Under the pieces are notes generated by a model. It searched no databases and had not been told where the DNA came from. It worked only from the letters and a program-made list of their open reading frames with translations. Shown piece after piece: positions 1 through 64,000 of a DNA stretch of 64,000 bases. Position 1 is the first letter of the stretch, and the number at the start of each line of letters is the position of its first letter. Made by a program: the position numbers and the translations under genes. The DNA is taken from positions 40,721-104,720 of the IMG/VR virus record IMGVR_UViG_2974499353_000001, one strand, 5' to 3'. The DNA comes from a virus. Its lineage: Duplodnaviria > Heunggongvirae > Uroviricota > Caudoviricetes > Ackermannviridae.

Positions 1-320
1 CTGAATATGAAACGCGCAGCCTCGCCAGCGATTTTCTTCCTTTGGGTATTACTGATGCTCTTGCTTCCGGAGACTGGGAAACCGCTGCGTCAAAAGCCGG
101 ACAGCTGTATAAAAAGATCAAAGAAGGAAACTTCACAGGTGAAGCCCTGCTGGCTTATAAGCAACTCGATCAGCTTGTAAACAATCTGGCTGGTATCAGC
201 TTGGCTGATTTCGAAAGGATCTCTATCGGCATCCAGAGGGATATATTAGGCAATGATAACCTGACGGCGTCTGAGAAGAGTAGTCTGTTGGGATTGTTAC
301 AGGATGTTGTCAAAAACTAA
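1..320 (+). CDS. Hypothetical protein, 5'-truncated by the window edge. The frame is open from base 3; the track ORF 42..320 starts at an internal TTG.
   Basis: Open reading frame with no stop codon back to the window start. Ends at a bidirectional hairpin terminator at about 321..343 that it shares with the convergent gp32 gene. Confidence 0.4.
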   Translation, partial: EYETRSLASDFLPLGITDALASGDWETAASKAGQLYKKIKEGNFTGEALLAYKQLDQLVNNLAGISLADFERISIGIQRDILGNDNLTASEKSSLLGLLQDVVKN

Positions 321-347
321 AAAGCCCCCGAAGGGGCTTTAGTGAAA

Positions 348-1379
348 TTAGTCTTGCTTCAGGAACTGCTCGAACTCATCAATGGAAGCCGTCTGTTTCG
401 CATCGGCACCACCATTATTGGCTGGAACAGATTGCTGTGCATTAGAAGGCTGAGATTGTTGTTGGTTCAGACTTTCCTGCGCTGTTGGGCGCTGGGGTTC
501 CTGAGACTGGGTAGGCGCATGTGCCATAGTAGAAGCACCACCTTCAACCAGAGGCTGATTATCAGGGATGGCCAGAACTTTGCGCAAACGTTTTTCCAGA
601 TCTTCGTACGATTTGAAGTTGGCCGGATTAAAGAACTCAAACAAGCTGTGCTCTTTTTCCCAGATCTCTTCAATGTATTCGTCGGTTCCCAGCGGTGCTG
701 GATTATCCCACTTCACGTTGGTGAAGTTGGCAACCAGGCCTTTCCAGTTTCCGAACTCTTTCTCTTCGCCGTACAGATTCAGAATCAGATTCGCGCCTTC
801 CCACATATCGAACGGGTCGAATTTCGGGTCGGTTGAGAACTTAGGATTCTGAGCCGAATCCAGGATTTTCTTGACGGCATTACCGAACTCAAGCAAGAAG
901 ACCTTGCCGTTGTTTTCCGGATTGTTGCCATCTTTGATCACCAGGATGTTGGCGTAGTATTTGGTGTCCGGCAGACGCTTTTTGAGAACTGTTTTCAGCT
1001 TTTCATCATTCGTTTCTTTCTGTTGTGCCCACAGAGGACGGTCATGGTCACGAACAGGATCATCGTTACCGAAAGTCTGCGGAGAGTTTTCGATATACCA
1101 ACCACCAGCGCCCTGGAATGCGTGTTTCATGATCATGGCACACGGAGTTAACACAGCATCTTCAGGGATGGTGCCTTCTTCTTTAGCCTTCATGTCCACC
1201 AAAGGGATCGACAGGAAACGAATGATGTTTTCAGAAGTACCCTTGTCATTCCAGGTCCACTTCCAGATGCGTGGGTCACGACCGCCACCAACACGCTGGC
1301 CTTGCTGAGCGAGTCGCTGTTGCATAGCTTCGGCTTGTTGGCCACGAGATTGTTTAAGACGATCAAATAAATTACCCAT
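348..1379 (-). CDS. 32: Single-stranded DNA-binding protein gp32
   Basis: Similar to T4 gp32 (YANILVIKDGNNPENNGKVFLL versus T4 [21 protein letters not shown], and WEGANLILNL versus T4 CPWEGANFVLKV). Acidic C-terminal tail. SD GAGGAA upstream of the ATG. Confidence 0.9.
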   Translation of the reverse strand: MGNLFDRLKQSRGQQAEAMQQRLAQQGQRVGGGRDPRIWKWTWNDKGTSENIIRFLSIPLVDMKAKEEGTIPEDAVLTPCAMIMKHAFQGAGGWYIENSPQTFGNDDPVRDHDRPLWAQQKETNDEKLKTVLKKRLPDTKYYANILVIKDGNNPENNGKVFLLEFGNAVKKILDSAQNPKFSTDPKFDPFDMWEGANLILNLYGEEKEFGNWKGLVANFTNVKWDNPAPLGTDEYIEEIWEKEHSLFEFFNPANFKSYEDLEKRLRKVLAIPDNQPLVEGGASTMAHAPTQSQEPQRPTAQESLNQQQSQPSNAQQSVPANNGGADAKQTASIDEFEQFLKQD

Positions 1380-1475
1380 TTTAATATTCCTCTATAATCC
1401 GCCCCTTCGGGCTATTCTGTAAATGTATTTGTCAATTATTCCGACGGTGTAATTATACTGCGTTTTGCTATTGAG

Positions 1476-1715
1476 TTAACCCGCAATCATTTGTTTTGCT
1501 GGGTCTATTTCAATAATGTCGTACACATCCGAGAAGGTTTTGTGTCCTTCCAAGAATGTATGGTATTCGATGACATAGGATTTACCTTCCGGCGTCGTGT
1601 AACGTACACGATCCATATCATCAGCATGTTCATTGAGGCTACCGTGACGCCAGCGGATAGAACCTGGCAGATACTCTTGCGCCTTCAACATTTTATAGAT
1701 TTGCTCTTTGCTCAT
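1476..1715 (-). CDS. Hypothetical protein (79 aa)
   Basis: Clean ORF, packed co-directionally with its neighbours. No recognisable motif. Confidence 0.45.
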   Translation of the reverse strand: MSKEQIYKMLKAQEYLPGSIRWRHGSLNEHADDMDRVRYTTPEGKSYVIEYHTFLEGHKTFSDVYDIIEIDPAKQMIAG

Positions 1716-1724
1716 GTTACAACC

Positions 1725-1967
1725 TTAAATGAGTTTTTTAGATTTCAATTCACCCTTCAACAACCGAGCATCAGAACATTCAGCTGTTAGCCTTGACAGA
1801 AGAGGAGGCGTGATCAATTTTTTGACCTTTGCTTCTTCGATGTCATACTCTTCACAAACACTGGCCATCGTTTCAAGGATTGATTCCTTGCGTTGGCTTG
1901 CTCTCATCAACACCAATTCGGAAAAAGAATCTGGTGTGAGCACTTGTGCTATTTGTTGATCAGACAT
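1725..1967 (-). CDS. Hypothetical protein (about 80 aa). Start moved to the internal ATG (MSDQQ), which has SD AAGGGG.
   Basis: ORF track plus a Shine-Dalgarno sequence 9 nt upstream of the internal ATG. No motif. Confidence 0.4.
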   Translation of the reverse strand: MSDQQIAQVLTPDSFSELVLMRASQRKESILETMASVCEEYDIEEAKVKKLITPPLLSRLTAECSDARLLKGELKSKKLI

Positions 1968-2205
1968 CGATTGTATTCCCCTTCCCTGATTGCTTCTTAA
2001 TATGACGCAAAACGTCTTTGAAGCCATCAGGCGCGGACTGAGGACCACGAACACCAGATACGATCTTTGGTGCTCCGATAATCATTTTTATTTCGCCGCC
2101 ACATTCAGAACATGGCTCTAATTCAGGCGTGTGACGTTCAGCACAAGATTTTCGAGCACTAAACGAATTTCCACAACCTGTACAGGCATAATCATAAAAC
2201 GGCAT
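1960..2205 (-). CDS. FmdB-family zinc-ribbon protein (about 81 aa)
   Basis: N-terminal MPFYDYACTGCG followed by a downstream CSECGG. This is the typical FmdB CxxC...CxxC ribbon. GGAGG SD 7 nt upstream. Confidence 0.5.
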   Translation of the reverse strand: MPFYDYACTGCGNSFSARKSCAERHTPELEPCSECGGEIKMIIGAPKIVSGVRGPQSAPDGFKDVLRHIKKQSGKGNTIDV

Positions 2206-2488
2206 GAATCGCCTCCAATACGTGTCGTAGAAATATAATAACTGCTCCCACCAGCGTAGAAAACAGGACAATCCTGCTTGCTTTATCACGCAGCAAAACA
2301 TATTCGGCCAACATATCAGATTGATTTGCAGCTCTTACATTGACGTCACTATGTGGTGAAACCGCATAGAAAGATACCATGGCACTTAATGAATGAAGGA
2401 ATGTCAAGAATCCCTTAATCCAAACAAACGCCGTCATCAACAGCAAGGCGAAAAGCAGTATATCTGCCAGCAGCCAGTAGTTAATCAT
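2192..2488 (-). CDS. Small membrane protein (98 aa, 2 to 3 predicted transmembrane helices)
   Basis: Hydrophobic stretches LLADILLFALLLMTAFVWI and IVLFSTLVGAVIIFL. Confidence 0.45.
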   Translation of the reverse strand: MINYWLLADILLFALLLMTAFVWIKGFLTFLHSLSAMVSFYAVSPHSDVNVRAANQSDMLAEYVLLRDKASRIVLFSTLVGAVIIFLRHVLEAIHAVL

Positions 2489-3092
2489 TTCTTACACCTC
2501 TATTGAAATCAGGATAATTTTCTATGAAGTAAGGACCAGAAACCATATTTGCAAACGAATCCACGAGGTCATCGATTGGCTTTGGATCCTTCACATCCAA
2601 CATGTCCATTATACCGCGCATCTTAACGTTGAACAGCTTCTCAAAGTGATCTATCATGACCAATTTGTCGGCATTTCCTTTACCACAAAAATGTTTCTTA
2701 ACAAAAGACGGGGTAACAATCTGAAATTCCATATTGTTACGGCGCATCGCTTGTTTCAATAGAGATGTGTTCTCGGCGGTTTGGCATATGTTGTTGGAGT
2801 TTTTTGAATTCCCCATAGCATAGCCTTCTAGGGTGATGAAATCCGGCTTCTCTGTAAGAAGTACGGCTTCAGCCCATTTGGAAATGTTATAAAACCGTTC
2901 TTCGGGGGATTCATATTTGGGTTGACGTAAAATAAGAATATTGTGTCGCACTTGACGACAGTGCTTCTCAACGGTATGATGTGCATAGAAATGAAGATGA
3001 TCAAAATCCAGAGGATCTTTGTCGTCCCAGAAGCACATGGCTGGACAGCCGTAAGAATAGTCGATTCCGCAAAATTTCATAAAAATACCCAT
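2481..3092 (-). CDS. Putative RNase-H-fold nuclease, possibly a RuvC-like resolvase
   Basis: N-terminal motif FCGIDYSYGCPA resembles the RuvC/YqgF GID catalytic start. Later acidic residues (ITLEGY, MIDHFE). Weak assignment. Confidence 0.35.
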   Translation of the reverse strand: MGIFMKFCGIDYSYGCPAMCFWDDKDPLDFDHLHFYAHHTVEKHCRQVRHNILILRQPKYESPEERFYNISKWAEAVLLTEKPDFITLEGYAMGNSKNSNNICQTAENTSLLKQAMRRNNMEFQIVTPSFVKKHFCGKGNADKLVMIDHFEKLFNVKMRGIMDMLDVKDPKPIDDLVDSFANMVSGPYFIENYPDFNRGVRND

Positions 3093-3129
3093 AACGAAGT
3101 TTCATTGTGTTATGGGTATTTAGACCGGA

Positions 3130-3615
3130 TTATCTGGTGACGATTTTGCTTTCCGGTAAAATCAGGCGAGGTTTGGAGTCCATTTCTTCTTGCATCTGAC
3201 GTATCTGTTGCAGTAATGCAGAAGTGTCCACATGACGTTTGATCCCCCGCGCTTCATCACCATATGACACATGGCCGTTGGCGTCCACATAATGCGCGGT
3301 GCAAACCATCAAAACATAACCCAACTCACCAACGGCAACCGTTAAATCAACCACTTCGGAAGCCAAAGATTCTCCGTCAACACTGAGATTGGGTGAATAA
3401 TGGATTTTACCATCAGCCATAAATTCGCTATTCAGCATAATCATGCCAGCGATCGTTTGTACAACGGGGTTCCCCTGATCATCAGCAACGAAACCGTCGA
3501 ATGCGCCTTCAAACCCTGGCGCAATTTCTCCCTTTTCATTTGTGATCACAGCGCGAAGGCGTTGAAGGATGACGTCTTGTACCTGCTGAATATCAGCGCG
3601 TTCTACGTTTGGCAT
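3130..3615 (-). CDS. Hypothetical protein (about 162 aa). Start moved to the ATG that has SD GGAGAA.
   Basis: ORF track plus SD. No motif recognised. Confidence 0.45.
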   Translation of the reverse strand: MPNVERADIQQVQDVILQRLRAVITNEKGEIAPGFEGAFDGFVADDQGNPVVQTIAGMIMLNSEFMADGKIHYSPNLSVDGESLASEVVDLTVAVGELGYVLMVCTAHYVDANGHVSYGDEARGIKRHVDTSALLQQIRQMQEEMDSKPRLILPESKIVTR

Positions 3616-4117
3616 TATTGTTCTCCAGTTCATAATCCCGTTCTTTAACATATTCATAAAGACGAGAAGTAATTCGGTCGGCATTGCCTGTGGTATTCTT
3701 CACAACCCAACCGCTCGTAAGGACATCCATTTTATATCCACAATCATTATCTTGAAAATAACTTTTAATTGATTCAAGCCGACGACGTTTATGAAAATAT
3801 GGTATTAATTCGCCAATGATGACACAATCGGGATAATGCTTATCCAGAGTGTTTATGTCTCGTTGCACCCAAACCGGAATAACATCATCATCTTCAATTG
3901 GGCTGTACGTTGGATCAACGATAATCACATTGAATCCATAATTCAATAAATCTTTAACTCCCAGCCACCCGAATTTCATATCGGACACGGTCATGGCGAC
4001 ATTCTTTATCCCCAATTTATTTGCAAAATCTGTGAGTAATACAAAAAAGTCCGTGTTTGCATCCGGATAATTAATTGCGAGTTGCTCCCCCACTTTACTG
4101 AAACAGAACGCGTGCAT
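3593..4117 (-). CDS. Hypothetical protein (174 aa)
   Basis: Clean ORF. No motif recognised. Confidence 0.5.
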   Translation of the reverse strand: MHAFCFSKVGEQLAINYPDANTDFFVLLTDFANKLGIKNVAMTVSDMKFGWLGVKDLLNYGFNVIIVDPTYSPIEDDDVIPVWVQRDINTLDKHYPDCVIIGELIPYFHKRRRLESIKSYFQDNDCGYKMDVLTSGWVVKNTTGNADRITSRLYEYVKERDYELENNNAKRRTR

Positions 4118-4166
4118 TTTCAGTCCTCGTTATAAATACAATTACAATATACCGTGGAGATACATT

Positions 4167-4973
4167 ATGAATTTACCATCATTGCCCAAAACTGAGAGAA
4201 CACATAAAAGTGATTTCTGGCCGACTGTGATCAAATACCGCGCCTTTACAGCAGGGCAACAGACCATGTTACTTCAGGTTGCTGATCCGAACACTCCTAT
4301 GAGTGAGCGCGTGGCAACATTGGAGCAACTATTTGACAGTTGTGTTGATGCTGGCGTTCCCTTTAGTAAACTGCCAATCGGTGTTACTGAAGAAGTATTT
4401 TTAAAGATGCGCTGTATATCTATCGGCGAGGTCATGAAGATACGTTACAAATGTAATAACAAAGTTCAAGCCGAAACCAATGAAGGTGGTGAAGAACCAG
4501 TTTCTGGCCTTAAAGATTGTGGTCAAGAGCTTGTGTTACCGATCCCGCTCAATCAGGTAAAATGCGTGTCCCCAGAAGGCTTCAGGGAGACGTTTGATCT
4601 ACCAGGTGGTTATCATATAAAGATGCGCCAGCCGTCCTTCTCGGATGCCTCAGTGCTTAATGAAGCATCCTCTGTTGAACAAATGATTGCCACCTTTATC
4701 GATTGTCTGTATGACGACGATGGTCAGGTTTGGAAGGTGGAAAATCCGGCTGAACCTGGTATCGATCCAGAAGTTGCTAAAGAACGCCAACGCATTAAGG
4801 ATGAATTTGTCAAATGGGTCGGGGACAATATTGAATCTGAGATTGTTCAGGACATTTCGAATGATTTCTTTAAAAAGATTCCGCGTATTCGTTACGCGAC
4901 AAAAATTAAATGCCCTTCGTGTGGGAAAGAACACGAAGTCAAATTTAACAGTGTCACCGAGATTTTCATTTAA
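4167..4973 (+). CDS. Hypothetical Cys-rich protein with a C-terminal zinc ribbon (CPSCGKEH)
   Basis: One of the few plus-strand genes. Several Cys pairs. Followed by a 500-bp noncoding region and then gp5. A baseplate-associated role is inferred from position only. Confidence 0.55.
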   Translation: MNLPSLPKTERTHKSDFWPTVIKYRAFTAGQQTMLLQVADPNTPMSERVATLEQLFDSCVDAGVPFSKLPIGVTEEVFLKMRCISIGEVMKIRYKCNNKVQAETNEGGEEPVSGLKDCGQELVLPIPLNQVKCVSPEGFRETFDLPGGYHIKMRQPSFSDASVLNEASSVEQMIATFIDCLYDDDGQVWKVENPAEPGIDPEVAKERQRIKDEFVKWVGDNIESEIVQDISNDFFKKIPRIRYATKIKCPSCGKEHEVKFNSVTEIFI

Positions 4974-5122
4974 TTTTTGAAATTGATTTACTCTCCTATT
5001 TTGTGATGTGTGACGAATTAAAGGCACACGGCTATAGCATATTTGAAATCAGTGAATCGATGCCGTGGCATCTTGATTTGCTTACCGAGACACTGAAAAT
5101 TAGATTGTCTAAGAAATCTTCC

Positions 5123-5150
5123 AACCCCACGTAATGTGGGGTTTTCTTTG
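5123..5150 (+). terminator. Rho-independent terminator (AACCCCACGTAATGTGGGGTT followed by a T run)
   Basis: GC-rich perfect hairpin followed by TTTCTTTG. Confidence 0.7.
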
Positions 5151-5394
5151 CTTACCTGTTTTATAGGTTAAGACAGGAACGTTTAACCTTAAATTGCTAT
5201 AACACCGTTGTTGCTGAAGTAAGTGTTGTGTAATTGGGGTTTGAATTTGTTTTGAAGCAAAAATAATCCTTTTCTACGCATGTTCTGAGGTGTACAGTAT
5301 TTTCCTCGCCTTTATGCCTCCATGGCATTGGAATGGGACTGCCTGTCAAGGCGGTGTTACGAGCTTCAGCGAGTAGGAACGAAAAGAATAAAGG

Positions 5395-5421
5395 TTGAAC
5401 GGAAGCAGAGCTTCCTATAAT
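5395..5421 (+). promoter_or_regulatory. Sigma70-like promoter upstream of gene 5 (TTGAAC, about 15-nt spacer, TATAAT)
   Basis: Hexamers read directly. The spacer is short, so confidence is moderate. Confidence 0.4.
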
Positions 5422-5450
5422 ATATTATTCGACAGATTTCAAATCCCCGC

Positions 5451-5458
5451 CATAAATA
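5451..5458 (+). promoter_or_regulatory. T4-type late promoter-like box CATAAATA, about 22 nt upstream of the gp5 ATG
   Basis: Near match to the T4 late consensus TATAAATA at the expected distance. Confidence 0.45.
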
Positions 5459-5479
5459 TCACATGATTCTAATTGACTA

Positions 5480-7105
5480 ATGGGTTTCAATATGTTAGAC
5501 AACTTGCGTTGGTTTTACGGGCGCGTTGAAGACGTGAATGATCCCGATCAAAACGGGCGCGTCGCAGTACGCATCTATGGGGTACACACGGAGGATACCA
5601 CTCTTCTGCCTACCGAATTATTGCCTTGGGGTAAAATGCTTATGCCAGCATCTAACGCCTCCTCGGCAGGTTTAGGCTGGTCTCCGACGGGTATCACTGT
5701 CGGCTCTGACGTTATGGGGTTTGCTTTGGATGAAGCATATCAGAACATCCGTATTGCATGGGTATGGCCAGCAGCAACACCAACAGATGGGTCAGATACA
5801 AACCCATTGGCGCTGGGTCAGGTCGTTCAATCTATAGAAAGACAGAAGTATAATGCCGTCGAGAATGTTCCTGTTAAGATTGAGGATGAACCACAACCGG
5901 ATCCACAACCACCAGTAGACGGATATGATCCTGAGAAGTGGATGACCGTGGCTCGTGGGGAATTGGGCGTCAAAGAATATTCTGGTAAGTTCAATAACAA
6001 CCCAAGGATATTGGAATATCATAAGACAACTTCCCTGGGGGCGTCAGAAGATGAAGTTAGTTGGTGTGCGTCGTTCGTTGGGTGGGTCCTGATACAGGCC
6101 GGATATACATCAACACGTTCTGCTTTGGCTCGTTCATATCTACAATGGGGGTCTCCTCTGTCAGAACCACGTTACGGCGCTGTTGTAGTGTTCCGGCGCG
6201 GGAACAACCCGACATTCGGTCACGTTGCATTCGTTCAGAAATTTGACGCCAACTACGTTTGGTGTATCGGGGGAAACCAATCCGATTCTGTGAAGGTGAG
6301 CCGTTTTAGCCGCTCATCCGTGTTGGGTTATCGTTGGCCAGGTCCAGCAACTACAGCTTCAGCAGCTCCGGCACAACAAAACGGTAAATGGTCTGAACCT
6401 ATTCCAGATCGTACCCCGAAAGTCCAAGAAACACCGCCTCCTTCTGGTCGTGTTCAGGATATTGACAACACAGGAGAGGTATCGGTTCCTTCGGCTGGAG
6501 GGTCTCGTTATCCATACAACAATGTTATGGCTTCTCGAGCTGGGCATATTATGGAGGTCGATGACACTCCAGGCGGGGAACGTTTGCATTGGATGCACTC
6601 TTCTGGGTCTTACAAGCAAATGCTTCCTGACGGTGATGTTGTTAATAAATCAGTCAAAGATCATTATGACCTGACGATGTTCGACAAACGTTATTATGTG
6701 GGGGGTGATCATAACCTGACAATTGGTGGGACTGAAGTACAGCGCAAGAAAGGAGAAGTTTACCACTTACACTCTTCTAACTATTCCAATGTGGTCGCTG
6801 GAACAGCGTTGATGAAATTTTCCCAATTGGCTGAGATACAGGCACAGAACGTGTTGCGTCTCATCTGTGAAATGTTGGAAGTTTCCAATACTTTGAAAGT
6901 GCCTAAAATACTGGCTAGTGAAATAGTTTGTGATAAGTTGTCGGTGGCGCAGACTATTGAAGGCAACATCAAATATGCTGAAGGCGCTGGCCGCGCCGCC
7001 TCACGTGCGGGGGCAACTCCTGTAACAACTACAGGCCCAGGTCCAATTGATATAAAACCGGAGTTAGAGGATAACGGCGGCAATTTTGGTGGTAAAGGCG
7101 CATGA
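5480..7105 (+). CDS. 5: Baseplate central hub/spike protein gp5 homolog. Carries a CHAP peptidoglycan-hydrolase domain in place of the T4 lysozyme domain.
   Basis: N-terminal OB domain similar to T4 gp5 (NLRWFYGRVEDVNDPDQNGRVAVRIYGVHTED versus T4 NLNWFVGVVEDVMDPSLIGRVRVRVHGLHSPD). The middle region has CHAP motifs SWCASFVGW (catalytic Cys) and GHVAFV (catalytic His). The C-terminus is helical rather than a long beta-helix. Confidence 0.85.
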   Translation: MGFNMLDNLRWFYGRVEDVNDPDQNGRVAVRIYGVHTEDTTLLPTELLPWGKMLMPASNASSAGLGWSPTGITVGSDVMGFALDEAYQNIRIAWVWPAATPTDGSDTNPLALGQVVQSIERQKYNAVENVPVKIEDEPQPDPQPPVDGYDPEKWMTVARGELGVKEYSGKFNNNPRILEYHKTTSLGASEDEVSWCASFVGWVLIQAGYTSTRSALARSYLQWGSPLSEPRYGAVVVFRRGNNPTFGHVAFVQKFDANYVWCIGGNQSDSVKVSRFSRSSVLGYRWPGPATTASAAPAQQNGKWSEPIPDRTPKVQETPPPSGRVQDIDNTGEVSVPSAGGSRYPYNNVMASRAGHIMEVDDTPGGERLHWMHSSGSYKQMLPDGDVVNKSVKDHYDLTMFDKRYYVGGDHNLTIGGTEVQRKKGEVYHLHSSNYSNVVAGTALMKFSQLAEIQAQNVLRLICEMLEVSNTLKVPKILASEIVCDKLSVAQTIEGNIKYAEGAGRAASRAGATPVTTTGPGPIDIKPELEDNGGNFGGKGA

Positions 7106-7116
7106 TTACACTGGTG

Positions 7117-7135
7117 AGGGCAGATAATGCCCTCT
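7117..7135 (+). terminator. Stem-loop (GAGGGCAGATAATGCCCTC) after the gp5 stop. Possible attenuator or processing site; no T run follows.
   Basis: Perfect 7-bp stem. Confidence 0.35.
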
Positions 7136-7166
7136 CGTGCTGGAGAGGCAATATCCAAAGGGGTTT

Positions 7167-7550
7167 AACATGAAAGAGTACAAGGACATTGACCTGAAGT
7201 TTGGCATGCATCCGGTCACCAAAGATGTCACTAAGAAAACAGGCATTTATGCTGTACTACAATCTGTGCGTAATATAGTGATGGCGACGGTAGGTGATTG
7301 GCCGACGTATCCGAGTATTGGGGCGGGGTTGTATACCATGCTGGGAGAAAATACAAATCCCACGATACAGGTCGACGTGAAGAACAAAGTTGAAGATGCC
7401 ATTGCTCTTTTTGAGCCAAGAGCTGAATTGCAATCTGTTGATGTATCATTGTCGGACGATTATCATTCTCTGGGCGTAACCATCACGTTCTATGTGGTCA
7501 ACAACCCAGAGCCGATAACAGACACCATATGGTTGAAACGGACAAATTGA
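7167..7550 (+). CDS. 25: Baseplate wedge protein gp25 (GPW/gp25 family)
   Basis: Pattern similar to T4 gp25 (QSVRNIVMATVGDWPTYPSIGAGL, and the C-terminal LGVTITFYVVNNPEPI versus T4 LIVEIRFSVIDNPDDI). SD AAAGGGG upstream of the internal ATG at 7167. Confidence 0.75.
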   Translation, partial: NMKEYKDIDLKFGMHPVTKDVTKKTGIYAVLQSVRNIVMATVGDWPTYPSIGAGLYTMLGENTNPTIQVDVKNKVEDAIALFEPRAELQSVDVSLSDDYHSLGVTITFYVVNNPEPITDTIWLKRTN

Positions 7551-7889
7551 TTAAAGAACGTCCGTGGCAGAGCATTTTGTCACCAACTCAAAATGAGTTA
7601 ATAAACGATATAATATTTTCCCACCCGTTCTGTGGACTATGGTGGTTGGTTTCAGATTAACCACCATACCGTCCAGATTACCTGTCAACACAAATGTCAG
7701 ACGGATGCGTAAGACGTTGGTGCCTTCAGAACGCATTATTTGGCAGTCATGGCTATATCCTATTTGCTTTCCCTTTAGAACCAGAGGGATACGGACATTT
7801 TCCTTTAACAGAATATCCAAATTTTCAAATAATGGACCTTCCTTTTTGTGAACAGAGTACACTGTTTCTAATATCGGGAATTTGTACAT
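7551..7889 (-). CDS. Hypothetical protein (112 aa)
   Basis: ORF track. Appears beta-rich. No motif. Confidence 0.4.
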   Translation of the reverse strand: MYKFPILETVYSVHKKEGPLFENLDILLKENVRIPLVLKGKQIGYSHDCQIMRSEGTNVLRIRLTFVLTGNLDGMVVNLKPTTIVHRTGGKILYRLLTHFELVTKCSATDVL

Positions 7890-7890
7890 A

Positions 7891-8352
7891 TCACGGCACC
7901 AAAGTAATGACGATCATATTGAGTACTGTATCAACCGCGACACCAGAATCTTCTTCATGGATAGTTGATGCACGTAAATGAATGTCAGAAATATAATTGT
8001 CTATATGCATCGACGTCAAATAAGGACGGTGTTGATACACAGGACGGTTGACCTGAACATATTCACGCAGAATGCTGAATGAAAAGTCTTCACATTGAGT
8101 GGTGTCAATGCGCAAAAATCTTTGAGCATGGCAGGTCTTTAACTCGGTCACTTTCCCCAAATAATGGAGGTCTCCGGATGAACCGATGCGGAACATCACG
8201 TCTACTTCAGATTTGAAAATTTCGCGTTCAATAAGAGTCGCTGGTGCCCAACAAACTTCTTCCTTGTCTTCTGGGAATAACGTATCGATCACTTCAGGCA
8301 ATTGGATGTAACCGAAGTTGTGACGAGGGTTGGTGAGTAATTTGTTGGACAT
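7891..8352 (-). CDS. Hypothetical protein (153 aa)
   Basis: ORF track. I considered and could not support a dUTPase/dCTPase-fold assignment. Confidence 0.45.
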   Translation of the reverse strand: MSNKLLTNPRHNFGYIQLPEVIDTLFPEDKEEVCWAPATLIEREIFKSEVDVMFRIGSSGDLHYLGKVTELKTCHAQRFLRIDTTQCEDFSFSILREYVQVNRPVYQHRPYLTSMHIDNYISDIHLRASTIHEEDSGVAVDTVLNMIVITLVP

Positions 8353-8353
8353 G

Positions 8354-8587
8354 TTATGCTCCTATTACGTGCTGTTTGGCTTGTTCATAGGCTGTGCGGA
8401 GTTCAAGATAAGAATCTGCCAACAACGGTGATTTGTCGTTTTTCCGATTCATGATTATTTGGTGGTTAACGACAGCACGGCGTAATCTGAGTTCTGCCAC
8501 CCAGAATGCTTTTTGTTTTGCGTGTCCTGGACGGGCGCGTAGGTCGTGATAATGCATAGAAGCATGATATATTTCAGAGTTGGTCAT
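8354..8587 (-). CDS. Hypothetical small protein (about 77 aa). Real start at the ATG preceded by the conserved leader TTGAATAGCAGGAACTATATC.
   Basis: The track start is a TTG inside the conserved leader. An early-promoter cassette lies upstream. Confidence 0.45.
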   Translation of the reverse strand: MTNSEIYHASMHYHDLRARPGHAKQKAFWVAELRLRRAVVNHQIIMNRKNDKSPLLADSYLELRTAYEQAKQHVIGA

Positions 8588-8624
8588 GATATAGTTCCTG
8601 CTATTCAATTTGTGGCGTTTGCCA

Positions 8625-8668
8625 ATGAATTACTGGGAAGTATAGGCGGAAAGGTTTCAAAAGTAAAG
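8625..8668 (-). promoter_or_regulatory. Early promoter cassette (hairpin-CTTTAC, 18-nt spacer, TATACT) driving the 8354 gene
   Basis: Minus-strand reading: GGGGCTTTACTTTTGAAACCTTTCCGCC TATACT. Same architecture as the other cassettes. Confidence 0.5.
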
Positions 8669-8687
8669 CCCCTCAATGAGGGGCTTT
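8665..8687. terminator. Bidirectional hairpin AAAGCCCCTCAATGAGGGGCTTT
   Basis: Perfect GC-rich stem flanked by A and T runs. Confidence 0.6.
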
Positions 8688-8693
8688 GAAAGA

Positions 8694-8918
8694 TCAGCGT
8701 TTCAAACTTGCGGCGAGTCCAGTAACGTCGGTCACGGTTTGATCAGCCAGGACAATCACGGGCATAGACATGCGCTGTTTACCAGTGATTTTCTGTAATT
8801 CTTCCAGCTTGTAATCTTTATCAAGTTTCAGAATTTGGTGTTCAATACCGCGAATGCGACAGATGTTTTCAGCTTGTAAACATTGCGCACAACCTTGTTT
8901 GGAATAAATCGTAATCAT
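8694..8918 (-). CDS. nrdH: Glutaredoxin-like protein (NrdH/GrxC-like redoxin) for ribonucleotide reductase
   Basis: CAQC active-site CxxC near the N-terminus (IYSKQGCAQC). 74 aa, thioredoxin-fold size. Immediately downstream of nrdB. Confidence 0.7.
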   Translation of the reverse strand: MITIYSKQGCAQCLQAENICRIRGIEHQILKLDKDYKLEELQKITGKQRMSMPVIVLADQTVTDVTGLAASLKR

Positions 8919-8927
8919 TTCTCACCT

Positions 8928-10031
8928 TTAGGCAAATTTCAGACCGTCGGAGACTGATCCAGTAAGGACACCAGTCAGATAATCAGGGGCTTCCGCTTCC
9001 TGTAATGCATATTGCATTGTTTTATTATCTAGCCACTCATTTATCCATGGCACCGGATTGTCTTTACGGGCTTGTCCTGGATATGGGTGGCCAATAGCTC
9101 CCATACGGTGTGTTGCCAACCAGTCCACCATTTGATGAAGGATATTTGCATTCAGTCCCAGCATTGAGCCGTCTTTGAACAGATAATTCGCCCATTCTTT
9201 TTCTTGGTTGACAACGTCGACATACATCTGGGTCATTTCGCCGCGCAGTTCTTCTCTAATAATGGCAAAATCAGGGTCCATCAGTGGCAGACGGTTCAGG
9301 AAAGTCTGGGTCAGGATGAGGTGATCTTGCTCATCACGAGCAATCTGACGGATGATTTTAGCGTTGCCTTCCATTTTGTTGAGGAATTGCATGAATGCCC
9401 AAGAACACGCAAATGAAACATAGAAACGGACGCCTTCGAGGGAGTTGGCGGCAAACAGAGCACGCCAGAATGCACGCTTGGCGTTCATGATGTCTTCACG
9501 GGTGAACGCGCGTCCAGCCATACGCATCCCGCTGTAACGCACCATGTCGTCGTAGTATACGCTGATCTGTCCGGCGCAATCGACGATCTCCTGAACGTCC
9601 AGAACATGGTCAAAAACGATACCAGGATCATTCACTGTGTTACGAAGGATATGCGTGTAAGATAGTGAGTGGATGGCTTCTTGGCGCGTCCACTCCAGAA
9701 TAGCAAATTGCGCTTCTGGTGTTGATGCCCATGGGCCAAACGCTTCGAACGGAGCAGCACCCTGGATAGAATCCAGCATGGTCTGTCGTTTCAGGTTGCT
9801 GAAGTAGATGTGTTGTTCCGCAGCGGATAGAGTGGCAAAGTCTGCTTTGTCTTTGGTGACATCCACTTCTTCCGGACGCCAGAATTGGCTGAGGCCTTTT
9901 TCATACCATTTTTGAACAAAAGGCCAAGCCACTTTGTCATAACGCTGGATACTTACAGGGTCGCCAAAGAATGGCAGTCCTGTATTATTTGAAGATGGAT
10001 CGAATACTGAGAATTGCTTTTGTTCGTTCAT
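8928..10031 (-). CDS. nrdB: Ribonucleotide reductase class Ia small subunit NrdB
   Basis: Spaced Glu/His iron-ligand pairs (EAIHSLSYTHI, ARDEQDHL) and a tyrosyl-radical region. Size 367 aa. Adjacent to nrdA. Confidence 0.9.
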   Translation of the reverse strand: MNEQKQFSVFDPSSNNTGLPFFGDPVSIQRYDKVAWPFVQKWYEKGLSQFWRPEEVDVTKDKADFATLSAAEQHIYFSNLKRQTMLDSIQGAAPFEAFGPWASTPEAQFAILEWTRQEAIHSLSYTHILRNTVNDPGIVFDHVLDVQEIVDCAGQISVYYDDMVRYSGMRMAGRAFTREDIMNAKRAFWRALFAANSLEGVRFYVSFACSWAFMQFLNKMEGNAKIIRQIARDEQDHLILTQTFLNRLPLMDPDFAIIREELRGEMTQMYVDVVNQEKEWANYLFKDGSMLGLNANILHQMVDWLATHRMGAIGHPYPGQARKDNPVPWINEWLDNKTMQYALQEAEAPDYLTGVLTGSVSDGLKFA

Positions 10032-10050
10032 GTTTCTTTCCTGATGAATA

Positions 10051-10070
10051 AGGGGTGACGAATCACCCCT
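10051..10070 (-). promoter_or_regulatory. Stem-loop AGGGGTGACGAATCACCCCT between nrdA and nrdB, with no T run
   Basis: Perfect 7-bp stem in the 5' UTR of nrdB. A processing or translational-control structure is more likely than a terminator. Confidence 0.4.
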
Positions 10071-10101
10071 GATATTAAACGTTTGTGTTGTATAGACCTA
10101 A

Positions 10102-12384
10102 TCAAACAACACAGGTATCACAAATTTCTTCAACTTGTTTCAACTCTTCATCTTCCTTGGAGTCTTTGTTGGTGTTGTAATACAGAGTTTTACCACCCCA
10201 CATGTAGAAAGACAGAATATCCTGCATCATAAGAGAGCGCGGGATCTTGCCTTCTGGATATTTCTCTGGGTCATACCATGTGTTGGTGCTGATAGATTGA
10301 TCTACCCAACGTTGTATGACCGCAACCGTCTTCAGGTATTCAATACAATCCAGATTCCATTTCAGGTCATATAGAGGACCAAGGGTTTCTACATCCGGAA
10401 CGATCTGTTTATAGACGCCGTCCTTGCTGCCTTTGATGCTGATGAGACCTTTTGGTGGCTCTATACCGTTCGTTGCGTTCAGCACCTGAGAGGAGCTTTC
10501 AGTTGGTGCTACGGCTAACAACGTGGCGTTACGGATCCCATACTCGGATAGGTTCTGCTTAAGACCTTCCCAGTCAAGACCATAGGCTTGCCCAACAGGC
10601 TTTTTGCCATTGGGCAGGATGTCTAGTGGGAGAGGCTGAAGGTCTGCTGTCACAAATCCAGAATCATGGATAGTAGACTTCTTACAAGATCCGAAACGCA
10701 TGGCCAGACGGTTGGACGCTTTGACCAAGTAGAAATGAAGATGTGCCATCCAATTGTCTAGAAGTTCTAATCCGACAGGCGATCCATAACCCGTGAAGTT
10801 CTTGGCCAGGAAATGCGCGACGTTGACGATACCGATACCCAGAGGACGATATTCTTCTACAGCCAAACGGGCTTGGCGAGCTGGGTAGTCCTGATATTCC
10901 AACAACATATCCAAAGCTGAAACCAGAACGAAAGCAACATCTTCCATTTCTGTTGGATCTTCAAACGCCGTCAGGTTAAATGATGCGAGTGTACACAGGG
11001 CAATGCGACCATCTTCATCATCATACTGTTGGAACTCACGAGTTGGGAGCGCGATTTCTAAACATAGATTAGAGCTATAAATCGTGTCCAGATTGAACGG
11101 ACTATACTCGTTCATGTGATCAACGAATGCGATGTAGATCCGGCCAGTGTCAGAACGCTGATCTAGTAGCATTTGGAACACTTCTTCAGCTTGCAGCTTT
11201 TTGGAACGACATAATCCGGCGTCGGCGGCCTTGATCATATTGTCGTACATTTCGCGGAATTTATTGACGTCTGCGAAAAATGCTTCATACATTTCGCGGT
11301 TGTCTTTTGGATCAAACAGGTATAGAGGCTGTTTGTTCACCAGGCGCTCGAACATGACGCGGTTAATCTGAATCCCATAGTCGATACGGCGTTCACGGTT
11401 CTCTTCCAATCCACGGTTGTTTTTGAGAACAACGACATCATCAAATTGATAATGCCAGATGGGAACATAGCATGTCGCCGATCCACCACGGATACCACCT
11501 TGAGAGCAAGACTTCAGGGCACCAGTCAAATACTTGATGAATGGAACCAGACCTGTATGGACCATTTCCCCTTTACGGATAGGGCTACCGATGCCACGAA
11601 TTGCCCCAACATCGAATCCGATGCCAGCACGTTTGGAAACATAATCCACGATGCTTTTCGCAGTGGCATTAATTGAGTCCAATGTATCACCAGTTTTGAT
11701 CAACACACAAGAGCTGAACTGTCGGGTCGGTGTCCGGACACCGGACATAATAGGTGTTGGAAGACTGAATTTGCCTGTACTGGCGTATTCATAGAACTTC
11801 TTCACCATTGTCAGTCTGCTTTCTTTATCCCACGCTGAGAATAATGCCATAGCGATTGCCATGTACATGACTTGAGGGGTTTCATAATACACTTTGCTGT
11901 CAGAAGAACGATCGCGCAAAAGATATTTTTGCGTGAGCTGGCCCATAGCCGCCCAAGTAAAATTCTTGTCGCGTTTGTGGTTGATGACTGTGTTAAGTTC
12001 TTCGAATTCTTCTTTAGAGTAAAGTTCGAGGAATTCGCGGTCATAAACACCCAGCTTGGTGTTCTTTGCAAAGATATCCAGCAAATGAGGTGGCTTGTAC
12101 TGACCATAGACAACCTTGCGCAGGTCATACGACTTCAGGCGGGCAGCAACATATTGATAGTTGGGTTTATCAACAGAAATTAAGGTGGCCGCAGCTTGGA
12201 TAATGATATCCTGAATGCGTTCGGTTTTCATGTTATCGGTGAATTGGATCTTCGATGCAGCTTCCACCTCAGACACCGATACTCCTTCAAGGCCGTCGCA
12301 TGCTCGTTCAATAACGGTATGGAGTTTTTCAATGTCAAAGGGGACAGAAGATCCGTCCCGCTTTATGATGTTGATTTCATTCAT
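10102..12384 (-). CDS. nrdA: Ribonucleotide reductase class Ia large subunit NrdA
   Basis: N-terminal ATP cone, catalytic NLCLEIALP (the NxCxE motif) and C-terminal CxxC redox tail (CDTCVV). 760 aa. Confidence 0.9.
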   Translation of the reverse strand: MNEINIIKRDGSSVPFDIEKLHTVIERACDGLEGVSVSEVEAASKIQFTDNMKTERIQDIIIQAAATLISVDKPNYQYVAARLKSYDLRKVVYGQYKPPHLLDIFAKNTKLGVYDREFLELYSKEEFEELNTVINHKRDKNFTWAAMGQLTQKYLLRDRSSDSKVYYETPQVMYMAIAMALFSAWDKESRLTMVKKFYEYASTGKFSLPTPIMSGVRTPTRQFSSCVLIKTGDTLDSINATAKSIVDYVSKRAGIGFDVGAIRGIGSPIRKGEMVHTGLVPFIKYLTGALKSCSQGGIRGGSATCYVPIWHYQFDDVVVLKNNRGLEENRERRIDYGIQINRVMFERLVNKQPLYLFDPKDNREMYEAFFADVNKFREMYDNMIKAADAGLCRSKKLQAEEVFQMLLDQRSDTGRIYIAFVDHMNEYSPFNLDTIYSSNLCLEIALPTREFQQYDDEDGRIALCTLASFNLTAFEDPTEMEDVAFVLVSALDMLLEYQDYPARQARLAVEEYRPLGIGIVNVAHFLAKNFTGYGSPVGLELLDNWMAHLHFYLVKASNRLAMRFGSCKKSTIHDSGFVTADLQPLPLDILPNGKKPVGQAYGLDWEGLKQNLSEYGIRNATLLAVAPTESSSQVLNATNGIEPPKGLISIKGSKDGVYKQIVPDVETLGPLYDLKWNLDCIEYLKTVAVIQRWVDQSISTNTWYDPEKYPEGKIPRSLMMQDILSFYMWGGKTLYYNTNKDSKEDEELKQVEEICDTCVV

Positions 12385-12428
12385 TTCAATTTCCTGTTGG
12401 TTTGATAAGCGTTACTACACAGATACTT

Positions 12429-13088
12429 CTAGAGATTAAAGAAATTAACCCAATCTGGGTCTTCTTTTGGTATCCAACCGGTTTTAAATTTTTTGACCAT
12501 TGTTTCATGTGGCGTGGTTTTATTAGAGAAACCGAAATGTTTAGCCATGACGGTATATCCTGTTTGGTTTATTTTCCACCACTCATAATATACATCAGCC
12601 ATCTTCCATATCTCTAATGATACTTCGGTCGCTTTATTACTTTTCCATGGAGGTTGTATAGTGAATATACCGTTTTCCTTTAAACGTTCTGATTGAGCCT
12701 TTCTTAATCCTGGATTTTCTTCGTGGGTCCTTTTCATTCTTTCAGATCTTATTTTTCTAAGATTTGGTTTGTCTACATACATTTGCCTGTTGGATTCTGA
12801 TAACCTACGGCGTAGCCAGCCAAATAATTTATTACAAGACCTACCCGAAAACTCGTTGTTGATACACATGGCATTAGCAGCAAATGCTAATTTGAAATTG
12901 TTTGGATATATCTTGACCAACAATTGGTGTACCAGATAATGTTCTTCTGGAGTTAATTCTACCAAATTATCCTTATCGTTCTTACCACCCATGCATCTGG
13001 GTATAATATGGTGTGTCTCGGTATAACCAAGAAATGAACGTTTCCTGGCTCTTTCTATCAAAGAGTCATGTATTTTTCGGTAATTCAT
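12429..13088 (-). CDS. Free-standing HNH homing endonuclease (Mob-like)
   Basis: HNH motif ETHHIIPRCMGGKNDKDNLVELTPEEHYLVH. C-terminal DNA-binding region is homologous to the C-terminus of the GIY-YIG enzyme at 57700..58347. Has its own TATAAT and SD. Confidence 0.8.
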   Translation of the reverse strand: MNYRKIHDSLIERARKRSFLGYTETHHIIPRCMGGKNDKDNLVELTPEEHYLVHQLLVKIYPNNFKLAFAANAMCINNEFSGRSCNKLFGWLRRRLSESNRQMYVDKPNLRKIRSERMKRTHEENPGLRKAQSERLKENGIFTIQPPWKSNKATEVSLEIWKMADVYYEWWKINQTGYTVMAKHFGFSNKTTPHETMVKKFKTGWIPKEDPDWVNFFNL

Positions 13089-13154
13089 ACCTATCTCATA
13101 AAATTATAAAGCCGCCTCCATGGATTGAAGGCGACGGGGAAGTTCGTGTGGTAT

Positions 13155-14030
13155 TTAAATGTTGTACAGGTCGTTAATTTCTAGCATCAGGCGGGTGAAG
13201 TTACCGCGTCCATTACGATCAGACTTATCGAATTCGATGATGCTGAATGGTTGAACCCACTCTGGATATTCATCCCCGATTTCTACACCGTCAATTTGCA
13301 AGGAACCTGTTTCCAGCTTGTTGTTGAAGTCTTTAAAAGAATCCACATACGTCTGTAACGCACTATCACGCAGTCGCTTGTTAGACTGTTTGATATCTCC
13401 ATTCACGAAGATGTACGAAGAATCTGAAGCACGAGTCAACAAGTTTTTCAGCTGCTCCATATCGCATTCCTGCGCCTCTTCGATAATCAGGAAACAATCA
13501 TCGAAGGTCATTCCCTTTACAGTTTCAAGGTCTTGAATTTCTATGATGCGTTTCTCCCACAGATAGTTGAAGAAACCGTCGGAACCCGTATCTGTTTTGA
13601 GAACCTTTTTGAATGTCTGTATGAGCGGCATCAAATAAGGCATCAGCTTTTCATACGTGTCACCAGGCCGGAACCCCGCTGTGGTTCCGGTCGGTAAAGG
13701 AGAACGCGTGATGATAATCTTGTTGATGGTTTTGTCAATCAGATGTTTTGCTGCAGCAGATGCACCACAATAGGATTTGCCTGTACCTGCCGGACCGATA
13801 GCGATAGTGAGGTGTTCGTTTAATGCGGATTGATATGCGAGGTTCTGATTTTCTGAGAGGCCATTGAACGGAGCAATTTTGAAATCACCTTTAGAAAATT
13901 TCATCCAGTCTTCTTCCTTCTGGATGGTGTCTTTCTTACGAGCAGATTTTGTCTTCGCTGGCTTCATGGATACAACTTTAGACGCAGATTGCATGTTGAA
14001 CCTTCCTATATCTACAGGGGTTGTCGACAC
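13155..14030 (-). CDS. phoH: PhoH-like ATPase
   Basis: Walker A motif AIGPAGTGKSY, Walker B motif FLIIEEAQ, PhoH-family length. Confidence 0.85.
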   Translation of the reverse strand: MSTTPVDIGRFNMQSASKVVSMKPAKTKSARKKDTIQKEEDWMKFSKGDFKIAPFNGLSENQNLAYQSALNEHLTIAIGPAGTGKSYCGASAAAKHLIDKTINKIIITRSPLPTGTTAGFRPGDTYEKLMPYLMPLIQTFKKVLKTDTGSDGFFNYLWEKRIIEIQDLETVKGMTFDDCFLIIEEAQECDMEQLKNLLTRASDSSYIFVNGDIKQSNKRLRDSALQTYVDSFKDFNNKLETGSLQIDGVEIGDEYPEWVQPFSIIEFDKSDRNGRGNFTRLMLEINDLYNI

Positions 14031-14078
14031 CTTTAATTAAGCGACACGCCCAGCATACCTGTATATCAGATAAAGAAA

Positions 14079-14096
14079 AAGGCCGTTTCCGGCCTT
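14079..14096 (-). terminator. Rho-independent terminator AAGGCCGTTTCCGGCCTT after the endolysin gene
   Basis: Hairpin followed by a T run on the minus strand. Confidence 0.6.
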
Positions 14097-14101
14097 GAGA
14101 A

Positions 14102-14896
14102 TTAGCAGAAACTCTTGTATGCTGCCGCCAGTTTGGTGTCATACTGGTTCTTGGCGTATGCTGGACCATTGTACCGACGAGCAAACTCGGCCCAATTCTT
14201 GTTCTTCAGGGCTTTCCACATATTGGCATCAGCCTTGATGAACTTGACAAATGCCAGAAGGTGGGCGCGTTCACCAGTCAGGAAATCAGTGAACATCTCT
14301 TTGGCATTTGAATAGCCACAGATTTGGCAGTTGAACCCCATGATCTGGAATAGGCCGTAGGAAGCACTCTCGTAAGCGCAGTCCTCGTCAAGGGCGATTG
14401 CACCCTGAAGGCGTTCCAACTCCGCGTCTCCGCCGATATACCCGCCAGAATTGGGGTTAACCAATGTTGGGTAGAGTTGGTACAGAGCATTGGCTCTTGC
14501 TTGCCCGAATTTGGCCGTCACCTTTTTGTACATGATGTGGCGCTCAAACAGAGTTTTGATCTTGCCAGTTTTGGTAAAACCCGTGCCACGGGATTCTACC
14601 TGATTCACCGCTTTCATACTGGCCAGCTCAACACCAAGTTCACGTGCTGCGTCAACCAAGTCCGCTTCGGTCAGATGTTCCTGGTGAGCGTCTCCAGCGT
14701 TGCGGATAGCATAGAAGGTCTTTGGCCCAGCAATACCATCAATAACCAATCCAGCACCTGCCTGAACGGATTTGACGGCATTCTCTGTTGCCTTACCAAA
14801 TATGCCATCGGCTGTAAGAGAGAAACCGATTTTGTTGAGGCTTTGTTGAAGTGCTTTGACTTCAGAACCTCGGTTGCCAAGTTTTAGAATGGCCAT
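14102..14896 (-). CDS. Endolysin with an N-terminal peptidoglycan-binding domain and a C-terminal N-acetylmuramidase (DUF3380-type) domain
   Basis: PG_binding_1-like repeat (GSEVKALQQSLNKIGF...DGIFGKATENAV) and the muramidase signature SYGLFQIMGFN. Start moved to the ATG (MAILKLG), which has a GGAGGT SD. Confidence 0.75.
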   Translation of the reverse strand: MAILKLGNRGSEVKALQQSLNKIGFSLTADGIFGKATENAVKSVQAGAGLVIDGIAGPKTFYAIRNAGDAHQEHLTEADLVDAARELGVELASMKAVNQVESRGTGFTKTGKIKTLFERHIMYKKVTAKFGQARANALYQLYPTLVNPNSGGYIGGDAELERLQGAIALDEDCAYESASYGLFQIMGFNCQICGYSNAKEMFTDFLTGERAHLLAFVKFIKADANMWKALKNKNWAEFARRYNGPAYAKNQYDTKLAAAYKSFC

Positions 14897-14965
14897 AAGA
14901 AAATACCTCCGCAATGTATGCGAAGGTATTTAAAGTGAAAGTCGAACTTGAGGATTTAGTGTCGA

Positions 14966-15154
14966 TTATCTGACTACGACGACAGGCATGATTTCTTTGA
15001 AGGAAGTCCTAACTTCGGAATCATACCTATATTTTTCAAATATTTTCAACATCGCTTGTTCCAGTTCCTCTTGGAACTGAGGAAAGTGCGCGTTGGGAAT
15101 TCGGTCGGCAACCCATAGAGCGCCAGGAGAGGCTTGGATAATTGCTCTACTCAT
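14966..15154 (-). CDS. Hypothetical protein (62 aa)
   Basis: ORF track with SD TAGGAG. No motif. Confidence 0.4.
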   Translation of the reverse strand: MSRAIIQASPGALWVADRIPNAHFPQFQEELEQAMLKIFEKYRYDSEVRTSFKEIMPVVVVR

Positions 15155-15182
15155 GTCTCATTCTCCTACCAAAACTTTGAAA

Positions 15183-15199
15183 GGGGGAGGTTTCCCCCC
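15183..15199 (-). terminator. Terminator GGGGGAGGTTTCCCCCC after the 15206 gene
   Basis: Perfect hairpin followed by a T-rich run on the minus strand. Confidence 0.6.
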
Positions 15200-15205
15200 T
15201 TGCGG

Positions 15206-15694
15206 TTAAGCCAATTTGTTCACCAGAGTTTCTACTGCGTCGGCGCTCAGTTTACCCATTTTGACATACTGGGATTTCGCTTCACCGCCAGCGGCTTTCA
15301 CGATATCACTGTTGTCATAACCCTTTTTCGGGAATACCATCACGGAGAAGGTTCCGTTGTTCAGCGGGTTCAGCTGAATGCGGCCTTTGCCGACTACGAT
15401 GGTGCCGTAAGTTTCAGTATTCGCTTCGACAACGTGGATGTCATGGCCCAGGTCTTTCAGCATGCCAACCTTGTCAGCAGTCTTGGCAACTACAGCTTTG
15501 TCTACGACAACCTGCTCTACCAGGGTGAAGCCGTTGGTCGCTTTCACTTTGCCGTTCAGCAGATTCATGAAGGAAGTTTTGCCACCAGTGAAGCCAGCTG
15601 CCTGAGCGATGCGGAACATTTCAACTTTTGCAACTTCGGTGTTCAGTTCAAAAGAGATGGTGCCGTTGGTGATCAGAGTTTTGGTAGTAGCCAT
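15206..15694 (-). CDS. Hypothetical protein (about 162 aa), starting MATTKT. Monocistronic unit with its own promoter and terminator.
   Basis: Strong SD GAGGAA 8 nt upstream of the ATG. The track start is a GTG inside the conserved leader. Early cassette upstream. Confidence 0.55.
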   Translation of the reverse strand: MATTKTLITNGTISFELNTEVAKVEMFRIAQAAGFTGGKTSFMNLLNGKVKATNGFTLVEQVVVDKAVVAKTADKVGMLKDLGHDIHVVEANTETYGTIVVGKGRIQLNPLNNGTFSVMVFPKKGYDNSDIVKAAGGEAKSQYVKMGKLSADAVETLVNKLA

Positions 15695-15767
15695 GATGTA
15701 ATTCCTCATAATGTAGTTGGGTCGTTTCACTTTTCATTCGGCGGGGTGTTGTGTACCGCCCTATGTG

Positions 15768-15830
15768 AACTATAATAGTGCATGATTATTGAAGAGTAAA
15801 GTCTTTTTCAATAAATTTTTAAATTATTTT
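15768..15830 (-). promoter_or_regulatory. Early promoter cassette (UP-like AT repeats, CTTTAC, TCTTCAATAA spacer, TATTAT)
   Basis: Minus-strand reading: GACTTTACTCTTCAATAATCATGCAC TATTAT. Shares the TTCAATAA spacer motif with the other cassettes. Confidence 0.5.
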
Positions 15831-15844
15831 TGAAGTATTTTAAA

Positions 15845-15868
15845 AGGCCTCGTAGAATGAGGCCTAGA
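15845..15868 (-). terminator. Terminator AAGGCCTCGTAGAATGAGGCCT
   Basis: Hairpin plus T run after the 15894 gene. Confidence 0.55.
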
Positions 15869-15893
15869 GAGAAGGTTTTTGAGTTAAAAAGTT

Positions 15894-16103
15894 TTAGGTC
15901 GGCTTCTTTTTCAAATACTGGCGAGCCAAATCCATTTGTTCTTCAGTGATAGGACAACCGCCGAAGTCCACCATTCCATTCCTCCAACCATGGATGAAAC
16001 TCTTAGATTCTAAACCAGATAGGACATATCCTTCACGGGCTTGCATATACCCTCGAAGAATCTCTTCATCGTCCATACTATTCAGTTCTTTTAAATCCAT
16101 CAT
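15894..16103 (-). CDS. Hypothetical protein (69 aa)
   Basis: ORF track with SD GAGGAAG. Confidence 0.45.
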   Translation of the reverse strand: MMDLKELNSMDDEEILRGYMQAREGYVLSGLESKSFIHGWRNGMVDFGGCPITEEQMDLARQYLKKKPT

Positions 16104-17164
16104 ATCTTCCTCAAGTCAGAAAATCGTAAGGACGCCGACAGTCCCTGATATACGTTCTTGGCTATGATCTGAAGCAGATCCCGTATCGGGATATTTCCCT
16201 TGTCGGGGCGAACCATATCATTGATATCCTTCCACGGTATTTCCGGTGGAAACAGAACGACTTTGACTCCACTGTCTATCATTTTCTGTATACCATCACA
16301 AACTTGTTTGTTTCGATATTGGTTGTCAGGGATATAGATATCCCCCTTGGCGCTCAGAAGGTCGGCATCCGCAGTTGCTAAACAATTCGGGAGGAACAGG
16401 CTATCAATTGGACCTTCAACGACCAATTTGGTCTTATTCCATATGATGCGCTCTTCCCCATAGATTTTAGTATCCTCGTTTTTGGGCTTGACAGTGGCGT
16501 ACCGCAACACATTATCAGGAAGGTTATCACCGAATGCGCGCCCCTGAACGATCTTCATGCGACCGTCTTGAGTCCAGAATGGGATTACCAGCCGCTCATC
16601 TTCGGGTATCTTCTTCTGCTTCTCAACATCCGTTTCGAAACTCAGAAGATCTTGACGAAAATTCCTGCTGTAATACAACAAAGATAACGTGCTCTCCGGC
16701 ATTCCTCTGCCTTCAACATAACGACGCGCAATATGATCACGATCAAGAAGATCAAGGCGTATCATATTCCCAAGGTGCTCTTCATCTCGTTTGGCGACCT
16801 GAGAACCGATACGCGCTGTTTGGGTGAGGCGCTGTAATGGCTTGAGTTTTTGTAGGGGGCGTGAATTGGTGTCCCCCATGATTCTGAATTTTTCAAGATT
16901 ATATTCGTTGTACAATCTCTCATCAAACTTCTTCAACCAAAACTCAAACGCCCAACCACTCATCTCGTTGCAGTTGTGACACTTAAAACGAAACACATCG
17001 TCATCACGATCATAAAAGAAGTGACCACGACGCTTGTTGGCACTCTTCTTAGAATCCCCACATAATGGGCAACGAAATTTGGCGACAGCGCCAACACGTT
17101 CCCAACTGAATTTATCAAGTCGGGGGGCGAGAAAATTGATGTATTGTTCGTCCAAGAATTTCAT
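16100..17164 (-). CDS. 61: DNA primase gp61
   Basis: N-terminal zinc finger similar to T4 gp61 (FRCPLCGDSKK...CHNC). TOPRIM region LVVEGPIDSLFLPN versus T4 YVLEGPIDSLFI. Confidence 0.85.
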   Translation of the reverse strand: MKFLDEQYINFLAPRLDKFSWERVGAVAKFRCPLCGDSKKSANKRRGHFFYDRDDDVFRFKCHNCNEMSGWAFEFWLKKFDERLYNEYNLEKFRIMGDTNSRPLQKLKPLQRLTQTARIGSQVAKRDEEHLGNMIRLDLLDRDHIARRYVEGRGMPESTLSLLYYSRNFRQDLLSFETDVEKQKKIPEDERLVIPFWTQDGRMKIVQGRAFGDNLPDNVLRYATVKPKNEDTKIYGEERIIWNKTKLVVEGPIDSLFLPNCLATADADLLSAKGDIYIPDNQYRNKQVCDGIQKMIDSGVKVVLFPPEIPWKDINDMVRPDKGNIPIRDLLQIIAKNVYQGLSASLRFSDLRKI

Positions 17165-17781
17165 TAGATATTTGGCCTCTGGAACACTTCTGTCACATTA
17201 TAATCCACCCCGCGACTTTGAGCTATGCAAAGCTGTCGCCAAGCCCCATACAGAATATTTTGTTCCGCAACCTGATTGCGATCAAAGTTGGCAAATTCTT
17301 CCAGCATCTGTTTGTACCCTAATAGATAAGGAGGGATATCTGTAGGACTTCTTTTGCCCAAAGATTTAGACAAATATGATGCATAATGTTCCGGTGAAGA
17401 CAAAGAGGAATATTGCATATTCGGAACGTGAACGGGCTTCAAAGATTTTCTAGGGGTGAAGTACAACAAACCCCATTTGGGAGGGAGGTCTTCAATTTTA
17501 ATAACATCTGCTGGGCAAACATAGAAACGATATGCTCCCATGCCTATGGAAGGATTCATGCGATGAGGTTTCTTTTTGTCTGTCAGGAAGTCGGCGCGGG
17601 AGACTTTAACTTCCATTAATATAGAACAACCCCCAGGTCTGAACCCGATGGCGTCAGGGGATTCACGATTATCGAATGAATTTGGTTCTACGAACACAGC
17701 ACCACAATTCATTTGTTTGTGTAGAAATTTTGCAGCGATTTGACAACCTTCTGAGTGAGAAGGTATAAAGATTTTGCCCAT
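17164..17781 (-). CDS. Putative PD-(D/E)xK-fold nuclease-like protein
   Basis: Motif SPDAIGF...ILMEVKV has the spacing of a D...ExK core. Otherwise unknown. Confidence 0.4.
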   Translation of the reverse strand: MGKIFIPSHSEGCQIAAKFLHKQMNCGAVFVEPNSFDNRESPDAIGFRPGGCSILMEVKVSRADFLTDKKKPHRMNPSIGMGAYRFYVCPADVIKIEDLPPKWGLLYFTPRKSLKPVHVPNMQYSSLSSPEHYASYLSKSLGKRSPTDIPPYLLGYKQMLEEFANFDRNQVAEQNILYGAWRQLCIAQSRGVDYNVTEVFQRPNI

Positions 17782-17844
17782 TGTTATCTGTATCCTATTG
17801 ATGACGAATGGGCAAAATTATAACCTGACGATGATCCTATTGAG

Positions 17845-18198
17845 TTAGGACAATTGCTTCAGTTTGTAAATCGTTTGATAGCACAAAGTTTTGATTTCAT
17901 CAAGCGTATTTTGAAGATGGCTGTCGCATTGACCATAAATTCCGTTTACGTCGATAACAACACTGTTGACATACGATATAGGATCTGGGTTGTACAGTTT
18001 AATATTCTCAAACCCTGGGACATATACACCACCCGCGCCGATATATGCCTCTGTGAAGGTATCCAGCAAGTCCTCCAGTTCCCCGTAGAACTCCCCGAGT
18101 GCCTTGTGCTTGGCATAGGACGTTGTAACGAAGTGGAGGGCATGGGAGTGGGCTATAGCAAGCAGTCCACGGTTGATGAATATACTCGCATTGACCAT
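17845..18198 (-). CDS. Hypothetical protein (about 117 aa). Start at the ATG with SD AGGGG; the track start is a GTG.
   Basis: ORF plus SD. A hairpin (CCCCCTAAATACAGGGGG) lies upstream. Confidence 0.45.
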   Translation of the reverse strand: MVNASIFINRGLLAIAHSHALHFVTTSYAKHKALGEFYGELEDLLDTFTEAYIGAGGVYVPGFENIKLYNPDPISYVNSVVIDVNGIYGQCDSHLQNTLDEIKTLCYQTIYKLKQLS

Positions 18199-18254
18199 GA
18201 TATTTACCCCTAAAAAGAAAATCCCCCTGTATTTAGGGGGATTGTATTTTATAA

Positions 18255-18800
18255 TCACTTTTTACCAAAAAACGATTTTAATAAATTATCAGGAATTTTT
18301 GGAAGACCTAATTTTGCCGCCAGTTCTTCTGGGGAATTACCCAAAATTTTTCTACCGTTGATGAGACCACCAACAAATTTGGTTCGATCTGTTGGACTGC
18401 GAAGGATAGTGGAGGCACCGCCAACTTTTGCGTCATACATAAGAATATGAGCGCCACGGTCACCGACGAAACGCCAGCCTTCCGCTTCAGTAACCTGACC
18501 TTTGTCAGCTGACTTGCCGAAGAAAAATTCAAAACCATCATGGACGGCAACAACTTCTTGGCCTTGGGTAATGCCGTGGGTCTGGTCTGGAGTTAGCTTC
18601 ACTTTGATGGTGTTGCCATTAGTCAATTCCAGATTATAGATGTCGGCCTGATTATCTGGAGTGATCTGGGTCACGGTGGCACCAGTACACCATTGGGTTC
18701 CGTCGGCCTGTTTGGTGATGGTTACACTTTTGCCTTGTATGCCGCCATGAGTTTGCGGTTGTTGAGCTTGTTCTTTAAAATATTCGATAAACGGTTTCAT
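18255..18800 (-). CDS. Hypothetical protein (about 181 aa), starting MKPFIEY
   Basis: SD AGGAGAT upstream of the internal ATG. Confidence 0.5.
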   Translation of the reverse strand: MKPFIEYFKEQAQQPQTHGGIQGKSVTITKQADGTQWCTGATVTQITPDNQADIYNLELTNGNTIKVKLTPDQTHGITQGQEVVAVHDGFEFFFGKSADKGQVTEAEGWRFVGDRGAHILMYDAKVGGASTILRSPTDRTKFVGGLINGRKILGNSPEELAAKLGLPKIPDNLLKSFFGKK

Positions 18801-18829
18801 CGTGGATCTCCTAAGGATTTTGATGTATT

Positions 18830-18850
18830 TAGCCCCCGAAGGGGCTTTAT
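18830..18850 (-). terminator. Terminator AGCCCCCGAAGGGGCTTTA. The same 19-mer also occurs at 322..340.
   Basis: Perfect hairpin after the 811-aa gene. Confidence 0.6.
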
Positions 18851-18852
18851 GA

Positions 18853-21288
18853 TCAGATCTTAATCTGAAGATTGCCGCCCAGGGACTGCTCATACTCACT
18901 GTATGCGCTTTCCCCGTTGCTTGCCGCCCATTCGTCGGACTGCTGGGCACGAGCCAGAGTCATCAAGTTTGGCTCTGTCGGGTTATATCCCTTCGATTTC
19001 GCATCGTTGTATACCGTTTGCAGGTACTGGTTAGCACGGTTGATCTGATCTTTGAACTCACGATATGCGCCTTCGGTTGTGTTGCGACGGAAGGTGATAT
19101 CCCAGTCCACATTCAAGGTTTGGCCATCGCGGCTGGCGTAGATCTGCCAATCCAGGTCGCGGCCTTTCGGGGCGTTGTCTCGGATGGAACCAGCGTATGT
19201 CGCGAGGTCAACGCCAGTTTTCTTCGCAGTACTAGACTGCTCTTTCTCAAGGCGTTCCGTTTCTTTGCCAAGGATGTTCAGCATGGTCTCTGTTGCACGA
19301 CGGTCACCCATGTTGTGGCCACGCCATAGAACTTCACCCTTGTCATCCACGTGGATATCATCGAGGAAGACTTGCATCGGGTTGTAGTTCTCGCTCGTAA
19401 GGGTCTGCATGTTACGGGCAACCATTTGCATCGTCTCCGACCAACTGTCGAGGGTCTCCTGAACAAATTCCTTAGTCAACGGGAGTTCGTACGTCTTCGG
19501 ATTGTTCAGGGTACGACCTTTGTTAGAGACCATAGGCGTGATCGCCACTTTGCCTTTGTCGTAATAATATGTCACGTTAGTCGTCATCACAGCGCCGTCA
19601 TACTTCCCGCCTTTCGGGAAATTGATACCAGACCAAGTGATGGACATGCCATTGACTGTCTCACCAAACACCATGGCGTTGCGTGGTATCTTCAGGGTTC
19701 CAGAGTTGACCAGATTAGCGCCCTGAGCATTCAGGTCGATAGAACCATAGATTGCCCCGCTACGGTCTTTCAGCATCAGAGTCTTGTCACCTTTCTCTGG
19801 GATGATTTCCAGGAGATGCTTGCCGCGCAGAGGCTCTTTGTTGAGTTCCAGCAGAGCAGTCTTTCCTGGTTTCACGCGATTCAGGAGAGCGTCGGACACT
19901 TTCAGAGTCCAGTTGGCTGTTTCAACATAACCCCAACCCTGAGAATGACGGATGGCCTTGATAGGATATGGGGCGCTCATTGGCACCGCATTGATTTCCC
20001 ATTCACCGCGATACTGATGTTCGGCAACGTAGGTGACCGTTTCCATGATTTCGTTGGCCACGCGACGGGCATCACCAGAGATGACACCAGGCTGGGATTC
20101 GATTTCAGAGAACACACTGTATTTCAGATTCTTACCGTCGACTGAATCGAAGCTAACAATTATCACCAGACCGCCTTTGGTTTGATAACGCGCCTGTCCT
20201 ATCTTCTTAATGCTTTCTCCTGGTAGATAGCTTGCTTTCTGGTCGATATTGGTGTCAATGATACCCAGAACACGGGCAACGAAACCGCTGTCGATCAGTT
20301 GCTGGATGCTGTTGGCACCAACCGTTGTGTTGGAGTCGGCGGTATTATTCGCGGAGATAACGTCTTCCACATTCAAATTAAACAATTGTTTTCCGGCGAA
20401 ATCCAAAGCAATAAATTCATATTTCATGCCGCTGCGGGTACTCGTCGTGTTGGTTTTGATCTCCCCAGTATATTGCCCTGGATTTGTCTTTTGCATGAAA
20501 TTCGTAATCGCAGCTGAAGGGTGTTTCATACCAGAAATGATTTTAGCCGCCTTTGGATCAGTGAAAGACACCACAGGTTTGCGCCCGTCCATAACCGAGA
20601 TATTGTTCCCAGAAACAGAAATGCTGAGGTTTTCCATTTCAGAACGGAAGTCAACACCAACAACAATGTTTGAGTTGGAATTGTTCCCAACACCCACACC
20701 AGTGGCGTTGTTCTGAACTGGAACGTCGCCGACTTTATCTGGATCATCCCAGGTGATACCCTGCATCTTCGGACCGTCAAAGACCTGAGCCGGATCCTTG
20801 CCTTTCTTGACAAGCCAAACATAGCCGCGATCAGGGACAGGAGCGTAGGTCAGGTCCATGACGTTTAGCTTTTGTTTTAGGCCGGACTGGCGGATTATCT
20901 TTGGAATGAGTGTCATTCCGCGATCGAGCGCTTTCTTGGAGAAGTTCACGGCGAACCCGTCGATGGTCTTACCCAGAGGAGTGACCAAGAATTGCTTTGT
21001 CGCTTCTATCATAGAGGCGATGACACGCATTGGATTCTTGAATCTAGCGATCATGTCAGGGTAGGTGCTGCCGCGTTTCTGACCGATGAATACCTGGCGG
21101 ACATTCTTACCCAGACCTTGCGGGGTATAGAACTGGATGCGGTATTCCTTTTCATCTTCGTCGATGAATGTGAAGAACACATCACCTGCGTTCTTCTTAC
21201 CCATAGTCAGTTCATACGGGGCTGAGTTGAACGCTTCGTCTAATTGGTTTCTTTCCTGCATGAACTGGAGGAAACTTGGCTTTGACAT
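18853..21288 (-). CDS. Large orphan protein (811 aa), possibly virion-associated
   Basis: Long clean ORF with SD AGGAGAT. Central Ser/Asn/Gly-rich low-complexity region (GVGVGNNSNSNIVVG). Weak N-terminal resemblance to T4 Alt, which I could not support. Confidence 0.65.
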   Translation of the reverse strand: MSKPSFLQFMQERNQLDEAFNSAPYELTMGKKNAGDVFFTFIDEDEKEYRIQFYTPQGLGKNVRQVFIGQKRGSTYPDMIARFKNPMRVIASMIEATKQFLVTPLGKTIDGFAVNFSKKALDRGMTLIPKIIRQSGLKQKLNVMDLTYAPVPDRGYVWLVKKGKDPAQVFDGPKMQGITWDDPDKVGDVPVQNNATGVGVGNNSNSNIVVGVDFRSEMENLSISVSGNNISVMDGRKPVVSFTDPKAAKIISGMKHPSAAITNFMQKTNPGQYTGEIKTNTTSTRSGMKYEFIALDFAGKQLFNLNVEDVISANNTADSNTTVGANSIQQLIDSGFVARVLGIIDTNIDQKASYLPGESIKKIGQARYQTKGGLVIIVSFDSVDGKNLKYSVFSEIESQPGVISGDARRVANEIMETVTYVAEHQYRGEWEINAVPMSAPYPIKAIRHSQGWGYVETANWTLKVSDALLNRVKPGKTALLELNKEPLRGKHLLEIIPEKGDKTLMLKDRSGAIYGSIDLNAQGANLVNSGTLKIPRNAMVFGETVNGMSITWSGINFPKGGKYDGAVMTTNVTYYYDKGKVAITPMVSNKGRTLNNPKTYELPLTKEFVQETLDSWSETMQMVARNMQTLTSENYNPMQVFLDDIHVDDKGEVLWRGHNMGDRRATETMLNILGKETERLEKEQSSTAKKTGVDLATYAGSIRDNAPKGRDLDWQIYASRDGQTLNVDWDITFRRNTTEGAYREFKDQINRANQYLQTVYNDAKSKGYNPTEPNLMTLARAQQSDEWAASNGESAYSEYEQSLGGNLQIKI

Positions 21289-21365
21289 TTTGTATCTCCT
21301 GATAATAAATCGGTGCGGTTTTCCTTAATTAGCGAAAAGAAAGGGGCGTTATATGCCCCAGAGTC

Positions 21366-21641
21366 TTAACGACGGAAAGGACGGTTAGCGTTTTCGCGGT
21401 TAGACCAATTCTTTTCAGCCTGGGTAAGCGCCGCAGGACTCCATTCGCGTTCCCACTCTTTGTCGACTTCGGCTTGGTTGGCGGGTTCAACAATTTCAAC
21501 GCCAGGGAAATCACGTGCCATAATTTCACGTAATTGTTCAGAAGGAGCAGTTTGAGCGTGTACTAATTCTTCGCCGTTATAAACCTTGGCCATGAGCCAT
21601 TTACTGCCGTAACGAATATATGCGTCGAGGATGATTTTCAT
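21366..21641 (-). CDS. Hypothetical small protein (about 91 aa)
   Basis: Start ATG preceded by the conserved leader TTGAAAAGCAGGAACTATATT. Early cassette upstream. Confidence 0.5.
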   Translation of the reverse strand: MKIILDAYIRYGSKWLMAKVYNGEELVHAQTAPSEQLREIMARDFPGVEIVEPANQAEVDKEWEREWSPAALTQAEKNWSNRENANRPFRR

Positions 21642-21689
21642 AATATAGTTCCTGCTTTTCAAGTTGGTGTCGTACTGCTTATGTTTAGA

Positions 21690-21755
21690 ATTATACGGCA
21701 GTTATTGAAGAAGTAAAGGGGCGTTTGCCCCTTTTATTGAATTATTTTAAGGTGT
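21690..21755 (-). promoter_or_regulatory. Early promoter cassette (hairpin GGGGCAAACGCCCC, CTTTAC, TTCTTCAATAA, TATAAT)
   Basis: The 16-mer TTATTGAAGAAGTAAA is identical to the one at about 56914..56929. Confidence 0.55.
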
Positions 21756-22385
21756 GGGGTTTACCACAGGGATATGAGACCTGATTTCAAAAACGATGTC
21801 TTTCAGTTGAGGCTTCCAACCGTCTACCAGGCGGGACAACGCATTGGAACCAGGATAGACAATAATGATATCGCTTCCGGTTACGTTATGCTGGGGGAAT
21901 TGTGACATGTATTGCTCCATCGTCACACCTGCGTCAATTAATACAGGACCAACATCAGAAGACGCATATGTCGCACCCAGACCGTCAACACCCCAGGCCA
22001 GAATTCCATAGTCGGGAATATTGGCTTCGGATGTTATGGTGTATCCAAAGATACGATTCAACGCTGAGAAATCATATACATTGTGAGCACTATCATATGT
22101 CAAATAACCTTTCACCAACATATCAGCAAAGATTGCATCTGTATCACCAGCGGCTAGGGTCGGAACGGTAAAGAGTAGTTCACCTGCTGGAGGAGTAGGA
22201 TAAGTGCTGAGAGCGTAAAGGCACCATGCGTCTATACATTTCTTGATAAACGCTTCGGGTGCGACATAATCCGCAAGGCGCATTGTACCGGAATATTCTG
22301 AAGTAATGATCCCTTCCTTCGCGCCCTGAATAGCCAGAAACACCATTATGTGTTCATATCCGGTCTGAGATGGAGTGATATTCAT
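21747..22385 (-). CDS. Hypothetical protein (212 aa), translationally coupled to the upstream lytic transglycosylase gene
   Basis: ATGA overlap with the upstream gene. Confidence 0.5.
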   Translation of the reverse strand: MNITPSQTGYEHIMVFLAIQGAKEGIITSEYSGTMRLADYVAPEAFIKKCIDAWCLYALSTYPTPPAGELLFTVPTLAAGDTDAIFADMLVKGYLTYDSAHNVYDFSALNRIFGYTITSEANIPDYGILAWGVDGLGATYASSDVGPVLIDAGVTMEQYMSQFPQHNVTGSDIIIVYPGSNALSRLVDGWKPQLKDIVFEIRSHIPVVNPTP

Positions 22386-23002
22386 TATCTGGTCCTCTTG
22401 AGTTTCTCAATCGTGCGCTTATTCATGGCGATCACTCCTGGGTCGACCTTTGGGTTTATTGCCATGCTTTTGAAAGACACACATCGTTGAAGATATTTAG
22501 CCTTCTTCACGACGTCGGCTGCATAAGAATTGGATTTCTGGTTACGATTGAACCCAGCATTGTAAGAGGAAAGGGATTTGCGGATGTTTTGGTTGTGATA
22601 TTCTAGCCAGAAATTCATTTCATCAAGGGCAGCATTGGCAGCATATTCTTGATTGACCAGTAATTTGATCGCGACATTGGCGTAACACTTCTGTGTTTTG
22701 CAGCCCTCCCGTTTCCCGACGGTTTGGACTCGATTTTGGAATGCTCCCATATTAGCCGATTTCAGGTTATTACGCATGGATACTACATCTTCTCCTGCGC
22801 GGCTTTCCCTCCATGATATTGCGGCTAGGGTGAAACCAAGGTCTTGCTGTTTGCCCACGTGATAGGCAGTGGCCATGGTTGAAAGTTGCTGATCAGAAAA
22901 TTCGTAATCACATTGGGTGGTACTTTGGGAAGCGTGCACACTCCCGCTGGCAATGGTAAAGGTCACGGACAAGGCCATGGCCTTCAACGTTGTCATCGTC
23001 AT
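22385..23002 (-). CDS. Secreted soluble lytic transglycosylase (SLT domain) with an N-terminal signal peptide
   Basis: Signal peptide MTMTTLKAMALSVTFTIASGSVHA/S. SLT motifs AISWRESRAG (the ES motif), GAFQ and SYNAGF. Confidence 0.7.
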   Translation of the reverse strand: MTMTTLKAMALSVTFTIASGSVHASQSTTQCDYEFSDQQLSTMATAYHVGKQQDLGFTLAAISWRESRAGEDVVSMRNNLKSANMGAFQNRVQTVGKREGCKTQKCYANVAIKLLVNQEYAANAALDEMNFWLEYHNQNIRKSLSSYNAGFNRNQKSNSYAADVVKKAKYLQRCVSFKSMAINPKVDPGVIAMNKRTIEKLKRTR

Positions 23003-23068
23003 GATGGCGTTCCTTATGTGTTTGTCGACTTGCAGCTCGATTGAGCCTCCTGACAGGGTTAAAAGATA

Positions 23069-23094
23069 AAGGGCACGAGATATTTAGTGCCCTT
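23069..23094. terminator. Hairpin AAGGGCACGAGATATTTAGTGCCCTT
   Basis: Perfect 8-bp stem in an intergenic region. Confidence 0.5.
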
Positions 23095-23098
23095 CACC

Positions 23099-23383
23099 TT
23101 ATTCGTAGATCAGATGATATGATTCCTCAATGCACTCCAACCAGCCGTAGACAAACTCCATAGGGTCATCCCATGCCATATTGGTTGCGACAGTAAAGTT
23201 CCCATCCAGTATTTGCATATCAGAGTATTTGTTGAAACCCAAGACGGCATCAACAACGATAAGCCCACCTTGCTCTAAATAACGTTTTGGTGTCAATGTT
23301 ACCTGATAATGTTTATTTCGCTGATTCCATAATTCTACAGCGATATCACAAGCAATCTGAATTTCATCTTTCTCTTCTGACAT
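23099..23383 (-). CDS. Hypothetical acidic protein (94 aa)
   Basis: ORF track. Confidence 0.45.
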   Translation of the reverse strand: MSEEKDEIQIACDIAVELWNQRNKHYQVTLTPKRYLEQGGLIVVDAVLGFNKYSDMQILDGNFTVATNMAWDDPMEFVYGWLECIEESYHLIYE

Positions 23384-23502
23384 ATGTTTGTCTCAAATAT
23401 TCAGTAAAAGATTTACCCAACTTACGGAATAGTTTAATACGACCGATCACTTTGACGTAAACATCCCCGTGGCAGGGGCGTGGTTTACACCAGCACTAAC
23501 CA

Positions 23503-23817
23503 TCATGTCATGTCCTCATAATTAGATAGATTGATCAGGAAGGACAGATTCCGGTCTTCGACAAGGTCAATTGCCTTGCGACTGCCCACAGCCTCACATG
23601 TCCAATACTTGTAATTCCCTGCGATCTTCATCGCCAAACGGATAACGCGCAGCTTCATCTGGTACTGGGCGACTTGGTAGCGGACACGCGTCTTCTTGCG
23701 CCAGCATTGATTCTCCGCTTTGTACTTGTAGAGGATCATCAGGCGAACGGCTTTGTACAGGCGCTTTTCAGCGCCCTTGGATTTCTTTGATACACGAATC
23801 AGGCTACCCATGATCAA
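23503..23817 (-). CDS. Hypothetical basic protein (104 aa) downstream of gene 46
   Basis: ORF track. Overlaps the stop codon of gene 46. Confidence 0.45.
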   Translation of the reverse strand: MIMGSLIRVSKKSKGAEKRLYKAVRLMILYKYKAENQCWRKKTRVRYQVAQYQMKLRVIRLAMKIAGNYKYWTCEAVGSRKAIDLVEDRNLSFLINLSNYEDMT

Positions 23818-26147
23818 TCCTTCTTAATCACTTCGGTCATGCCATTACGCAGACCATAACGAATGTTATGTTGGAAATATTCTTGGAACTCCTGTTCACG
23901 CTGACTGATGACAAACAGATTGTTCCCACCAAATTTATGTTTCAACATCTCGACGGATTCTTGAACCCCTCGCTCACTCATGTTTTCGAGTATCTCATCC
24001 AACACGAAGAGGTTACATTGTACAGACGCCTTCAGGTTAGCGACGTCCCGTAGGGCTAATGTCACAGCCAGATTGAGTCGGCTGCGTTGTCCTGTAGACA
24101 GGGAGAATATGCTTTGCCCTTTACGACCAGCAGCGCTCATGGTGATTTCAAATGTATCATCAACAGCAATATCCAAGAACATATTGAGTGCTTCAAGATA
24201 CTCGTTTATTTTACTATTGAGGAAAGGCAAATACAGGCTGATAATTCGAGCCTTGGTCTGATCATCTTTTAGGAAGAACAGAAGATGGTTCAGGTCTTGC
24301 AATTTCTCATCCAACTCTACGCGCCGCGCATTCAGATCTTCCATTAATGCCGTGATGCGAGCGATCTCTTCTTCCAGGGCGTCAGTTGGTGTCGGCTTAA
24401 CCGCCAATTTACGCTCTAAATCAGCAATGGATGCCTCCAGAGGGGCACGGCGTGATTTCAGGCTGGTGAGTTTATCAGCCGTGTCGTTGATACTCTTAGA
24501 GAGCTGCTCACGGGCTTGACGGATTGACGTCGTGATATCTTCGTAACGGGTGTCTACGGCCTTGAGGACGTCGTTAATTTTGGACTGTTGTTCCCGCTGT
24601 AAAGATGTTTTCTCAACAGCAGCGACATCATAGAATCCTTGGATGTCGCGTTTTAATGTAGCGATCGCCGATTCCGCTTCTCGGATTTCATTGCGCAAAG
24701 CATCCAGTTCTTTGTCAATAACCGAAATCTGAGAAGATAATTCTGAATCTCTGACATTGTAATTCTCAATCAGGGAATTCACTTCTTCTAGGGCTGTATC
24801 AACCTGAAGAATCTTGTCAGTCAGTTCACTGATTTGTGGATAATATTGACTTTCAATGCGTGATTTGGTATCGTCCGACACTAATTGCGTACACGTAGGG
24901 CAAGTGCCCATATCGTGGAAACGTTTGATGGCAGATTCATGTCCTTCCATTTCTGTTACGAATTTGATACGGAAGTTCTCACCCTGCTGACGCCGCGCTA
25001 ATGCTTTGTTCAGTTCATCCAGGTTAGCATTCCGTTGGCTAACCAGATCATTTTTACGTTCCGCGACTACCGCCATTCTCTCCCGAATTTCTTGTAATGA
25101 ACGTTCGCCATCAGACACCTCGATACGCTCATAGTCTTCAGCCTTGGTATCAGCCTCATCCTGAACCGCTTGAATTTTGGCAAAATACTCGTCATTGATG
25201 GAATCGATATCCACCTTCATTTCAGCGTTCAGGCGATTACGGACTTCTGATAATTCTGATTCCAATTTAGAGTCTTGAGCACGGGACTCTGTCAGTTGTT
25301 CCTGCACTGCGTTGATATCTGAATTCAGGCTATTCAGACGTTCCTTCTCTTGGACAAGGATATCCGCAGATTGTTGCTGGATCATCGCATTGGAATTATT
25401 GATCTGTTCCAACTGCGCTTGCTGGCCTTTTAAATTTACATCATGAAAGGCGTAATCATTGGTGACCGTCGTGAGTTCATTCGTTACTGTCTTGATAGAT
25501 GCTTTTACATCTTCATTCATCAGACTGAAGAACCCCAAATCCCAGATTGTCTCTACCATAGCGCGACGGTCGGCAGTGTACATTTCCGTGAATGGGATGA
25601 ACTTCTCTTTGCCTAGAACCAGGGAGTTCTCAAACATCTTCTGGTCTACGCCAATCAGGTTCACAATATATTTGTTCATGTCGGCTTTGGCCGCATCATT
25701 CACGACCTGCTTCCACTCACCGTCTACCATCTGATAGACTTCTACGAAATCAGGTTTGATACCACGACGGACTTTCCATTCACTTCCTCGAGTGGAGAAC
25801 TCAACTTCACCCACGCATTCCTTTTTGTTTTGGGAATTGACTAATCCGGCTTTCTTTTCTTTCTTGCTATATGTGTCATTATACAGAACGAAGAACAGCA
25901 GCCAGACAAGCATGGTGGATTTACCAGCGCCATTGTCATCGGATGTAACCAAGGTTGCCGAATTGCGTTGGTAATCAATTTCCATGAATTCATTACCGAT
26001 AGAACGGAAGTTTTTAGCGCGACCGCGATGGAAAGTCAGTTTGTGGGTAATTTCCCCACGAATTTCAAATGGTACTTCAACAGAAACAGGAGTGTCCGCT
26101 TCTTTCAACAGCGAACCAAATTTTGATAATAGGTCTACATTGTTCAT
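23814..26147 (-). CDS. 46: Recombination endonuclease subunit gp46 (SbcC/Rad50-like ATPase)
   Basis: Walker A motif DDNGAGKST, long coiled coil, zinc hook CPTC, signature LSTGQRSRL, Walker B motif LFVLDE. Confidence 0.85.
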   Translation of the reverse strand: MNNVDLLSKFGSLLKEADTPVSVEVPFEIRGEITHKLTFHRGRAKNFRSIGNEFMEIDYQRNSATLVTSDDNGAGKSTMLVWLLFFVLYNDTYSKKEKKAGLVNSQNKKECVGEVEFSTRGSEWKVRRGIKPDFVEVYQMVDGEWKQVVNDAAKADMNKYIVNLIGVDQKMFENSLVLGKEKFIPFTEMYTADRRAMVETIWDLGFFSLMNEDVKASIKTVTNELTTVTNDYAFHDVNLKGQQAQLEQINNSNAMIQQQSADILVQEKERLNSLNSDINAVQEQLTESRAQDSKLESELSEVRNRLNAEMKVDIDSINDEYFAKIQAVQDEADTKAEDYERIEVSDGERSLQEIRERMAVVAERKNDLVSQRNANLDELNKALARRQQGENFRIKFVTEMEGHESAIKRFHDMGTCPTCTQLVSDDTKSRIESQYYPQISELTDKILQVDTALEEVNSLIENYNVRDSELSSQISVIDKELDALRNEIREAESAIATLKRDIQGFYDVAAVEKTSLQREQQSKINDVLKAVDTRYEDITTSIRQAREQLSKSINDTADKLTSLKSRRAPLEASIADLERKLAVKPTPTDALEEEIARITALMEDLNARRVELDEKLQDLNHLLFFLKDDQTKARIISLYLPFLNSKINEYLEALNMFLDIAVDDTFEITMSAAGRKGQSIFSLSTGQRSRLNLAVTLALRDVANLKASVQCNLFVLDEILENMSERGVQESVEMLKHKFGGNNLFVISQREQEFQEYFQHNIRYGLRNGMTEVIKKD

Positions 26148-26149
26148 TA

Positions 26150-27265
26150 TTATGCATCCAATGTGTTCAGGCGTTGTTGGGCAGCATTATAGAATTGTTC
26201 TGCTAATTTGCAAACATTTTCAGGGCGCTGGATATTATTGGCGGCGCGGATATCTTTCTTCAGGACTTCCACAGCATCAGTCGCCACCATCTCTTCAGTG
26301 ACTTCTACCTTCTCGGAAGCAACAGTAATCGTCCGATCGATGAAGTTGTAATCGATGCATTTACAGCGCTTCAATGCGTCACAGAACTTTTCATAATGCT
26401 TGGCATTGTCACGGTTCTGTACAATCACCTTAACGATTTGCCCTTCAATACCCAAAACATTGTTTAACCAATCGGGGTCGATCCAATTACCTTCAGTATC
26501 AGAAGACATTTGGGTGTAGTCGTATTCCACGAACCGGAACAACGTTTGTTGTTCGTTGTTGGGGATAAACAATTCCCCGCCATTCATGTCGTCTACATAG
26601 AATCCTCGGTTCGTCCCGTCTTTGTGGTCTTCCCAGGTAAGGTGATAAGGAGTCCCAATATACTGAATGTTACCTTCCATCGAACGGGTATGGAAATGTC
26701 CGGTATCCACGCGCTCGAATTTCGAAAGGAGCGCCACGTCGATCTGACCTTTATCACATACAGAGGACTGGTACATTTTGAACCCTGCCAACTCCAGATG
26801 CGCAAAACAGTACTTGGCGTCTGTATCTTGTATCGCTTTAATGGACGCATCATAGTTCTCTTTGTTAATCCACGGCAGTAGGAGGGTCTTGACACCTTCA
26901 ATCATTACTTCAGTTGGTTCGCTGTAATAATGATAAACATCCGGTGCCAATTCATTAAGATAAGAAGGCCAGTTAATGCGATTGGACTCTTCTAACGTGA
27001 TATCATGGTTGCCGACGATGCCATTCCATTTAATACCTGCTTTGCGCAGCGCTGGCGTCAATTCATCTTTCAACCAATCTTTATCGCGCCCATACATGAA
27101 TTTGCGAACATCAAACGTATCACCAAATTGCCACACTTCTTTAATATCGGCGTCAACCAATTCTGGAATAAAATAATTGATGAGATAATTCTTTATGAAT
27201 TCTCGAACGTAACGGGAACCATTACGGCTCCCGATATGTAAATCGCCTATTTTAGCAATCGCCAT
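26150..27265 (-). CDS. 47: Recombination endonuclease subunit gp47 (SbcD/Mre11-like nuclease)
   Basis: Calcineurin-like phosphoesterase motifs GDLHIG, GDTFD, GNHD. Size 371 aa. Confidence 0.85.
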   Translation of the reverse strand: MAIAKIGDLHIGSRNGSRYVREFIKNYLINYFIPELVDADIKEVWQFGDTFDVRKFMYGRDKDWLKDELTPALRKAGIKWNGIVGNHDITLEESNRINWPSYLNELAPDVYHYYSEPTEVMIEGVKTLLLPWINKENYDASIKAIQDTDAKYCFAHLELAGFKMYQSSVCDKGQIDVALLSKFERVDTGHFHTRSMEGNIQYIGTPYHLTWEDHKDGTNRGFYVDDMNGGELFIPNNEQQTLFRFVEYDYTQMSSDTEGNWIDPDWLNNVLGIEGQIVKVIVQNRDNAKHYEKFCDALKRCKCIDYNFIDRTITVASEKVEVTEEMVATDAVEVLKKDIRAANNIQRPENVCKLAEQFYNAAQQRLNTLDA

Positions 27266-28058
27266 TATTTTGTTGCTCCCGTTCTAATGCTCGTTTCTTT
27301 GCTTCTTCCCAATCTGGTTCCATAGAACATATTTCGTCTTCCAGATTGAATTGAGTAGAGCCGAAGTCATAGTCTGAATTATCTTCGGCGTCGGCGGTAA
27401 TGGTATTTTCACTCTTTGTGAGACATTGAAGTATACCGCGAGGAATTTTCTTATTCTTTTCCTCTTCTTTGATGGCGATTTGCTTTTGGCGTTCCTTTTC
27501 GCGCTGTGCTTCTTTCTTAGTTTCAAAATTTCCGATACGCTCACGGAAGTCCATTGTTATACCAGTGCTGTCTACGAATGTCTGTTGCTGGAAGTCTGGG
27601 TCATCTGATAATGCAGCGAAACCACCTGCTTCTTCAAATGAACGCAACTTGATATAATTGTGTTCTTCTTCACTGGTGAGTTTCTTGGCGAATGAACGAT
27701 CGGCGCACATCGTTACCCAAGAGAAGAAATTGATTTTTCCTTTCTTGCCGATATGACTGACGTCAAATGTATGGAGGTAACGAAGGATGTTGACAACGGC
27801 CTCACTGACCATGTCTTCGCGGTATGGATAATCACGATAGTTGTAGCGCATACTCATGTTCTTAATAATCATCTGAACATTCATGGCCACATAATTGGGG
27901 ATTCTTGGTAGGGGTGTTCCTTCGGCCAAAGCCTTTTTGCGAGCCGGAATCCAATCTCTCAATATTCCAACAACACGGTCATTATCTTCGTCTGTGAAAT
28001 ATTTGGTGACGTTATCACCCCTGTCTACAAAATTCATACCCATCGTGATAATCCTCAA
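27252..28058 (-). CDS. 55: Late-transcription sigma factor gp55 homolog with a long acidic C-terminal extension
   Basis: The core is positioned like T4 gp55 (ILRDWIPARKK..., NYVAMNVQMIIKNMSMRY, AVVNILRYLHTFD). Adjacent to 47, as in T4 apart from alpha-gt. 268 aa versus about 185 aa in T4. Confidence 0.6.
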   Translation of the reverse strand: MRIITMGMNFVDRGDNVTKYFTDEDNDRVVGILRDWIPARKKALAEGTPLPRIPNYVAMNVQMIIKNMSMRYNYRDYPYREDMVSEAVVNILRYLHTFDVSHIGKKGKINFFSWVTMCADRSFAKKLTSEEEHNYIKLRSFEEAGGFAALSDDPDFQQQTFVDSTGITMDFRERIGNFETKKEAQREKERQKQIAIKEEEKNKKIPRGILQCLTKSENTITADAEDNSDYDFGSTQFNLEDEICSMEPDWEEAKKRALEREQQNNGDC

Positions 28059-28597
28059 ATACCAATGAATTCATTGAAAGAACCAACGACTTTCTTGACC
28101 GAGAAACGGTTATTTTCAAGAACCATTGAACTATCTTCTTTGGCTCTAACGCTCCACTGATCCGCAATTTCGTTGCCCATCGTTCCTGCATGACCTTTCA
28201 CCCATTTTAATTCAAGTTCACAAATTGAACAAACTTTGTCATAATAATCGAACAACTCGAGCAGAAGTTCTGTGTTCTTAGGCGGCATTCCTTCATATTC
28301 CCATTTACGACGCCACTCCAAAACGCTATTGATAACATATTGGCTGTCGGATATAATGCGGGCTGGGGGAATGCAGCGTTCACCGCAATTAGAGAATTTC
28401 CATAGGATCTTCATCGCGTTTATAACCCCGAGTAACTCAGCTATATTGTTCGTTGACGGCGGGGGTAAATACCCATAAAACACTTTCCATTGCTCTCCAG
28501 TGATTGGACTGATGGCAAATGCCCAACCAGCGGCTCGTGTCTTCTGAGGGGATGATGCCCCGTCAGTGTATATTTCAATCATGTATAAGTATCCCAA
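28055..28597 (-). CDS. rnhA: Ribonuclease HI (RnhA-type)
   Basis: Motifs IEIYTDGAS, NNIAELLGV, VKGHAGTMGNEIAD, which carry the D-E-D-D catalytic residues. The start may be the internal ATG at 28582. Confidence 0.8.
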   Translation of the reverse strand: MGYLYMIEIYTDGASSPQKTRAAGWAFAISPITGEQWKVFYGYLPPPSTNNIAELLGVINAMKILWKFSNCGERCIPPARIISDSQYVINSVLEWRRKWEYEGMPPKNTELLLELFDYYDKVCSICELELKWVKGHAGTMGNEIADQWSVRAKEDSSMVLENNRFSVKKVVGSFNEFIGI

Positions 28598-28624
28598 ACT
28601 GGTTTTATCGATGAGGAACGAATC

Positions 28625-29392
28625 ATGTCAGAACGCGCATATCGTTTCAGTCTGACCGCCCCAGAAATTGAGCGTTTGCTCTTGTCTATAAATGATTCCA
28701 TACAAAAGCTGGACATCATTTATGACTACACGGCGGGTGGGACTGAAGGTCAAGTCGCAGCTGCGTCAGCTGTCAAAAACATGTGGCTAAAACTCAATGA
28801 GATGGTCACAGGTGAAGGTCTTAAAGACGCAATCAATGCAGCTAACGACAGCAACGTATTCACCGATTATTATAAGTCTATTTTAGATCGCGAAACTTGG
28901 AAATTTATTGGTTCTCCGGCAGATTTATTAGCAAGGGACGATATAGACACTTCCAATTTTGAAGGCGGTGAAGTAATCCTCCTACAAAAGAACGCTTCGG
29001 GCAACCCAGAATTCCAATACTGGAAAAGAACTCCTGTGGCAGGAGGTGATCCAATATTTGGTTGGGAATCTGTTTATGAAGGAAACTCCAACGACTCTTC
29101 TATTGATATTCCGGTTGTTGGGACCAGCATACTGAAGACAATCCCAAAAGCATTGTTTCATATGGTCGAATTCCGAGTACACGCTCGAGAGTCTACCCTC
29201 GGTCATTGGCAGGACACTGATGGCAAAATCGGTTATCGTGGTGAAGATCTGATTTATAGCCTGTATAATCATGTTCAAACCAAACCGATCGCAAATATAT
29301 CTTTCAGCCAAGATGTGGATAATATGATCATCACGATAACGACACTTGAACCAAATATCAAGTGCCATTTATCGTTTATTGCAGGTTATTAA
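28625..29392 (+). CDS. Hypothetical protein (255 aa). Lone plus-strand gene divergent from rnhA.
   Basis: Clean ORF. No motif. Confidence 0.5.
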   Translation: MSERAYRFSLTAPEIERLLLSINDSIQKLDIIYDYTAGGTEGQVAAASAVKNMWLKLNEMVTGEGLKDAINAANDSNVFTDYYKSILDRETWKFIGSPADLLARDDIDTSNFEGGEVILLQKNASGNPEFQYWKRTPVAGGDPIFGWESVYEGNSNDSSIDIPVVGTSILKTIPKALFHMVEFRVHARESTLGHWQDTDGKIGYRGEDLIYSLYNHVQTKPIANISFSQDVDNMIITITTLEPNIKCHLSFIAGY

Positions 29393-31110
29393 ACTTCAAA
29401 TACTGCATCGGTGAACCAGGTTGGGAAGAACTCTGGGTTGCGCATCATAAGAGATTCAAAGGAAGAATCGATTATGTATGTTGCAGCCCAGTCATCCACA
29501 CCCCTGACCGAACGTCCACACATCTGAACAATGCGCAATACTGCGTTGCGGAAGTACGCAGACGGATCCACTGAATTAATATGTGCGATCAATGGATCAC
29601 CCAAATAATCGTAAGGAACTTTGATCAGTATTTGGAATCGGCTGTAATCACCTTTGAAGTCATATCCTTCTTCCATGGCCGGACTGGCAATAACACAAGG
29701 TGTTTTTGTCCTGAAGGCATTTTCCATAATATCCATCAACGCCTTTCGAGTGCGTGGCACATGGATAAAGTTCTGGTATTTGCTGAATTTTTGTATTGCT
29801 AATGCGCGATCATAGCTCACTGTATGTATGATGCCAGATTGCCCTGGATGGAATGCGATTATTTCATCAATGTATTCCGTCAGCCTTTTCATTTCATAAT
29901 CGCCCATGTTGTTGGTCATCTTAACGATGGGCATATAGTTGACTTTCCGATTTTCAATTGGGATTGGATTTCCAATCTGTATTGAATGATAATCCCCCTG
30001 GCGGATACCCAAGGAACGGGCATATGAATCGATTCCGCAGATTGTTGCCGACATATGAACATGGTAATCGGCTTTCCTGAACAATCCAAATTCACTTACA
30101 TCAGAAGGCATGACGGGTTTAAACCGAATAAAGTCATCTCCCTTTTCCTGTACGATAAAGGTGCTGGCCTTTGTCTGAGACATAATACCACAATAATCAC
30201 TCAGATTGTGTAGTACATCGATAATGTCGGCGAGTTTCATCACCTGGCTTTCACTCAGGCGGTCATCTTCAACCAATTCTTCAAGAACTTCCAACAAAGA
30301 CTCCACTTTAAGATGGAGGTCTTCAAACATCGAATGCATTTCACCGGACAAGGAATACAACTTGCCCAAGACATAGTCCTTGGTGCGTTCTACGATATCG
30401 GCAATGATAGAGACTATCTCCTTCCCTTCGGGGATAGTTCGCAGCCCATCCACAGCCTTTGTATTGTATTCCATTATCGTGTGCTCTAGGAGCGTAGAGG
30501 GCATCTTATGACACTCGTCTAAGATCAGCATATCGGAACGGTTTTCAGGCTTCATACAGATGGTGGTGCACATCTCAATCATCATAGCTGCATTAGTGCA
30601 ACGCAATGACGAAATATCAGTCCATAAATTGCGCGCCTGTACATAAGGACAACGGCGTTTGCTACAATGCCCGTCACGGCATGCTATACGGCATTGGACA
30701 GCATTGTAATACACATCTGGATGTACGTGGCAACGATAGTTCTTCTTGCCTTTTAGGATGTCTATCGCCACCGCCTTTTCAGCAGCATACTGATCTTGCA
30801 GACCTTTGGTCGGGGTGCTGATAGAAGTGCGAAATTGCCCATAAGGATCAGCCTGTAAAACTAGATGGCGAATCACTTTATGAATGGTAGTGCCAATCAA
30901 AGATTTACCGACACCTGTCGGAGCTTCAATGATGACATGTTTAACCTTTTTGTTGACCAAGGCATCAACGGCTTCGACGATACATTCCATCTGGCCTTGG
31001 TTCGCCTTGTCATATGGAAATTCGTTTTTGGCAAGGCTTTGTATTTCTTCTATAGGAACCTTACGGCCTATGGCGTCAATTGCCTTTCGGTATTGATTAA
31101 ATGCTGTCAC
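29389..31110 (-). CDS. DinG/XPD(Rad3)-family SF2 helicase with an Fe-S cluster domain
   Basis: Walker A motif EAPTGVGKS, DECH box, four-Cys cluster (CHVHPDVYYNAVQCRIACRDGHCSKRRCP). GTG start with SD AAGGAGGAAC. Confidence 0.7.
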   Translation of the reverse strand: MTAFNQYRKAIDAIGRKVPIEEIQSLAKNEFPYDKANQGQMECIVEAVDALVNKKVKHVIIEAPTGVGKSLIGTTIHKVIRHLVLQADPYGQFRTSISTPTKGLQDQYAAEKAVAIDILKGKKNYRCHVHPDVYYNAVQCRIACRDGHCSKRRCPYVQARNLWTDISSLRCTNAAMMIEMCTTICMKPENRSDMLILDECHKMPSTLLEHTIMEYNTKAVDGLRTIPEGKEIVSIIADIVERTKDYVLGKLYSLSGEMHSMFEDLHLKVESLLEVLEELVEDDRLSESQVMKLADIIDVLHNLSDYCGIMSQTKASTFIVQEKGDDFIRFKPVMPSDVSEFGLFRKADYHVHMSATICGIDSYARSLGIRQGDYHSIQIGNPIPIENRKVNYMPIVKMTNNMGDYEMKRLTEYIDEIIAFHPGQSGIIHTVSYDRALAIQKFSKYQNFIHVPRTRKALMDIMENAFRTKTPCVIASPAMEEGYDFKGDYSRFQILIKVPYDYLGDPLIAHINSVDPSAYFRNAVLRIVQMCGRSVRGVDDWAATYIIDSSFESLMMRNPEFFPTWFTDAVFEV

Positions 31111-31160
31111 GTTGTTCCTCCTTTGGGTTCTGTTATAGTTTACCCGAATTCCAACAACGA

Positions 31161-31187
31161 AAAAGCCGAGGCATTAACCTCGGCTTT
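31161..31187 (-). terminator. Terminator AAAAGCCGAGGCATTAACCTCGGCTTT after the HU gene
   Basis: Hairpin plus T run on the minus strand. Confidence 0.65.
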
Positions 31188-31235
31188 CTCTTTTAGCCTA
31201 ACACGCTGTGCTAGGCACGACCGCTCTGGATGTGA

Positions 31236-31514
31236 TTACTGGCCGTTGGCAGCAGCTTTCAGACCTTCGCCGACTTTGAATTTAACAACATTTTTCGCTT
31301 CGATCTGAATCGCTTGCCCGTTCAGCGGGTTGCGGCCAGTGCGCGCTTCCTGATGTTTAACTTCAAACGCGCCAAAGCCGACGAATTGGACAGATTGGCC
31401 AGCTGCGACTGCAGTTTTTACGCCGTTGATAAAGGATGCCACGATCTTCTCTGCTTCGCCTTTGGTCATACCCTGAGTCTGGGCGATGTGAGCGATAAAA
31501 TCAGTACGGTTCAT
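31236..31514 (-). CDS. hup: HU/IHF-family histone-like DNA-binding protein
   Basis: MNRTDFIAHIA...GFGAFEVKHQEARTGRNPLNGQAIQIEAKNVVKFKVG matches the HU signature. SD GGAG upstream of the internal ATG. Confidence 0.8.
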   Translation of the reverse strand: MNRTDFIAHIAQTQGMTKGEAEKIVASFINGVKTAVAAGQSVQFVGFGAFEVKHQEARTGRNPLNGQAIQIEAKNVVKFKVGEGLKAAANGQ

Positions 31515-31597
31515 TCGGATTACTCCAGTTAGTTGTTTACAATGTTTCACTACAAGAGGACTACAGCTCACCTAACAAATATTATTGAATAAAGCGT

Positions 31598-32392
31598 TTA
31601 TTTGCCGACGTTCAGCATTTTACCTGAGCCGGATCCGTCAACGATCAGAGTACATTTTCCACTGTTGGCGCATGATTGTAATACCATGTTATATTCATGT
31701 TGAAGATATTCAGGCGTCAGCGAAGTGGTCAGTTTCTGGTTCGCTTGGGCTTCTTGCTCGCGAATTTCAACGTTCTTTCTTGCCGTATCCAATCGTTTGT
31801 CCGCCATAACATTATCACGGATAGACTGCTCAATAGAAGGATCCGTCAGCGCCTTTTTGACCAACACGCGTGTGATTGTGAACATGCCAGGCGCAGCAGT
31901 CTCTAATTGTTGCTGAGTGCGGTCTTTAATCATCTTCTCTAATTCAGCACGTTGGGTGTGGATTGTCATAGAATCAAGAGAAGAAACGGCGTCCATCGAA
32001 GAAGATGCTGCAGCAGTTTTAACTAGATTGAAACCCACCGCTATCGTGCCATCATCGAGTTCAGCGCTCTGGCCAGCAAATTTGGTATGGAACCACGGAA
32101 CCTTTGCGACATTGGGTGTGTAATAAACATCCACATCCAAGTCTTCCAGAGTCAGGTTGTCTTTGGCCTTTGGCGTCATTTTAGTCAGACTCACAACGGC
32201 TTCTTTGGTCGTGTAAACATCCACGCTTGAAACAAAGCTGGTGTAGATCCCCGCTGTTACAGGGTTCATGTCTACTTCACCCCATTGGGTGCGAACGCCG
32301 ACATTACCTTCATCGATAACGCCACCACAACCAGAAAGTAGACTTGCAGCCAGAACCATAATTGCACCGAACACCAATTTCTTGAACATCAA
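31598..32392 (-). CDS. SPFH/band-7 domain lipoprotein
   Basis: Lipoprotein signal MMFKKLVFGAIMVLAASLLSGC. SPFH-like IDEGNVGVRTQWGEV core plus a C-terminal coiled coil. Confidence 0.6.
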   Translation of the reverse strand: MMFKKLVFGAIMVLAASLLSGCGGVIDEGNVGVRTQWGEVDMNPVTAGIYTSFVSSVDVYTTKEAVVSLTKMTPKAKDNLTLEDLDVDVYYTPNVAKVPWFHTKFAGQSAELDDGTIAVGFNLVKTAAASSSMDAVSSLDSMTIHTQRAELEKMIKDRTQQQLETAAPGMFTITRVLVKKALTDPSIEQSIRDNVMADKRLDTARKNVEIREQEAQANQKLTTSLTPEYLQHEYNMVLQSCANSGKCTLIVDGSGSGKMLNVGK

Positions 32393-32598
32393 TGTACCCC
32401 TTCAAAAATATAGATATATGCACCCAATGTGAGTGCGGTTATTGTAACCGAAGAAATCAGCAGCAGGAAAGTTACCCTCACCCGTTTGCGCCAACGTTTA
32501 CTTCGGTAGATTTTAGTCTCTTTCATGTATTTGAAAAAGAAAAATAAAATGAATGTTGAAATTACGAATATGAACAGGTAACGAATTAATCCGATCAT
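32389..32598 (-). CDS. Small two-helix membrane protein (69 aa), translationally coupled at both ends
   Basis: Hydrophobic helices IRYLFIFVISTFILFFFF and VTFLLLISSVTITALTLGAYIYIF. ATGA-type overlaps with both neighbours. Confidence 0.5.
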   Translation of the reverse strand: MIGLIRYLFIFVISTFILFFFFKYMKETKIYRSKRWRKRVRVTFLLLISSVTITALTLGAYIYIFEGVH

Positions 32599-32912
32599 TT
32601 TACACCTGCGTTTTCCACAATCGCTTGATAAATGTGACGTTCAATAGTTCCATCACAAAAACCTGGCCGAAATAAACCAGCTATCGCATCCAAACACTTC
32701 TGAGTCGGTTGAACCGGAATCATAATGTGTTCTTTGTCTTCGACAGGTGTGGGTAAACAAATAACCTGACCAACCGTGATATGGCCTGGGTTTTGGATAT
32801 TGTTGAATCTGGCTAATTTGATATACTGTTGGGCATCACCATATAATTTTAGAGCGATGCTGGACAGAGTATCCCCAGGCTTTACAATATATTTTGAAAT
32901 CATATTTCCCAC
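32595..32912 (-). CDS. LysM-domain protein (105 aa)
   Basis: LysM motif YIVKPGDTLSSIALKLYGDAQQYIKLARFNNI...GQVICLP. Confidence 0.65.
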   Translation of the reverse strand: MGNMISKYIVKPGDTLSSIALKLYGDAQQYIKLARFNNIQNPGHITVGQVICLPTPVEDKEHIMIPVQPTQKCLDAIAGLFRPGFCDGTIERHIYQAIVENAGVK

Positions 32913-33220
32913 CCTGTACTGCGCAGATGCTCGAAATAATCGTTGAGTTCGTCAACATCTTCCATATCAACCCAACGATCATCCAGACCCATATCATTAA
33001 GATCATCATCGGTCAGATCATGTTGATAAATCTGAATGCCCGAAGCATTGCAATAATCCGGCTTGATATTGTTGTTGAACTGGAACAAATCATAATCACC
33101 CAGAGCATTCTTCAGGCGCTGCGCTTCTTCAAATGTTGGAACCTCAACATGAAAGGCGATCCCAGGAACCTGGGGAATATGCCAAACGCGAAATTTAAGT
33201 TCAAACGGTTTATTCGACAT
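32900..33220 (-). CDS. Hypothetical highly acidic protein (106 aa)
   Basis: Asp/Glu-rich C-terminal half (DLTDDDLNDMGLDDRWVDMEDVDELNDY). Confidence 0.45.
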   Translation of the reverse strand: MSNKPFELKFRVWHIPQVPGIAFHVEVPTFEEAQRLKNALGDYDLFQFNNNIKPDYCNASGIQIYQHDLTDDDLNDMGLDDRWVDMEDVDELNDYFEHLRSTGWEI

Positions 33221-33536
33221 GGGGTTCTCCCTGAGCCAGTATGGTTTTCATCTGTTCACGCGTGATAATTGTTTCAACAAGATTCTCATCGATCATCATT
33301 TCGTTTAACAGTTCACAACCCAGCACGTGTGGTCGCGCCATATACGGCATGGCGTTGAGTTTTTCTTCTATGTCAAGAACGCGCTTGACAGTCAGACCCA
33401 TAGAAGAAAAGGGAACAGGATAAAAGAATGAAATAATCTGGTTATCCATCCCGTTTGAAAATCTCACTAATAATACATCACACCATACGCCGGACATATC
33501 ACACCTCCACTGAGTGGGATTTAAGTAGTTCATCAA
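33210..33536 (-). CDS. Hypothetical protein (108 aa or shorter)
   Basis: ORF track. The start is uncertain because the ORF overlaps the upstream gene. Confidence 0.4.
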   Translation of the reverse strand: MMNYLNPTQWRCDMSGVWCDVLLVRFSNGMDNQIISFFYPVPFSSMGLTVKRVLDIEEKLNAMPYMARPHVLGCELLNEMMIDENLVETIITREQMKTILAQGEPHVE

Positions 33537-34170
33537 TTCCTTTCTGTCCCATGTAAGAGAACGGGGTGCGCTGGTAGAACGCCCACAGGACCAACTGAAC
33601 TACGGCACGGGAACGACTTTCGGAACGCATCTCAAGTCCGCGAAAATGTGGTGATTCAGCGGTCCATTGGATCTCTTCACCAAGGTCTTCATTACAAGTC
33701 ACCGAAATGCGGAATTTATGACACAACGCGTCTACTTCTCCATAAGCAACAGTGGAAACCCTGAGTTGTTCTGCATGTGCCCACGGAGTCGTAACGATCC
33801 GCTCGCCCATCACTTTGTCAGAAACGAACCAATCGATCGATTGAGTGAAATCATCGAAGTGATCAACGCGATAGATAATCCCATGACCTTCCATACTTTT
33901 CATGGCATGATAACGCGCATCAATTTCATTATTGTCCATTGCGTTGAAGTCGATGTAAACCCGCCTCGCTAACACAACGTCTTCTGGTTTTAGAGGGACC
34001 ATCGTCGTGTCATTCACCGTGTAATGAAGGATGCCTGTACCACGCCCATGGTCATGTTGGCAATACACGTATTTGGCCCCTCCAACACGGGCGTAAGCAA
34101 TATAGGAAGGTTCAGAGAATCGCAGGTTCCCTTGGTCTGCACCAAGGATGATAGGATAAGATTTGTCCAT
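33499..34170 (-). CDS. Hypothetical protein (223 aa)
   Basis: Clean ORF. No motif. Confidence 0.5.
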   Translation of the reverse strand: MDKSYPIILGADQGNLRFSEPSYIAYARVGGAKYVYCQHDHGRGTGILHYTVNDTTMVPLKPEDVVLARRVYIDFNAMDNNEIDARYHAMKSMEGHGIIYRVDHFDDFTQSIDWFVSDKVMGERIVTTPWAHAEQLRVSTVAYGEVDALCHKFRISVTCNEDLGEEIQWTAESPHFRGLEMRSESRSRAVVQLVLWAFYQRTPFSYMGQKGIDELLKSHSVEV

Positions 34171-34189
34171 GATATAGGTCTCTCAAATA

Positions 34190-34215
34190 AAAGGCGGTTT
34201 AATAATAACCGCCCT
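34190..34215 (-). terminator. Terminator AAAGGCGGTTTAATAATAACCGCCCT
   Basis: Hairpin plus T run after the 34228 gene. Confidence 0.55.
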
Positions 34216-34227
34216 AATGTTATTGAA

Positions 34228-35037
34228 TTATTTTATATCACCAACATACATGTTCAGGGTTTCATCCCATTCTAAACGAACGCGGATGGTTCCGGAATCG
34301 TTAGGGAAAGACAACTTACCACACATATGTTTGTTGGCATACGTTCCGCTCTTGTTTACGGGATAATCGTTCCCTTCACTAATAGCAAATCGTTTAAAAT
34401 TCCGGCTTACCATCATATTGATGTTCGGCCATGGTAGTTGTTCACGCAGAGTTTTACACAGGATGATCTTCCCGTTGCATCTGAATGACACAAATAAATC
34501 ATTTGGAGAAGAATAACGTTGTTCTTGCGGGCACAACTGTCGTATTGAAATGAATTCAGAATCATCATTATTTTCTGCCGGAGTCTTCATAGATTCTTCT
34601 TTTCTCTTTTCAACATATTGTTCGAAAGCCTTTTGACCCACAGGTGGGAGCGGATTATTGGTGACAGGCATAACGGCTGGTTTTATTTCCGGCTTCTCCG
34701 CGGATGATGTGCGAGCGACCCGAAGTTTTTCCTGAGCCTCTAAAATCCTTTCTTGGCGGGTTTTGGGTTTAGTTTCAACCTTAGAGCTGAAATCACAGAC
34801 CGTAACCCAATCACCCTGATCATTGCGTTTGGCAACCAGAGTCAATTTATAGATGATGCCCTGCAGCTTGCTTTCGCGCATAGTATCTGCGAACCAGAAA
34901 GCACAACCCTGCTCAAACTTCTCAGCGAAGATGACGCGCCCGTCTTCGTGAATCAGAATGACCTTTGCTTTGTTGGGCGCGAACATCTTATTCTTTTCAA
35001 CAATCGACTCGGCGATCTTTTTAGTAATAATCATCAC
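34228..35037 (-). CDS. Hypothetical protein (269 aa)
   Basis: Clean ORF. No motif. Confidence 0.5.
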   Translation of the reverse strand: MMIITKKIAESIVEKNKMFAPNKAKVILIHEDGRVIFAEKFEQGCAFWFADTMRESKLQGIIYKLTLVAKRNDQGDWVTVCDFSSKVETKPKTRQERILEAQEKLRVARTSSAEKPEIKPAVMPVTNNPLPPVGQKAFEQYVEKRKEESMKTPAENNDDSEFISIRQLCPQEQRYSSPNDLFVSFRCNGKIILCKTLREQLPWPNINMMVSRNFKRFAISEGNDYPVNKSGTYANKHMCGKLSFPNDSGTIRVRLEWDETLNMYVGDIK

Positions 35038-35084
35038 GAAGTATTTCCTTTCAGTTCAATGGAAGTTAAATTTTAACCTGAAAA

Positions 35085-35405
35085 TTATCTTTGATTTCCA
35101 ACGAAATTAGTCGCTATTTCCCGACACATAGTCAGATCTTTGATCGTCTGTTTGCTATTATCGGCAGCGGACTCTATCATTGGCAAATCTAAAGCATTCT
35201 CTATTTGATCCACGCTGTAGAGATCAAGGCGTTTCAACTCACCTTCATAATCTGATAAAAGGATGGATGTATCTTTATCATCAGGGTGAAATTGTTGATA
35301 AGTAGACAACCAGGCCGCACATATATTCAATTTGCTGGCCGGAGTTGCCATAACTTGGAATGATGCTAACATAGAAAAGAATAACAAGAATATTATGTTT
35401 CTCAT
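35085..35405 (-). CDS. Small secreted protein (106 aa, signal peptide, 2 Cys)
   Basis: Signal peptide MRNIIFLLFFSMLASFQVMA/T. Confidence 0.5.
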   Translation of the reverse strand: MRNIIFLLFFSMLASFQVMATPASKLNICAAWLSTYQQFHPDDKDTSILLSDYEGELKRLDLYSVDQIENALDLPMIESAADNSKQTIKDLTMCREIATNFVGNQR

Positions 35406-36091
35406 CTTTCGTTCTCCTTCATCATATTGTCGCAGTCAATCCGTGTTTGCTTGAGTTCACGCGAAAACCTTGGGTCGTCTAGATTGACAGACAAATTAGT
35501 GGAAAGATCTTTCAATCCGTTCTGAACACGATCCTCATAGTAATAATCATTTTCTACGAGCCATGCTCTCAATCCAAGGGCACGTGTCCGCCATTCCTTT
35601 TTCAAACGTCGATCTGATTCTTGGTCGGCACTATATTCAAACACCTTGATGCATTGGTTGCCATCATTGATCAGATCCAGATGTCGACGCCCGATTTGCA
35701 CACCCTTCTGTAATGCCGGAGAGGGGAGAGAACGGCATTGCCTTACAGTCATACGGCCTTGTGTGCCCATACGGCCAGTCATGATGAGATCGCCAGCCTC
35801 CATGCCGCCTCGGTTAAATTCATCGTCATTCAGGTAGCCTTTCAAGTTGTAGGCTCCCTGTTTGTAACGGTTGAACTCAATCCCAGCATTAACAACTGCA
35901 GTGGAGACGTTACCCGTGTTCCAAAGTTCAGCGAAATTCTCTATGGAACCGGACTTGTCGATAGCGACCGCCTGGGAGAACCCAGCACAGTAGGAAAGAT
36001 CAGACCACAGTTTGTCACCTGTGGAGTTCAGCTTGGCGGCGGCGGGTAATGCCAGACCTGCCAGCACAACCCCGAGGATTAAACGTTTCAT
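35402..36091 (-). CDS. Secreted or periplasmic protein (about 229 aa)
   Basis: Start moved to the ATG with SD AAGGAG. Signal peptide MKRLILGVVLAGLALPAAA/K. Confidence 0.5.
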   Translation of the reverse strand: MKRLILGVVLAGLALPAAAKLNSTGDKLWSDLSYCAGFSQAVAIDKSGSIENFAELWNTGNVSTAVVNAGIEFNRYKQGAYNLKGYLNDDEFNRGGMEAGDLIMTGRMGTQGRMTVRQCRSLPSPALQKGVQIGRRHLDLINDGNQCIKVFEYSADQESDRRLKKEWRTRALGLRAWLVENDYYYEDRVQNGLKDLSTNLSVNLDDPRFSRELKQTRIDCDNMMKENER

Positions 36092-36170
36092 GGTGATTCT
36101 CCTTATTTCATTGGATAAAATGATAGTCGGCTCACCATGTTGAGTAAAGGGTTTCAATAAACTATCGTAT

Positions 36171-36620
36171 TCAGAAACGGGTATCGCTGACCGTTCTGTA
36201 CCGCACACCCTGAAATTGTTTGGCGAGTTTTACGAATTCCATCGCAGGCAAATCAACTTTGTAGACCTTCATGCGCTGTTTGCCGTCCATGTTCAACGCA
36301 GCGACAAATCGGTGAGAACCGTCAACAACGTAATTGTCAGAAGACACCCAAACTCGACCCATAGGTTTCTTATTTCTGATTTGCTTCATGATCTTCCAGA
36401 CCTTCATTTTATTGATTTCGTTCTGGGTAAGACGAAGCATTTTGATGGGCACTTGCGCAGCATCTATGGACACGCCGTTGTCTTCAAGATATTTGTGAAA
36501 ATCTTCTTGTTTGTCGGCATCGATTTGCGGCATAGAAGAACGAGAAAGCCCGAGATTCCCAACAGGAATCCTCAGGCCATTTATGATATTCATCCAGTCA
36601 ATAAAGGATGTAAGAAACAT
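36171..36620 (-). CDS. ParB/sulfiredoxin-like nuclease-domain protein
   Basis: ParB N-terminal-domain motif VVDGSHRFVAAL, which matches the DGxHR pattern. Confidence 0.5.
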   Translation of the reverse strand: MFLTSFIDWMNIINGLRIPVGNLGLSRSSMPQIDADKQEDFHKYLEDNGVSIDAAQVPIKMLRLTQNEINKMKVWKIMKQIRNKKPMGRVWVSSDNYVVDGSHRFVAALNMDGKQRMKVYKVDLPAMEFVKLAKQFQGVRYRTVSDTRF

Positions 36621-36652
36621 GACACACCTCGGGATATAGGGTTATCCCTTAG

Positions 36653-36811
36653 TTAGTTCATCCATCTATCTTTTCTTCTAGATTCTTTTCGTTCCCTCCT
36701 CTTCTGTTCAAACCGGAATAACCAATAGAAGAAATTACCACCCAATACGAAGATGACACCGATTATCACCAAGATACCCTTTACAATTTCCCAAATTAAT
36801 TCTTTATCCAA
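36653..36811 (-). CDS. Possible small single-pass membrane protein (52 aa), TTG start
   Basis: Derived by hand: SD GAGGTG then TTG. Predicted helix WEIVKGILVIIGVIFVLGGNFFYWLF. Not in the ORF track (below 60 aa). Confidence 0.25.
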   Translation of the reverse strand: MDKELIWEIVKGILVIIGVIFVLGGNFFYWLFRFEQKRRERKESRRKDRWMN

Positions 36812-36813
36812 AG

Positions 36814-37098
36814 TTACACCTCATCGTTATTAATTCCATCGATTAAAATACGAGCGGAATCAAAATCTTTCCCGCTAGTATTCAGCAACTTAGTCAAATC
36901 ATCGATTTCGTGAACTGGGCCAAGATCAGATTCTCGCAAAATGAAACCCAGAATCCCGTTCAACGCGGAAGTGATATTCCCCTTGTCGATATCATTTTTG
37001 ATCACCATAAGTTTTACAACAGAATTAGTCTGACGGGAATCCAGATTTAATTTGTTTGACACCATGATGTTCAATTTATTACGGATTATTCTTTGCAT
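36814..37098 (-). CDS. Hypothetical protein (94 aa)
   Basis: ORF track. Confidence 0.45.
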   Translation of the reverse strand: MQRIIRNKLNIMVSNKLNLDSRQTNSVVKLMVIKNDIDKGNITSALNGILGFILRESDLGPVHEIDDLTKLLNTSGKDFDSARILIDGINNDEV

Positions 37099-37110
37099 AA
37101 TATAGTCTCT

Positions 37111-37566
37111 TCAGAATTGGAATGATTGTTTCATAACGCTCACCATGTATGATGGATCTACTGGTGTTCTGTTATACGTGATCTTGCCCATGCCATTCAG
37201 ACGTTCGACAATGCGCTCGGCATTCTCTTCTACTGCGGTCTGGGTCGGTTGGTAATCGTTCAAATAGATCGCGAGTTCCTGTCGATTGTCGGACGTCACC
37301 TGATTGCGGAGCGAAGGATAGTTGACAACATACCCACGAGAAATCAGTTCGGCAACAAGCTGATCGTAGCGCTCGATCAGATAAATGAGTTTGTCGCGGA
37401 AGAACAGCACATGACCTTCGTTGAGTTTGTACTGCTTTGGAGCGCCCTTGAGATTACGGCGTTTTCCATTCACCACGTTAAGGACAACAGGCGCAAGTTC
37501 TTTGTACTCGGCAAGGAGGTGTTGGTCGCAAAGAGATTCAACGGGAATAACATTGATACGGGTCAT
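37111..37566 (-). CDS. denV: Endonuclease V (pyrimidine-dimer DNA glycosylase/AP lyase, DenV)
   Basis: MTRINVIPVESLCDQHLLAEYKELAPV...NGKR...GHVLFFRDKL is similar to T4 DenV ([27 protein letters not shown]). Start moved to MTRIN with SD AGGAAC. Confidence 0.85.
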   Translation of the reverse strand: MTRINVIPVESLCDQHLLAEYKELAPVVLNVVNGKRRNLKGAPKQYKLNEGHVLFFRDKLIYLIERYDQLVAELISRGYVVNYPSLRNQVTSDNRQELAIYLNDYQPTQTAVEENAERIVERLNGMGKITYNRTPVDPSYMVSVMKQSFQF

Positions 37567-37625
37567 GGTATAGTTCCTGCATTTCAAATAGACGGGGTAA
37601 TCATACCCCGCCATAATTTATAGAA

Positions 37626-37865
37626 TTAATTGATATGCTTCAGAAGAGCGAAAAGAATATTCGCCTTGGCTTTAACCTTACCGACGACACCCGTTTCGGC
37701 ATCAACCTCTTCAGCAACCCATACTTTTCCTTTCTTGCTAATGATAACATCTCGGCGCGAAGCATAGACTTCCTTAGTCATGTACACACGGCGGAATCCT
37801 TTAGCGCGGAGCAAGCCCCAATTGCGGTCTATTTCTACTGCCGTTTCTACTTTCTTGTTTGACAT
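37626..37865 (-). CDS. Hypothetical protein (79 aa)
   Basis: ORF track. Early promoter cassette upstream. Confidence 0.45.
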   Translation of the reverse strand: MSNKKVETAVEIDRNWGLLRAKGFRRVYMTKEVYASRRDVIISKKGKVWVAEEVDAETGVVGKVKAKANILFALLKHIN

Positions 37866-37894
37866 GTTATAATCAACCTATTCAATTTCTGACC

Positions 37895-37960
37895 AACCCC
37901 ACGTTAGCCAGTTATTGAATAATACGGCAAATGTTTATTCAAGTAAAGCCTTTGAAAGTA
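37895..37960 (-). promoter_or_regulatory. Terminator hairpin TCCCCAATAATTATTGGGGA plus an early promoter (CTTTAC, TTGAATAAA spacer, TATTAT)
   Basis: Minus-strand reading: GCTTTACTTGAATAAACATTTGCCG TATTAT. Confidence 0.5.
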
Positions 37961-37996
37961 AAAATCCCCAATAATTATTGGGGATTTCATGGATTA

Positions 37997-38314
37997 TTAT
38001 TTGCAGAGAACAACGACGAGTTCAGCTAACTCTCCGAGGGTAGGATCATCTCCATGTTTACCCACCCACTCGTCACTAATTTCTACATCGTACTCTTCTT
38101 CGATTTCCATGACCAGCTCAATCATGTCAAGATCGTCACCACCGAGATCATTCTTAACCCGTAACGGCGCTAAAGCATCGATATTATCATCAATGTTATC
38201 AAACTTGTCCTTGTGATCCCCGTTGCGCCAGGTTTCCATGTTCAGGTTGTCACAAGCGTACTGAGCCAGAACACGCATTACTTCAACATAAGTTGGTTTG
38301 TTTGACATAAGCAT
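37997..38314 (-). CDS. Acyl-carrier-protein-like protein with the phosphopantetheine-attachment Ser replaced by Asp
   Basis: DLGGDDLDMIELVMEIEEEYDVEISDE versus E. coli AcpP [27 protein letters not shown]. N-terminal extension of about 35 aa. Confidence 0.65.
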   Translation of the reverse strand: MLMSNKPTYVEVMRVLAQYACDNLNMETWRNGDHKDKFDNIDDNIDALAPLRVKNDLGGDDLDMIELVMEIEEEYDVEISDEWVGKHGDDPTLGELAELVVVLCK

Positions 38315-38327
38315 ATCTCAAAATGAA

Positions 38328-38343
38328 GGCGGGTTTCCCCGCC
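38328..38343 (-). terminator. Terminator GGCGGGTTTCCCCGCC after the vWA gene
   Basis: Hairpin immediately downstream of the stop codon. Confidence 0.55.
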
Positions 38344-38351
38344 AGTTGAAT

Positions 38352-40568
38352 TTAGATTTTGACTTCTTTTTCAGCCAGTTCGGCAGTGACGGTGTATTTC
38401 ACCCCATCAACTTCCACATCCATAGTGGATTCTTCCAAATCCAGGTCGGTAAACCAACCATGGCCTGCAACAATCCCATAAACTACCTTGGACAGCGTTT
38501 TGTTCAGGGCGCGGACTTCGTTAATGGCCGCTTTTGCTGCGTCTCCGATCCAGCTTTCAATCAGCTTTTTCTGAGTCTCTTCCGGTACGCTGGTGATCAT
38601 CGGCGATTTAACAAATGCATTGTATTCAGCCAGGGCATTAGCGATCAGCTGATCAGCGACATTCAGTTTTTTACCGTCCGTCTGTTTTTTGATAACAGAC
38701 GCGATGCTCGGCAGTGAAGATGCGCCTTTGATTTTCACATTCAATTCACGACTCATATAGACATCGGTTGATTCTACAGAAGAAGTCTTCGGTGAAAATC
38801 CATAGTCGCGAATTCCGTTTGCTGACAGGAAATCAGCTGCTTCTTTGCCATATTTTGAAGCCAGACCAGTAGCGTTGCCTTTACCAACCAGTTCATCACG
38901 GTAGAATTTCAGAACTTTCTGTTTTGCCTTCAATGCTTCACGGCGCACATTGTCTGCAAAGAATTCAGCAGCACTGATATTCTTTGTCATGGCGCGGTTA
39001 ACCATTGGGACACTTTCCAGATTTACAATGAAGACTTCCGGTCCACCAAACACATGAACACCCATGGCAGTCAAATCCTGTGCCACCTTAGCCCGAACAA
39101 TCGGAGAATCTGCAGTGATAGGCATTGTTTTCAGGTTGATGATACCATCCTTGACAATGGTGTAATTGCGATAACGCCAGGTCCCCAGCTCTTCAGGAAG
39201 TTCATATTTCTTCTGTACAAACTCAGGCACAACAACCGTTCCGTGTTGAACTGTCTGCACACTGATGTTAGGACGTTCTGAATTGTAGACCAAATTGCTG
39301 ATCGGGACAATCCCTTTATCATCTGCTGGATTGAATTCGGGGGTCCAATCTTCGTGCTCGGCCAGTTTGAGCGCCAGGGCTTTACGCTCTTCTTTAGAAG
39401 TCGCATTCGCAATCTCTTCGGCCAACTTGTCTTCGGTGTCATCAACTTTCTGTACAGTACCGCGCCCAATGCTCTTGTAAGAGAATAGCGGATGCTTGGT
39501 GACGATAGAGACATCGGCTTCGGCCAGGTAGGTCAAAACATCAACAATGGTCGTTGCATCTTCAGCCGGAACCATATTATAATCGATGCCATCAACTCCT
39601 CGCAGAGATTCGTCTACGATAGCCTGAGTCAGATCGACTTTGATGTTGGAATAGTCCTGCTTGGTGAAACAGTTGCTGTACTGTTTGATGAAGCGGACGT
39701 CACCCGTCTTCTTCAGCGCGGCCCAGACCAGATCGGCGTCCATGGTATACACGCCGTAAAATGCCAGCACGTATGCCGCTTGGATGTCTGCCAGATTATC
39801 CAGCTGGTCGATCATGTTGGGGTTTACAACCCACAGCTGAGAAACGCTTTCAGGGATGCTGACGTGGCCAATAGGGTGCTCTTCATCAGGATGCACAGCT
39901 AAAACAGTCGCCACGCCATTTTCAACATAAATGGCATGGGTATAAACCAGAGGAACATCGACTACAACTTTCGGTGAAGAAGTTTTCAGCACGTTTTCCA
40001 ATTCGGTCTGATATTCATTCTGGCCTTCGGCGAATACGTGGGTCGCACCAGAACGTTCTGCCATTAGCGCCAGCAGTTCGCGATTACAATACCAACCGTA
40101 TTCGATGAAGGTAATGTTATCAAACGCTTTGGGCAGTACTTCAGCGGCATCCAGGATTTCATTAGAACGCCAGCAGTTGTCATATCCGTCGGTCATGAAT
40201 GCCAGGTTGTTAACATAACCAGGTTTATTCAGGCTAATGGCAGTTTCCGCAGCCAGTTTCAGCGGCTCAACAAAACCAGTACAACCAGAAGGCTTCAGGA
40301 AACGGTCAATTAGATTATTGATCTCACTGAGGTCGGTTGCACTGTTAATCTGACGTCCGGCAAATACCGTTCCGAAATCACCGCGAGATGAAAAGTAAAG
40401 GATGCTCACAGTATCTTCCGGTTTCACCAGGGAAGGCAGGTTCTCCTTCAGATGCTTACGGACTTCTGGAAGTGAACGATACATGGAACCGGAGATATCC
40501 ACAACGATTACATGGTTAGACGGCGCGACGGTCGCAACCGCATTCTTAAATGTTAATGATTCAATCAT
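38352..40568 (-). CDS. Large von Willebrand factor A (vWA) domain protein (about 738 aa)
   Basis: MIDAS motif VIVVDISGSMYRS, with downstream TDG and D residues. Start at MIESL overlaps the upstream small gene (ATGATTGA). The C-terminal 500 aa are unassigned. Confidence 0.7.
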   Translation of the reverse strand: MIESLTFKNAVATVAPSNHVIVVDISGSMYRSLPEVRKHLKENLPSLVKPEDTVSILYFSSRGDFGTVFAGRQINSATDLSEINNLIDRFLKPSGCTGFVEPLKLAAETAISLNKPGYVNNLAFMTDGYDNCWRSNEILDAAEVLPKAFDNITFIEYGWYCNRELLALMAERSGATHVFAEGQNEYQTELENVLKTSSPKVVVDVPLVYTHAIYVENGVATVLAVHPDEEHPIGHVSIPESVSQLWVVNPNMIDQLDNLADIQAAYVLAFYGVYTMDADLVWAALKKTGDVRFIKQYSNCFTKQDYSNIKVDLTQAIVDESLRGVDGIDYNMVPAEDATTIVDVLTYLAEADVSIVTKHPLFSYKSIGRGTVQKVDDTEDKLAEEIANATSKEERKALALKLAEHEDWTPEFNPADDKGIVPISNLVYNSERPNISVQTVQHGTVVVPEFVQKKYELPEELGTWRYRNYTIVKDGIINLKTMPITADSPIVRAKVAQDLTAMGVHVFGGPEVFIVNLESVPMVNRAMTKNISAAEFFADNVRREALKAKQKVLKFYRDELVGKGNATGLASKYGKEAADFLSANGIRDYGFSPKTSSVESTDVYMSRELNVKIKGASSLPSIASVIKKQTDGKKLNVADQLIANALAEYNAFVKSPMITSVPEETQKKLIESWIGDAAKAAINEVRALNKTLSKVVYGIVAGHGWFTDLDLEESTMDVEVDGVKYTVTAELAEKEVKI

Positions 40569-40737
40569 CGTTTTGACCTTTTTGGGCTTTGGAGTGTTTG
40601 GAGTTCGCGTCGGCGTTCTCCAGCATAGTTTCAATGAAATCCCGGTTGTTTTCCATTTGGGCGACCAGAACATCACTGGGACGGAATGAATTGTCAAGAC
40701 AATCAAGTCCGGCGCGTTTTAATTTGTTGTCGGTCAT
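40561..40737 (-). CDS. Small acidic protein (about 58 aa), translationally coupled to the vWA gene
   Basis: ATG with SD GAGAG. The track start is a TTG. Confidence 0.4.
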   Translation of the reverse strand: MTDNKLKRAGLDCLDNSFRPSDVLVAQMENNRDFIETMLENADANSKHSKAQKGQNDD

Positions 40738-40774
40738 CAGGCTCTCGTGAGTTATATTTCCCAACTATTTCAAC

Positions 40775-40825
40775 ATGGGACTATTATATTACGACAGGCG
40801 GTATTGATGCCAATTAATATAATAA
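40775..40825 (-). promoter_or_regulatory. Sigma70-like promoter TTGGCA, 16-nt spacer, TAATAT(AAT)
   Basis: Read on the minus strand, downstream of the terminator hairpin at 40825..40854. Confidence 0.45.
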
Positions 40826-40854
40826 AAATGCCCGATTGAATATAACCGGGCATT
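40825..40854 (-). terminator. Terminator AATGCCCGATTGAATATAACCGGGCATT
   Basis: Hairpin plus T run after the 40888 gene. Confidence 0.55.
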
Positions 40855-40887
40855 ATATTATTGACAGGTTGAAATATTATTCAGAGC

Positions 40888-41760
40888 TTATTTAAAGGAG
40901 TCTACAATGGATTTGAAAATATAATCTTTGGAGCGTTGTTGTACCGGGAGTTCTCCATACGGAACCATGCAAGGGTGTTGCTTGGTCTGAGGGTCTTTGA
41001 CTGGGCCATACACCCATCCCTCAGCCTCCTTCTCCGCCATCCAGCTCTCATGCGATTCGCTGGGCTTACGATCACCAGTGAGATGGAAGATAACACCTTT
41101 GCAAGCGCTCTCACGCTGCCAGGCCGGAGATTGTTCCCAAGGCAGTTGAGAGTCGTCACCAACAGACTTGCAGTATGCGCGGTTGGCTTCATGACAAATC
41201 TTGGCGATGCGCAGAACCAATGGCGAATAAGTGAGATCGAGTTTGGAGTTGGCGCGCAGGAAATCACTAACAGCCTTACGAGATTTGGCGTTGTGAGAGT
41301 CAACAACAAGTTCCATGTCATCCGGCCCACAAACGAAAGACGCCAAGAAGCGCTCGCCATTTTCCGCTCTGAACATCACGTCCTGAATCATCACATTGAA
41401 GCCGAGGTGATAGGCCGGGCAGAGGGCGCTACGTTCAACAGCGTATTGATCGATCCGGATCTCTGCCGTTTCCGTGGCTTTGGCCAACAGATCTTGTTCA
41501 ACAAGCGCCCGGTACGCCTCCAGCTGCCACAGCTGGTCGAAGGTGTTATTGTAGGAAATCTCTTTGCCCAGGGCTTCATCGAAGTTGGCCGGGTCTATGG
41601 ATGTGCTGGGCTTGGTGCCGTGAACGACGAAGCCGTTATCCATCTTGAAATGACAAGTGATAGCCCGGTGACCGCCGACTTCGCGGTCTTCGTAAATCAC
41701 CTCAGCGATATGTGACTTCAGGACTTCAGGAGTGAGTTTGATGCCAGTACGAGTTGTCAT
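40888..41760 (-). CDS. Protein with a C-terminal RyR (ryanodine-receptor repeat) domain
   Basis: HESWMAEKEAEGWVYGPVKDPQTKQHPCMVPYGELP versus RyR HELWA..EQGWTYGPVRDD.K..HPCLV.F..LP. Confidence 0.6.
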   Translation of the reverse strand: MTTRTGIKLTPEVLKSHIAEVIYEDREVGGHRAITCHFKMDNGFVVHGTKPSTSIDPANFDEALGKEISYNNTFDQLWQLEAYRALVEQDLLAKATETAEIRIDQYAVERSALCPAYHLGFNVMIQDVMFRAENGERFLASFVCGPDDMELVVDSHNAKSRKAVSDFLRANSKLDLTYSPLVLRIAKICHEANRAYCKSVGDDSQLPWEQSPAWQRESACKGVIFHLTGDRKPSESHESWMAEKEAEGWVYGPVKDPQTKQHPCMVPYGELPVQQRSKDYIFKSIVDSFK

Positions 41761-41768
41761 GTGTTATC

Positions 41769-42143
41769 CTATGATATTTGTTTACAGACCTCCACTACTT
41801 TACGGCACATGACGATATCGAACAAGCCGATATGGCAATCGCGCTTCTTGATCCCCAGATTATGAGCCAGCCAGCTGTAAGCATCACTCCTGCTCCTCTG
41901 CCCACTTTTCCAGATAGGGTCAAACGACCTATGAGCTTCCTGCTTAGCAGCACGGAGAGCGGCATTCGCCATCCTTCCCAGAGGTTGTCTACCATCCCCA
42001 TGGGTATGGCAACCCACACGAGCGTCGCATGGCGAGCATACCCAGAACTTCAGTTTGTGTAGATCTGGGCGATGAGGGTAGAGTACATCACCACTGACGT
42101 ATTTGGCAGGAAGGCCGCAGTAATCACAGATGACAGGTTTCAT
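41769..42143 (-). CDS. Zinc-finger protein (DUF3268-like)
   Basis: CDYCGLPAKYVSG...YPHRPDL...FWVCSPCDARVGCH. Confidence 0.5.
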   Translation of the reverse strand: MKPVICDYCGLPAKYVSGDVLYPHRPDLHKLKFWVCSPCDARVGCHTHGDGRQPLGRMANAALRAAKQEAHRSFDPIWKSGQRSRSDAYSWLAHNLGIKKRDCHIGLFDIVMCRKVVEVCKQIS

Positions 42144-42158
42144 ATTCTTTGTCCAAAA

Positions 42159-42181
42159 GAAACCCCGCACACGGCGGGGTT
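42159..42181 (-). terminator. Terminator AACCCCGCACACGGCGGGGTT
   Basis: Hairpin plus T run. Confidence 0.55.
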
Positions 42182-42202
42182 GCTTAGGCCGAGGCCGACA
42201 GA

Positions 42203-42574
42203 TTATTTCAGGAGTTTTTCCAGTTCTTCAACAGAGAGACCTTCCAGTTCCTGCTGTTTCTTACGCTGGATCAGTTCCATGATCGCCTGGTTATTCGCTT
42301 TACGTTCGGCGGCGGTTGCGCTTTCGTCACGTTCTTTCAGTTTGACACCGATGATCGCTTTCACGATATCGAAACGCAGTTGTAACTGAGAGTCGACTGC
42401 GCTTTTCACGCCGATGAAATCTTCTTCATCGCTGGCGGCTTCCTTCACCTGACGGCTGAGGTCTTTCGCCAGTTCGTTTAGGGCATTCAGGTTCAGATCC
42501 CAAACCTGCTCAACAGACAGCAGACCTTTGTTAGAGTTGAAACGCAGTTTTAAACGGGTTGCTTGATCAAACAT
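42203..42574 (-). CDS. Hypothetical helical protein (123 aa)
   Basis: ORF track. Predicted coiled coil. Confidence 0.45.
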   Translation of the reverse strand: MFDQATRLKLRFNSNKGLLSVEQVWDLNLNALNELAKDLSRQVKEAASDEEDFIGVKSAVDSQLQLRFDIVKAIIGVKLKERDESATAAERKANNQAIMELIQRKKQQELEGLSVEELEKLLK

Positions 42575-42612
42575 TTCATTGTTCCTTATTACGAATTTGT
42601 GGTCAAAATCAA

Positions 42613-44631
42613 TTAGAAAATGACTTTTACAGTACGGTTAAACGCGCCGGACACTTTGACGAACACGTGGTTGCGTTGCGTCGTCGAGAATCCCAGACCG
42701 GACAGTTGGTTTTCATTCGGCTGGACTTTCATTTTACTACCCAACATTTCAAAAACCTTACGATGTTTATCCAGTTCTGGCTTCAGATATTCGTTGTAGA
42801 AACCACGAGTACCTTCAGGATTAGCACAGCCTTCAAGAATGAAGAACACATGCTTGTTACCAGTTTGCTCCCCATCCCAATGGTTTGGTGAATTCAGGAC
42901 CAGCTGTACTTTCTGGAAGGTCGCAGTCTTGATACCCCAAACTTCTTTAGACTTATCAACATTAGCCAGTTCGGACTTAATGCCAACAACTTGTTTGTCT
43001 TTAACAGTCAGGATGACTGCAGTGATACGCCCCTGATCTTTCAGGCCAGGATGGCTGAAACGATGCGTTGCGCCTTTGTATTCTACTTCGACTTCAAACC
43101 CTTCGTCGATTTTTTCACGTTGATTGTAGTTGTGGATTTCGAAACGGTATTCACCATCGCGCAGCTTGCTTTCATCTGTAAAGATGATATTTTCCACCGG
43201 GGCGCGGTTTGGATCAATACCATCCATACCGTTCATATCGATATCCAGATGGGCACCTGTCATAGAGCGGCGATCACGGAAGTAAACGTGCTCCATGTTG
43301 TTGAACATATGCAGATCGAGGTCGTCGTTGTTGTGCCACGCCAAGGAAACGCGCAGATACCCGTCAACTTTACCACCAGCAGCCTTTACACGTTCTTTAA
43401 TGGAATCGGTCACTTCACCGTTGTAAGACCAGGAGAAACCGTTGTTCCACTTGAACAGGTTAGGCGCATCTGGGTTCGCCGGAGCAACCAGGGACATCAG
43501 GTTGCTAGTATGAGAATTCTCTACAAGCACTTCCATTGAATGCGCTTTTGGCAGAACATTGCTCAGGAAATCATCAACGCTGATCTCTTCAACTTTTTCC
43601 AGGGATTTGGTCGGAGTTTTCACTTCGGCGGCCAGCTGTGCAAACGGATCCATCGCTTTCTGAGCGGCCAGATCTGCGAACAGAACGTTGTTGATTGTCA
43701 GATCATCGTAAACCGCATAACGACGCGCCAGTGAGTCTTCCAAACCCAGAGCAATAACTTCTTTCTGAGCGTTTTCGATCATGGATTTTGAAACCAGCGC
43801 TGTCGGACGTTTGTAGTTCGCCGGAGCAACTTTGGATTCAAACGATTTAACAGCCTTTTCCAGTTCCACGCCTTCGCTGATATCTGTCAGCAGAGTGCCG
43901 ATAACTGTGTTGCGGATGCCGTGTGGAACATGATTGTTTGAACGGTATCCAGTATGCCATGCCCAAAGAGAACGGGCTGATTCGGGGACTTGTTCATATG
44001 CCTTTTTGGTTTCAACAAATCCCTTCACTGCTGCTTTGTGTTCTGCGCCGCGATACAGAGAATTCTGGTCAATCAGTTCCAGAACGATTTCAGCTGATTC
44101 CAGAGTAATTTCACGCAGACCGCGTTCAAACAATTCAATAGCCTGGCGGATTTCACCTTTTTTCGAAGCGATTGCGTCCGGACGCAGAACATAACTACCA
44201 AGTAATTGGGTATGGAAATGATTGTAAGTACGGATTTTGCCATCTTCACCAGATTCGTGATTGTGAGACAGGCCGACTTTGGCAGAATCGTTAAAATAAA
44301 CATCGACGATTGCGTGTTGTTTGACATACGCGGAAAGAGCCGCAGCCACCACGTCATATTCATTACCCAGATCAATGTTGTCCCAGATAGAAATTACGTT
44401 CAGTTCTGAATCGATGGTGACAACACCGCCGATGTTACGGATGAATTGTTTACAGCAGGTGCAATCGTGTTCAGTACGTTCGCGGTACAGCGGGTTAGTA
44501 CCAGCAGGGAAAGATGCCAGATACAGATCCCAAAGAGCATCTTTATCGATATTGGTCATGAACAGACCAGTTGCGGACATCGCCAGCACGTTGTTATTAA
44601 CTGCCGTTGCGAAGGGTTTGAATTCTGCCAT
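42613..44631 (-). CDS. Large orphan protein (672 aa)
   Basis: Long clean ORF with SD AGGAAG. CTCC cysteine motif near the N-terminus. No recognisable catalytic motif. Confidence 0.65.
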   Translation of the reverse strand: MAEFKPFATAVNNNVLAMSATGLFMTNIDKDALWDLYLASFPAGTNPLYRERTEHDCTCCKQFIRNIGGVVTIDSELNVISIWDNIDLGNEYDVVAAALSAYVKQHAIVDVYFNDSAKVGLSHNHESGEDGKIRTYNHFHTQLLGSYVLRPDAIASKKGEIRQAIELFERGLREITLESAEIVLELIDQNSLYRGAEHKAAVKGFVETKKAYEQVPESARSLWAWHTGYRSNNHVPHGIRNTVIGTLLTDISEGVELEKAVKSFESKVAPANYKRPTALVSKSMIENAQKEVIALGLEDSLARRYAVYDDLTINNVLFADLAAQKAMDPFAQLAAEVKTPTKSLEKVEEISVDDFLSNVLPKAHSMEVLVENSHTSNLMSLVAPANPDAPNLFKWNNGFSWSYNGEVTDSIKERVKAAGGKVDGYLRVSLAWHNNDDLDLHMFNNMEHVYFRDRRSMTGAHLDIDMNGMDGIDPNRAPVENIIFTDESKLRDGEYRFEIHNYNQREKIDEGFEVEVEYKGATHRFSHPGLKDQGRITAVILTVKDKQVVGIKSELANVDKSKEVWGIKTATFQKVQLVLNSPNHWDGEQTGNKHVFFILEGCANPEGTRGFYNEYLKPELDKHRKVFEMLGSKMKVQPNENQLSGLGFSTTQRNHVFVKVSGAFNRTVKVIF

Positions 44632-44660
44632 GGTATAGTCTTCCTGTTTCAGTTCAAAGT

Positions 44661-44685
44661 GAGCGCCCTTATCGGGGCGCGTCGT
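44661..44685 (-). terminator. Hairpin GAGCGCCCTTATCGGGGCGC
   Basis: GC-rich stem between convergent or contiguous genes. Confidence 0.45.
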
Positions 44686-44727
44686 TAAAGTGAGGTCAAT
44701 ATACGCTGAAAAGATTTATTGAAAAGT

Positions 44728-45135
44728 TTAAACGGGAATCATGTTTACTCGAATACTTCTGAACCGTTTCCCGTCATAACTGGTGTAACCAACAACCGTA
44801 ACTGATCTTGTTCCCTTTGGATAACCCTTTGGAGTACTCACAACGCGCACAGGGCGCTTGCTTTCTTTATCGTATTTCGAAATCAATTTCAAAAGATGTT
44901 TATCGATCTGGCTTAAACTATCACCATACACGGTATATTGATATTGCTCGCAATTACCCAACAAAATGATAAATTTATAAATTTTGTCGACCAAAGATCG
45001 ACATTTTGGATCATCATAATGATGCCGACAGACTTGACATTCATATTTCCCAGTATTCATGTTGAACAATTTTGTTGCCCGACTTGAACACGCTGGGCAT
45101 ACTTTCCATGAACGATGATGTTTTACGGGTTTCAT
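44728..45135 (-). CDS. Zinc-ribbon protein (135 aa)
   Basis: CPACS...CQVCRHH motif. Confidence 0.45.
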   Translation of the reverse strand: MKPVKHHRSWKVCPACSSRATKLFNMNTGKYECQVCRHHYDDPKCRSLVDKIYKFIILLGNCEQYQYTVYGDSLSQIDKHLLKLISKYDKESKRPVRVVSTPKGYPKGTRSVTVVGYTSYDGKRFRSIRVNMIPV

Positions 45136-46358
45136 TTTTTCATCTTCTCTAACAGATTAATAGAACGAACGGGAGTCTTCTGTAATGGCTGATTAACTTC
45201 ACCACCATTATACCCCACCTTTCCTCGAGGTTTCTCCCCGCGCATCACCGCCTCAACGCAGCGGGTATATTTCTGAAGTTCACAGAACATGTTCTCCAAC
45301 TGCATAACATTCATGCAACGGTCTTCCGGTTCTTCTGCCGACCAAAATTCATTACGTTTATACCCGTACTGAGCGAACAATTGATCTTGATGATCACGAA
45401 CCCAGAATATGCATTCTTCATGCGTCATGCCGTCCTTGTCCAAAAATAACAGATCGATACCAGCACGGCAACCTGGACCAGCGATAGTGAAGTGGTTTTC
45501 ACTGAATGGATATTCATCGATGTATGTAAAATCAACCCAAATCTGGTATGCCAAGAATGGTCCAAGCCCCTCAATGTCGTCATACATCGCCTGGTAAACA
45601 GAGTCGGGACGGCTAAATTCCCTGAGGCGATCAAAGTAATGAGGGTGTTTGTTGACGAATGCCTTCAAAGATCGGATGACTCGCATCGGCATGTATGGTT
45701 CCCAGCCTTCTATTTTGTATTCACCAGGATTATCTTCGGCCAGCTTCTTGGCAACCTTGTAATCCATTTCATCTATAACACCGCCAACCCGATGGACTTT
45801 TACCTTCATGCCGCCAAAGCGTTGCTCCTTGTGGTTGACAACTAGTTCAGGGAAAGCCAGGCATTGTTTCAGACCGCCTGTATTAAACGCATTGGTGAAA
45901 ACTTTGCCACCTTTAGATTCGAATTCCTGAAGAACATCTCGACACCATTCAAGATTTATGTTTCCGAATTCTTCGATCGTCCATGGACCACCCAAAGCCT
46001 GTATAGGTTCCCACATGTTGTACATGCGGAACAATACACAGTTGAACATTTTGTCAGATAGCGTGAGATCCTGATCGAGGATGATATTATTGATCAAATT
46101 TCGAGACTGCCTATCGTGCTCTCTCCGCACGTTACAAAACTTGACTTGGCGTAATACCGGATTATCCGTCCATGGCGCTGGAAGGCATTGCACGTCCTTC
46201 TTGACATGTATCGCATAACGATCCCTCATCCATTCATATGCCAGCTGGCGGTGGAATGAACTTAACATAGGATGGGCTGATTTGATTTTGGTTTCACGGA
46301 CACCGCAATATGGGATGTCATGTGGTTTATCTTTCATGGTATCCTCTCTAGAATACAA
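45132..46358 (-). CDS. Orphan protein (408 aa)
   Basis: Clean ORF. Cys/His-rich. No motif assigned. Confidence 0.55.
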   Translation of the reverse strand: MYSREDTMKDKPHDIPYCGVRETKIKSAHPMLSSFHRQLAYEWMRDRYAIHVKKDVQCLPAPWTDNPVLRQVKFCNVRREHDRQSRNLINNIILDQDLTLSDKMFNCVLFRMYNMWEPIQALGGPWTIEEFGNINLEWCRDVLQEFESKGGKVFTNAFNTGGLKQCLAFPELVVNHKEQRFGGMKVKVHRVGGVIDEMDYKVAKKLAEDNPGEYKIEGWEPYMPMRVIRSLKAFVNKHPHYFDRLREFSRPDSVYQAMYDDIEGLGPFLAYQIWVDFTYIDEYPFSENHFTIAGPGCRAGIDLLFLDKDGMTHEECIFWVRDHQDQLFAQYGYKRNEFWSAEEPEDRCMNVMQLENMFCELQKYTRCVEAVMRGEKPRGKVGYNGGEVNQPLQKTPVRSINLLEKMKK

Positions 46359-46406
46359 AAACAGAGGCCATTATAGCCTCTGTTGTTTAGTGAATAACGG
46401 ATTATA

Positions 46407-47270
46407 TTAATCGAAGCGAGAGAGGTGTGTCACAGTGTTTTGAACAGGTGCGCACGCGTATACACGAACATTAGCACCCCACACCCCACACAGCTTAGGC
46501 ATATTGGTATCGTTAATGATATACGCTGGCACATAACTTTCAATTTGGCCGTTAACATCTACGGGTCGAGAAGATTTTTCAACTGCCATAGAAAGAATTA
46601 CTTCCAACGTTTTTGGAGATACCAACGCCACGCCGTTCATATCATCAACAAATACCTGACCTTCTTCAATTGCCATGCTGGCAACGATGTCATTGATCTG
46701 ACGGGAAGGGGTATTCGTCAGCATATCAGAGAAATCAGGCTCTTTGAACACAGCCATGTTTTTCAGGAATTTTCCTTTCGGATATTCTTTGCCATTCCAC
46801 ATCACAGTCTCATTCACTTTGATGCATGCCTGAGGGAATTCACCTTCAACGCGTAACTGGCCATCTGGGAAACCGCGTGAATAATAATATTCCAGTGCCG
46901 GACCGACTTCATCTTCTGAGCGAATAAATTTGCTCATGTTAGAGGCAAACACACGTTGTAAACATTCATCACCATTAAAACCAGCGATATGGGCCACGCC
47001 GTCATTAACAGTTGTGATATCACCCTGAGCGTCCATGATGGCTTTCAGGATTTTATCCATATCAACATCATCGGTGTCTTCTTTTGGAGTTGCCACCAGC
47101 TCAAGTTTGATGTCATGATCGAAATAAGCCGCTTCCAGTAATTCGCGGGTCTCTTCCAGAACCAGTTTGGCCTGATTGCGAATTTTACCGAAGTCAGGGG
47201 CTGTAATATCTCCAGCCGCATTACCAAAAGCCAAATTCAATCTCACGTTTTTATTAAATGTAGTTGTCAT
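46407..47270 (-). CDS. Protein with an N-terminal MazG-like NTP-pyrophosphohydrolase motif fused to an unknown C-terminal domain
   Basis: KLVLEETRELLEA followed by KAIMDAQGDI resembles the EExxE...D pattern. Weak assignment. Confidence 0.4.
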   Translation of the reverse strand: MTTTFNKNVRLNLAFGNAAGDITAPDFGKIRNQAKLVLEETRELLEAAYFDHDIKLELVATPKEDTDDVDMDKILKAIMDAQGDITTVNDGVAHIAGFNGDECLQRVFASNMSKFIRSEDEVGPALEYYYSRGFPDGQLRVEGEFPQACIKVNETVMWNGKEYPKGKFLKNMAVFKEPDFSDMLTNTPSRQINDIVASMAIEEGQVFVDDMNGVALVSPKTLEVILSMAVEKSSRPVDVNGQIESYVPAYIINDTNMPKLCGVWGANVRVYACAPVQNTVTHLSRFD

Positions 47271-47286
47271 AATATAGCGACTCCAG

Positions 47287-47751
47287 TTATTCGCTTTTTG
47301 CCCGACTTGGGCGAATAGTGTATTTTGGAACCAATTTCCACTCAGAAACTTGGTCATGTTTTACAACTTTGATCCGAGACATGTCAGCCACTTCGGTTAT
47401 TTGTTCCGGATGCAAGATCTTAACCATATTCCATTGCTCCAGAAGCCGTATAATCCGATTCATACGCAGGACATCTTCACGCGTAAAGCCGTTGTAGTGC
47501 CCATCTAGCATGAACAAATGCTTGAAATGCACGATGTGATATCTGCCAAATTTATGCAGGATATGGCACGTTTGATACAAGGTGTTAGGCTCTTGACGAG
47601 TGTTAACCCCTATCCGACTCAGCGTTTCCTTGATACCCAGGAAAATCCCTGGTTTGTCTTGGTTCAATTGAACTTCAACCATACAGTCAACAATGCTGGC
47701 CTCATCGTTGACAGCTGAAAGTTTTAAGATGTCCAGCGTATTACGCGCCAT
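47287..47751 (-). CDS. regA: Translational repressor RegA
   Basis: LYQTCHILHKFGRYHIVHFKHLFMLDG and EWKLVPKYTI are similar to T4 RegA. Confidence 0.85.
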   Translation of the reverse strand: MARNTLDILKLSAVNDEASIVDCMVEVQLNQDKPGIFLGIKETLSRIGVNTRQEPNTLYQTCHILHKFGRYHIVHFKHLFMLDGHYNGFTREDVLRMNRIIRLLEQWNMVKILHPEQITEVADMSRIKVVKHDQVSEWKLVPKYTIRPSRAKSE

Positions 47752-47780
47752 GACTCATACCCCTTTAACAATTATTTGAA

Positions 47781-48203
47781 TTACTTAGCCTTGCGCGGTT
47801 TGGCTTTTTCGTTGCTGTTGGAACGTTCGACCTTCGCCTTGATTTCAGCCAGGACTTCTTTCGGCAGGAATCGAACATATTCTGAAGCCTTTTCAGGACT
47901 GATGTAATAATACTCAGAAATCAATTTCACATCAGGATCCATAGCTCCCTTCTTAGACCACTTGTCATAGCGACGTTTTGCCGGAATGCTATGAAACGCC
48001 AGGTTCCATTGCATCCAAGGAGTAATGGCATGGAAGCGGTTCATTTGTTCAGCAACCACAAGCGTGTCTTTACTCTGAGCAAGGCCGCGCCGAGTCATGA
48101 AAGGATCAAATGCCTTTCTGATTTCGGGGTCTTCGGTCATCAACAGATTCTCTTTGGTGCTATTCAACGCACCGAGGTAATCGAACAGTGACGGAGCGGC
48201 CAT
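47781..48203 (-). CDS. 62: Clamp-loader small subunit gp62
   Basis: Position between 44 and regA. AKRRYDKWSKK versus T4 GKRYGKWAKL. Confidence 0.6.
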   Translation of the reverse strand: MAAPSLFDYLGALNSTKENLLMTEDPEIRKAFDPFMTRRGLAQSKDTLVVAEQMNRFHAITPWMQWNLAFHSIPAKRRYDKWSKKGAMDPDVKLISEYYYISPEKASEYVRFLPKEVLAEIKAKVERSNSNEKAKPRKAK

Positions 48204-48207
48204 AATA

Positions 48208-49197
48208 TTACTTCCATTTGATGTTGAGCATGACGTTAGTCAAGAAGTAAACGCCGTGTAACCAGACGTCGCCGACGGAACGATGTTCAATCTGAGACTG
48301 ACCACAGACACATACCAGATCAGGGATTGACTCTTTTTGAATCAAAGGAGTCTTTTCCTTGTTCTGGGGAACGCAGAAATGGAAGAAACGGGAATAAAAA
48401 TCTTCAGTGATGTAGTTTTGGTTGTCGGTCACCCACTGCTTCATCCCAGCCCAATCATTGGTTTTCAGGAAATCAACCAACGCTTGGAATTCCCCTGCTT
48501 TAACCTGTGCCAGAGCGCGTTCATCGATTTTACCAAACGTGGTGGCATTATCCTGAAGAGTTCCCATAATTTTGCGATTATCTGGGAAATATGCTTTCAC
48601 AATGGAAGCAATTACACCAGCTTCATACGGAATGCCTTCCTCTGTCAGGATAGTTGCGCAACGACGCATGAATTGGAGTTTAACTTCATCTGCTTCCTTT
48701 TCGGACCAGATAAAATCAATTTCACGACAGCGGGAACGCAGAGGTTCGTTAACGCGCTGTTTCGCATTAGTCGTCAGGATGAAGGAGCAGTTTTTGGAGA
48801 CTTTCTCTACGATGCCTTTCAGGGATTCCTGCGCCGCCATGGAAAGTCGCTCAACTTCATCGAGGATAACGACTTTGCGGCCACCGAAAACACTGACGCC
48901 AGTTGCGTATTGAATAACACGGTCACGGATGACATCAATGCTGTTATCCAGTGACGCATTGATCATCAACGGTTTGATACAACCGATTTCGTTGCACACA
49001 GCCAGAGCAGAAGTAGTCTTGCCCGTGCCAGGCTGAGGGGAATAGAACAGCATCGAGGGGATGTTTCCATTGCCTGATGTAACATAGCCATGGATTTTTG
49101 CACGGACGTCTGAAGGGAGGACGATCTCATCCAGATTGTCAGGGCGATATTTGTTTTCCCACGCGTATTGATCTGTGACGATAGTGATGTTAGACAT
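48208..49197 (-). CDS. 44: Clamp-loader large subunit gp44 (AAA+)
   Basis: Walker A motif SPQPGTGKTT, Walker B motif VVILDEVE, SRC motif RSRCREI. Confidence 0.85.
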   Translation of the reverse strand: MSNITIVTDQYAWENKYRPDNLDEIVLPSDVRAKIHGYVTSGNGNIPSMLFYSPQPGTGKTTSALAVCNEIGCIKPLMINASLDNSIDVIRDRVIQYATGVSVFGGRKVVILDEVERLSMAAQESLKGIVEKVSKNCSFILTTNAKQRVNEPLRSRCREIDFIWSEKEADEVKLQFMRRCATILTEEGIPYEAGVIASIVKAYFPDNRKIMGTLQDNATTFGKIDERALAQVKAGEFQALVDFLKTNDWAGMKQWVTDNQNYITEDFYSRFFHFCVPQNKEKTPLIQKESIPDLVCVCGQSQIEHRSVGDVWLHGVYFLTNVMLNIKWK

Positions 49198-49226
49198 TGC
49201 AGCCTCTTTAGATAAAACGTTTCAAA

Positions 49227-49245
49227 GGGCGGGGAAACCCCCGCC
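49227..49245 (-). promoter_or_regulatory. Hairpin GGGCGGGGAAACCCCCGCC between genes 45 and 44
   Basis: Perfect 7-bp stem. Confidence 0.45.
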
Positions 49246-49275
49246 ACCGATAATAAAGCGCCGAATCGTTATTGA

Positions 49276-49959
49276 TTAATCCAGCTGCATGCCGACGTAA
49301 TAGTTGATGGTGCCGTCTGCGGATTGGAAGTTAACCAGTTGCATTTCGGCACAGGCGCGGATCACGTAGTTGCCTTCGATCATTTTCAGGTTGACCACAT
49401 CAACAGGCATAGCAAAATCACCCAGAGTTGTTTCACCCAACTCAACAGTGTAATCGTTGGAATTGTCGATGGTCGTGGTCGTGCCCACCAGACGAGTTTT
49501 ACCGCCGCTGGCAACCAGACGTACAGTTTTGTGACCCAGAGTAGAACAGGCGCGAGTCAGCTCTTTCATTTTTTCAGGAGTGACCGTTGCTTCAAATTCT
49601 ACAGACGGAAGATCGATGCTGTCTGCCGGAACGACAGTCAGTTCTTTAGCGGAACGCCAGAATTGCAGTTGGGAGTTTTCACCTTTCAGCAAAATGTGGT
49701 CTTCCGACATTTCAATTTTACCGCCTTTAAAACTCGGCAGACGCTGGATTGCCAGCAATTTGGTCAGATCCAGAATCGGGAATTCGAACGGGAAGTCTTC
49801 GTCAATGTCGGCAATAGCGATAACTGTACTGGAATCGTTAACAGTGCGCAACTTTTTACCAGGTGCCAGAACGATAGAGGGGCAGATGGTTTCAAAGTTA
49901 GCCAGCAGTTGTAAAGTGCGTTCGGAGAGAGTGATCTCTTGCATTAGTTGTATCCTCAA
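49276..49959 (-). CDS. 45: Sliding clamp gp45
   Basis: Size 227 aa. Position upstream of 44 and 62. N-terminus similar to T4 gp45 (LSERTLQLLANFETICPSIVLAPGKKL versus T4 LSKDTTALLKNFATINSGIMLKSGQFI). Confidence 0.8.
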   Translation of the reverse strand: MRIQLMQEITLSERTLQLLANFETICPSIVLAPGKKLRTVNDSSTVIAIADIDEDFPFEFPILDLTKLLAIQRLPSFKGGKIEMSEDHILLKGENSQLQFWRSAKELTVVPADSIDLPSVEFEATVTPEKMKELTRACSTLGHKTVRLVASGGKTRLVGTTTTIDNSNDYTVELGETTLGDFAMPVDVVNLKMIEGNYVIRACAEMQLVNFQSADGTINYYVGMQLD

Positions 49960-50283
49960 AATATAGTGGGGTTCAAGTCATATTTGACGCAAATTAGTAT
50001 CGCGTGTTTGTAGTTATAGAACAAGTGATAAATTGCCCTACGTGCGATAAATAAATGCCTGACGGCATTTATAATATTCTGTTTTAATAAAACCTTTCTT
50101 TATCAGTCTACTCGCTTCGCTCGTGATAATACTCGTTGCTCGCAAAGCTCACAACTCGTATATTACGCACGGATTGTTCAACAAGAAAGCGATTTTTATT
50201 CAACAATTAAAATATTTTATTTGGTCTAAACAGAGCATGACATTATTATGTAGTCAAGTTTGCTAACACGTGAGAAATAATAT
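49960..50283. promoter_or_regulatory. AT-rich divergent control region with iteron-like repeats (TACTCGCTTCGCTCG, TACTCGTTGCTCGC) and a hairpin (AAATGCCTGACGGCATTT)
   Basis: Read directly. Possible promoter cluster for gene 45 and/or a replication origin. Confidence 0.35.
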
Positions 50284-50649
50284 ATGAAGCAATTTGTTGG
50301 TTTATACGCAGTAGGGGAAGACCAAGAAGCAATTCTTTCCATATCAGAACAACGTTCGTCATTAAAAGGCGTTTATTTACAAAGCCTTTTCTGTACATCG
50401 GGGTTTATTGTGTCACCGATGTTGGTGATACCATTACTCCCAAATAACAAAGGTCTGTATGTTGGCATTATTCAACAAGGCCAGGCGCGGGAAGTGAAAG
50501 TTGTTCCACTGCTGGCATCTAATGAAGAATTGTTTTCCCAGATTCTTGAGCCGAAAGTGCTACAACAATGTATTGGCACGATCGACTGTTTATTTGGATC
50601 CAACAAAGAAGGCGAGGCAACCCCCGCCTATGTGAATCAAGATCTTTGA
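50284..50649 (+). CDS. Hypothetical protein (121 aa)
   Basis: ORF track. Weak SD. Confidence 0.35.
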   Translation: MKQFVGLYAVGEDQEAILSISEQRSSLKGVYLQSLFCTSGFIVSPMLVIPLLPNNKGLYVGIIQQGQAREVKVVPLLASNEELFSQILEPKVLQQCIGTIDCLFGSNKEGEATPAYVNQDL

Positions 50650-50654
50650 AATGG

Positions 50655-52157
50655 TTAGAGCGCCACTTTTTTCATTTTAACAGGGTGGCGCTCCATAAGA
50701 TAAAATTTATATCTCTCATGAGAATGCCTGAGAGCATGGTTGTAGGAACCGTTGTAGCGCAGGTTGTCTACCAGGTCCCAGATTCGCGCAACATCCTTAG
50801 AGGAATGCTGGCGCATCAAACGCCCCAATGTCTGTATAACACGGATATAAGATTTGCTGGGATGGGCCAATATCAGATGATGGAGTTTTTTGATAGATAC
50901 GCCCTGTTGCATAGTACCATATGATGCCAACAGTGTTATATCTTCCCCTTCTTCCATAGCAGCCTGAATCTGTTTACGAACTTCTGTCTTGACTTCCCCG
51001 TTGATGACGAATACGTTTTTCTTGACTGCCGATAGCATTTCATAAACCAACATCATGTGTGCATCAATACGTTCGAACATGACTGCGACGTTCCCTTTCA
51101 AAGATAGAGCCATTCGGGCTATCAATTCATTGCGGCGTTCGTTAGCAATGAGGAATTCTATTTCCTTTTGATACTCAGCACCGTGCATTTCAATACAGTC
51201 TGCCATAGGATGTATGACTTCAATCATATTAACATTGATGTCTGCCGCATATCCTAGATCGATTAAATCGCGCGCTGTAATAATTTTATGATATGCGCCA
51301 AAGTGAGCAACGACTTGTAACCCTGCGACCTTTGTATTCGCCAGGGTTCCGGTTACTCCCAAACGTTGATCAGCGTTAATACAGTTGTTCAAGATGTAAG
51401 ACAATTTATCTGATTTTGATGTATGTACTTCGTCGACGACGATATCTCCAAATTGATGGAACCACTCTTTGGGTTGGTTCTGGATACCTTGCCAAGTTGA
51501 AATAACTATGGGTTTGAAAATCTCTTTCGTTGCCCCTTCGTATATTGTCTGGACGTTCATCAATGGCTTCCATTCTGTCCCGTGGCTATATTCTTCGAAG
51601 TTGTCATACAACTGAGTCACCAAATGAATGGATGGTACAACAATTAACGTCCTCAGATTACTTTCGAGGGCATCTCTGCGTTGCCTGTAGTAACGCGCCA
51701 TGATGTACAAAATAAAGGATTTGCCAGCACTCGTGGCAGCTTCGAGGACACATCTGCTTTGGCGTATTGCTGTGGCAACAGAATCAAATTGATAATCGCG
51801 GACAATCGCTTTTTGATATTGTTTGTTTTCGTCTCGGTACACCGCATTCAATGTATCGATGAACGCATGAATTTCTTCATCCGGAATATCTTGAATATAT
51901 TTTAAGGTCGGATCTAATTTGATGGTGTAACCGTTCATCTTACAGAATTTGAACACCTCAAATAACAGGCCGATGTCGATAAGCCCAGAACTCTTTGTGA
52001 ACAGCCGCACTACGCCGTCCCATTTACTGAACGGATTCGGTTGGAAATTAGGATCTTCAAATTTGAAGTAATCGTTGAGTTCTTCACGGATATAATCCTC
52101 GGCAAGGATCCGCATTCTAACTTCGTTCACTTTGACTATTTGGATCTCAGACATCAC
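50655..52157 (-). CDS. uvsW: UvsW SF2 helicase
   Basis: Walker A motif AATSAGKS, DEVH box, GVSIKKLHHLILAH...IQTLGRLMR versus T4 UvsW GISVKNLHHVVLAH...LQTIGRVLR. Confidence 0.85.
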   Translation of the reverse strand: MMSEIQIVKVNEVRMRILAEDYIREELNDYFKFEDPNFQPNPFSKWDGVVRLFTKSSGLIDIGLLFEVFKFCKMNGYTIKLDPTLKYIQDIPDEEIHAFIDTLNAVYRDENKQYQKAIVRDYQFDSVATAIRQSRCVLEAATSAGKSFILYIMARYYRQRRDALESNLRTLIVVPSIHLVTQLYDNFEEYSHGTEWKPLMNVQTIYEGATKEIFKPIVISTWQGIQNQPKEWFHQFGDIVVDEVHTSKSDKLSYILNNCINADQRLGVTGTLANTKVAGLQVVAHFGAYHKIITARDLIDLGYAADINVNMIEVIHPMADCIEMHGAEYQKEIEFLIANERRNELIARMALSLKGNVAVMFERIDAHMMLVYEMLSAVKKNVFVINGEVKTEVRKQIQAAMEEGEDITLLASYGTMQQGVSIKKLHHLILAHPSKSYIRVIQTLGRLMRQHSSKDVARIWDLVDNLRYNGSYNHALRHSHERYKFYLMERHPVKMKKVAL

Positions 52158-52183
52158 TAATTTCCCCCAATATTATGGAGTAT

Positions 52184-52957
52184 TTAGCGATCCGCCCAGA
52201 TTCCTTTCTGTTCTTTGTCCATTTTGTGATACAGACGGACACGGTCAAACATTTTAGAAATAACGTCTTTGCGATCGAATTCGATTATGGTGGGAACAAG
52301 GGCATTTTCGTTGGATATAATATTGATTAAACGCTCTATCTTGACATTAAACATTTGTTGAAACATGACTGAGTATAGACACAATTGAATACTATAATCT
52401 TCTATCATGCTTCGAGTTTTTAGGGTGTTAGATGTTTTGAAATCGATTATGCTTGGAATTCCTTCGTAAACCCCGATGAGGTCAACACGACCAGCAAGAC
52501 CCAGGACTTCGCTATATAATGGAATCTCTTGTGCATATATCTTGCTCATTTTGTTAAGGTAGGGGAAAACCTGTTTGAACATAAACACGTATTCCCCTGC
52601 AGCTTCCAGAACTTCCTTCATTGGTCTGTTTTTGAGATACAACTCACAAGCCAAATGAAGTTTTTCCCCACGGTCTGCGCAACGATGTGTTTCTATATCA
52701 GCAGCTTCATGCCCCAACTTGTCCCGCCAGGCTTCTAACCATGTGTGGTCACCAGTACGCCCTAACATGGTCGTCACTGAAGTTAGTTTGACTCCAGTGG
52801 GGGAAACATAGTGACGACCATTTTCGGTAGTTACGCAAGTCAGTTCCTTGAACGGCAAGGAATATTGCTGAAATGTATGATGACGATTTTCAAAGTCATT
52901 AAGTTTGCGCAAAGCCTGTAGAGAAACCATTACATCCCATCCAAATATTTTCGCCAA
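52184..52957 (-). CDS. PD-(D/E)xK exonuclease (Cas4/RecB/lambda-exo-like)
   Basis: Motifs GRVDLIGV and SIIDFKTS. The start may be the internal ATG near 52930. Confidence 0.55.
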   Translation of the reverse strand: MAKIFGWDVMVSLQALRKLNDFENRHHTFQQYSLPFKELTCVTTENGRHYVSPTGVKLTSVTTMLGRTGDHTWLEAWRDKLGHEAADIETHRCADRGEKLHLACELYLKNRPMKEVLEAAGEYVFMFKQVFPYLNKMSKIYAQEIPLYSEVLGLAGRVDLIGVYEGIPSIIDFKTSNTLKTRSMIEDYSIQLCLYSVMFQQMFNVKIERLINIISNENALVPTIIEFDRKDVISKMFDRVRLYHKMDKEQKGIWADR

Positions 52958-53385
52958 TCAATAGCATTCTTCACTTCATATCCGAGTTTGTTCAAACGAT
53001 CTAAGCAACTTTCGATGAACTTGACTTTGGCTTTCTGCTCTTGAAGCATGCTAGACAATTCGATATAATCATCATCTGCTTTTACCCATACGTCTATATC
53101 AGATTTCAGGGGGCGAACTTTTAATGGACGTTCAACATAAACGTTGGGTGGCAATTCCCCTGCATAAAATCGGCGTAAATAGAGATCTATTTGGCGGAAT
53201 TTGCCAGTTAGATACTCCAGATATCTTCCTTCACGAATATAATGGCGTTGCACAGTCATCCACGAACGACCAATTTTCAATGACATTTGGTCTAAGTTCA
53301 TGTCTTCAGGATTTACCGAAATAAGAGGTTCCAATTCTGCCATTATATCTTCGGTTTTCATCGTTTCAAGTTTTGTTTCGCTCAT
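52930..53385 (-). CDS. uvsY: Recombination mediator UvsY
   Basis: KSDIDVWVKADDDYIELSSML...KFIESCLDRLNKLGYEVKNAI follows the same pattern as T4 UvsY. Adjacent to uvsW. Confidence 0.7.
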   Translation of the reverse strand: MSETKLETMKTEDIMAELEPLISVNPEDMNLDQMSLKIGRSWMTVQRHYIREGRYLEYLTGKFRQIDLYLRRFYAGELPPNVYVERPLKVRPLKSDIDVWVKADDDYIELSSMLQEQKAKVKFIESCLDRLNKLGYEVKNAIDWRKYLDGM

Positions 53386-53423
53386 GATTTATTCCCTGCT
53401 GTTTCAACTCTCTGTATTATAAC

Positions 53424-53921
53424 TTATTGTTTATCAATTTCGCGGGTGACGCGAGTCGGAGTCAGTTTCAAATATTTGAACGTAACAGTCGTGACCAGTT
53501 GGGGAACTGCAGCATCCACATCCACCAATACGTTATCCAAAGCTGTGGGACGGGCTTCTTCCAACAACAATTGTAGACCAACAGGGCGGTTCATGTTATC
53601 AAGAAGGTCGATGGTGATGTCACGGCTAACAGCTAAATCAGATCCAGCATTGGACGCAATCCAATTGTAAATCTGTTCCCAGTTGTACCAACTCTCATCG
53701 ATAACGAACGTAAATACGATGGGGTCATACGTGAGACGTTCTGAAGGTATGGAGTTGAGCACATCGCCAGGGGATGGACCCTCGATACCTTCAGAATACA
53801 CTCCAGGAATACTGAAGTCATGTATTGAACGAGTAAGCAATATCAGGTCTCCGATAGTTAAGCGCCATTTATCGGAAGCCGCGAAATTAGGATTTTCGTT
53901 TTTGAATTGTACACCTGTCAT
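53424..53921 (-). CDS. Tail-tube-fold protein (gp19 paralog; gp3, gp54 or gp48-like)
   Basis: The C-terminal pattern VGLQLLLEE...LVDVDAAV...VTTVTFKYL parallels the gp19 motif WTLQGGWPQNLGQLELDMSAMDSYTQFTVDLRY. Confidence 0.4.
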   Translation of the reverse strand: MTGVQFKNENPNFAASDKWRLTIGDLILLTRSIHDFSIPGVYSEGIEGPSPGDVLNSIPSERLTYDPIVFTFVIDESWYNWEQIYNWIASNAGSDLAVSRDITIDLLDNMNRPVGLQLLLEEARPTALDNVLVDVDAAVPQLVTTVTFKYLKLTPTRVTREIDKQ

Positions 53922-53984
53922 GTTAGCACCTTTGCTGTGGAGAACGTTTTAGTGTTCCTGACACGCGGATTCAGAAAATGGATC

Positions 53985-54605
53985 ATGACGATGATAATGG
54001 TGCTTGCACTCACAAGTTGCCGTATCTTTGTCACGTCCGTCATTTCTGTAACCGACCTCTGGGATCCTGAAATCAGAACCATACCTGTTAACATCTCAGC
54101 CGACATTGATAAATGCAATAAAAATATTCTGAATCAAGTAGTATCTGATTTTCAGAACTTCCAGACTCTTCAAGCTGTTGGTTGTTTTGATGATAACAAC
54201 CAGTCACTGAGACCATACTGGAAAACCACGATTCCCCTATTGAGGAAAGGTGACGAAGGAAAGATCCCATATCTATCCGCAAGTATTTATTACTCTCAGA
54301 ATAATAGCATCATAGCGACTTTCAACCCTTCTTTCTTTGACAAACTCAGAAGGAATACTCAAGCAAGGGACGTAGAAATCACCAGAGACGTTGCAATATC
54401 ATTTCAGATAGTTAATAACACCAAATCTCCGATCCGAATTGCCACTCAGGGTGTTTTCGTTAATGGATCTGCTGTGGGTAATGAAATGAACATCTATGAA
54501 ATAAGACCAGGCGGTAAAGTATGGATTCGAATGAGTGATGTTGGGGTGAACTCCCTGGTGATGGAAGGTATCGAACCAGTGGGAGTTCTCCCCGCTAGAC
54601 ATTGA
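53985..54605 (+). CDS. Putative lipoprotein (about 206 aa)
   Basis: Lipobox MTMIMVLALTSC. Start uncertain: the track starts at a TTG at 53907 and no strong SD is present. Confidence 0.4.
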   Translation: MTMIMVLALTSCRIFVTSVISVTDLWDPEIRTIPVNISADIDKCNKNILNQVVSDFQNFQTLQAVGCFDDNNQSLRPYWKTTIPLLRKGDEGKIPYLSASIYYSQNNSIIATFNPSFFDKLRRNTQARDVEITRDVAISFQIVNNTKSPIRIATQGVFVNGSAVGNEMNIYEIRPGGKVWIRMSDVGVNSLVMEGIEPVGVLPARH

Positions 54606-55334
54606 TTATTTCAGGGACTCTTTTAATTCTGGAGTCCCTATTTTATCAATGACGCCTCCAGCACAGAGATCTTTGGCCCATTCTCCAAGAACATTCGCAA
54701 AAGAGAAGTTTAGACATTCTTTGATCATACTTTCAATATGAGCAAGTTCTGCAGCTATCCCATCGGTGATATCATTTATAACTCCATTGACGGCGGTTAT
54801 TGCCTCATTGATATGTCCTGTTACTTCAGCAGCCAATTGCTGTAGTTTTGCCATCCCTTCTGAGGCACCTTCCATAATCATGTCATACAATTCCGATATC
54901 TTGTTAGTCACAGTCTGGAGAGCGCCTTCCATAGCGTTTAACCATTGGCGGCCTAGATCCTGAACAACACCGAATGCTTTGTTGATCAGGTCACAATTGT
55001 TTGGTTCCCGTGATATACTTTTCAAACCTGATTTATATGAAACGGAAGTCCCAATTCTTGAATACGCTTCATTTATGCTCTGGTCGCCATATGTGTTCAG
55101 TGTCGTTATCCCCGTGTTGGCAGAGCTATACATGTTTGTGGCTGCTGTAAGTTTATCTGGTGTTAATCCACCTGCTGACATAGCCACCTGCATTTCCGGA
55201 GTCGCGTTGGCAGTTATCAATGGTATATTGGTACTACCACTGGTGATTAAATCCTGTGAGGGACCGGAGAGGGACGGAAGCGGATTGCTAAATGCGTTAC
55301 CAGAGGAAAGGACATCGTAGATTTGTGCGTTCAT
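54606..55334 (-). CDS. Hypothetical protein (242 aa) with a Ser/Thr/Ala-rich N-terminus and a helical C-terminus
   Basis: ORF track. Confidence 0.5.
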   Translation of the reverse strand: MNAQIYDVLSSGNAFSNPLPSLSGPSQDLITSGSTNIPLITANATPEMQVAMSAGGLTPDKLTAATNMYSSANTGITTLNTYGDQSINEAYSRIGTSVSYKSGLKSISREPNNCDLINKAFGVVQDLGRQWLNAMEGALQTVTNKISELYDMIMEGASEGMAKLQQLAAEVTGHINEAITAVNGVINDITDGIAAELAHIESMIKECLNFSFANVLGEWAKDLCAGGVIDKIGTPELKESLK

Positions 55335-55364
55335 AAAAATACCCCCAATTTTGGGGGTATTTAA

Positions 55365-55535
55365 TCATGGTAGATGATAAATAAAGTTTTCTGAGAACTT
55401 TTTGGCAAACTTCTTCAGAAAGATGAATTTGGGGTCACGTGGGATACCCTTCATGTCATCTAAAGTAATAAAACAGATGCGCGCCATGAAGTACATGGTA
55501 AATGCGACACAAAGCACCAACAGTATTTGTAACAT
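55365..55535 (-). CDS. Small single-pass membrane protein (about 56 aa)
   Basis: ATG with SD GAGGAG. Helix LQILLVLCVAFTMYFMARICFI. Late-promoter box upstream. Confidence 0.45.
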   Translation of the reverse strand: MLQILLVLCVAFTMYFMARICFITLDDMKGIPRDPKFIFLKKFAKKFSENFIYHLP

Positions 55536-55562
55536 GGTATAACTCCTCATGGGTGGCAAATT

Positions 55563-55570
55563 TATTTATA
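55563..55570 (-). promoter_or_regulatory. T4 late promoter box TATAAATA
   Basis: Exact consensus on the minus strand, about 27 nt upstream of the ATG at 55535. Confidence 0.55.
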
Positions 55571-55988
55571 ACAATCGTTTGGTTTTGGGTTTGCCCATGA
55601 GAGTGATATTGACATTTATTCCCGCTTTCTTCATGCGCTTGATCATGTCTTGCGTCCCAGTAGACGAACCATCCCATAATGCAATTCCAAAGACCTCAAG
55701 ATCTTTTTGCTTCGCCAATGTTAGAGCCTTGTCCAGCATATCTTTGTTACGTTGATTGCCCGCACCTTTCCCATATAACGTATGGTAATTTTGAGGAATC
55801 GGCATTGGTGTAATATGCACATAATTGATTTCACACCAATCACGGGATATCAGATCCACACCTACTGCTTCACCTTCAATAAACGTCTCTATCTCGTGAG
55901 GGATTAAGAGTTCATCTAATTTGGCAAATATTTTGCCCCGCTCAGTTATAGAACGGGAACCCGTTATAAGAACGATATACTTCTTCAT
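55566..55988 (-). CDS. SLOG-superfamily (DUF2493/YspA-like) protein
   Basis: VLITGSRS...GEAVGVDLISRDW...GKGAGNQRNKDML...WDGSSTGTQDMIKRMKKAGI follows the DUF2493 pattern. Confidence 0.55.
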   Translation of the reverse strand: MKKYIVLITGSRSITERGKIFAKLDELLIPHEIETFIEGEAVGVDLISRDWCEINYVHITPMPIPQNYHTLYGKGAGNQRNKDMLDKALTLAKQKDLEVFGIALWDGSSTGTQDMIKRMKKAGINVNITLMGKPKTKRLL

Positions 55989-55993
55989 AGAAC

Positions 55994-56317
55994 TCACAGC
56001 GCCCCAAGATTGCCGATTACATACAGGCTGCACAAGGGAGTCCCTGATGAACGAGGTTCGATCGTCATCCCGCTCAGGCGGATCAGTTCCAGTAAGCCGT
56101 CAGTGGTCTGATACGCGCGTGTCGAACCGTTCGGTCGATATAGCTCCAGCTCAGTTCGCCCTTCCTTTAATGCATTGCGGATGCGAGTGAACACGCTGTG
56201 GCCTTGATATTTTTGACGTAGAATATCTAAACGGGTGATGAGATTTCGACTGCGGCTGCGACTGCGACGTCCCGTTGACGAAACAACTAATTTCATTTCT
56301 GGTGTTTTACAAGCCAT
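55994..56317 (-). CDS. Hypothetical Arg-rich protein (107 aa)
   Basis: ORF track. Confidence 0.4.
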   Translation of the reverse strand: MACKTPEMKLVVSSTGRRSRSRSRNLITRLDILRQKYQGHSVFTRIRNALKEGRTELELYRPNGSTRAYQTTDGLLELIRLSGMTIEPRSSGTPLCSLYVIGNLGAL

Positions 56318-56385
56318 GTTATAGTCCTCTATTTGTAGGGGTTGGGTATGATTTTAACATACCCGTTCAAATGGTTTAGAACAAA

Positions 56386-56850
56386 TTACAGATCTTGGCA
56401 CTGATCGCAATATTCGTCGTATGTGAATGTCTCATCACACAGGCCGTCACGCATCATATCGGCCTTGGCTTCGCCAAACATTTTCAGGGTGATAACGTTG
56501 CCGTCTAAATCTTTACGAAGTTCGTTCGGCTTGGTTTCTATGAAGTCGAACACCACAAAGAACCCTTCGGTGACATATTTGATGGTTTTGTTGCTCAGCT
56601 TACGGATGCCACCGTTCTTTTTGAAGATAGAGGTGCGGAGGTTTTCGAATTCAGCCAGGTTGTCATCGTGATTCTTGATAGCGTTCAGCATTGCGTCAAG
56701 GTCGATTTCAGGACGAAGCATTTTGACCTGATCTTCGCGGTCATAAGAAGTGAAAGATTCTATGTTGGTGATGCCCAGAGCGTTTTTAACAAACGCGTCA
56801 AATTTGGTGAAATTGTTGAATGCCCAGACGGAGATTTTTACGGTTGTCAT
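56386..56850 (-). CDS. Hypothetical protein (154 aa)
   Basis: Conserved leader CTGAAATGAAGGAACTACATC-ATG. Early cassette upstream. Confidence 0.5.
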   Translation of the reverse strand: MTTVKISVWAFNNFTKFDAFVKNALGITNIESFTSYDREDQVKMLRPEIDLDAMLNAIKNHDDNLAEFENLRTSIFKKNGGIRKLSNKTIKYVTEGFFVVFDFIETKPNELRKDLDGNVITLKMFGEAKADMMRDGLCDETFTYDEYCDQCQDL

Positions 56851-56894
56851 GATGTAGTTCCTTCATTTCAGAGTCAGTGTTGTGCTGCTTATGG

Positions 56895-56945
56895 AATGAA
56901 GTATACGGGGTTTATTGAAGAAGTAAACCCCGTTTATTGAATAAA
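56895..56945 (-). promoter_or_regulatory. Early promoter cassette (GGGGTTTACTTCTTCAATAAACCCCG TATACT)
   Basis: A hairpin encloses the -35 box. Shares the 16-mer TTATTGAAGAAGTAAA with the cassette at 21703..21718. Confidence 0.55.
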
Positions 56946-56953
56946 TTTTAAAT

Positions 56954-57190
56954 TTATTTGAAGCGATCAGGAAGAGTGTCGTGAACCTCAGCGCTCAGAA
57001 CCAGGAACTTGCCGTCTTTAGTAGGGAAGCAGTAGTCTTTCTTGATGTGGCGCATGTGTTCAGCCGTAGCCGCTACACAGTCGTTAGTCACGTCGGTCTT
57101 CTCACCTACCCACATACTGGTTTTGGTATTCAATGTACCTTGGAAGATAGTGCCCGTCAACGGGCTTGCTCCAATCTTTTTGATTCTCAT
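56954..57190 (-). CDS. Hypothetical protein (78 aa)
   Basis: ORF track. Confidence 0.4.
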   Translation of the reverse strand: MRIKKIGASPLTGTIFQGTLNTKTSMWVGEKTDVTNDCVAATAEHMRHIKKDYCFPTKDGKFLVLSAEVHDTLPDRFK

Positions 57191-57198
57191 ATCGGACC

Positions 57199-57639
57199 TC
57201 AGTTAATACGGAACAAATGCGGATAACCACCAGGATGACCCTGGCCAGTAACGAACACGTCGAATTTAGAACCCTTGATCAGGCCAGGCAGATTGCCGGA
57301 ATCTAGCAGTCCACGGATTTGATCCATTGCCATCATCCAGTTCTTAGCAGGTTCGGCCTCGGCCTCGCCGCGATTGAGGACAAGTTCGCCTTCAGAATAA
57401 TACTTCCCGCTGTCCTTCATGTAGTACAGCTTGATGTGGATGTACTGAGGGGAGGGGACTAAACGCCAGCCGTCATCAATCAGATCCTGGCGATCATTGT
57501 CCAGTGACTGATAATCAATATCACCAGATGGCAAACCATAGCTGCGCATGTAGCGGAACTTCTCAACACGATCTTTCACGTCGGAGATGAAGAACTCTTT
57601 CGTGGCGGGGCTGATGAATATGTATTTTCCTTTTGACAT
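57199..57639 (-). CDS. Hypothetical protein (146 aa)
   Basis: Leader GAGAGAACTACATC-ATG. Confidence 0.5.
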   Translation of the reverse strand: MSKGKYIFISPATKEFFISDVKDRVEKFRYMRSYGLPSGDIDYQSLDNDRQDLIDDGWRLVPSPQYIHIKLYYMKDSGKYYSEGELVLNRGEAEAEPAKNWMMAMDQIRGLLDSGNLPGLIKGSKFDVFVTGQGHPGGYPHLFRIN

Positions 57640-57699
57640 GATGTAGTTCTCTCAGTGATAGACCATATCATAATAGCACTGAGGACTGATAAAGAAAAA

Positions 57700-58347
57700 C
57701 TACATGAAATCTTTTACCCATTCAGAGTCTTCCATAGGAACCCAATTTTCGTATTTGAACATTTTGTACATGTTATAGAATACTCGAATATTATTCCCGT
57801 CGTTCATACGGTTACAAAATCGTTCATGCCCCCAACCTTCATTCTTCCATAATTGATAGAATTGGTCAGCCATAGCCCAAACGTGTTGTAATGGTTTGGC
57901 TCTAGGTCGATTCCATATCCTCACGCTTGCTTGATATTTGATCTGGGCTTGCCGTGATGTTTCCGAAAATCCAATTGGTTTGTTCTTTCCTCTTGTTACG
58001 TTAGACAAATGCGCCTTTGCTTCTTCACTGAGTGGCCCAGTCCTTCCAAAATAAACGAGGGAACCATCTTTCTTAACATGGAAACGATTTAAACAAAGAG
58101 GATTGGTGTGAACGGATTCGATCAATTGCGCTTCAACTTGGAGGGCTTCCTCTCCATCCTGACATAGCATTATTACTTCATGGGTGAAGTAATCTGGCCC
58201 ATGTTGTGATATAAGGGATTGGACGACTTTCGAGGACGTGAAATATTTTACCCAAAGTTCTTTGGGGTGACAGTTCTTTGCGTGACGGCATCCATAATAG
58301 ATGTGCCCATCTTTTGATTCTATTTTGTAAACGTATGGTTGGTTCAT
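57700..58347 (-). CDS. GIY-YIG homing endonuclease (Seg-like) downstream of gene 23
   Basis: GIY-YIG core YVYKIESKDGHIYYGCR. The C-terminal module WAMADQFYQLWK...MYKMFKYENWVPMEDSEWVKDF is homologous to the HNH enzyme C-terminus. Confidence 0.8.
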   Translation of the reverse strand: MNQPYVYKIESKDGHIYYGCRHAKNCHPKELWVKYFTSSKVVQSLISQHGPDYFTHEVIMLCQDGEEALQVEAQLIESVHTNPLCLNRFHVKKDGSLVYFGRTGPLSEEAKAHLSNVTRGKNKPIGFSETSRQAQIKYQASVRIWNRPRAKPLQHVWAMADQFYQLWKNEGWGHERFCNRMNDGNNIRVFYNMYKMFKYENWVPMEDSEWVKDFM

Positions 58348-58390
58348 AATTCCCCCTTTCAGGACATTATAACCCCATACTTCTGAAATA

Positions 58391-58413
58391 AAAACCCCGC
58401 CGAAGCGGGGTTT
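58391..58413 (-). terminator. Strong terminator AAACCCCGCCGAAGCGGGGTTT after gene 23
   Basis: Perfect hairpin plus T run. T4 likewise has a strong terminator after gene 23. Confidence 0.7.
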
Positions 58414-58430
58414 GTAAGTCGTTGTTTCTA

Positions 58431-59753
58431 TTAGAACAGCGACTTTATCAACCCTTTACGGAAGTAAACGTTGCTATCCTGAGCAATACCGTCAGCAGTC
58501 ACGTAAACCTGCGGGTCTTGGTTAGCCGGAATCTGTACGAACGGGTTAGCACAGATGCCGTAACGGGTTTTGAACGCCATACGCGGAGCGAAGGTGGTTT
58601 CACCCTGGGTGCGGTACATTTCCAGCGGCACATACGGCGCGAAGAAGATACCGGCATCCAGCGCAGTTGCGCCTTTGTATGCCAGAGTGATATATTCTGC
58701 TACAGCATACGGGTCAACATAGACGCGCATACCGTTGGACAGAACACCAGCGAAGGTCTGGCCAGTCGGGTCAACAGCCAGTTTAGTGTTTTCCTGCAGA
58801 ACCGGAGCATAGTCCAGCATGCCAGACATCGCCAGAGCGGATGCCACGTTCGGAGAACACAGAACACGGTTGCCTTTACCACGACGGGTGTCAACACCGA
58901 TACCGTTCGCTTCGACTTCCAGCATGAAAGTCAGGAACTTCCATTTTTCCAGCGCCCAACGACCAGAGATGTCCTGCGCGATATCAACAACACCGTTGGT
59001 GCCGAATTTTTTGAAGCGAACAGCACTGAAGTTCATGGTACGGATGAATTCACGGTTCATTTCCGCCTGAATTTCAGTTACCATCACGTCAGACAGGATA
59101 TTGTCCACGTCTTCGCCGTGAATTGCCATCATGTCCTGACGCAGTTCATGGCTGTAATCAGCGTACAGGCCGCGAGACTTGGCAGTAACGGTCGCTTTCT
59201 GAACAGTGATACCAACACGCGCCCAAGGGTTGGTGGTAGTACCCAGCAGTTCAGCGTCACTTGACGGCATACCTTTACCGATAGTGGTCACGCCAGAGCC
59301 GGAACCTTCGATCTCAGCCTGACTAAAGCCAGACGGGTCGCCAGCCTGTACAGTACCATCACCGGAATAGCCGGAATCGGCTTCCTGCATGAACAGTTCT
59401 TTACGAGACTGTGCGGTGTTGGAACTGTCACCAACGCCCTGGCGAGCGCGCAGTGCAAAGATCTGACCGTCAGGACCAGACAGCGGCTGAACACCGAAGA
59501 AGTCCATCGCGATGTTGATCGGCGCCAGACGTTTTGCCATGTCGATCAGAACTGGCTGCCATTTACCGACAGTGCTGTTCACAGAACCAGGTGCGTCAGA
59601 TTCGCCCAGGTTTTTTGCGTTCCATTCAGCCTGGTTCTGCATCAGACGGATGGTTACGTTTTCGGCAGACAGAGGTTGAATAGCTTCAGATTCTTTTTGG
59701 AGAACTGGCAGCCACTGTTTGCGCATTTCTTCGGTTACAAGTTTCTTAGTCAT
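58431..59753 (-). CDS. 23: Major capsid protein gp23
   Basis: APINIAMDFFGVQPLSGPDGQIFALRAR versus T4 IPNLIAFDICGVQPMNSPTGQVFALRA. Also C-terminal similarity (MRVYVDPYA, FKTRYGI). Confidence 0.9.
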   Translation of the reverse strand: MTKKLVTEEMRKQWLPVLQKESEAIQPLSAENVTIRLMQNQAEWNAKNLGESDAPGSVNSTVGKWQPVLIDMAKRLAPINIAMDFFGVQPLSGPDGQIFALRARQGVGDSSNTAQSRKELFMQEADSGYSGDGTVQAGDPSGFSQAEIEGSGSGVTTIGKGMPSSDAELLGTTTNPWARVGITVQKATVTAKSRGLYADYSHELRQDMMAIHGEDVDNILSDVMVTEIQAEMNREFIRTMNFSAVRFKKFGTNGVVDIAQDISGRWALEKWKFLTFMLEVEANGIGVDTRRGKGNRVLCSPNVASALAMSGMLDYAPVLQENTKLAVDPTGQTFAGVLSNGMRVYVDPYAVAEYITLAYKGATALDAGIFFAPYVPLEMYRTQGETTFAPRMAFKTRYGICANPFVQIPANQDPQVYVTADGIAQDSNVYFRKGLIKSLF

Positions 59754-59813
59754 GATGCTCGTTCCTTACATTGATATTCAGTTAAGTTGAAATTACTTAG
59801 TAGTTCAAAATCA

Positions 59814-59831
59814 AGCCCCCTTTCGAGGGCT
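59814..59831 (-). terminator. Hairpin AGCCCCCTTTCGAGGGCT between genes 22 and 23
   Basis: Partial terminator or attenuator. It would allow a separate, stronger gene 23 transcript. Confidence 0.45.
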
Positions 59832-59844
59832 GCGGCTGCTAAAA

Positions 59845-60684
59845 TTAGCCGTTCAGCAAAGCACTGATCTGGCGACGGACGGCTTCGTTGACTTCTTTGC
59901 CAACTTCGTCTTTGTCATCATCGTCATCGTCATCATCGTCGGCTTCACCTTCTTTCTTCGGTTTTTTACCTTCTTTGATGTCTTTTTCAGACTTGTCGCC
60001 ATCCGGCTTGCCTTTTTCATTGTCTTTGCCGACTTTATCAGAGAAGTCATCTTTGCCTTCTACCAGGTTACGGAAGGTGCGCACACGGGATTCAAATTCA
60101 GACTCGGTCTGGAATTCAATACCTTCCAGCAGGTTGACAACAGTGTCTTTCTTGGTGTCAACCATGCCTTCACAAATGCGATCAATTACGTCGGTGCGCT
60201 GGCGTTTAGTCTCGCTTTCTTTGAGCTGAGCCAACTCTGTATTAGCCATATTGGCGCGTTGTTCTGCTTCAGCAAGGCGACTGGTGAGGGCGGCAATCTG
60301 ACCGTCTGGGTCAGTAGCGAAACTCACACCTGCTTCTTTCAGCACGTTGGAGAAACCAGTGAGGAAGCGTTCAGCAGCTTCGGTTTTGATCTGAGCGTCA
60401 ATAGCCGGAGCATTTTTGTTAGCCCATTCTTCAACAACCGCGTTGAGGAACGAATCAACTTTTTCCGCCAACTGAAGAGTGAAATTTTCTTTAAGGTCTG
60501 CGACTTCTTTCTGGTGGGCTTCTACCAGAGTCAGGCGCTCAACGTTACCAGCCGCTTCAGTTTCTTGAATAGCTTGCAGACGGGCGGCTTCAACTTTAGA
60601 TTCCAGCAGACCAGATACTTTGTCCAAGAAATCGGTGCTGAGGCCATTAACGCCTTCAAACAGTTTTTGCAATTCAGGTTTCAT
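59845..60684 (-). CDS. 22: Prohead core scaffold protein gp22
   Basis: Coiled-coil protein with a poly-Asp C-terminus (ADDDDDDDDDKDE). Position between 21 and 23. Confidence 0.75.
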   Translation of the reverse strand: MKPELQKLFEGVNGLSTDFLDKVSGLLESKVEAARLQAIQETEAAGNVERLTLVEAHQKEVADLKENFTLQLAEKVDSFLNAVVEEWANKNAPAIDAQIKTEAAERFLTGFSNVLKEAGVSFATDPDGQIAALTSRLAEAEQRANMANTELAQLKESETKRQRTDVIDRICEGMVDTKKDTVVNLLEGIEFQTESEFESRVRTFRNLVEGKDDFSDKVGKDNEKGKPDGDKSEKDIKEGKKPKKEGEADDDDDDDDDKDEVGKEVNEAVRRQISALLNG

Positions 60685-60730
60685 GATAGTTTCCTTCTGA
60701 ACGATTTTTCAGTATTTAGTGAGCTGAATT

Positions 60731-61399
60731 TCAGCCCAGATGATTCAATGCTGCATCAAGGCGGCGCAGGAAGTCGTCTTCTACTTGAATATTGGCTTTC
60801 ACCAACTGATCAACAACGTTTCCTTTAACATCCCGAGGCATCCAAATACCCGAAGCCTCATCAAGCTGCCATTCAACAGATTCACTCACAGCCTTAACAT
60901 AACAAACTTGTCCAGAAGGACGGTCGACTGCATCAACAGCGGTGAGCATAAAGCCAGGCTGAACGTCATCATAACCGTTTACTGACTTGGTCTCACCCAG
61001 GCCACGTGTAGACACGGCCAGATTGAAGTCTGCTTCGGCCAATGCACGTATGATTTGGCCTTTTGGTGTATTTAAAATTCGCGCCCGACCGATGGCATTG
61101 GTGCCTTCCCAGCGAAGGGATTCGGTTTTGAGCGCTGCTTCCACCAGATTAGGGAAAGGATAGTCAGGATGTGTGACTTCACCGATTGCGCGACGATCTT
61201 GGATATACTCTTTGTCATATGCTTCGACAGCAGGGATACCCACTTTCTGTAGATCATAGTTACGCCCGTTCCGGTTTACTTGGTTACACATCACAAACGG
61301 ACCTTCGATGAACATGGCCTTCCCACCAGTTGAGGTCGTATCCTCACCGATTTGAAGATCCTTCCCTATCGCTGTGATCTCACGCAACAGTTTCATCAT
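60731..61399 (-). CDS. 21: Prohead protease gp21
   Basis: IGEVTHPDYPFPNLVEAA, GRARILNTPKGQII, AVSTRGLG are similar to T4 gp21. Confidence 0.85.
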   Translation of the reverse strand: MMKLLREITAIGKDLQIGEDTTSTGGKAMFIEGPFVMCNQVNRNGRNYDLQKVGIPAVEAYDKEYIQDRRAIGEVTHPDYPFPNLVEAALKTESLRWEGTNAIGRARILNTPKGQIIRALAEADFNLAVSTRGLGETKSVNGYDDVQPGFMLTAVDAVDRPSGQVCYVKAVSESVEWQLDEASGIWMPRDVKGNVVDQLVKANIQVEDDFLRRLDAALNHLG

Positions 61400-61406
61400 A
61401 AACTCC

Positions 61407-61724
61407 TTACTTGTTCTTACTCAGTCCCATCATTTTGCGGAACTTCATAGCCTTTTTCTTACGACGCTCGATTTTTCGTTGGTAGCCCATACCCATACGC
61501 TTTTTGGAGCGAAGAGCTTTTCGGTTGCCGATTTTGCGCACACGACGTTCGCTGGCATCCATGACTTCACAACGTGAACCGTCAGCCGATAATTTGAACC
61601 CAGGGGCACATTTCAGGCGGCGGCGGCGTTTACCACGAGCGTTCACTTTATCGATGACTCGCTGCTCGTCCATACGAGAGGCCAGGAAATCAGCGAACGT
61701 GGCGATCTCTGTGATTTCCATCAT
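61407..61724 (-). CDS. 68: Prohead core protein (gp68-like), highly basic
   Basis: Position between a gp67-like ORF and gene 21. Lys/Arg-rich. Confidence 0.45.
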   Translation of the reverse strand: MMEITEIATFADFLASRMDEQRVIDKVNARGKRRRRLKCAPGFKLSADGSRCEVMDASERRVRKIGNRKALRSKKRMGMGYQRKIERRKKKAMKFRKMMGLSKNK

Positions 61725-61732
61725 GCATCTCC

Positions 61733-61903
61733 TTACTGGCCGTTGTTGTTTGAATTCATATCAGCTGCGATAGAATCCAGAACATATGCTGTGCCTTGGT
61801 TTAATAGTTCTTGACTACGTGCATCAAGTTCCATGTTGCATTCTGCAACAGCAGTTTCAGTGTCACCGTCAATTACTGCACGAACGATATCAATTGCGCT
61901 CAT
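61733..61903 (-). CDS. 67: Small acidic prohead core protein (gp67-like), 56 aa, not in the ORF track
   Basis: Derived by hand: SD GGAGAT, then ATG...TAA. Translates as MSAIDIVRAVIDGDTETAVAECNMELDARSQELLNQGTAYVLDSIAADMNSNNNGQ. Position between 20 and 68, as in T4. Confidence 0.4.
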   Translation of the reverse strand: MSAIDIVRAVIDGDTETAVAECNMELDARSQELLNQGTAYVLDSIAADMNSNNNGQ

Positions 61904-61944
61904 GATTTTGATCTCCGAATTAATTTTCTATATTTAGTTGAACT

Positions 61945-63627
61945 TTAAATACTATCGTCTGTTGAACCGGAGAATGGGATAGTCTCAGGTTTAAACTTCA
62001 ACGGACTAACATCTGAACCGCTATAATTGCCAGTTTCATCCGCCTGAACCTTCGGATAGAGATCTTTCTTCTTCTCTTCTGCAATCTTGGCCTGTTGTTC
62101 TTTAACTTCTTCATCTGACATACGGAGAACATTTCTCATAACGTAATCAATGGAGAATATAGAACCGACAAAAGGCTCAACAGTGTTCAATGAAGCCAGA
62201 CGATCATTCAAGATAGCGTTTTCTTGTTGTTCACGAATGTAACTATCTGATGTGAATTCAAACTTTATAAACGGTTTGATCTTCTCATTCCAATCCTTTT
62301 CATCCGTTACGCCTTTCAAAATTAATTGACGACGTAAAAACTCCATAAAGAAATGGGAGTAACGGCGACGCAACCCAGCACAGAACTTGCTGAAACGCAG
62401 CTCTTCCTGTGTAATCTCCGCAAGGTTAGAACCCCCAATGTTAATAGATCCTTCCTCTTGGAGGCGGCTCTTAGGGATCATTAGAGCATCATAGAGTTTT
62501 TCACGGAAATAGTTCACGTGATCCATTTCGCCCAATTGATTCCCACCACCAACAGTCGCGATCTCTGTAGCATTCTGACCTTCGCGGCGCGGCAACCAAT
62601 AATCTTCTGCAATACCCATAAGATGGGCGTTGCCTGTGATTTTACCAGTGGTGCGGTCATATGCGTTGCGGTTTTTGAATTTGCCCATCATCATGGTCAT
62701 GTATTCTTCGGCAGATTTCTTACCGAGAGTACCGACGTCAAGATAGAATGCGCGTTTCTCAGGGGCGCGAGTGATGGCATAAATTACAGTCGCATCTTCA
62801 GTCGTAACCAGGTTGTTCAACGGACGGATAGCAGGATTTAAAAGGCCTGGGACAATACCATTGGCCAATGGCTCTTCACCACTATCGATGTAAACAATGC
62901 TTTCGTCATCGAATACGAGTTCTTGCTGTGAAGGCTGGAAGTTCTGGGAAGTACCAGATTGGCCAGTGAATTGGTTCCGATTATAATTCGGGTTGTAATA
63001 GTATTTCAGCGTTACAGATTCGATCGCTTCTATACCACCTTCACGCATTGCCTTTTCAACGATGTACACAGGACGAATACAACGAGAATCCAGCATGACC
63101 AATTTCTTGATCCCGCCTTTTTTATTCGTGGGATCAACGATGACATGATATGCTTGTCGACCGTCAACATACCATTTCCGGATCTTCTGATATGCTGTAT
63201 TGTCAAAGTCCATCAAGTGCATAACTTCTTTGAAGCATTCGGTGATAGATTCTTTAACAGTATCAGATATCCCTTCAACTTTGTCAAGGTTTACTGTCAC
63301 TGGAGTTTCATCTTCCTCACAGGTGACAACATCATTGACAATAATGTCCACAGCTTTGCGAATTTCAGGCTGTTGAGCCATGGACTGATATTCTTCCACA
63401 ACTGTTTTAACGCTGAGAAGTTCACTCTCAACGCCAACATAGTTGTAGGTGTTTGCACCGCCCTGAAGGATTATAGAACCGTCTTGAGCGTCGTCCAGAG
63501 CAACAACTGTCGCTTTGGTTAGCAACCGTTCATCTTGTTTTTGGGCTAACTTATCGGTGTCGACTTTAGCGTTCACCAAACCGCCGCCGCCAAACAAACC
63601 GAAGAACCCTCTGCCGTATCCAGCCAT
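61945..63627 (-). CDS. 20: Portal vertex protein gp20
   Basis: RKWYVDGRQAYHVIVDP, ITRAPEKRAFYLDVG, EDYWLPRREGQNATE are similar to T4 gp20. Confidence 0.9.
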   Translation of the reverse strand: MAGYGRGFFGLFGGGGLVNAKVDTDKLAQKQDERLLTKATVVALDDAQDGSIILQGGANTYNYVGVESELLSVKTVVEEYQSMAQQPEIRKAVDIIVNDVVTCEEDETPVTVNLDKVEGISDTVKESITECFKEVMHLMDFDNTAYQKIRKWYVDGRQAYHVIVDPTNKKGGIKKLVMLDSRCIRPVYIVEKAMREGGIEAIESVTLKYYYNPNYNRNQFTGQSGTSQNFQPSQQELVFDDESIVYIDSGEEPLANGIVPGLLNPAIRPLNNLVTTEDATVIYAITRAPEKRAFYLDVGTLGKKSAEEYMTMMMGKFKNRNAYDRTTGKITGNAHLMGIAEDYWLPRREGQNATEIATVGGGNQLGEMDHVNYFREKLYDALMIPKSRLQEEGSINIGGSNLAEITQEELRFSKFCAGLRRRYSHFFMEFLRRQLILKGVTDEKDWNEKIKPFIKFEFTSDSYIREQQENAILNDRLASLNTVEPFVGSIFSIDYVMRNVLRMSDEEVKEQQAKIAEEKKKDLYPKVQADETGNYSGSDVSPLKFKPETIPFSGSTDDSI

Positions 63628-63662
63628 GATCTAAGTCCTCAACATTTTCTTGTAATTAGTGA

Positions 63663-63681
63663 GGGGGAATATGATTCCCCC
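63663..63681 (-). terminator. Hairpin GGGGGAATATGATTCCCCC after gene 19
   Basis: Perfect stem. Confidence 0.45.
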
Positions 63682-63694
63682 AGCACCGAGGACA

Positions 63695-64000
63695 TTATAA
63701 AGATTTGTCTGACACGGCTTGGAAATAACGCAGATCGACGGTGAACTGTGTGTAAGAGTCCATTGCCGACATATCGAGTTCCAGTTGGCCGAGGTTTTGA
63801 GGCCAGCCGCCCTGTAAAGTCCATGTCTTAGTCACGTTGTCATTCGCGTCCAGAAGTTCCATGATGATATCACGGAAATAATCATCTGGATTCGCGCTGG
63901 CGCGGTTGTTTTCACTACCGTTGATGAATTGCTGCCACACTTCAAAAGCATTGTATGGAGCGTTGTTCACCACGTTAATGAACGTCACAGGAAGCGCTTC
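63695..64000 (-). CDS. 19: Tail tube protein gp19, C-terminal part. The 5' end runs off the window.
   Basis: TWTLQGGWPQNLGQLELDMSAMDSYTQFTVDLRY versus T4 gp19 C-terminus LWPTNVGELQLDWDSNNEIQTFEVTLALDY. Position upstream of gene 20. Confidence 0.65.
   Translation of the reverse strand, partial: EALPVTFINVVNNAPYNAFEVWQQFINGSENNRASANPDDYFRDIIMELLDANDNVTKTWTLQGGWPQNLGQLELDMSAMDSYTQFTVDLRYFQAVSDKSL

Follow-up and report, generated by a model that had tools for sequence, protein, structure and literature searches.

The phage DNA analysed here, a window of 64,000 nucleotides from a virus (IMGVR_UViG_2974499353_000001:40721-104720), holds a gene for a 738-aa protein with an N-terminal vWA domain, and it raises the question of what the long remainder of this protein is and which partner, if any, the protein works with. 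A preliminary description made from the sequence alone had suggested a new arrangement or the use of a host partner.

Gene layout of the locus

The region 38352..40737 was 100% identical to Salmonella phage S118 (MH370371, 79072-81457; Kuttervirus, Ackermannviridae), and more than 100 further Kuttervirus genomes matched it at an identity of at least 95%. The 738-aa gene is annotated as "hypothetical protein" or "VWA domain-containing protein" and lies within a set of T4-type replication genes that share its strand. The features of the locus are as follows.

40827..40854, minus strand: terminator-like hairpin with an 11-bp stem followed by a T run, read from the sequence, at the end of the preceding gene (40888..41760)
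40786..40813, minus strand: sigma-70-type promoter-like site, TTGGCA-16-TAATAT, a consensus match only
40561..40737, minus strand: 58-aa ORF (PHROG 11447), with an 8-nt overlap (ATGATTGA) between its stop and the vWA start
38352..40568, minus strand: gene of the vWA protein, with 738 codons and a stop (PHROG 2426, no function assigned)
38328..38343, minus strand: terminator-like GC hairpin, GGCGGGGAAACCCGCC then TTCATTTT, 9 nt past the vWA stop

The 738-aa frame runs from 40568 to 38355 on the minus strand, with the stop codon at 38352..38354. The chosen ATG sits within a longer TTG-started ORF, and the homologs, which are 700-770 aa long, aligned from residue 1, thus supporting the internal ATG as the start. 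The promoter-like site lies 49 nt upstream of the 58-aa ORF, and the GC hairpin precedes an acyl carrier protein gene. With hairpins on both flanks and the sigma-70-like site, the 58-aa ORF and the vWA gene look like a two-gene transcription unit of their own, as judged by consensus matches only.

The 58-aa ORF matched PHROGs 11447 and 8656. Its end (GAT GAT TGA) shares 8 nt with the vWA start (ATG ATT GA), and this overlap was kept in 17 of 18 relatives carrying the ORF, despite a strongly diverged peptide sequence. This retention indicates that the ORF is a real gene, as read from the comparison of these loci, and makes translational coupling to the vWA gene, as given in the preliminary description, plausible. 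The product had also been called acidic, which is true only mildly (pI 4.9; 11 D+E versus 8 K+R), and its terminal Asp-Asp is imposed by the overlap with the Met-Ile of the vWA gene. For comparison, 73 related loci, falling into 32 groups at 60% identity, were taken with flanks of 10 kb per side. The ORF was present in 18 of them, the closest, Kuttervirus-like relatives only, and it is therefore not a core partner of the vWA protein.

The vWA domain and its MIDAS

The protein can be divided into the following segments.

39984..40568, minus strand: vWA (Rossmann-like) domain with N-terminal strand, residues 1-195
40485..40499, minus strand: MIDAS D24-x-S26-x-S28
40278..40280, minus strand: MIDAS T97
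40185..40193, minus strand: MIDAS T126-D127-G128
39822..39983, minus strand: predicted beta-sandwich after the vWA domain, residues 196-249, the least conserved segment of the protein
39609..39821, minus strand: predicted five-helix segment, residues 250-320, with a conserved NCFTKQDYS motif, placed like the C-terminal helical bundle of ArnB
38355..39608, minus strand: family-specific C-terminal module, residues 321-738, for which no relative was found outside the family

The Pfam model PF00092 matched residues 20-182 with 31.2 bits (cut-off 23.8), and the domain has the Rossmann-like alpha/beta fold of the vWA superfamily. The MIDAS is complete, with D24, S26, S28, T97 and D127 invariant in an alignment of 50 sequences with identities down to 34%, which bears out the earlier placement of a MIDAS at the N-terminus. 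Full-length family members carried both DxSxS and [ST]DG in 242 of 247 cases, and four of the five exceptions were N-terminally truncated gene calls. The phage protein thus belongs to the vWA/MIDAS superfamily.

Predicted structure of the N-terminal third

The AlphaFold2 model of the full protein was confident (pLDDT 87.1, pTM 0.68), as was that of residues 196-738 (pLDDT 88.3, pTM 0.77). The full-length model places an N-terminal strand and the vWA domain ahead of strands at 200-248, with five helices behind them at 250-318. By sequence profile, ArnB was the closest PDB entry (E 7.5e-5), and its MIDAS aligned with the phage MIDAS motifs. In fold comparisons, vWA2 (5A8J) and Sec24/Sec23 aligned over 252-299 residues, whereas isolated vWA domains aligned over merely 167-177 residues. 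In structures of ArnB, vWA2 and 4FX5, the vWA domain is inserted in an eight-stranded beta-sandwich that is followed by a helical bundle, and the same core has been recorded for Sec23/24, E. coli YfbK and WAV3 ligases (PMC6509490; PMC12852372). The predicted beta-sandwich of the phage protein is likewise packed on the vWA domain and contiguous with it in sequence. The models show that residues 1 to ~250 are predicted to share the ArnB/vWA2/Sec23-24-type arrangement of vWA domain and beta-sandwich. For the helical segment 250-320, the models support a correspondence with the ArnB bundle only in part.

The C-terminal module

The preliminary description had left the C-terminal ~500 aa unassigned and proposed structure prediction for them. 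The lack of an assignment held at the level of Pfam, with zero matches to the C-terminal 515 aa even at E<=1. The models divide this region, in that residues 196-249 form the predicted ArnB-type beta-sandwich and residues ~321-738 are without relatives. Profile searches of the PDB with the C-terminal part were empty even at E<=10, Foldseek against BFVD with the C-terminal model returned only members of the same family, and NCBIfam and PADLOC gave nothing past generic vWA matches. By these searches, residues ~321-738 lack any recognisable relative beyond the family. The C-terminal ~420 residues are shown by the models as a predicted compact unit, modelled with confidence and strongly conserved, with relatives undetectable. 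The fusion of a vWA module to such a 420-aa module is so far undescribed.

The module is predicted to contain long beta-hairpins and two long helices (533-561 and 663-701). Residues 531-701 form a conserved basic segment (pI 9.5) within an otherwise acidic protein. The conserved motifs of the module are RPNIS, RNYTIVKDGI, KQKVLKFYR, GIRDYGFSPK and ESTDFYMSKELNVKIKGLSSLP, and the invariant polar residues are R432, N434, N468, D474, K551, D602 and S617.

Such residues raise the alternative that the 420-aa module is an enzyme with a new fold, with the vWA/MIDAS module merely targeting or regulating it. Many polar residues are invariant and long motifs near-invariant across homologs of 23-35% identity, and the module is in places as conserved as the vWA domain and is conserved equally to or above the beta-sandwich and the helical linker. 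However, there was no recognisable catalytic motif, and no enzyme family or fold was matched. Furthermore, the module contains no cysteines and five histidines and hence no Cys/His clusters, and it has no conserved metabolic neighbour. A link to thymidine hypermodification, for which HMUDK_hel 4.5 kb upstream was a candidate, was rejected because this adjacency is lineage-specific, being found in Ackermannviridae only, whereas Slopekvirus, RB43-like and Rhizobium phages have members of the family too. We consider an enzyme improbable on this evidence, although it is the best of the alternatives.

Distribution of the family

A search with the C-terminal profile yielded 1,372 cluster representatives (50% identity) at E<=1e-3, including 883 at E<=1e-30. 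In all of the best 150 of the 1,372, the module was placed near residue 200-250 in a protein of 700-820 aa. The longest members carried no additional Pfam domain. Short members were considered as free-standing C-terminal modules, and the one checked was truncated at a contig end. On these alignments, the two-part architecture is the same throughout more than 1,000 sequence clusters from large phages.

Full-length members were found in 502 of 50,697 phage isolate records (~1%). These included Ackermannviridae, Slopekvirus (Matisse/KP15-like), RB43-like Straboviridae, Shewanella phage Thanatos-1, Morganella phage Mm5, Rhizobium Kleczkowskaviridae and the Bacillus jumbo phages PBS1/AR9. The homologs in PBS1 (749 aa, 26% identity) and Rhizobium phage TM30 (751 aa, 23% identity) were colinear over the full length and retained the MIDAS. 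In IMG/VR, the family was also present on jumbo phage contigs of 230-450 kb. Among 185,579 species genomes of bacteria and archaea, just 7 loci held cellular homologs. At least one of the 7 is chromosomal, beside HlyD/OEP genes, and none had a conserved MoxR neighbour. The family is therefore essentially viral, and it is nearly confined to large myoviruses of Proteobacteria and Firmicutes. No functional study of the family was found in the literature.

Expression timing and virion status

Data on relatives bear on when the protein is made and whether it enters the virion. In virion mass spectrometry of the Kuttervirus Sajous1, the vWA protein gave one spectrum, compared to 196-311 for genuine components (PMC10892097). 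The gene is not labelled as structural or virion in the annotation of LIMEstone1 or AR9, where such labels derive from mass spectrometry. An nvRNAP promoter of its own, classed as "late", has been mapped 30 nt upstream of the AR9 homolog g068 (PMC5312081), whose transcript levels were 0.96, 105.6 and 431.5 FPKM at 5, 20 and 40 min, respectively (PMC5312081 Tables S3, S4). Its level at 20 min was 24% of that at 40 min, as opposed to 1-2% for capsid or sheath genes, and its kinetics were nearer to those of UvsX-like and DnaB-like genes, in line with replication and recombination genes of AR9. In addition, we derived the late motif of the phage itself, CTAAATA, from the regions upstream of structural genes. 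This motif was not found between 23281 and 52181, an interval that includes the vWA gene. The T4 late-promoter consensus TATAAATA was not enriched.

On the single Sajous1 spectrum, the AR9 kinetics, the setting among replication genes and the lack of CTAAATA, the vWA protein is most likely non-virion and synthesised from the replication period on, a timing that is inferred for Kuttervirus itself. A role as a morphogenesis factor, or as a low-copy virion or packaged protein, has the same "late" AR9 promoter, off at 5 min, and the same Sajous1 spectrum in its favour, together with a "minor tail protein" label given to two Klebsiella phage records by automatic annotation and the restriction of the family to large myoviruses. 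The evidence that points to a non-virion protein counts against this role, from spectra and labels to kinetics and gene setting, and we regard it as quite unlikely.

Search for a partner

The preliminary description had found no AAA+ (MoxR/CobS-like) or kinase/phosphatase partner nearby, and our searches agreed with this. The sole AAA+ protein within 10 kb of the vWA gene is a T4-type clamp loader. In the near-identical genome of phage kage, a MoxR/CobS-type ATPase is not annotated anywhere, and Pfam scans of ten large hypothetical proteins of kage did not find one. The same scans revealed ADDT and HMUD2, which are thymidine-hypermodification enzymes. The only phosphatase of the genome is the Ser/Thr phosphatase kage_148, ~65 kb off, and a TerY/TerF-type linkage was not observed, as the vWA gene has no Ser/Thr kinase or PP2C phosphatase neighbours.

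A search of relatives for a co-occurring ATPase, which had been proposed as a check, likewise gave none within 10 kb on either side beyond a single marginal match. Across the 73 loci, no neighbouring gene was conserved outside Ackermannviridae. The conserved neighbours that emerged from all-against-all BLAST of ORFs were antisense ORFs inside the vWA gene and were discarded as artefacts. Nine neighbour proteins, including the 58-aa ORF, ACP, 672-aa protein, gp49/RyR protein, DUF3268 and HMUDK_hel, were used as jackhmmer queries. Each was present in only 9-22 loci, essentially Ackermannviridae, and none was family-wide; the acyl carrier protein gene was found in 21 loci and the 672-aa protein in 22. 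The latter was rejected as a partner for its different phage distribution (phiCbK-like, RSL1, BCP78 and Vibrio phages). In Slopekvirus Matisse, the vWA gene lies within a run of small unknown ORFs. At ~37 divergent loci (10 kb per side), the P-loop proteins encoded nearby belonged to replication and repair (helicases, clamp loaders, PhoH, PNK and RecA), with a marginal bpMoxR match at one locus, 6 kb distant. An ArnA-like Zn-ribbon partner was also rejected, showing no enrichment within 1.5 kb (3.5% versus 2.7% background). Curated defence-system models gave no PADLOC match, and no relevant paper on a defence or anti-defence role was found. There is thus no dedicated AAA+ or kinase/phosphatase partner, here or family-wide.

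The premise that vWA proteins normally need such a partner was too narrow. ArnB/vWA2/4FX5, ITIH, Sec23/24, TFIIH p44/Ssl1 and Rpn10 operate without a dedicated ATPase. Since the closest solved relatives by sequence and fold work ATPase-free, the absence of an ATPase is not anomalous; it is to be expected for this vWA subtype and does not point to a missing or host-supplied partner. The earlier idea of a new arrangement applies to the fusion with the 420-aa module, not to the absent ATPase. The possibility that the protein hijacks a host MoxR-class AAA+ (e.g. RavA in enterobacteria) by displacing the host vWA partner draws on the lack of a MoxR-class ATPase gene in the phage itself and on bacterial vWA proteins, many of which serve MoxR ATPases as clients or adaptors. 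We assign this possibility a low probability. A vWA subunit of the CobT-like or chelatase type, paired with a CobS/BchI-type ATPase whose gene lies elsewhere, the case that the preliminary description had named as fatal to its proposal, is effectively refuted, since despite an intact MIDAS and cobST pairs that are widespread in tailed viruses (PMC8651126), CobT, CobT_C and ChlD N-terminal AAA domains were not found, only vWA Pfam models matched, N-terminally, and no CobS was detected.

Proposed role

We tentatively favour, at somewhat less than even confidence, a soluble non-virion protein that would act intracellularly as an ATP-independent, metal-dependent adaptor or scaffold. The role is suggested by the fold class, and the protein has no signal peptide or hydrophobic segment. 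Binding of an acidic ligand side chain by the MIDAS metal is established for integrins and midasin and has been proposed for ArnB. In the phage protein, the MIDAS Mg2+ would capture a protein ligand through an Asp or Glu side chain, and the C-terminal module, including the basic segment 531-701, would bind a second target. As the host range of the family spans Gram-positive and Gram-negative bacteria, this target would be phage-encoded or universal among bacteria. From the time of DNA replication in the infected cell onward, the vWA protein would thereby tether or sequester a complex. In Kuttervirus-like phages, the 58-aa ORF may be a lineage-specific accessory, possibly a regulator or ligand, outside the core mechanism. 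Two observations count against an adaptor. The dense invariant polar residues of the C-terminal module also fit an active site, and the "late" promoter of the AR9 homolog also fits a morphogenesis role.

A bolder proposal, which is unlikely, is that the C-terminal 420 residues form a truly new fold in which the actual activity of the protein resides, this being either enzymatic or the capture, at high affinity, of a phage complex or of one universal in bacteria. If so, large phages would have in this family a new and widespread class of vWA effectors that work independently of AAA+, and a viral counterpart of the ArnB/Sec23-24 adaptor, in which MIDAS capture rewires a host or replisome/assembly complex in the replication phase.

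The domain call itself is not new, the gene being already annotated as vWA; what is new is the fusion to a phage-specific module and the breadth of the family. The family has no assigned function despite its presence in ~1% of isolates and more than 1,000 metagenomic sequence clusters, and among its carriers are phages of Kuttervirus and Slopekvirus that have been used or suggested for controlling Salmonella, E. coli O157 and Klebsiella. Nothing observed contradicts current understanding, and the family is a tractable target. The 420-residue domain, well predicted and with no structural relative among solved structures, is a good subject for structural and biochemical work.

Comparison with known systems

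The phage protein shares a MIDAS-containing vWA domain with the CobT-CobS, BchD/ChlD-BchI, NorD-NorQ, ViaA-RavA and MoxR-vWA pairs. However, CobT, BchD, NorD and ViaA carry family-specific domains and have the vWA domain at the C-terminus, as opposed to the N-terminus in the phage protein. Some AAA+-coupled vWA proteins are phage-encoded, including phage cobST (PMC8651126). AR9 has a pair of AAA (g028) and zincin-vWA (g029) proteins besides the homolog g068, so stand-alone and ATPase-coupled vWA types coexist as distinct proteins.

With TFIIH p44/Ssl1, Rpn10 and INTS14, which are stand-alone vWA scaffold subunits, only the vWA domain aligned (171-205 residues), and the rest of the phage protein is unrelated to them. 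The Sec23/Sec24 COPII core and the inter-alpha-trypsin inhibitor heavy chains (PDB 1M2V, 2NUP, 3EH2, 6FPY) are close relatives. Sec23/24 and ITIH are eukaryotic coat or secreted proteins. The phage protein has neither a Zn finger nor a gelsolin domain, and Sec23/24 and ITIH were absent from the top 60 matches of the model without the vWA domain.

The closest known systems are ArnB and vWA2 (ArnE) from Sulfolobus acidocaldarius and Caci_2163 from Catenulispora acidiphila (PDB 8S05, 5A8J, 4FX5). A beta-sandwich following the vWA domain is common to ArnB, vWA2, 4FX5, ITIH and Sec23/24 and, as predicted, to the phage protein. However, the sequence identity between the phage protein and ArnB/vWA2/4FX5 is just 11-18%, one N-terminal strand is predicted for the phage beta-sandwich as opposed to two in ArnB-type proteins, and the helical bundle matches the ArnB-type bundle only partially. 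Unlike for the ArnB system, no ArnA-like Zn-finger/FHA partner or eukaryotic-type kinases were found on the phage side. Furthermore, ArnB (~380 aa) stops after the helical bundle, whereas the phage protein continues for ~420 more residues. The placement of its N-terminal third in the ArnB/Sec23-24 class of ATPase-independent adaptors suggests that MIDAS ligands, rather than a missing ATPase, should be sought.

Genes flanking the vWA unit

The vWA unit, comprising the gene of the 738-aa vWA protein and the preceding 58-aa ORF, is immediately flanked by two genes on the same strand:

37997..38314 (-), phage acyl carrier protein (PP-binding, PHROG 4154)
40888..41760 (-), 290-aa protein with an N4 gp49/Sf6 gp66 domain and an RyR domain

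In the 290-aa protein, encoded immediately upstream of the unit, the N-terminal N4 gp49/Sf6 gp66 domain (PF13876) is fused to a C-terminal RyR domain (PF02026). The acyl carrier protein gene lies directly downstream of the vWA gene, and a terminator-like hairpin separates the unit from its neighbor on each side. Neither an acyl transferase nor a phosphopantetheinyl transferase was noticed close to the acyl carrier protein gene, which adjoins the vWA gene in Ackermannviridae only (21 loci).

Two small Zn-ribbon proteins are encoded further upstream:

41769..42170 (-), DUF3268 protein
44728..45135 (-), 135-aa protein with weak SprT/IS1595 Zn-ribbon matches

Both were considered as possible Zn-finger partners, in the manner of ArnA, for the ArnB-like N-terminal module of the vWA protein; this idea was rejected, as genes of Zn-ribbon proteins show no enrichment beside family members. 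A Zn-ribbon gene does stand immediately upstream of the vWA homolog in four divergent loci (L039, L050, L074 and L075).

vWA relatives in other phages and in cells

Bacillus phage AR9 encodes, besides the stand-alone homolog g068, an AAA ATPase adjoining a zincin-protease-vWA fusion (g028-g029); this pair differs from g068 in expression kinetics, having reached 77-88 FPKM by 5 min (PMC5312081, Table S4). In a metagenomic relative (L042), the gene immediately upstream of the vWA homolog encodes a helicase split by insertions of intein and LAGLIDADG endonuclease type:

L042 5255..9844 (+), RecD2-type helicase, 1,529 aa

Rare cellular copies were found in Novimethylophilus kurashikiensis (L082, 225-kb contig) and Achromobacter anxifer (L086, 487-kb contig). 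HlyD/OEP efflux genes lie a few kb from the former, indicating that it is chromosomal, and it perhaps sits in a prophage remnant. Around the Achromobacter copy lie RCC1-repeat and MYG1-exonuclease genes as well as genes of small P-loop proteins.

A second widespread protein and a probable late-promoter element

Between the two Zn-ribbon genes lies another large gene:

42613..44631 (-), 672-aa protein

Searches of Pfam, NCBIfam, PADLOC and PDB sequences returned no match for its product, which is present in 559 records from phages of widely differing types, including Ackermannviridae, phiCbK-like Caulobacter phages, Ralstonia RSL1, Bacillus BCP78, and Vibrio and Microcystis phages. A few records label it "putative DNA-directed RNA polymerase", for which no support was visible. 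It is a second large, widespread and uncharacterized protein, of interest apart from the vWA protein.

The T4 consensus TATAAATA was not enriched. A CTAAATA(c/t)c motif, common to regions upstream of structural genes and located 25-45 nt ahead of the start codon in the near-identical phage kage (L005), appears to be the late-promoter element of this phage. Its matches in the window are:

3117, 18230, 18826, 22494, 23081, 23275, 52181, 60713, 61931

Thymidine-hypermodification genes

Three further genes were identified by Pfam matches:

window 45132..46337 (-), 5-hmdU DNA kinase helical domain (PF18723, E 1.6e-83)
kage L007 25401..26636, amino acid:DNA transferase (PF18724)
kage L007 27393..28298, 5-hmdU DNA kinase 2 (PF18747)

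The latter two are sited away from the PF18723 gene within the same phage genome, and the thymidine-hypermodification genes show no association with the vWA gene that holds for the whole vWA family. Hypermodified thymidine is known in ViI-like phages, and the set of PF18723, PF18724 and PF18747 genes fits this modification.

Follow-up and report, generated by a model that had tools for sequence, protein, structure and literature searches.

A small SLOG/DUF2493 protein of Ackermannviridae with DprA-like loops and a C-terminal tail resembling that of gp33

The SLOG gene and its surroundings

In the window, which is the whole 64-kb stretch of phage DNA analysed here, we observed a small gene for a protein of the SLOG superfamily, placed between the gene of a basic protein and that of a short hydrophobic peptide. 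The locus contains the following features, listed in the order in which they are read:

55994..56317, (-) strand: orf175, basic protein, pI 10.6; stop codon 5 nt ahead of the SLOG ATG
55566..55988, (-) strand: SLOG/YAcAr (DUF2493) protein, 140 aa; corresponds to CBA120 orf174, labelled there 'GTP-binding domain'
55563..55570, (-) strand: TATAAATA, T4-type late-promoter consensus; overlaps the SLOG stop codon and lies 27 nt upstream of the next ATG
55365..55535, (-) strand: orf173, 56-aa peptide whose translation has an N-terminal hydrophobic (transmembrane-like) segment; PHROG 4845, function unknown
54606..55334, (-) strand: DUF7217 protein, 242 aa, probable virion protein (PF23854, E=1.2e-102)

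The SLOG protein is a true, small member of the SLOG/DUF2493 family. Indeed, an HMM search gave a match to PF10686 with E=1.3e-7 and 31.7 bits, above the Pfam gathering cut-off of 28.2, over residues 5-56; the earlier note, which had proposed the SLOG superfamily and PF10686/DUF2493, was thus correct as to the family. Precomputed PF10686 annotations are also present on all 33 close homologues save two truncated fragments. The predicted fold is Rossmann-like and three-layered, and its nearest known structures are SLOG proteins, including nucleotide N-glycosidases of the LOG/PpnN type (1rcu, 5ajt, 9us2, 5wq3 and 3bq9). The protein is basic (pI 9.3), of a size typical of stand-alone YAcAr proteins (115-140 aa), and as a direct member of YAcAr/DUF2493, a branch of the YpsA-like SLOG clade, it has all the residues that are invariant family-wide. 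YAcAr was reportedly defined by Burroughs et al. in 2015. The family is abundant, with 18,268 cluster representatives in a profile search and 535 phage records in a single-sequence tblastn search, and neither an experimentally characterised member nor a solved structure was found in searches of the literature and the PDB. Searches of NCBIfam, PADLOC and PDB sequences with the single SLOG protein gave no matches. We found no basis for the 'GTP-binding domain' label that many records carry.

In the Ackermannviridae (ViI/CBA120-like phages) the gene belongs to the syntenic core and is not a variable accessory gene. The DUF7217 gene lies downstream of it in every Ackermannviridae locus compared. 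Purified virions of phage Sajous1 contain gp166, a 'putative structural protein' (PMC10892097), which, judging from gene order, is likely the DUF7217 orthologue. In orf175, a highly conserved C-terminal domain of 70 aa follows a variable, disordered N-terminus rich in Arg and Lys; the position of orf173 is conserved, its sequence only weakly so (33-40% identity). About 2-5 kb from the SLOG gene, and all on the same strand, lie the genes of UvsY, a PD-(D/E)xK exonuclease and a UvsW-type helicase; virion genes intervene between them and the SLOG gene in this phage. Between genera the SLOG protein is 44-76% identical; for UvsY the figure is 45-52%, from the two loci in which it is present. On these sequence identities the SLOG gene diverges about as fast as uvsY.

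The TATAAATA element is suitably spaced relative to the GAGGAG Shine-Dalgarno sequence of the 56-aa ORF. At the same place we observed [ACG]ATAAATA in AG3, PP35 and the metagenomic locus L004 and its absence in KN2-1; in all, of six distinct sequences compared at genus level, four have an element of the ATAAATA type here. The late promoter that had been suggested for the membrane peptide is plausible; TATAAATA is not enriched in the 64-kb window, with 2 sites found against 1.97 expected. As a general late-promoter signal the T4-type consensus was rejected, since the entire window has only those 2 TATAAATA sites and 6 NATAAATA sites. A literature search for an Ackermannviridae transcriptome found none.

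A single protein cluster, PHROG 289, takes in the SLOG protein at profile positions 20-146 and the DUF7217 protein at 259-500, and in the window the ORFs of SLOG, the 56-aa peptide and DUF7217 share one reading frame. A fusion of SLOG and DUF7217, or a read-through product, was rejected because the ORFs are out of frame in other genera; no fused protein was present among the 150 + 120 relatives listed. We treat the composite PHROG 289, together with its 'GTP-binding domain' label, as a clustering or annotation artefact.

Conserved loops of a putative DprA-like pocket

We compared 67 diverse family members (25-76% identity) and observed that G10, G39, G43, D45, R80, N81 and G111 are invariant among them, while at R12, A41, A76, G77, M84, S109 and T112 conservation is 90% or more. 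The family-wide loops G-[ST]-R, G-x-A-x-G-x-D, A-G-x-x-R-N and S-x-G-T are all found in the SLOG protein, where they form four motifs:

55953..55961, (-) strand: motif 1, G10-S11-R12; equivalent, by HMM alignment to DprA, of the ssDNA-binding 'G-S/T/A-R'
55854..55874, (-) strand: motif 2, G39-E-A-V-G43-V-D45, the SG-A-x-G-x-D loop; aligns with DprA 'SGxAxGID'
55746..55763, (-) strand: motif 3, A76-G77-N-Q-R80-N81, on a long helix; equivalent of DprA 'F/L/Y-x-x-R-N/D'
55653..55676, (-) strand: motif 4, W105-D-G-S-S-T-G111-T112; corresponds to the LOG phosphate loop 'PGGxGTxxE'

Together, the four loops can reasonably be read as a nucleotide-binding pocket. For motif 4 the comparison is with 'PGGxGTxxE', which we take to be the LOG motif that contains the catalytic Glu. 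In the SLOG protein the segment reads W-D-G-S-S-T-G-T-Q-D-M, and the position of the Glu, three residues past the Thr, is occupied by the invariant Met115; D106 in the same segment is invariant within the Ackermannviridae.

Judged by sequence, the family is closest to DprA. The best solved relative of the 67-member profile is DprA (3uqz, E=0.0023). At E<=0.1, the Pfam DprA family PF02481 is matched by 36 of the 67 members, YpsA by four and LOG (Lysine_decarbox) by one; the strongest PF02481 match among the relatives has E=1.2e-8, the matches examined individually being below the 29.6-bit cut-off. PF02481 is also co-annotated on 30 of the 120 best database matches of the family, and the SLOG protein itself has no match to it at E<=1. 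The two ssDNA-binding motifs of DprA, 'G-S/T/A-R' and 'F/L/Y-x-x-R-N/D', were defined by mutagenesis and a co-crystal: the Arg of the first gates the base pocket, the Arg and Asn of the second hold the inserted thymine, and DprA, which has the same conserved Asp and Arg-Asn, is not an enzyme (PMC3950713). In addition, the GxD/E of motif 2 is a signature of the YpsA clade (PMC6459960). The first DprA motif is present in the SLOG protein as G10-S11-R12. Of the second, the SLOG protein has the invariant R80-N81, but where the motif begins with an aromatic or aliphatic residue it has Gly77, also invariant, and so the residue with which DprA stacks on the base by an aromatic ring is a Gly here. The SLOG protein further differs from DprA/Smf, an ssDNA-binding recombination mediator that loads RecA, in being about half its size; its 140 aa leave no room for the additional N- and C-terminal domains of DprA.

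A C-terminal tail shared with gp33

The SLOG protein ends in a short tail that recalls the end of another protein of the same phage, the late-transcription coactivator gp33. The relevant features are the following:

55569..55595, (-) strand: SLOG C-terminal tail G132-KPKTKRLL140, conserved and predicted to be disordered; candidate sliding-clamp-binding motif
1725..1967, (-) strand: gp33 homologue, late-transcription coactivator, 80 aa (PF16805, E=4.6e-19)
1728-1748, (-) strand: last residues of gp33, LKSKKLI, the tail motif shared with SLOG
49276..49944, (-) strand: homologue of the gp45 sliding clamp (so annotated in CBA120), to which the tail is proposed to dock

Among homologues that are 44-99% identical, residues G132, P134, K135, K137, R138 and L139 of the tail do not vary, and a few homologues have conservative substitutions at K133, T136 and L140. 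Residues 136-140 have pLDDT <50, which predicts disorder. When we compared the tail codons of nine locus sequences, we observed synonymous changes at nearly every codon and not a single amino-acid change; the tail is under purifying selection. Conservation through an overlapping DNA or RNA signal such as the late promoter was rejected, since third codon positions are free and the amino acids fixed, and since the overlap with TATAAATA occurs only in Kuttervirus. Nine YAcAr proteins from other phages lack the tail, and its nine residues, as far as the sequences compared indicate, distinguish the Ackermannviridae subfamily from YAcAr/DUF2493 at large.

The identity of gp33 is secure on its sequence. 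Its tails in seven genera fit [KR][ST][KR][KR][LI][LIVF], and the SLOG tail matches the gp33 C-terminal epitope K[ST]K[KR]L[LI]. With a PSSM built from gp33 tails alone, the SLOG tail scores 12.06 and ranks second of 498 ORFs, the next ORF scoring 2.42; among 2,000,000 random 7-mers, one scored as high (Bonferroni p ~2.5e-4). T4 gp33 ends in a sliding-clamp-binding motif (SCBM) of 7 residues, which it has in common with the DNA polymerase, the ligase and gp55 (PMC7892883; PMC2988020). In form the SLOG tail resembles the T4 SCBMs (gp33, gp55, gp43, DNA ligase), which are likewise short C-terminal peptides on a flexible linker, common to unrelated proteins; it is a C-terminal peptide in a predicted flexible segment, stands where T4 gp33 has its SCBM and looks like the presumed SCBM of another clamp client of the same phage. 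The chemistry differs: the T4 motifs combine hydrophobic with acidic residues, and in the epitope of Ackermannviridae basic residues are followed by two aliphatic ones. For this reason the gp33 tail of Ackermannviridae may bind something other than gp45. Moreover, T4 gp43 and gp55 bear the SCBM, whereas the epitope is absent from the DNA polymerase of this phage (ending in ...KRRVNLLSMMGKKG) and from its gp55 (ending in ...EREQQNNGDC). The gp45 homologue matches Pfam gp45-slide_C weakly (E=8e-4, 19.9 bits against a required 25). By analogy with T4, we nevertheless propose gp45 as a candidate partner of the SLOG tail.

Two divergent SLOG tails, KSRRLI and KTKRLM, were seen on contigs of 1.3 and 4.4 kb, and neither in a cultured phage.

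Contexts in other phages and possible functions

We also looked at the family gene in 11 other phage lineages, and in most of them it lies beside, or is fused to, genes of helicases, DNA polymerase or recombinases. In Jedunavirus it directly follows the DNA polymerase gene, in Campylobacter phage F372 it is near a UvsX-like recombinase and a ribonucleotide reductase, in ValKK3 it lies 10 nt upstream of a Dda-like helicase, and in Gordonia phage Sixama it stands between a RuvC-like resolvase and a helicase, a Cas4 exonuclease and RecA. Locus L015 has it beside a DEAD/ResIII helicase; in L017 it is near a PD-(D/E)xK nuclease (faint Pfam match) and an AAA_24 ATPase (weak Pfam match). In the N4-like phage KP8 an ADP-ribosylglycohydrolase lies five genes away, and the contexts in Seuratvirus, in an Alteromonas phage and on the contig carrying P0241 give no information. 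As for fusions, the evidence consists of literature reports and two phage records: fusions to SF1B helicases are described for ICP1 HelB and a Pseudoalteromonas phage, and one to the helicase operator DciA for Streptomyces, while in phages H101 and Leszy the family match lies under annotated helicase genes. In a profile-search census for domain fusions, the best 120 matches were all stand-alone proteins.

The sequence motifs, the gene neighbourhoods of relatives in other phages and the gp33-like tail all suggest a function in DNA replication or recombination, or one linked to the clamp. We propose that the SLOG protein may be a DprA-like nucleotide- or ssDNA-binding module docked on the gp45 clamp, a proposal to which we would give an even chance. 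The four loops would form one pocket holding a nucleotide moiety, most likely the base and phosphate of ssDNA as in DprA; by this analogy ssDNA seems a better candidate than a free nucleotide. In the Ackermannviridae the domain would have gained the short, disordered, basic-hydrophobic peptide GKPKTKRLL, the same epitope that ends gp33, and this peptide would dock the protein on the sliding clamp, by analogy with T4. Tethered to the clamp, the SLOG protein would then act as an accessory where phage DNA replicates or recombines, possibly in cooperation with the basic protein orf175, to which it is translationally coupled. At present it is an annotated family member with a proposed role on phage DNA.

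As gp33 is specifically the factor with which the tail is shared, and as late activation in T4 depends on the contact of gp33 with the clamp, the SLOG protein might instead regulate replication-coupled late transcription: it would compete with gp33 or join it on gp45, its pocket would sense the dNTP, NTP or alarmone state, and late genes would be timed or throttled accordingly. SLOG domains are often ligand sensors, and the gene stands in a late-gene block, immediately upstream of a T4-type late-promoter consensus. We consider such a regulator unlikely, since the tail-less rest of the family associates with helicases, polymerases and recombinases and not with transcription factors, since no transcription-related neighbour is conserved, and since the idea is wholly inferential.

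An alternative of similarly low probability is that of a counter-defence protein, whose pocket would sequester or cleave an immune signal (2'/3'cADPR, another ADPR-derived or a cyclic nucleotide) and so blunt abortive infection of the Thoeris or CBASS type. Such a role, as a sponge or processor of CBASS or Thoeris signals or of NAD metabolites, had been put forward in the earlier note; the family and a reasonable nucleotide pocket stand, but the sponge role is not supported, given the lack of a defence context, the core position of the gene and its replication-type motifs and contexts. Sponge genes of the Tad1/Tad2/Acb2 type are accessory and patchily distributed. Like the SLOG protein, their products are small, stand alone and have a nucleotide pocket, whereas the SLOG gene belongs to the conserved core, in a block of structural and recombination genes, is conserved much as UvsY is, and is surrounded by virion and recombination genes, not by early host-takeover genes. 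We found no relation in sequence or fold to known sponge families (Tad1, Tad2, Acb2 and similar), and no Tad or Acb structure among the fold matches listed. A counter-signal role was predicted computationally for viral SLOG domains in general by Iyer et al. 2022 (PMC9503650), and fusions of SLOG with Macro and with NADAR are reported in published surveys for other viruses. However, no Macro, NADAR, Nudix, ARG or TIR gene adjoins the family gene here or in nine other neighbourhoods read, and none is annotated anywhere in CBA120; in addition, there is no PADLOC match, the LOG-type catalytic Glu position is a Met, and a sponge gives no role to the tail shared with gp33. The SLOG domain of Thoeris ThsA, a 3'cADPR sensor, and Bacillus YpsA are 15-18% identical to the SLOG protein. 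Unlike ThsA, the latter has no SIR2 or other effector domain, and its gene has no defence-island or NAD-related context; neither the SIR2 or Macro effector nor the TIR partner of a ThsA-type system was found with it.

A nucleotide-processing enzyme, such as a LOG/PpnN-like N-glycosidase or a related hydrolase acting on a free (deoxy)nucleotide or a flipped base (for instance in pool sanitation or in a step of the thymidine hypermodification of ViI-like phages), appears very unlikely: LOG and PpnN-type N-glycosidases are among the structural neighbours, D45 (invariant family-wide) or D106 could serve catalysis, clamp tethering would suit an enzyme acting on newly made DNA, and homologues occur in Seuratvirus and Campylobacter phages, which also have modified DNA, but the Glu of 'PGGxGTxxE' is replaced by an invariant Met, Pfam LOG is touched by one member of the 67, the non-enzyme DprA has the same conserved Asp and Arg-Asn (PMC3950713), the family is present in many phages with ordinary DNA (Gordonia, Bacillus, Klebsiella Jedunavirus, N4-like), and the hydroxymethylase, kinase and PLP genes of CBA120 are not adjacent to the SLOG gene.

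Among the small proteins of tailed phages that still lack an explanation, DUF2493/YAcAr is one of the more common. The sole function predicted for it in the literature is to counter immune signals derived from NAD or ADPR, and the evidence presented here points elsewhere. If the SLOG protein does bind the clamp and ssDNA, as we propose, it would define an Ackermannviridae clamp-binding motif chemically unlike that of T4, extend the phage clamp 'toolbelt' by a tool of a new kind and redirect the annotation of thousands of phage genes. More tentatively, and with somewhat more doubt than belief, we suggest that it could be the first sliding-clamp client of the SLOG superfamily, acting via an unrecognised basic motif, K-[ST]-K-[KR]-L-[LI]-COOH, and that the DUF2493 proteins of phages broadly could be replication and recombination accessories working with helicases and clamps, and not NAD/ADPR immune modules. 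Should the sponge reading be true instead, the protein would be the first SLOG-fold sponge. A link of the family to conjugative leading regions was rejected, since 31 of the 32 plasmid records are non-mobilizable.

Identity and conservation of the SLOG gene

A 1.1-kb query around the SLOG gene matches Salmonella phages S115, S118 and rabagast at 100% identity and Escherichia phage CBA120 at 98%, and we therefore assign the window to Kuttervirus (Ackermannviridae, ViI/CBA120-like myoviruses). The features considered here are:

1725-1967 (-): gene for an 80-aa 'late promoter transcriptional regulator'
about 3080-3123 (-), about 14890-14933 (-) and 55335-55364 (-): three copies of a hairpin with the stem AAATACC...GGTATTT
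53907-54605 (+): DUF7424 gene
54606-55334 (-): DUF7217 gene
55566-55988 (-): SLOG gene, 140 aa, ATG start
56318-56385 (-): intergenic stem-loop GGGTATG...CATACCC before orf175
56851-56950 (-): intergenic stem-loop ACGGGGTTTA...TAAACCCCGT before orf176
57700-58347 (-): gene for a 215-aa GIY-YIG (SegE-like) homing endonuclease

The earlier note had read the ORF as a SLOG/DUF2493 protein from a set of motif strings. All of these strings are present in it, and the PF10686 HMM check placed it above threshold (31.7 bits, cut-off 28.2). This assignment is not new; UniRef names the homologues 'YspA cpYpsA-related SLOG domain-containing protein'. The protein also matches PHROG 289 (E=5.5e-42), and an AlphaFold2 model from 20 homologues (pLDDT 93.2) has a Rossmann-like alternating strand/helix topology, with disorder confined to the last residues. 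The family is large: a profile search at E<=0.001 retrieved 18,268 cluster representatives, mostly stand-alone proteins of 115-140 aa, and tblastn found it in 535 phage records from many lineages. Among 67 members (25-76% identity), invariant or near-invariant residues lie in four loops: G10-S-R12; G39-x-A41-x-G43-x-D45; A76-G77-x-x-R80-N81, followed by M84; and S109-x-G111-T112.

The CBA120 counterpart, orf174, is labelled 'GTP-binding domain' in RefSeq. PHROG 289, which bears the same label, is a composite, the SLOG protein matching profile positions 20-146 and the unrelated DUF7217 protein positions 259-500 (window 54606-55988, -); the 'GTP-binding' label found on many phage records seems to be without basis. 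The SLOG, 56-aa peptide and DUF7217 ORFs share one common reading frame in Kuttervirus only. In Klebsiella phage 0507-KN2-1 (L013, 2026-2895) an annotated 289-aa ORF spans the small-peptide region and DUF7217, which are annotated as two genes in other genera; it is either a true Taipeivirus fusion or an over-extended start.

On the minus strand, the major capsid gene (gp23) is followed by the homing endonuclease gene, several small ORFs, orf176, orf175 (basic, Arg-rich) and the SLOG gene. Then come a 56-aa hydrophobic peptide, DUF7217, DUF7424 on the opposite strand, gp3, UvsY, a PD-(D/E)xK exonuclease, a UvsW-type helicase, and the gp45 clamp with its clamp loader. The endonuclease gene separates the small-ORF block from the capsid gene, and the coordinate offset between the window and CBA120 changes across this region, which points to an indel difference. 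A convergent DUF7424 gene always accompanies DUF7217, which has a weak Baculo_PEP_C-like segment; the two proteins are conserved in Ackermannviridae and uncharacterised.

Kuttervirus, Agtrevirus, Limestonevirus, Miltonvirus and an uncultured relative share the gene order orf175-like, SLOG, small peptide, DUF7217; its SLOG-to-DUF7217 part is also retained by Taipeivirus and the Erwinia phage Bue1 group. Between genera, SLOG proteins are 44-76% identical, DUF7217 proteins 47-68% and UvsY proteins 45-52% (two loci including UvsY). The SLOG gene is thus a core gene whose divergence resembles that of core replication and structural genes, and not a patchy accessory one. Only 5 nt separate the orf175 stop codon from the SLOG start; this junction has the same sequence in three genera, and the two genes overlap in phiMAM1 and abut in a further locus (L004). 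Such a close junction points to co-translation and possibly to a complex. The two proteins are both basic (pI 10.6 for orf175 and 9.3 for SLOG); attempts to assign a fold to orf175 gave none. Virion proteomics of a close relative yielded a table whose examined parts include a likely DUF7217 orthologue (gp166, orthology inferred from gene order) and no SLOG-like protein.

Resemblance to DprA and context in other genomes

In a fold comparison, YpsA, ThsA-SLOG and DprA scored about equally. Sequence gave a clearer answer as to the nearest relative, which would be DprA: the best solved relative from the family profile was DprA (3uqz, E=0.0023), with aligned segments 'GSR' and 'SG-A-x-G-x-D'. Pfam DprA was also touched by 36 of the 67 members (YpsA by 4, cpYpsA by 4, LOG by 1), and 30 of the best 120 database matches were co-annotated with PF02481. 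The SLOG protein itself has no PF02481 match and is therefore not a member of the DprA family.

A co-crystal and mutagenesis of H. pylori DprA showed that 'G-S/T/A-R' and 'F/L/Y-x-x-R-N/D' are essential for ssDNA binding, the pocket being gated by Arg52 and the inserted thymine held by Arg143 and Asn144 (PMC3950713). The SLOG protein has these motifs as G10-S11-R12 and G77-N-Q-R80-N81, with the Arg, Arg and Asn conserved and the stacking aromatic residue replaced by Gly. LOG proteins carry the motif PGGxGTxxE with a catalytic Glu; the matching position here is the invariant Met115. Since the Arg/Arg/Asn set is conserved and the Glu position is Met, the pocket looks like a DprA-type nucleotide- or base-binding pocket without the LOG catalytic residue.

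Outside Ackermannviridae we inspected nine independent neighbourhoods, plus two further fusions. The family gene immediately follows the DNA polymerase genes in Jedunavirus; in Campylobacter phage F372 a UvsX-like recombinase lies two genes away (a homing endonuclease and one small gene between) and ribonucleotide reductase two genes after. A Dda-like helicase starts 10 nt downstream in Vibrio phage ValKK3. In Gordonia phage Sixama, whose record itself notes the gene as 'DprA-like', a RuvC-like resolvase lies on one side and a helicase, a Cas4-family exonuclease and RecA on the other. A DEAD/ResIII helicase adjoins the gene in the metagenomic contig L015; an ExoX-like exonuclease, an RNA ligase and a kinase/HD gene are nearby in L016, and a PD-(D/E)xK nuclease (faint Pfam hit) and an AAA_24 ATPase (weak Pfam hit) in L017. 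All of these have links to DNA replication, recombination or nucleic-acid repair; no such information came from Seuratvirus, an Alteromonas phage or the contig with family member P0241. The fusions place DUF2493 at the C-terminus of an SF1B helicase, in HelB of Vibrio phage ICP1 and in a Pseudoalteromonas phage. Matches by tblastn in Pseudoalteromonas phage H101 and Brevundimonas phage Leszy fall under annotated helicase genes, and the domain is also found on three Streptomyces DciA helicase operators.

The earlier note had proposed a sponge for host immune signals. For viral SLOG domains in general, Macro and NADAR fusions have been reported and a counter-signal role predicted, so that this idea is already in print (Iyer et al.). 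Macro, NADAR, Nudix and TIR neighbours were absent from all nine neighbourhoods; in an N4-like phage, the family gene lies five genes from an ADP-ribosylglycohydrolase. The CBA120 annotation holds a T4-like replication/recombination set and one ADP-ribosyltransferase, and lists no Macro, NADAR or ARG, a weak negative as most genes are 'hypothetical'.

The C-terminal tail and a possible link to the clamp

Ackermannviridae SLOG proteins have an added C-terminal tail, L-M-G-K-P-K-T-K-R-L-L, predicted to be disordered, with six positions invariant in homologues down to 44% identity. It was not found in more distant relatives, whose matches stop near residue 128. In nine locus sequences from several genera, nearly every tail codon varies synonymously (e.g. 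GGC/GGG/GGT, AAA/AAG, CCC/CCG/CCT/CCA, CGA/CGT/CGC, TTG/CTT/CTG) with no amino-acid change, so selection acts on the peptide; this free variation rules out an overlapping DNA signal as the cause.

When ORF C-termini of the window and 156 kb of CBA120 were scanned for likeness to the tail, exactly one other protein was found, the 80-aa regulator, which ends in ...LLKGELKSKKLI and is a true gp33 homologue (PF16805, E=4.6e-19). We compared gp33 C-termini from seven Ackermannviridae genera, including two Vibrio phages whose proteins are just 27-36% identical overall: KSKKLI (Kuttervirus), KSKKIL (Taipeivirus), KSKKLV (Agtrevirus and Limestonevirus), RSKKLI (Miltonvirus), KTRKLF (Vibrio phage D504) and KTKRIL(K) (Vibrio phage VP-1). 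The SLOG tail reads KTKRLL, and KSRRLI and KTKRLM in two divergent uncultured relatives. Against a PSSM made only from gp33 tails, the SLOG tail scored 12.06, second to gp33 itself among 498 ORFs (next ORF, 2.42); one in 2,000,000 random 7-mers scored as high, about 2.5e-4 after correction for 498 ORFs.

The last seven residues of T4 gp33 are a sliding-clamp-binding motif, essential for late-gene activation, swappable with those of gp55 and DNA polymerase and also present in DNA ligase (PMC2988020; PMC7892883). Its position and homology suggest that the tail of Ackermannviridae gp33 should likewise be a clamp-binding motif, which SLOG would then share. Unlike the hydrophobic and acidic T4 motif, the C-terminus of Ackermannviridae gp33 is a basic K[ST]K[KR]L[LI], and the motif shared with SLOG is basic with two aliphatic residues. 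The polymerase C-terminus of this phage (...KRRVNLLSMMGKKG; CBA120 145008-148004) does not match it and the gp55 homologue (263 aa; CBA120 67631-68422) has no comparable C-terminal motif, both genes lying outside or partly outside the window. Clamp docking in Ackermannviridae may thus differ from that in T4.

We propose, at about even odds, that a DprA-like SLOG pocket would grip a nucleotide moiety, probably on ssDNA, while the C-terminal peptide would dock this small domain onto the gp45 clamp, so that the protein would travel with clamps that have been loaded at primer-template junctions, at nicks or at recombination intermediates. Such a clamp-docked protein accounts for the motifs, the association of the wider family with helicases, polymerases and recombinases, the behaviour as a core gene, the basic charge and the tail. 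A sponge or hydrolase of immune signals is unlikely, explaining the fold and leaving context, conservation pattern and tail unexplained. A nucleotide-sensing modulator of clamp-dependent late transcription seems similarly improbable. An N-glycosidase acting on nucleotides or DNA bases is very doubtful, the lack of the catalytic Glu counting against it, and the remaining probability falls to readings outside those considered. What is new here is the case for placing this family with DNA replication and recombination instead of NAD signalling, the invariant tail specific to the Ackermannviridae subfamily, and its statistically strong match to the clamp-binding position of gp33.

Hairpins and stem-loops

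Each AAATACC...GGTATTT hairpin ends in TATTTTT or TATTTTC, with an ATG directly after or 3 nt on; the copy preceding the DUF7217 gene reads TTAAATACCCCCAAAATTGGGGGTATTTTTATG. The terminator scan called neither these hairpins nor the stem-loops before orf176 and orf175. The latter two suggest transcript boundaries or processing sites flanking the orf175-SLOG pair. A G-rich possible ribosome-binding site sits within the AAATACC...GGTATTT stem, and this hairpin may be a ViI-type promoter or a translational control element.

Follow-up and report, generated by a model that had tools for sequence, protein, structure and literature searches.

The window, i.e. the whole stretch of 64,000 nucleotides analysed here, belongs to a Salmonella phage of the genus Kuttervirus (Ackermannviridae), and this phage family is rich in homing-endonuclease genes (PMC3296691). 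It contains a GIY-YIG gene and an HNH gene (Table 1) which, judged by their sequences, are free-standing homing-endonuclease cassettes, each separately mobile. Both loci are 100% identical to the corresponding loci of the Salmonella phages S115, S118 and rabagast. Both cassettes are missing from close relatives, so that presence and absence alternate between otherwise collinear genomes next to conserved genes. Det7 and PM10, the related records used to define the cassette limits, are also Ackermannviridae of the genus Kuttervirus by classification.

Table 1. Features of the two endonuclease loci; positions refer to the window.
Feature	Position	Strand	Remarks
nrdA	10102-12384		flanks HNH gene, opposite side from phoH
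HNH cassette, limits vs PM10 (without cassette)	12376..13102		727 bp here vs 36 bp in PM10
Free-standing HNH (T4 Mob-type) homing endonuclease gene, 219 aa	12429..13088	minus	between phoH and nrdA
Shared module of HNH protein, residues 140-219	12432..12671	minus	module profile E=4e-32
HNH catalytic core, residues 1-95	12804..13088	minus	motif ETHHIIPRCMGG..DN.V.LT.EEH...H
phoH	13155-14030		flanks HNH gene
GIY-YIG cassette, limits vs Det7 (without cassette)	57654..58385		97-99% identical to Det7 as far as 57653 and again from 58386
Free-standing GIY-YIG homing endonuclease gene, 215 aa	57700..58347	minus	ORF; phrog_314 "homing endonuclease", E=3.5e-32
Shared module of GIY-YIG protein, residues 137-215	57703..57939	minus	module profile E=4.8e-24
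Flexible linker containing a single NUMOD3-like pair of helices, residues 91-136	57940..58077	minus	AlphaFold; weak NUMOD3 match
GIY-YIG catalytic core, residues 1-90	58078..58347	minus	conserved motifs and AlphaFold
Terminator-like hairpin after major capsid gene	58392..58413	minus
Major capsid gene, gp23-like	58431-59753	minus	GIY-YIG gene directly after

The two endonuclease genes and their cassettes

The open reading frame from which the initial annotation of this DNA had started is present as a minus-strand gene of 215 codons and ends in the sequence quoted there. The identical protein occurs in the phages S115, S118, rabagast, GG32 and STP07, where it is annotated as a GIY-YIG homing endonuclease. 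Its Pfam match to SegE_GIY-YIG lies just under the cut-off (E=5.3e-5; 23.9 bits, cut-off 25), the catalytic motifs Y7, Y17, G19, R21, E72 and N87 show no or almost no variation in alignment A4, and the AlphaFold model of the core has the alpha/beta order strand-strand-helix-strand-helix with a pLDDT of approximately 75-86. The nearest relatives in T4 are I-TevII, SegA and SegB (E around 1e-7), not SegD.

In the linker the pLDDT falls below 50 at residues 91-105, and helices follow at 108-118 and at 127-141, the latter extending a few residues into the module; the NUMOD3 match remains below the cut-off (E=0.012-0.032; 14.6-15.9 bits, cut-off 20.4). The full-length model combines a confident head (1-90) and a confident tail (148-214) with disordered residues 91-105, and its pTM of 0.41 is what one expects from tethered domains. 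Compared to the 281-aa relatives P0124-P0129 of other Ackermannviridae the linker is shorter by about 66 residues, the missing stretch being NUMOD3-like (alignment A4). The short form is also present in P0123 and P0130. The loss of about 66 linker residues could result in a shorter reach or an impaired GIY-YIG enzyme.

The GIY-YIG cassette begins directly behind the T-run of the capsid-gene hairpin, and the endonuclease has a strong ribosome-binding site of its own (GGGGGA, 5 nt before the ATG). In Det7 the 732-bp cassette has its counterpart in a slot of 1155 bp with four small ORFs, and in the majority of the 286 related records only the flanks are matched. As other small ORFs fill the slot in relatives, the cassette represents a replacement and not a simple insertion. 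The slot behind the capsid gene is variable: in place of an endonuclease, Det7 (L007:1055-2209) and STP-4 (L008) have between two and four small hypothetical ORFs.

The HNH partner was located by a six-frame motif search. The protein matches phrog_655 (E=9.6e-64) and reaches 20.8 bits against the Pfam HNH cut-off of 21.4 (E=4.2e-4). With phmmer it aligns over its full length, module included, to a KVP40-type MobE (E=1.5e-46); in T4 it matches MobB (5e-28), MobE (7e-26), MobC (1.4e-15) and also MobD, and its matches to T4 MobA to MobE are restricted to the catalytic core. A Pfam search for NUMOD3 in its linker gave no match. The left break of the cassette relative to PM10 falls within the first codons of nrdA (12376-12384). 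NrdA starts with MNEINIIKR in the window and with MINIIKR in PM10, and this altered start may be the footprint of an endonuclease target or of a change in immunity.

The C-terminal module of both proteins

According to the initial annotation the C-termini of the two proteins align, and this is what we observe. BLASTP with compositional adjustment pairs residues 156-214 of the GIY-YIG protein with residues 160-217 of the HNH protein (34% identity over 59 residues, one gap, E=4e-8), and when the 488 stop-to-stop ORFs of the window are all searched with phmmer, either protein retrieves the other (E=3e-8 to 1e-7). Aligned by Smith-Waterman, the tails score 104, compared to 27.7±5.0 (maximum 60) for 5000 shuffles that preserve composition (z=15; Gumbel P about 3e-9), and the N-terminal halves yield a score of 31, which equals background. 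As the significance survives the correction for composition, the similarity stands, and by sequence comparison the two C-termini are homologous. It starts at a conserved tryptophan (WNRPRA / WKSNKA), approximately 15 residues ahead of the start given before, so that the module comprises about 75-80 residues instead of the 60 originally assumed. The identity between the two modules is approximately 30% (30-34% by alignment). It was also correctly recognized that one module is joined to two unrelated nuclease cores, one being GIY-YIG by its SegE_GIY-YIG match and motifs, the other Mob-type HNH by its kinship to MobB and MobE.

The window contains only these two copies; the next phmmer match among the 488 ORFs has an E-value of about 0.2-1. 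The ORF at 348-1379 (profile E=0.011) was rejected as a further carrier, its match splitting into three poor fragments; judged by eye it resembles a T4 gp32-type single-strand DNA-binding protein.

Modelled in isolation with AlphaFold, the module is compact and consists of five helices (pLDDT 91.5). In an alignment of 48 sequences (A2) the residues W, W, A, W, F and the motif G-W-x-P-x-x-D-x-x-W are invariant or near-invariant, and both window proteins follow the profile pattern W...W..AD..Y..W...F+.GW.P..D..W. Three PHROGs cover the module (phrog_26163, phrog_25551 and phrog_7504), the first of which matches residues 130-218 of the HNH protein with E=2.7e-28. No match was obtained in Pfam, NCBIfam or PDB sequences; in Pfam this includes NUMOD1-4, I-TevI_DNA-bd and I-HmuI_NUMOD-like at E<=10. 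Comparison by hhalign with a Pfam-verified set of NUMOD1, I-TevI_DNA-bd and I-HmuI_NUMOD-like sequences gave a probability of 0.5%. A Foldseek search of the PDB gave nothing significant, and among viral models (BFVD) the sole matches are phage homing-endonuclease tails, including a SegG-type protein and T4 gp60.1. The missing database matches and the low hhalign probability indicate a family distinct from NUMOD1, and membership in NUMOD1 was accordingly rejected. The module nevertheless occupies the position of the NUMOD1 helix-turn-helix in I-TevI-type enzymes; the earlier term "NUMOD-like" is thus appropriate for role and position, but not for family membership. In published reviews of phage homing endonucleases we found no name for it.

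Spread of the module and its interpretation

Searched by word index, the two-sequence module alignment yielded a single 58-aa fragment, and this was replaced by an index-free profile search of cluster representatives. The latter shows that the module is widespread in other phage endonucleases, with 628 representatives at E<=1e-3. In the top 150 of these 628, an HNH head is followed by one module in 40 cases and by two to three in six; a GIY-YIG head precedes one module in 32 cases and two to four in 12. The first-pass profiles recognized no head in the remaining 60. When these sequences were read directly, they turned out to include further GIY-YIG subfamilies, a variant His-Me-like core and an I-HmuI-like HNH, besides fragments and two fusions to a metallophosphoesterase. 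Pfam under-called the heads in a census of 144 representatives (15 HNH, 17 GIY-YIG), and the architectures were therefore assigned with local profiles built iteratively and by reading the sequences themselves. NUMOD3 was matched in 37 of the 144 by Pfam.

Tandem modules occur in P0134 (507 aa; GIY-YIG with four), P0104 (274 aa; HNH with two) and P0179 (277 aa; GIY-YIG with two). The calcineurin-like metallophosphoesterase is an unexpected partner of a homing-endonuclease tail: the module is N-terminal in P0229 (305 aa, metagenomic), and in P0168 (443 aa, metagenomic) the order is GIY-YIG, module, phosphoesterase. A third N-terminal type, found with the module in P0157, P0174, P0180, P0188, P0197 and others, is marked by the motif YQLARYKDLGGYT.DNCRFIT..EN; it resembles a His-Me/HNH variant that lacks the usual histidines, and Pfam gave no assignment for it.

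The nuclease cores of the window are joined to other tails elsewhere: P0096 and P0098 combine the HNH core with NUMOD1, and P0131 combines the GIY-YIG core with I-TevI_DNA-bd. Shuffling has thus taken place, and repeatedly. In a tree of 155 modules built by neighbour joining, 35 changes of head type are needed under parsimony, compared to 50 on average and never fewer than 42 for permuted labels, a count that is rough since the tree is weak. The tree has some lineage signal together with a heavy interleaving of head types, and cross-type pairs of modules from other genomes are up to 58% identical.

The domain shuffling proposed in the initial annotation is a recurrent event in evolution according to the census of relatives, but it was placed within a single genome, and this part is not supported. 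A recent recombination by which one endonuclease received a copy of the other's tail would be conceivable with both genes residing in one genome, of a family with many such genes (PMC3296691). However, the two modules share just 30-34% identity, many closer cross-type relatives exist in other phages (among modules on the other nuclease type the window modules rank 80th of 176 and 54th of 99), and whole-protein orthologues of each endonuclease with the same tail are found in other genera. The low identity and the middle ranks leave no sign of an exchange within the window genome, and we regard such copying as very improbable. Even smaller, and practically negligible, is the probability that chance or the biased composition of W- and K-rich tails produced the similarity: the region is short and 34% identical, but the composition-adjusted E-value is 4e-8, none of the 5000 shuffles reaches the score (z=15), the profile matches both proteins with E=4e-32 and 5e-24, and the fold is predicted with confidence.

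A different question is what the module does. It could be a protein-interaction or regulatory domain that docks on a replication or recombination protein of phage or host, or that autoinhibits the enzyme, and the target would then be read by the NUMOD3-like linker and the head. The absence of significant matches to solved DNA-binding domains would fit this, as would the conserved positions, which consist for the most part of tryptophans and of an acidic P-x-x-D motif instead of basic residues, and the fusion to a metallophosphoesterase. Position, tandem arrays, weak structural support and a mean net charge of +3.4 point instead to a putative DNA-binding part, and we consider a protein-interaction or regulatory role unlikely.

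We propose, as a probable explanation taken as a whole, that both proteins consist of a head, a linker and a homologous five-helix tail, that the tail belongs to a repeatedly recombined phage family, that the two copies arrived separately with their own cassettes, and that the module serves as a sequence-reading anchor. In both proteins the head, which is of the GIY-YIG or of the Mob-type HNH class, is followed by a flexible basic linker whose helices resemble NUMOD3 and then by the C-terminal module. The sequences show the homology, this layout, the spread of the family, the mixed architectures and the presence or absence of both cassettes. In a related phage without the cassette, the module would anchor within or next to the conserved neighbour gene. 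The head, held on its tether, would then cleave or nick the DNA as far away as the linker dictates, and the cassette would be copied in when the break is repaired by recombination during co-infection. For both enzymes, the binding of DNA, the location of the target and the homing activity are predicted; for the GIY-YIG enzyme, the presence or absence of a cassette with sharp borders supports homing indirectly. Going further, the tail might be an undescribed NUMOD-class DNA-recognition domain, W-rich, with five helices and about 80 residues, swapped among at least three nuclease cores and arranged in arrays of up to four, with each copy reading its own sub-site; to this extended proposal we give somewhat less than an even chance. 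If true, the module would be a compact and possibly re-targetable DNA-reading unit, and could explain the target choice of SegG and of KVP40-type MobE.

The case is an instance of known domain mixing, real but ordinary: the head-and-tail principle is not new, and the module is uncatalogued although the classic T4 SegG carries it. The general picture of how homing endonucleases work remains unchanged. What is gained is a clean worked example of phage homing endonucleases built from interchangeable heads and tails, and the definition of a tail family so far missing from domain databases. A curated profile would improve the annotation of hundreds of "hypothetical" phage proteins, and experimenters are provided with a defined fragment for work on target recognition.

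Comparison with known systems

Since 2003 it has been known from the NUMOD work that homing endonucleases of the HNH and GIY-YIG classes have modular DNA-binding tails in common. Phage enzymes of both classes are described as nuclease heads followed by DNA-binding modules like beads on a string (PMC2988022, PMC3943268, PMC1564403). As in the paradigms I-TevI (GIY-YIG) and I-HmuI (HNH), a nuclease head is linked flexibly to small, here putative, DNA-binding modules that unrelated folds have in common, but the window module is larger than those elements, with five helices over about 80 residues, and has no profile match to them.

The "segD-like position" of the initial annotation holds insofar as T4 segD and the window GIY-YIG gene both directly follow the major capsid gene. 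They differ in orientation, segD lying on the strand opposite to gene 23 and the window gene sharing the strand of its capsid gene, and in the tail, which in SegD is of the NUMOD1/I-TevI type. Orthology to SegD was rejected on this orientation and on a phmmer E-value of 0.054. The HNH gene and T4 mobE are both nrd-associated, mobE lying between nrdA and nrdB and the window gene between phoH and nrdA. T4 MobE (141 aa) has no module, unlike the window protein, and MobB and MobC have NUMOD1-type tails in its place. Mob tails have been described as specific to each protein (PMC2790892).

Several weaker similarities were noted in T4. The protein gp60.1 (L003:2971-3351) matches the module profile with E of about 1e-3 across T4 ORFs and 1e-5 within the endonuclease set, and with a query TM-score of 0.62 in BFVD; its gene adjoins a 37-aa mobA remnant (3654-3767), and gp60.1 may be the orphaned DNA-binding end of a decayed MobA endonuclease. 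SegA (159-215; 3e-3 in the six-frame scan), MobD (187-219) and the C-terminus of SegF give weak profile matches (E 3.9e-5 to 0.09) that cover the first three helices and lack the GW.P..D..W end; these tails may be a shorter relative of the module. In the Dickeya phage LIMEstone1, several endonucleases grouped as GIY-YIG are listed with Mob (HNH) as the closest phage homologue (PMC3296691, Table 1). Best matches driven by the common tail may account for this pattern, or errors in the table.

A scan of T4 in six frames with the module profile identified SegG as a counterpart of the window protein, with a GIY-YIG head and the module (E=1.7e-9, residues 133-208). The gene in the segG slot of MX01 likewise bears the module. 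The differences between SegG and the window protein concern the GIY-YIG subfamily, the genomic slot, the phage family and the module sequence itself, which is about 30% identical. Like the window gene, segG is a free-standing cassette beside an essential gene (between genes 32 and 59), and for SegG homing and marker exclusion are documented by experiments cited in PMC2988022 and PMC2330249.
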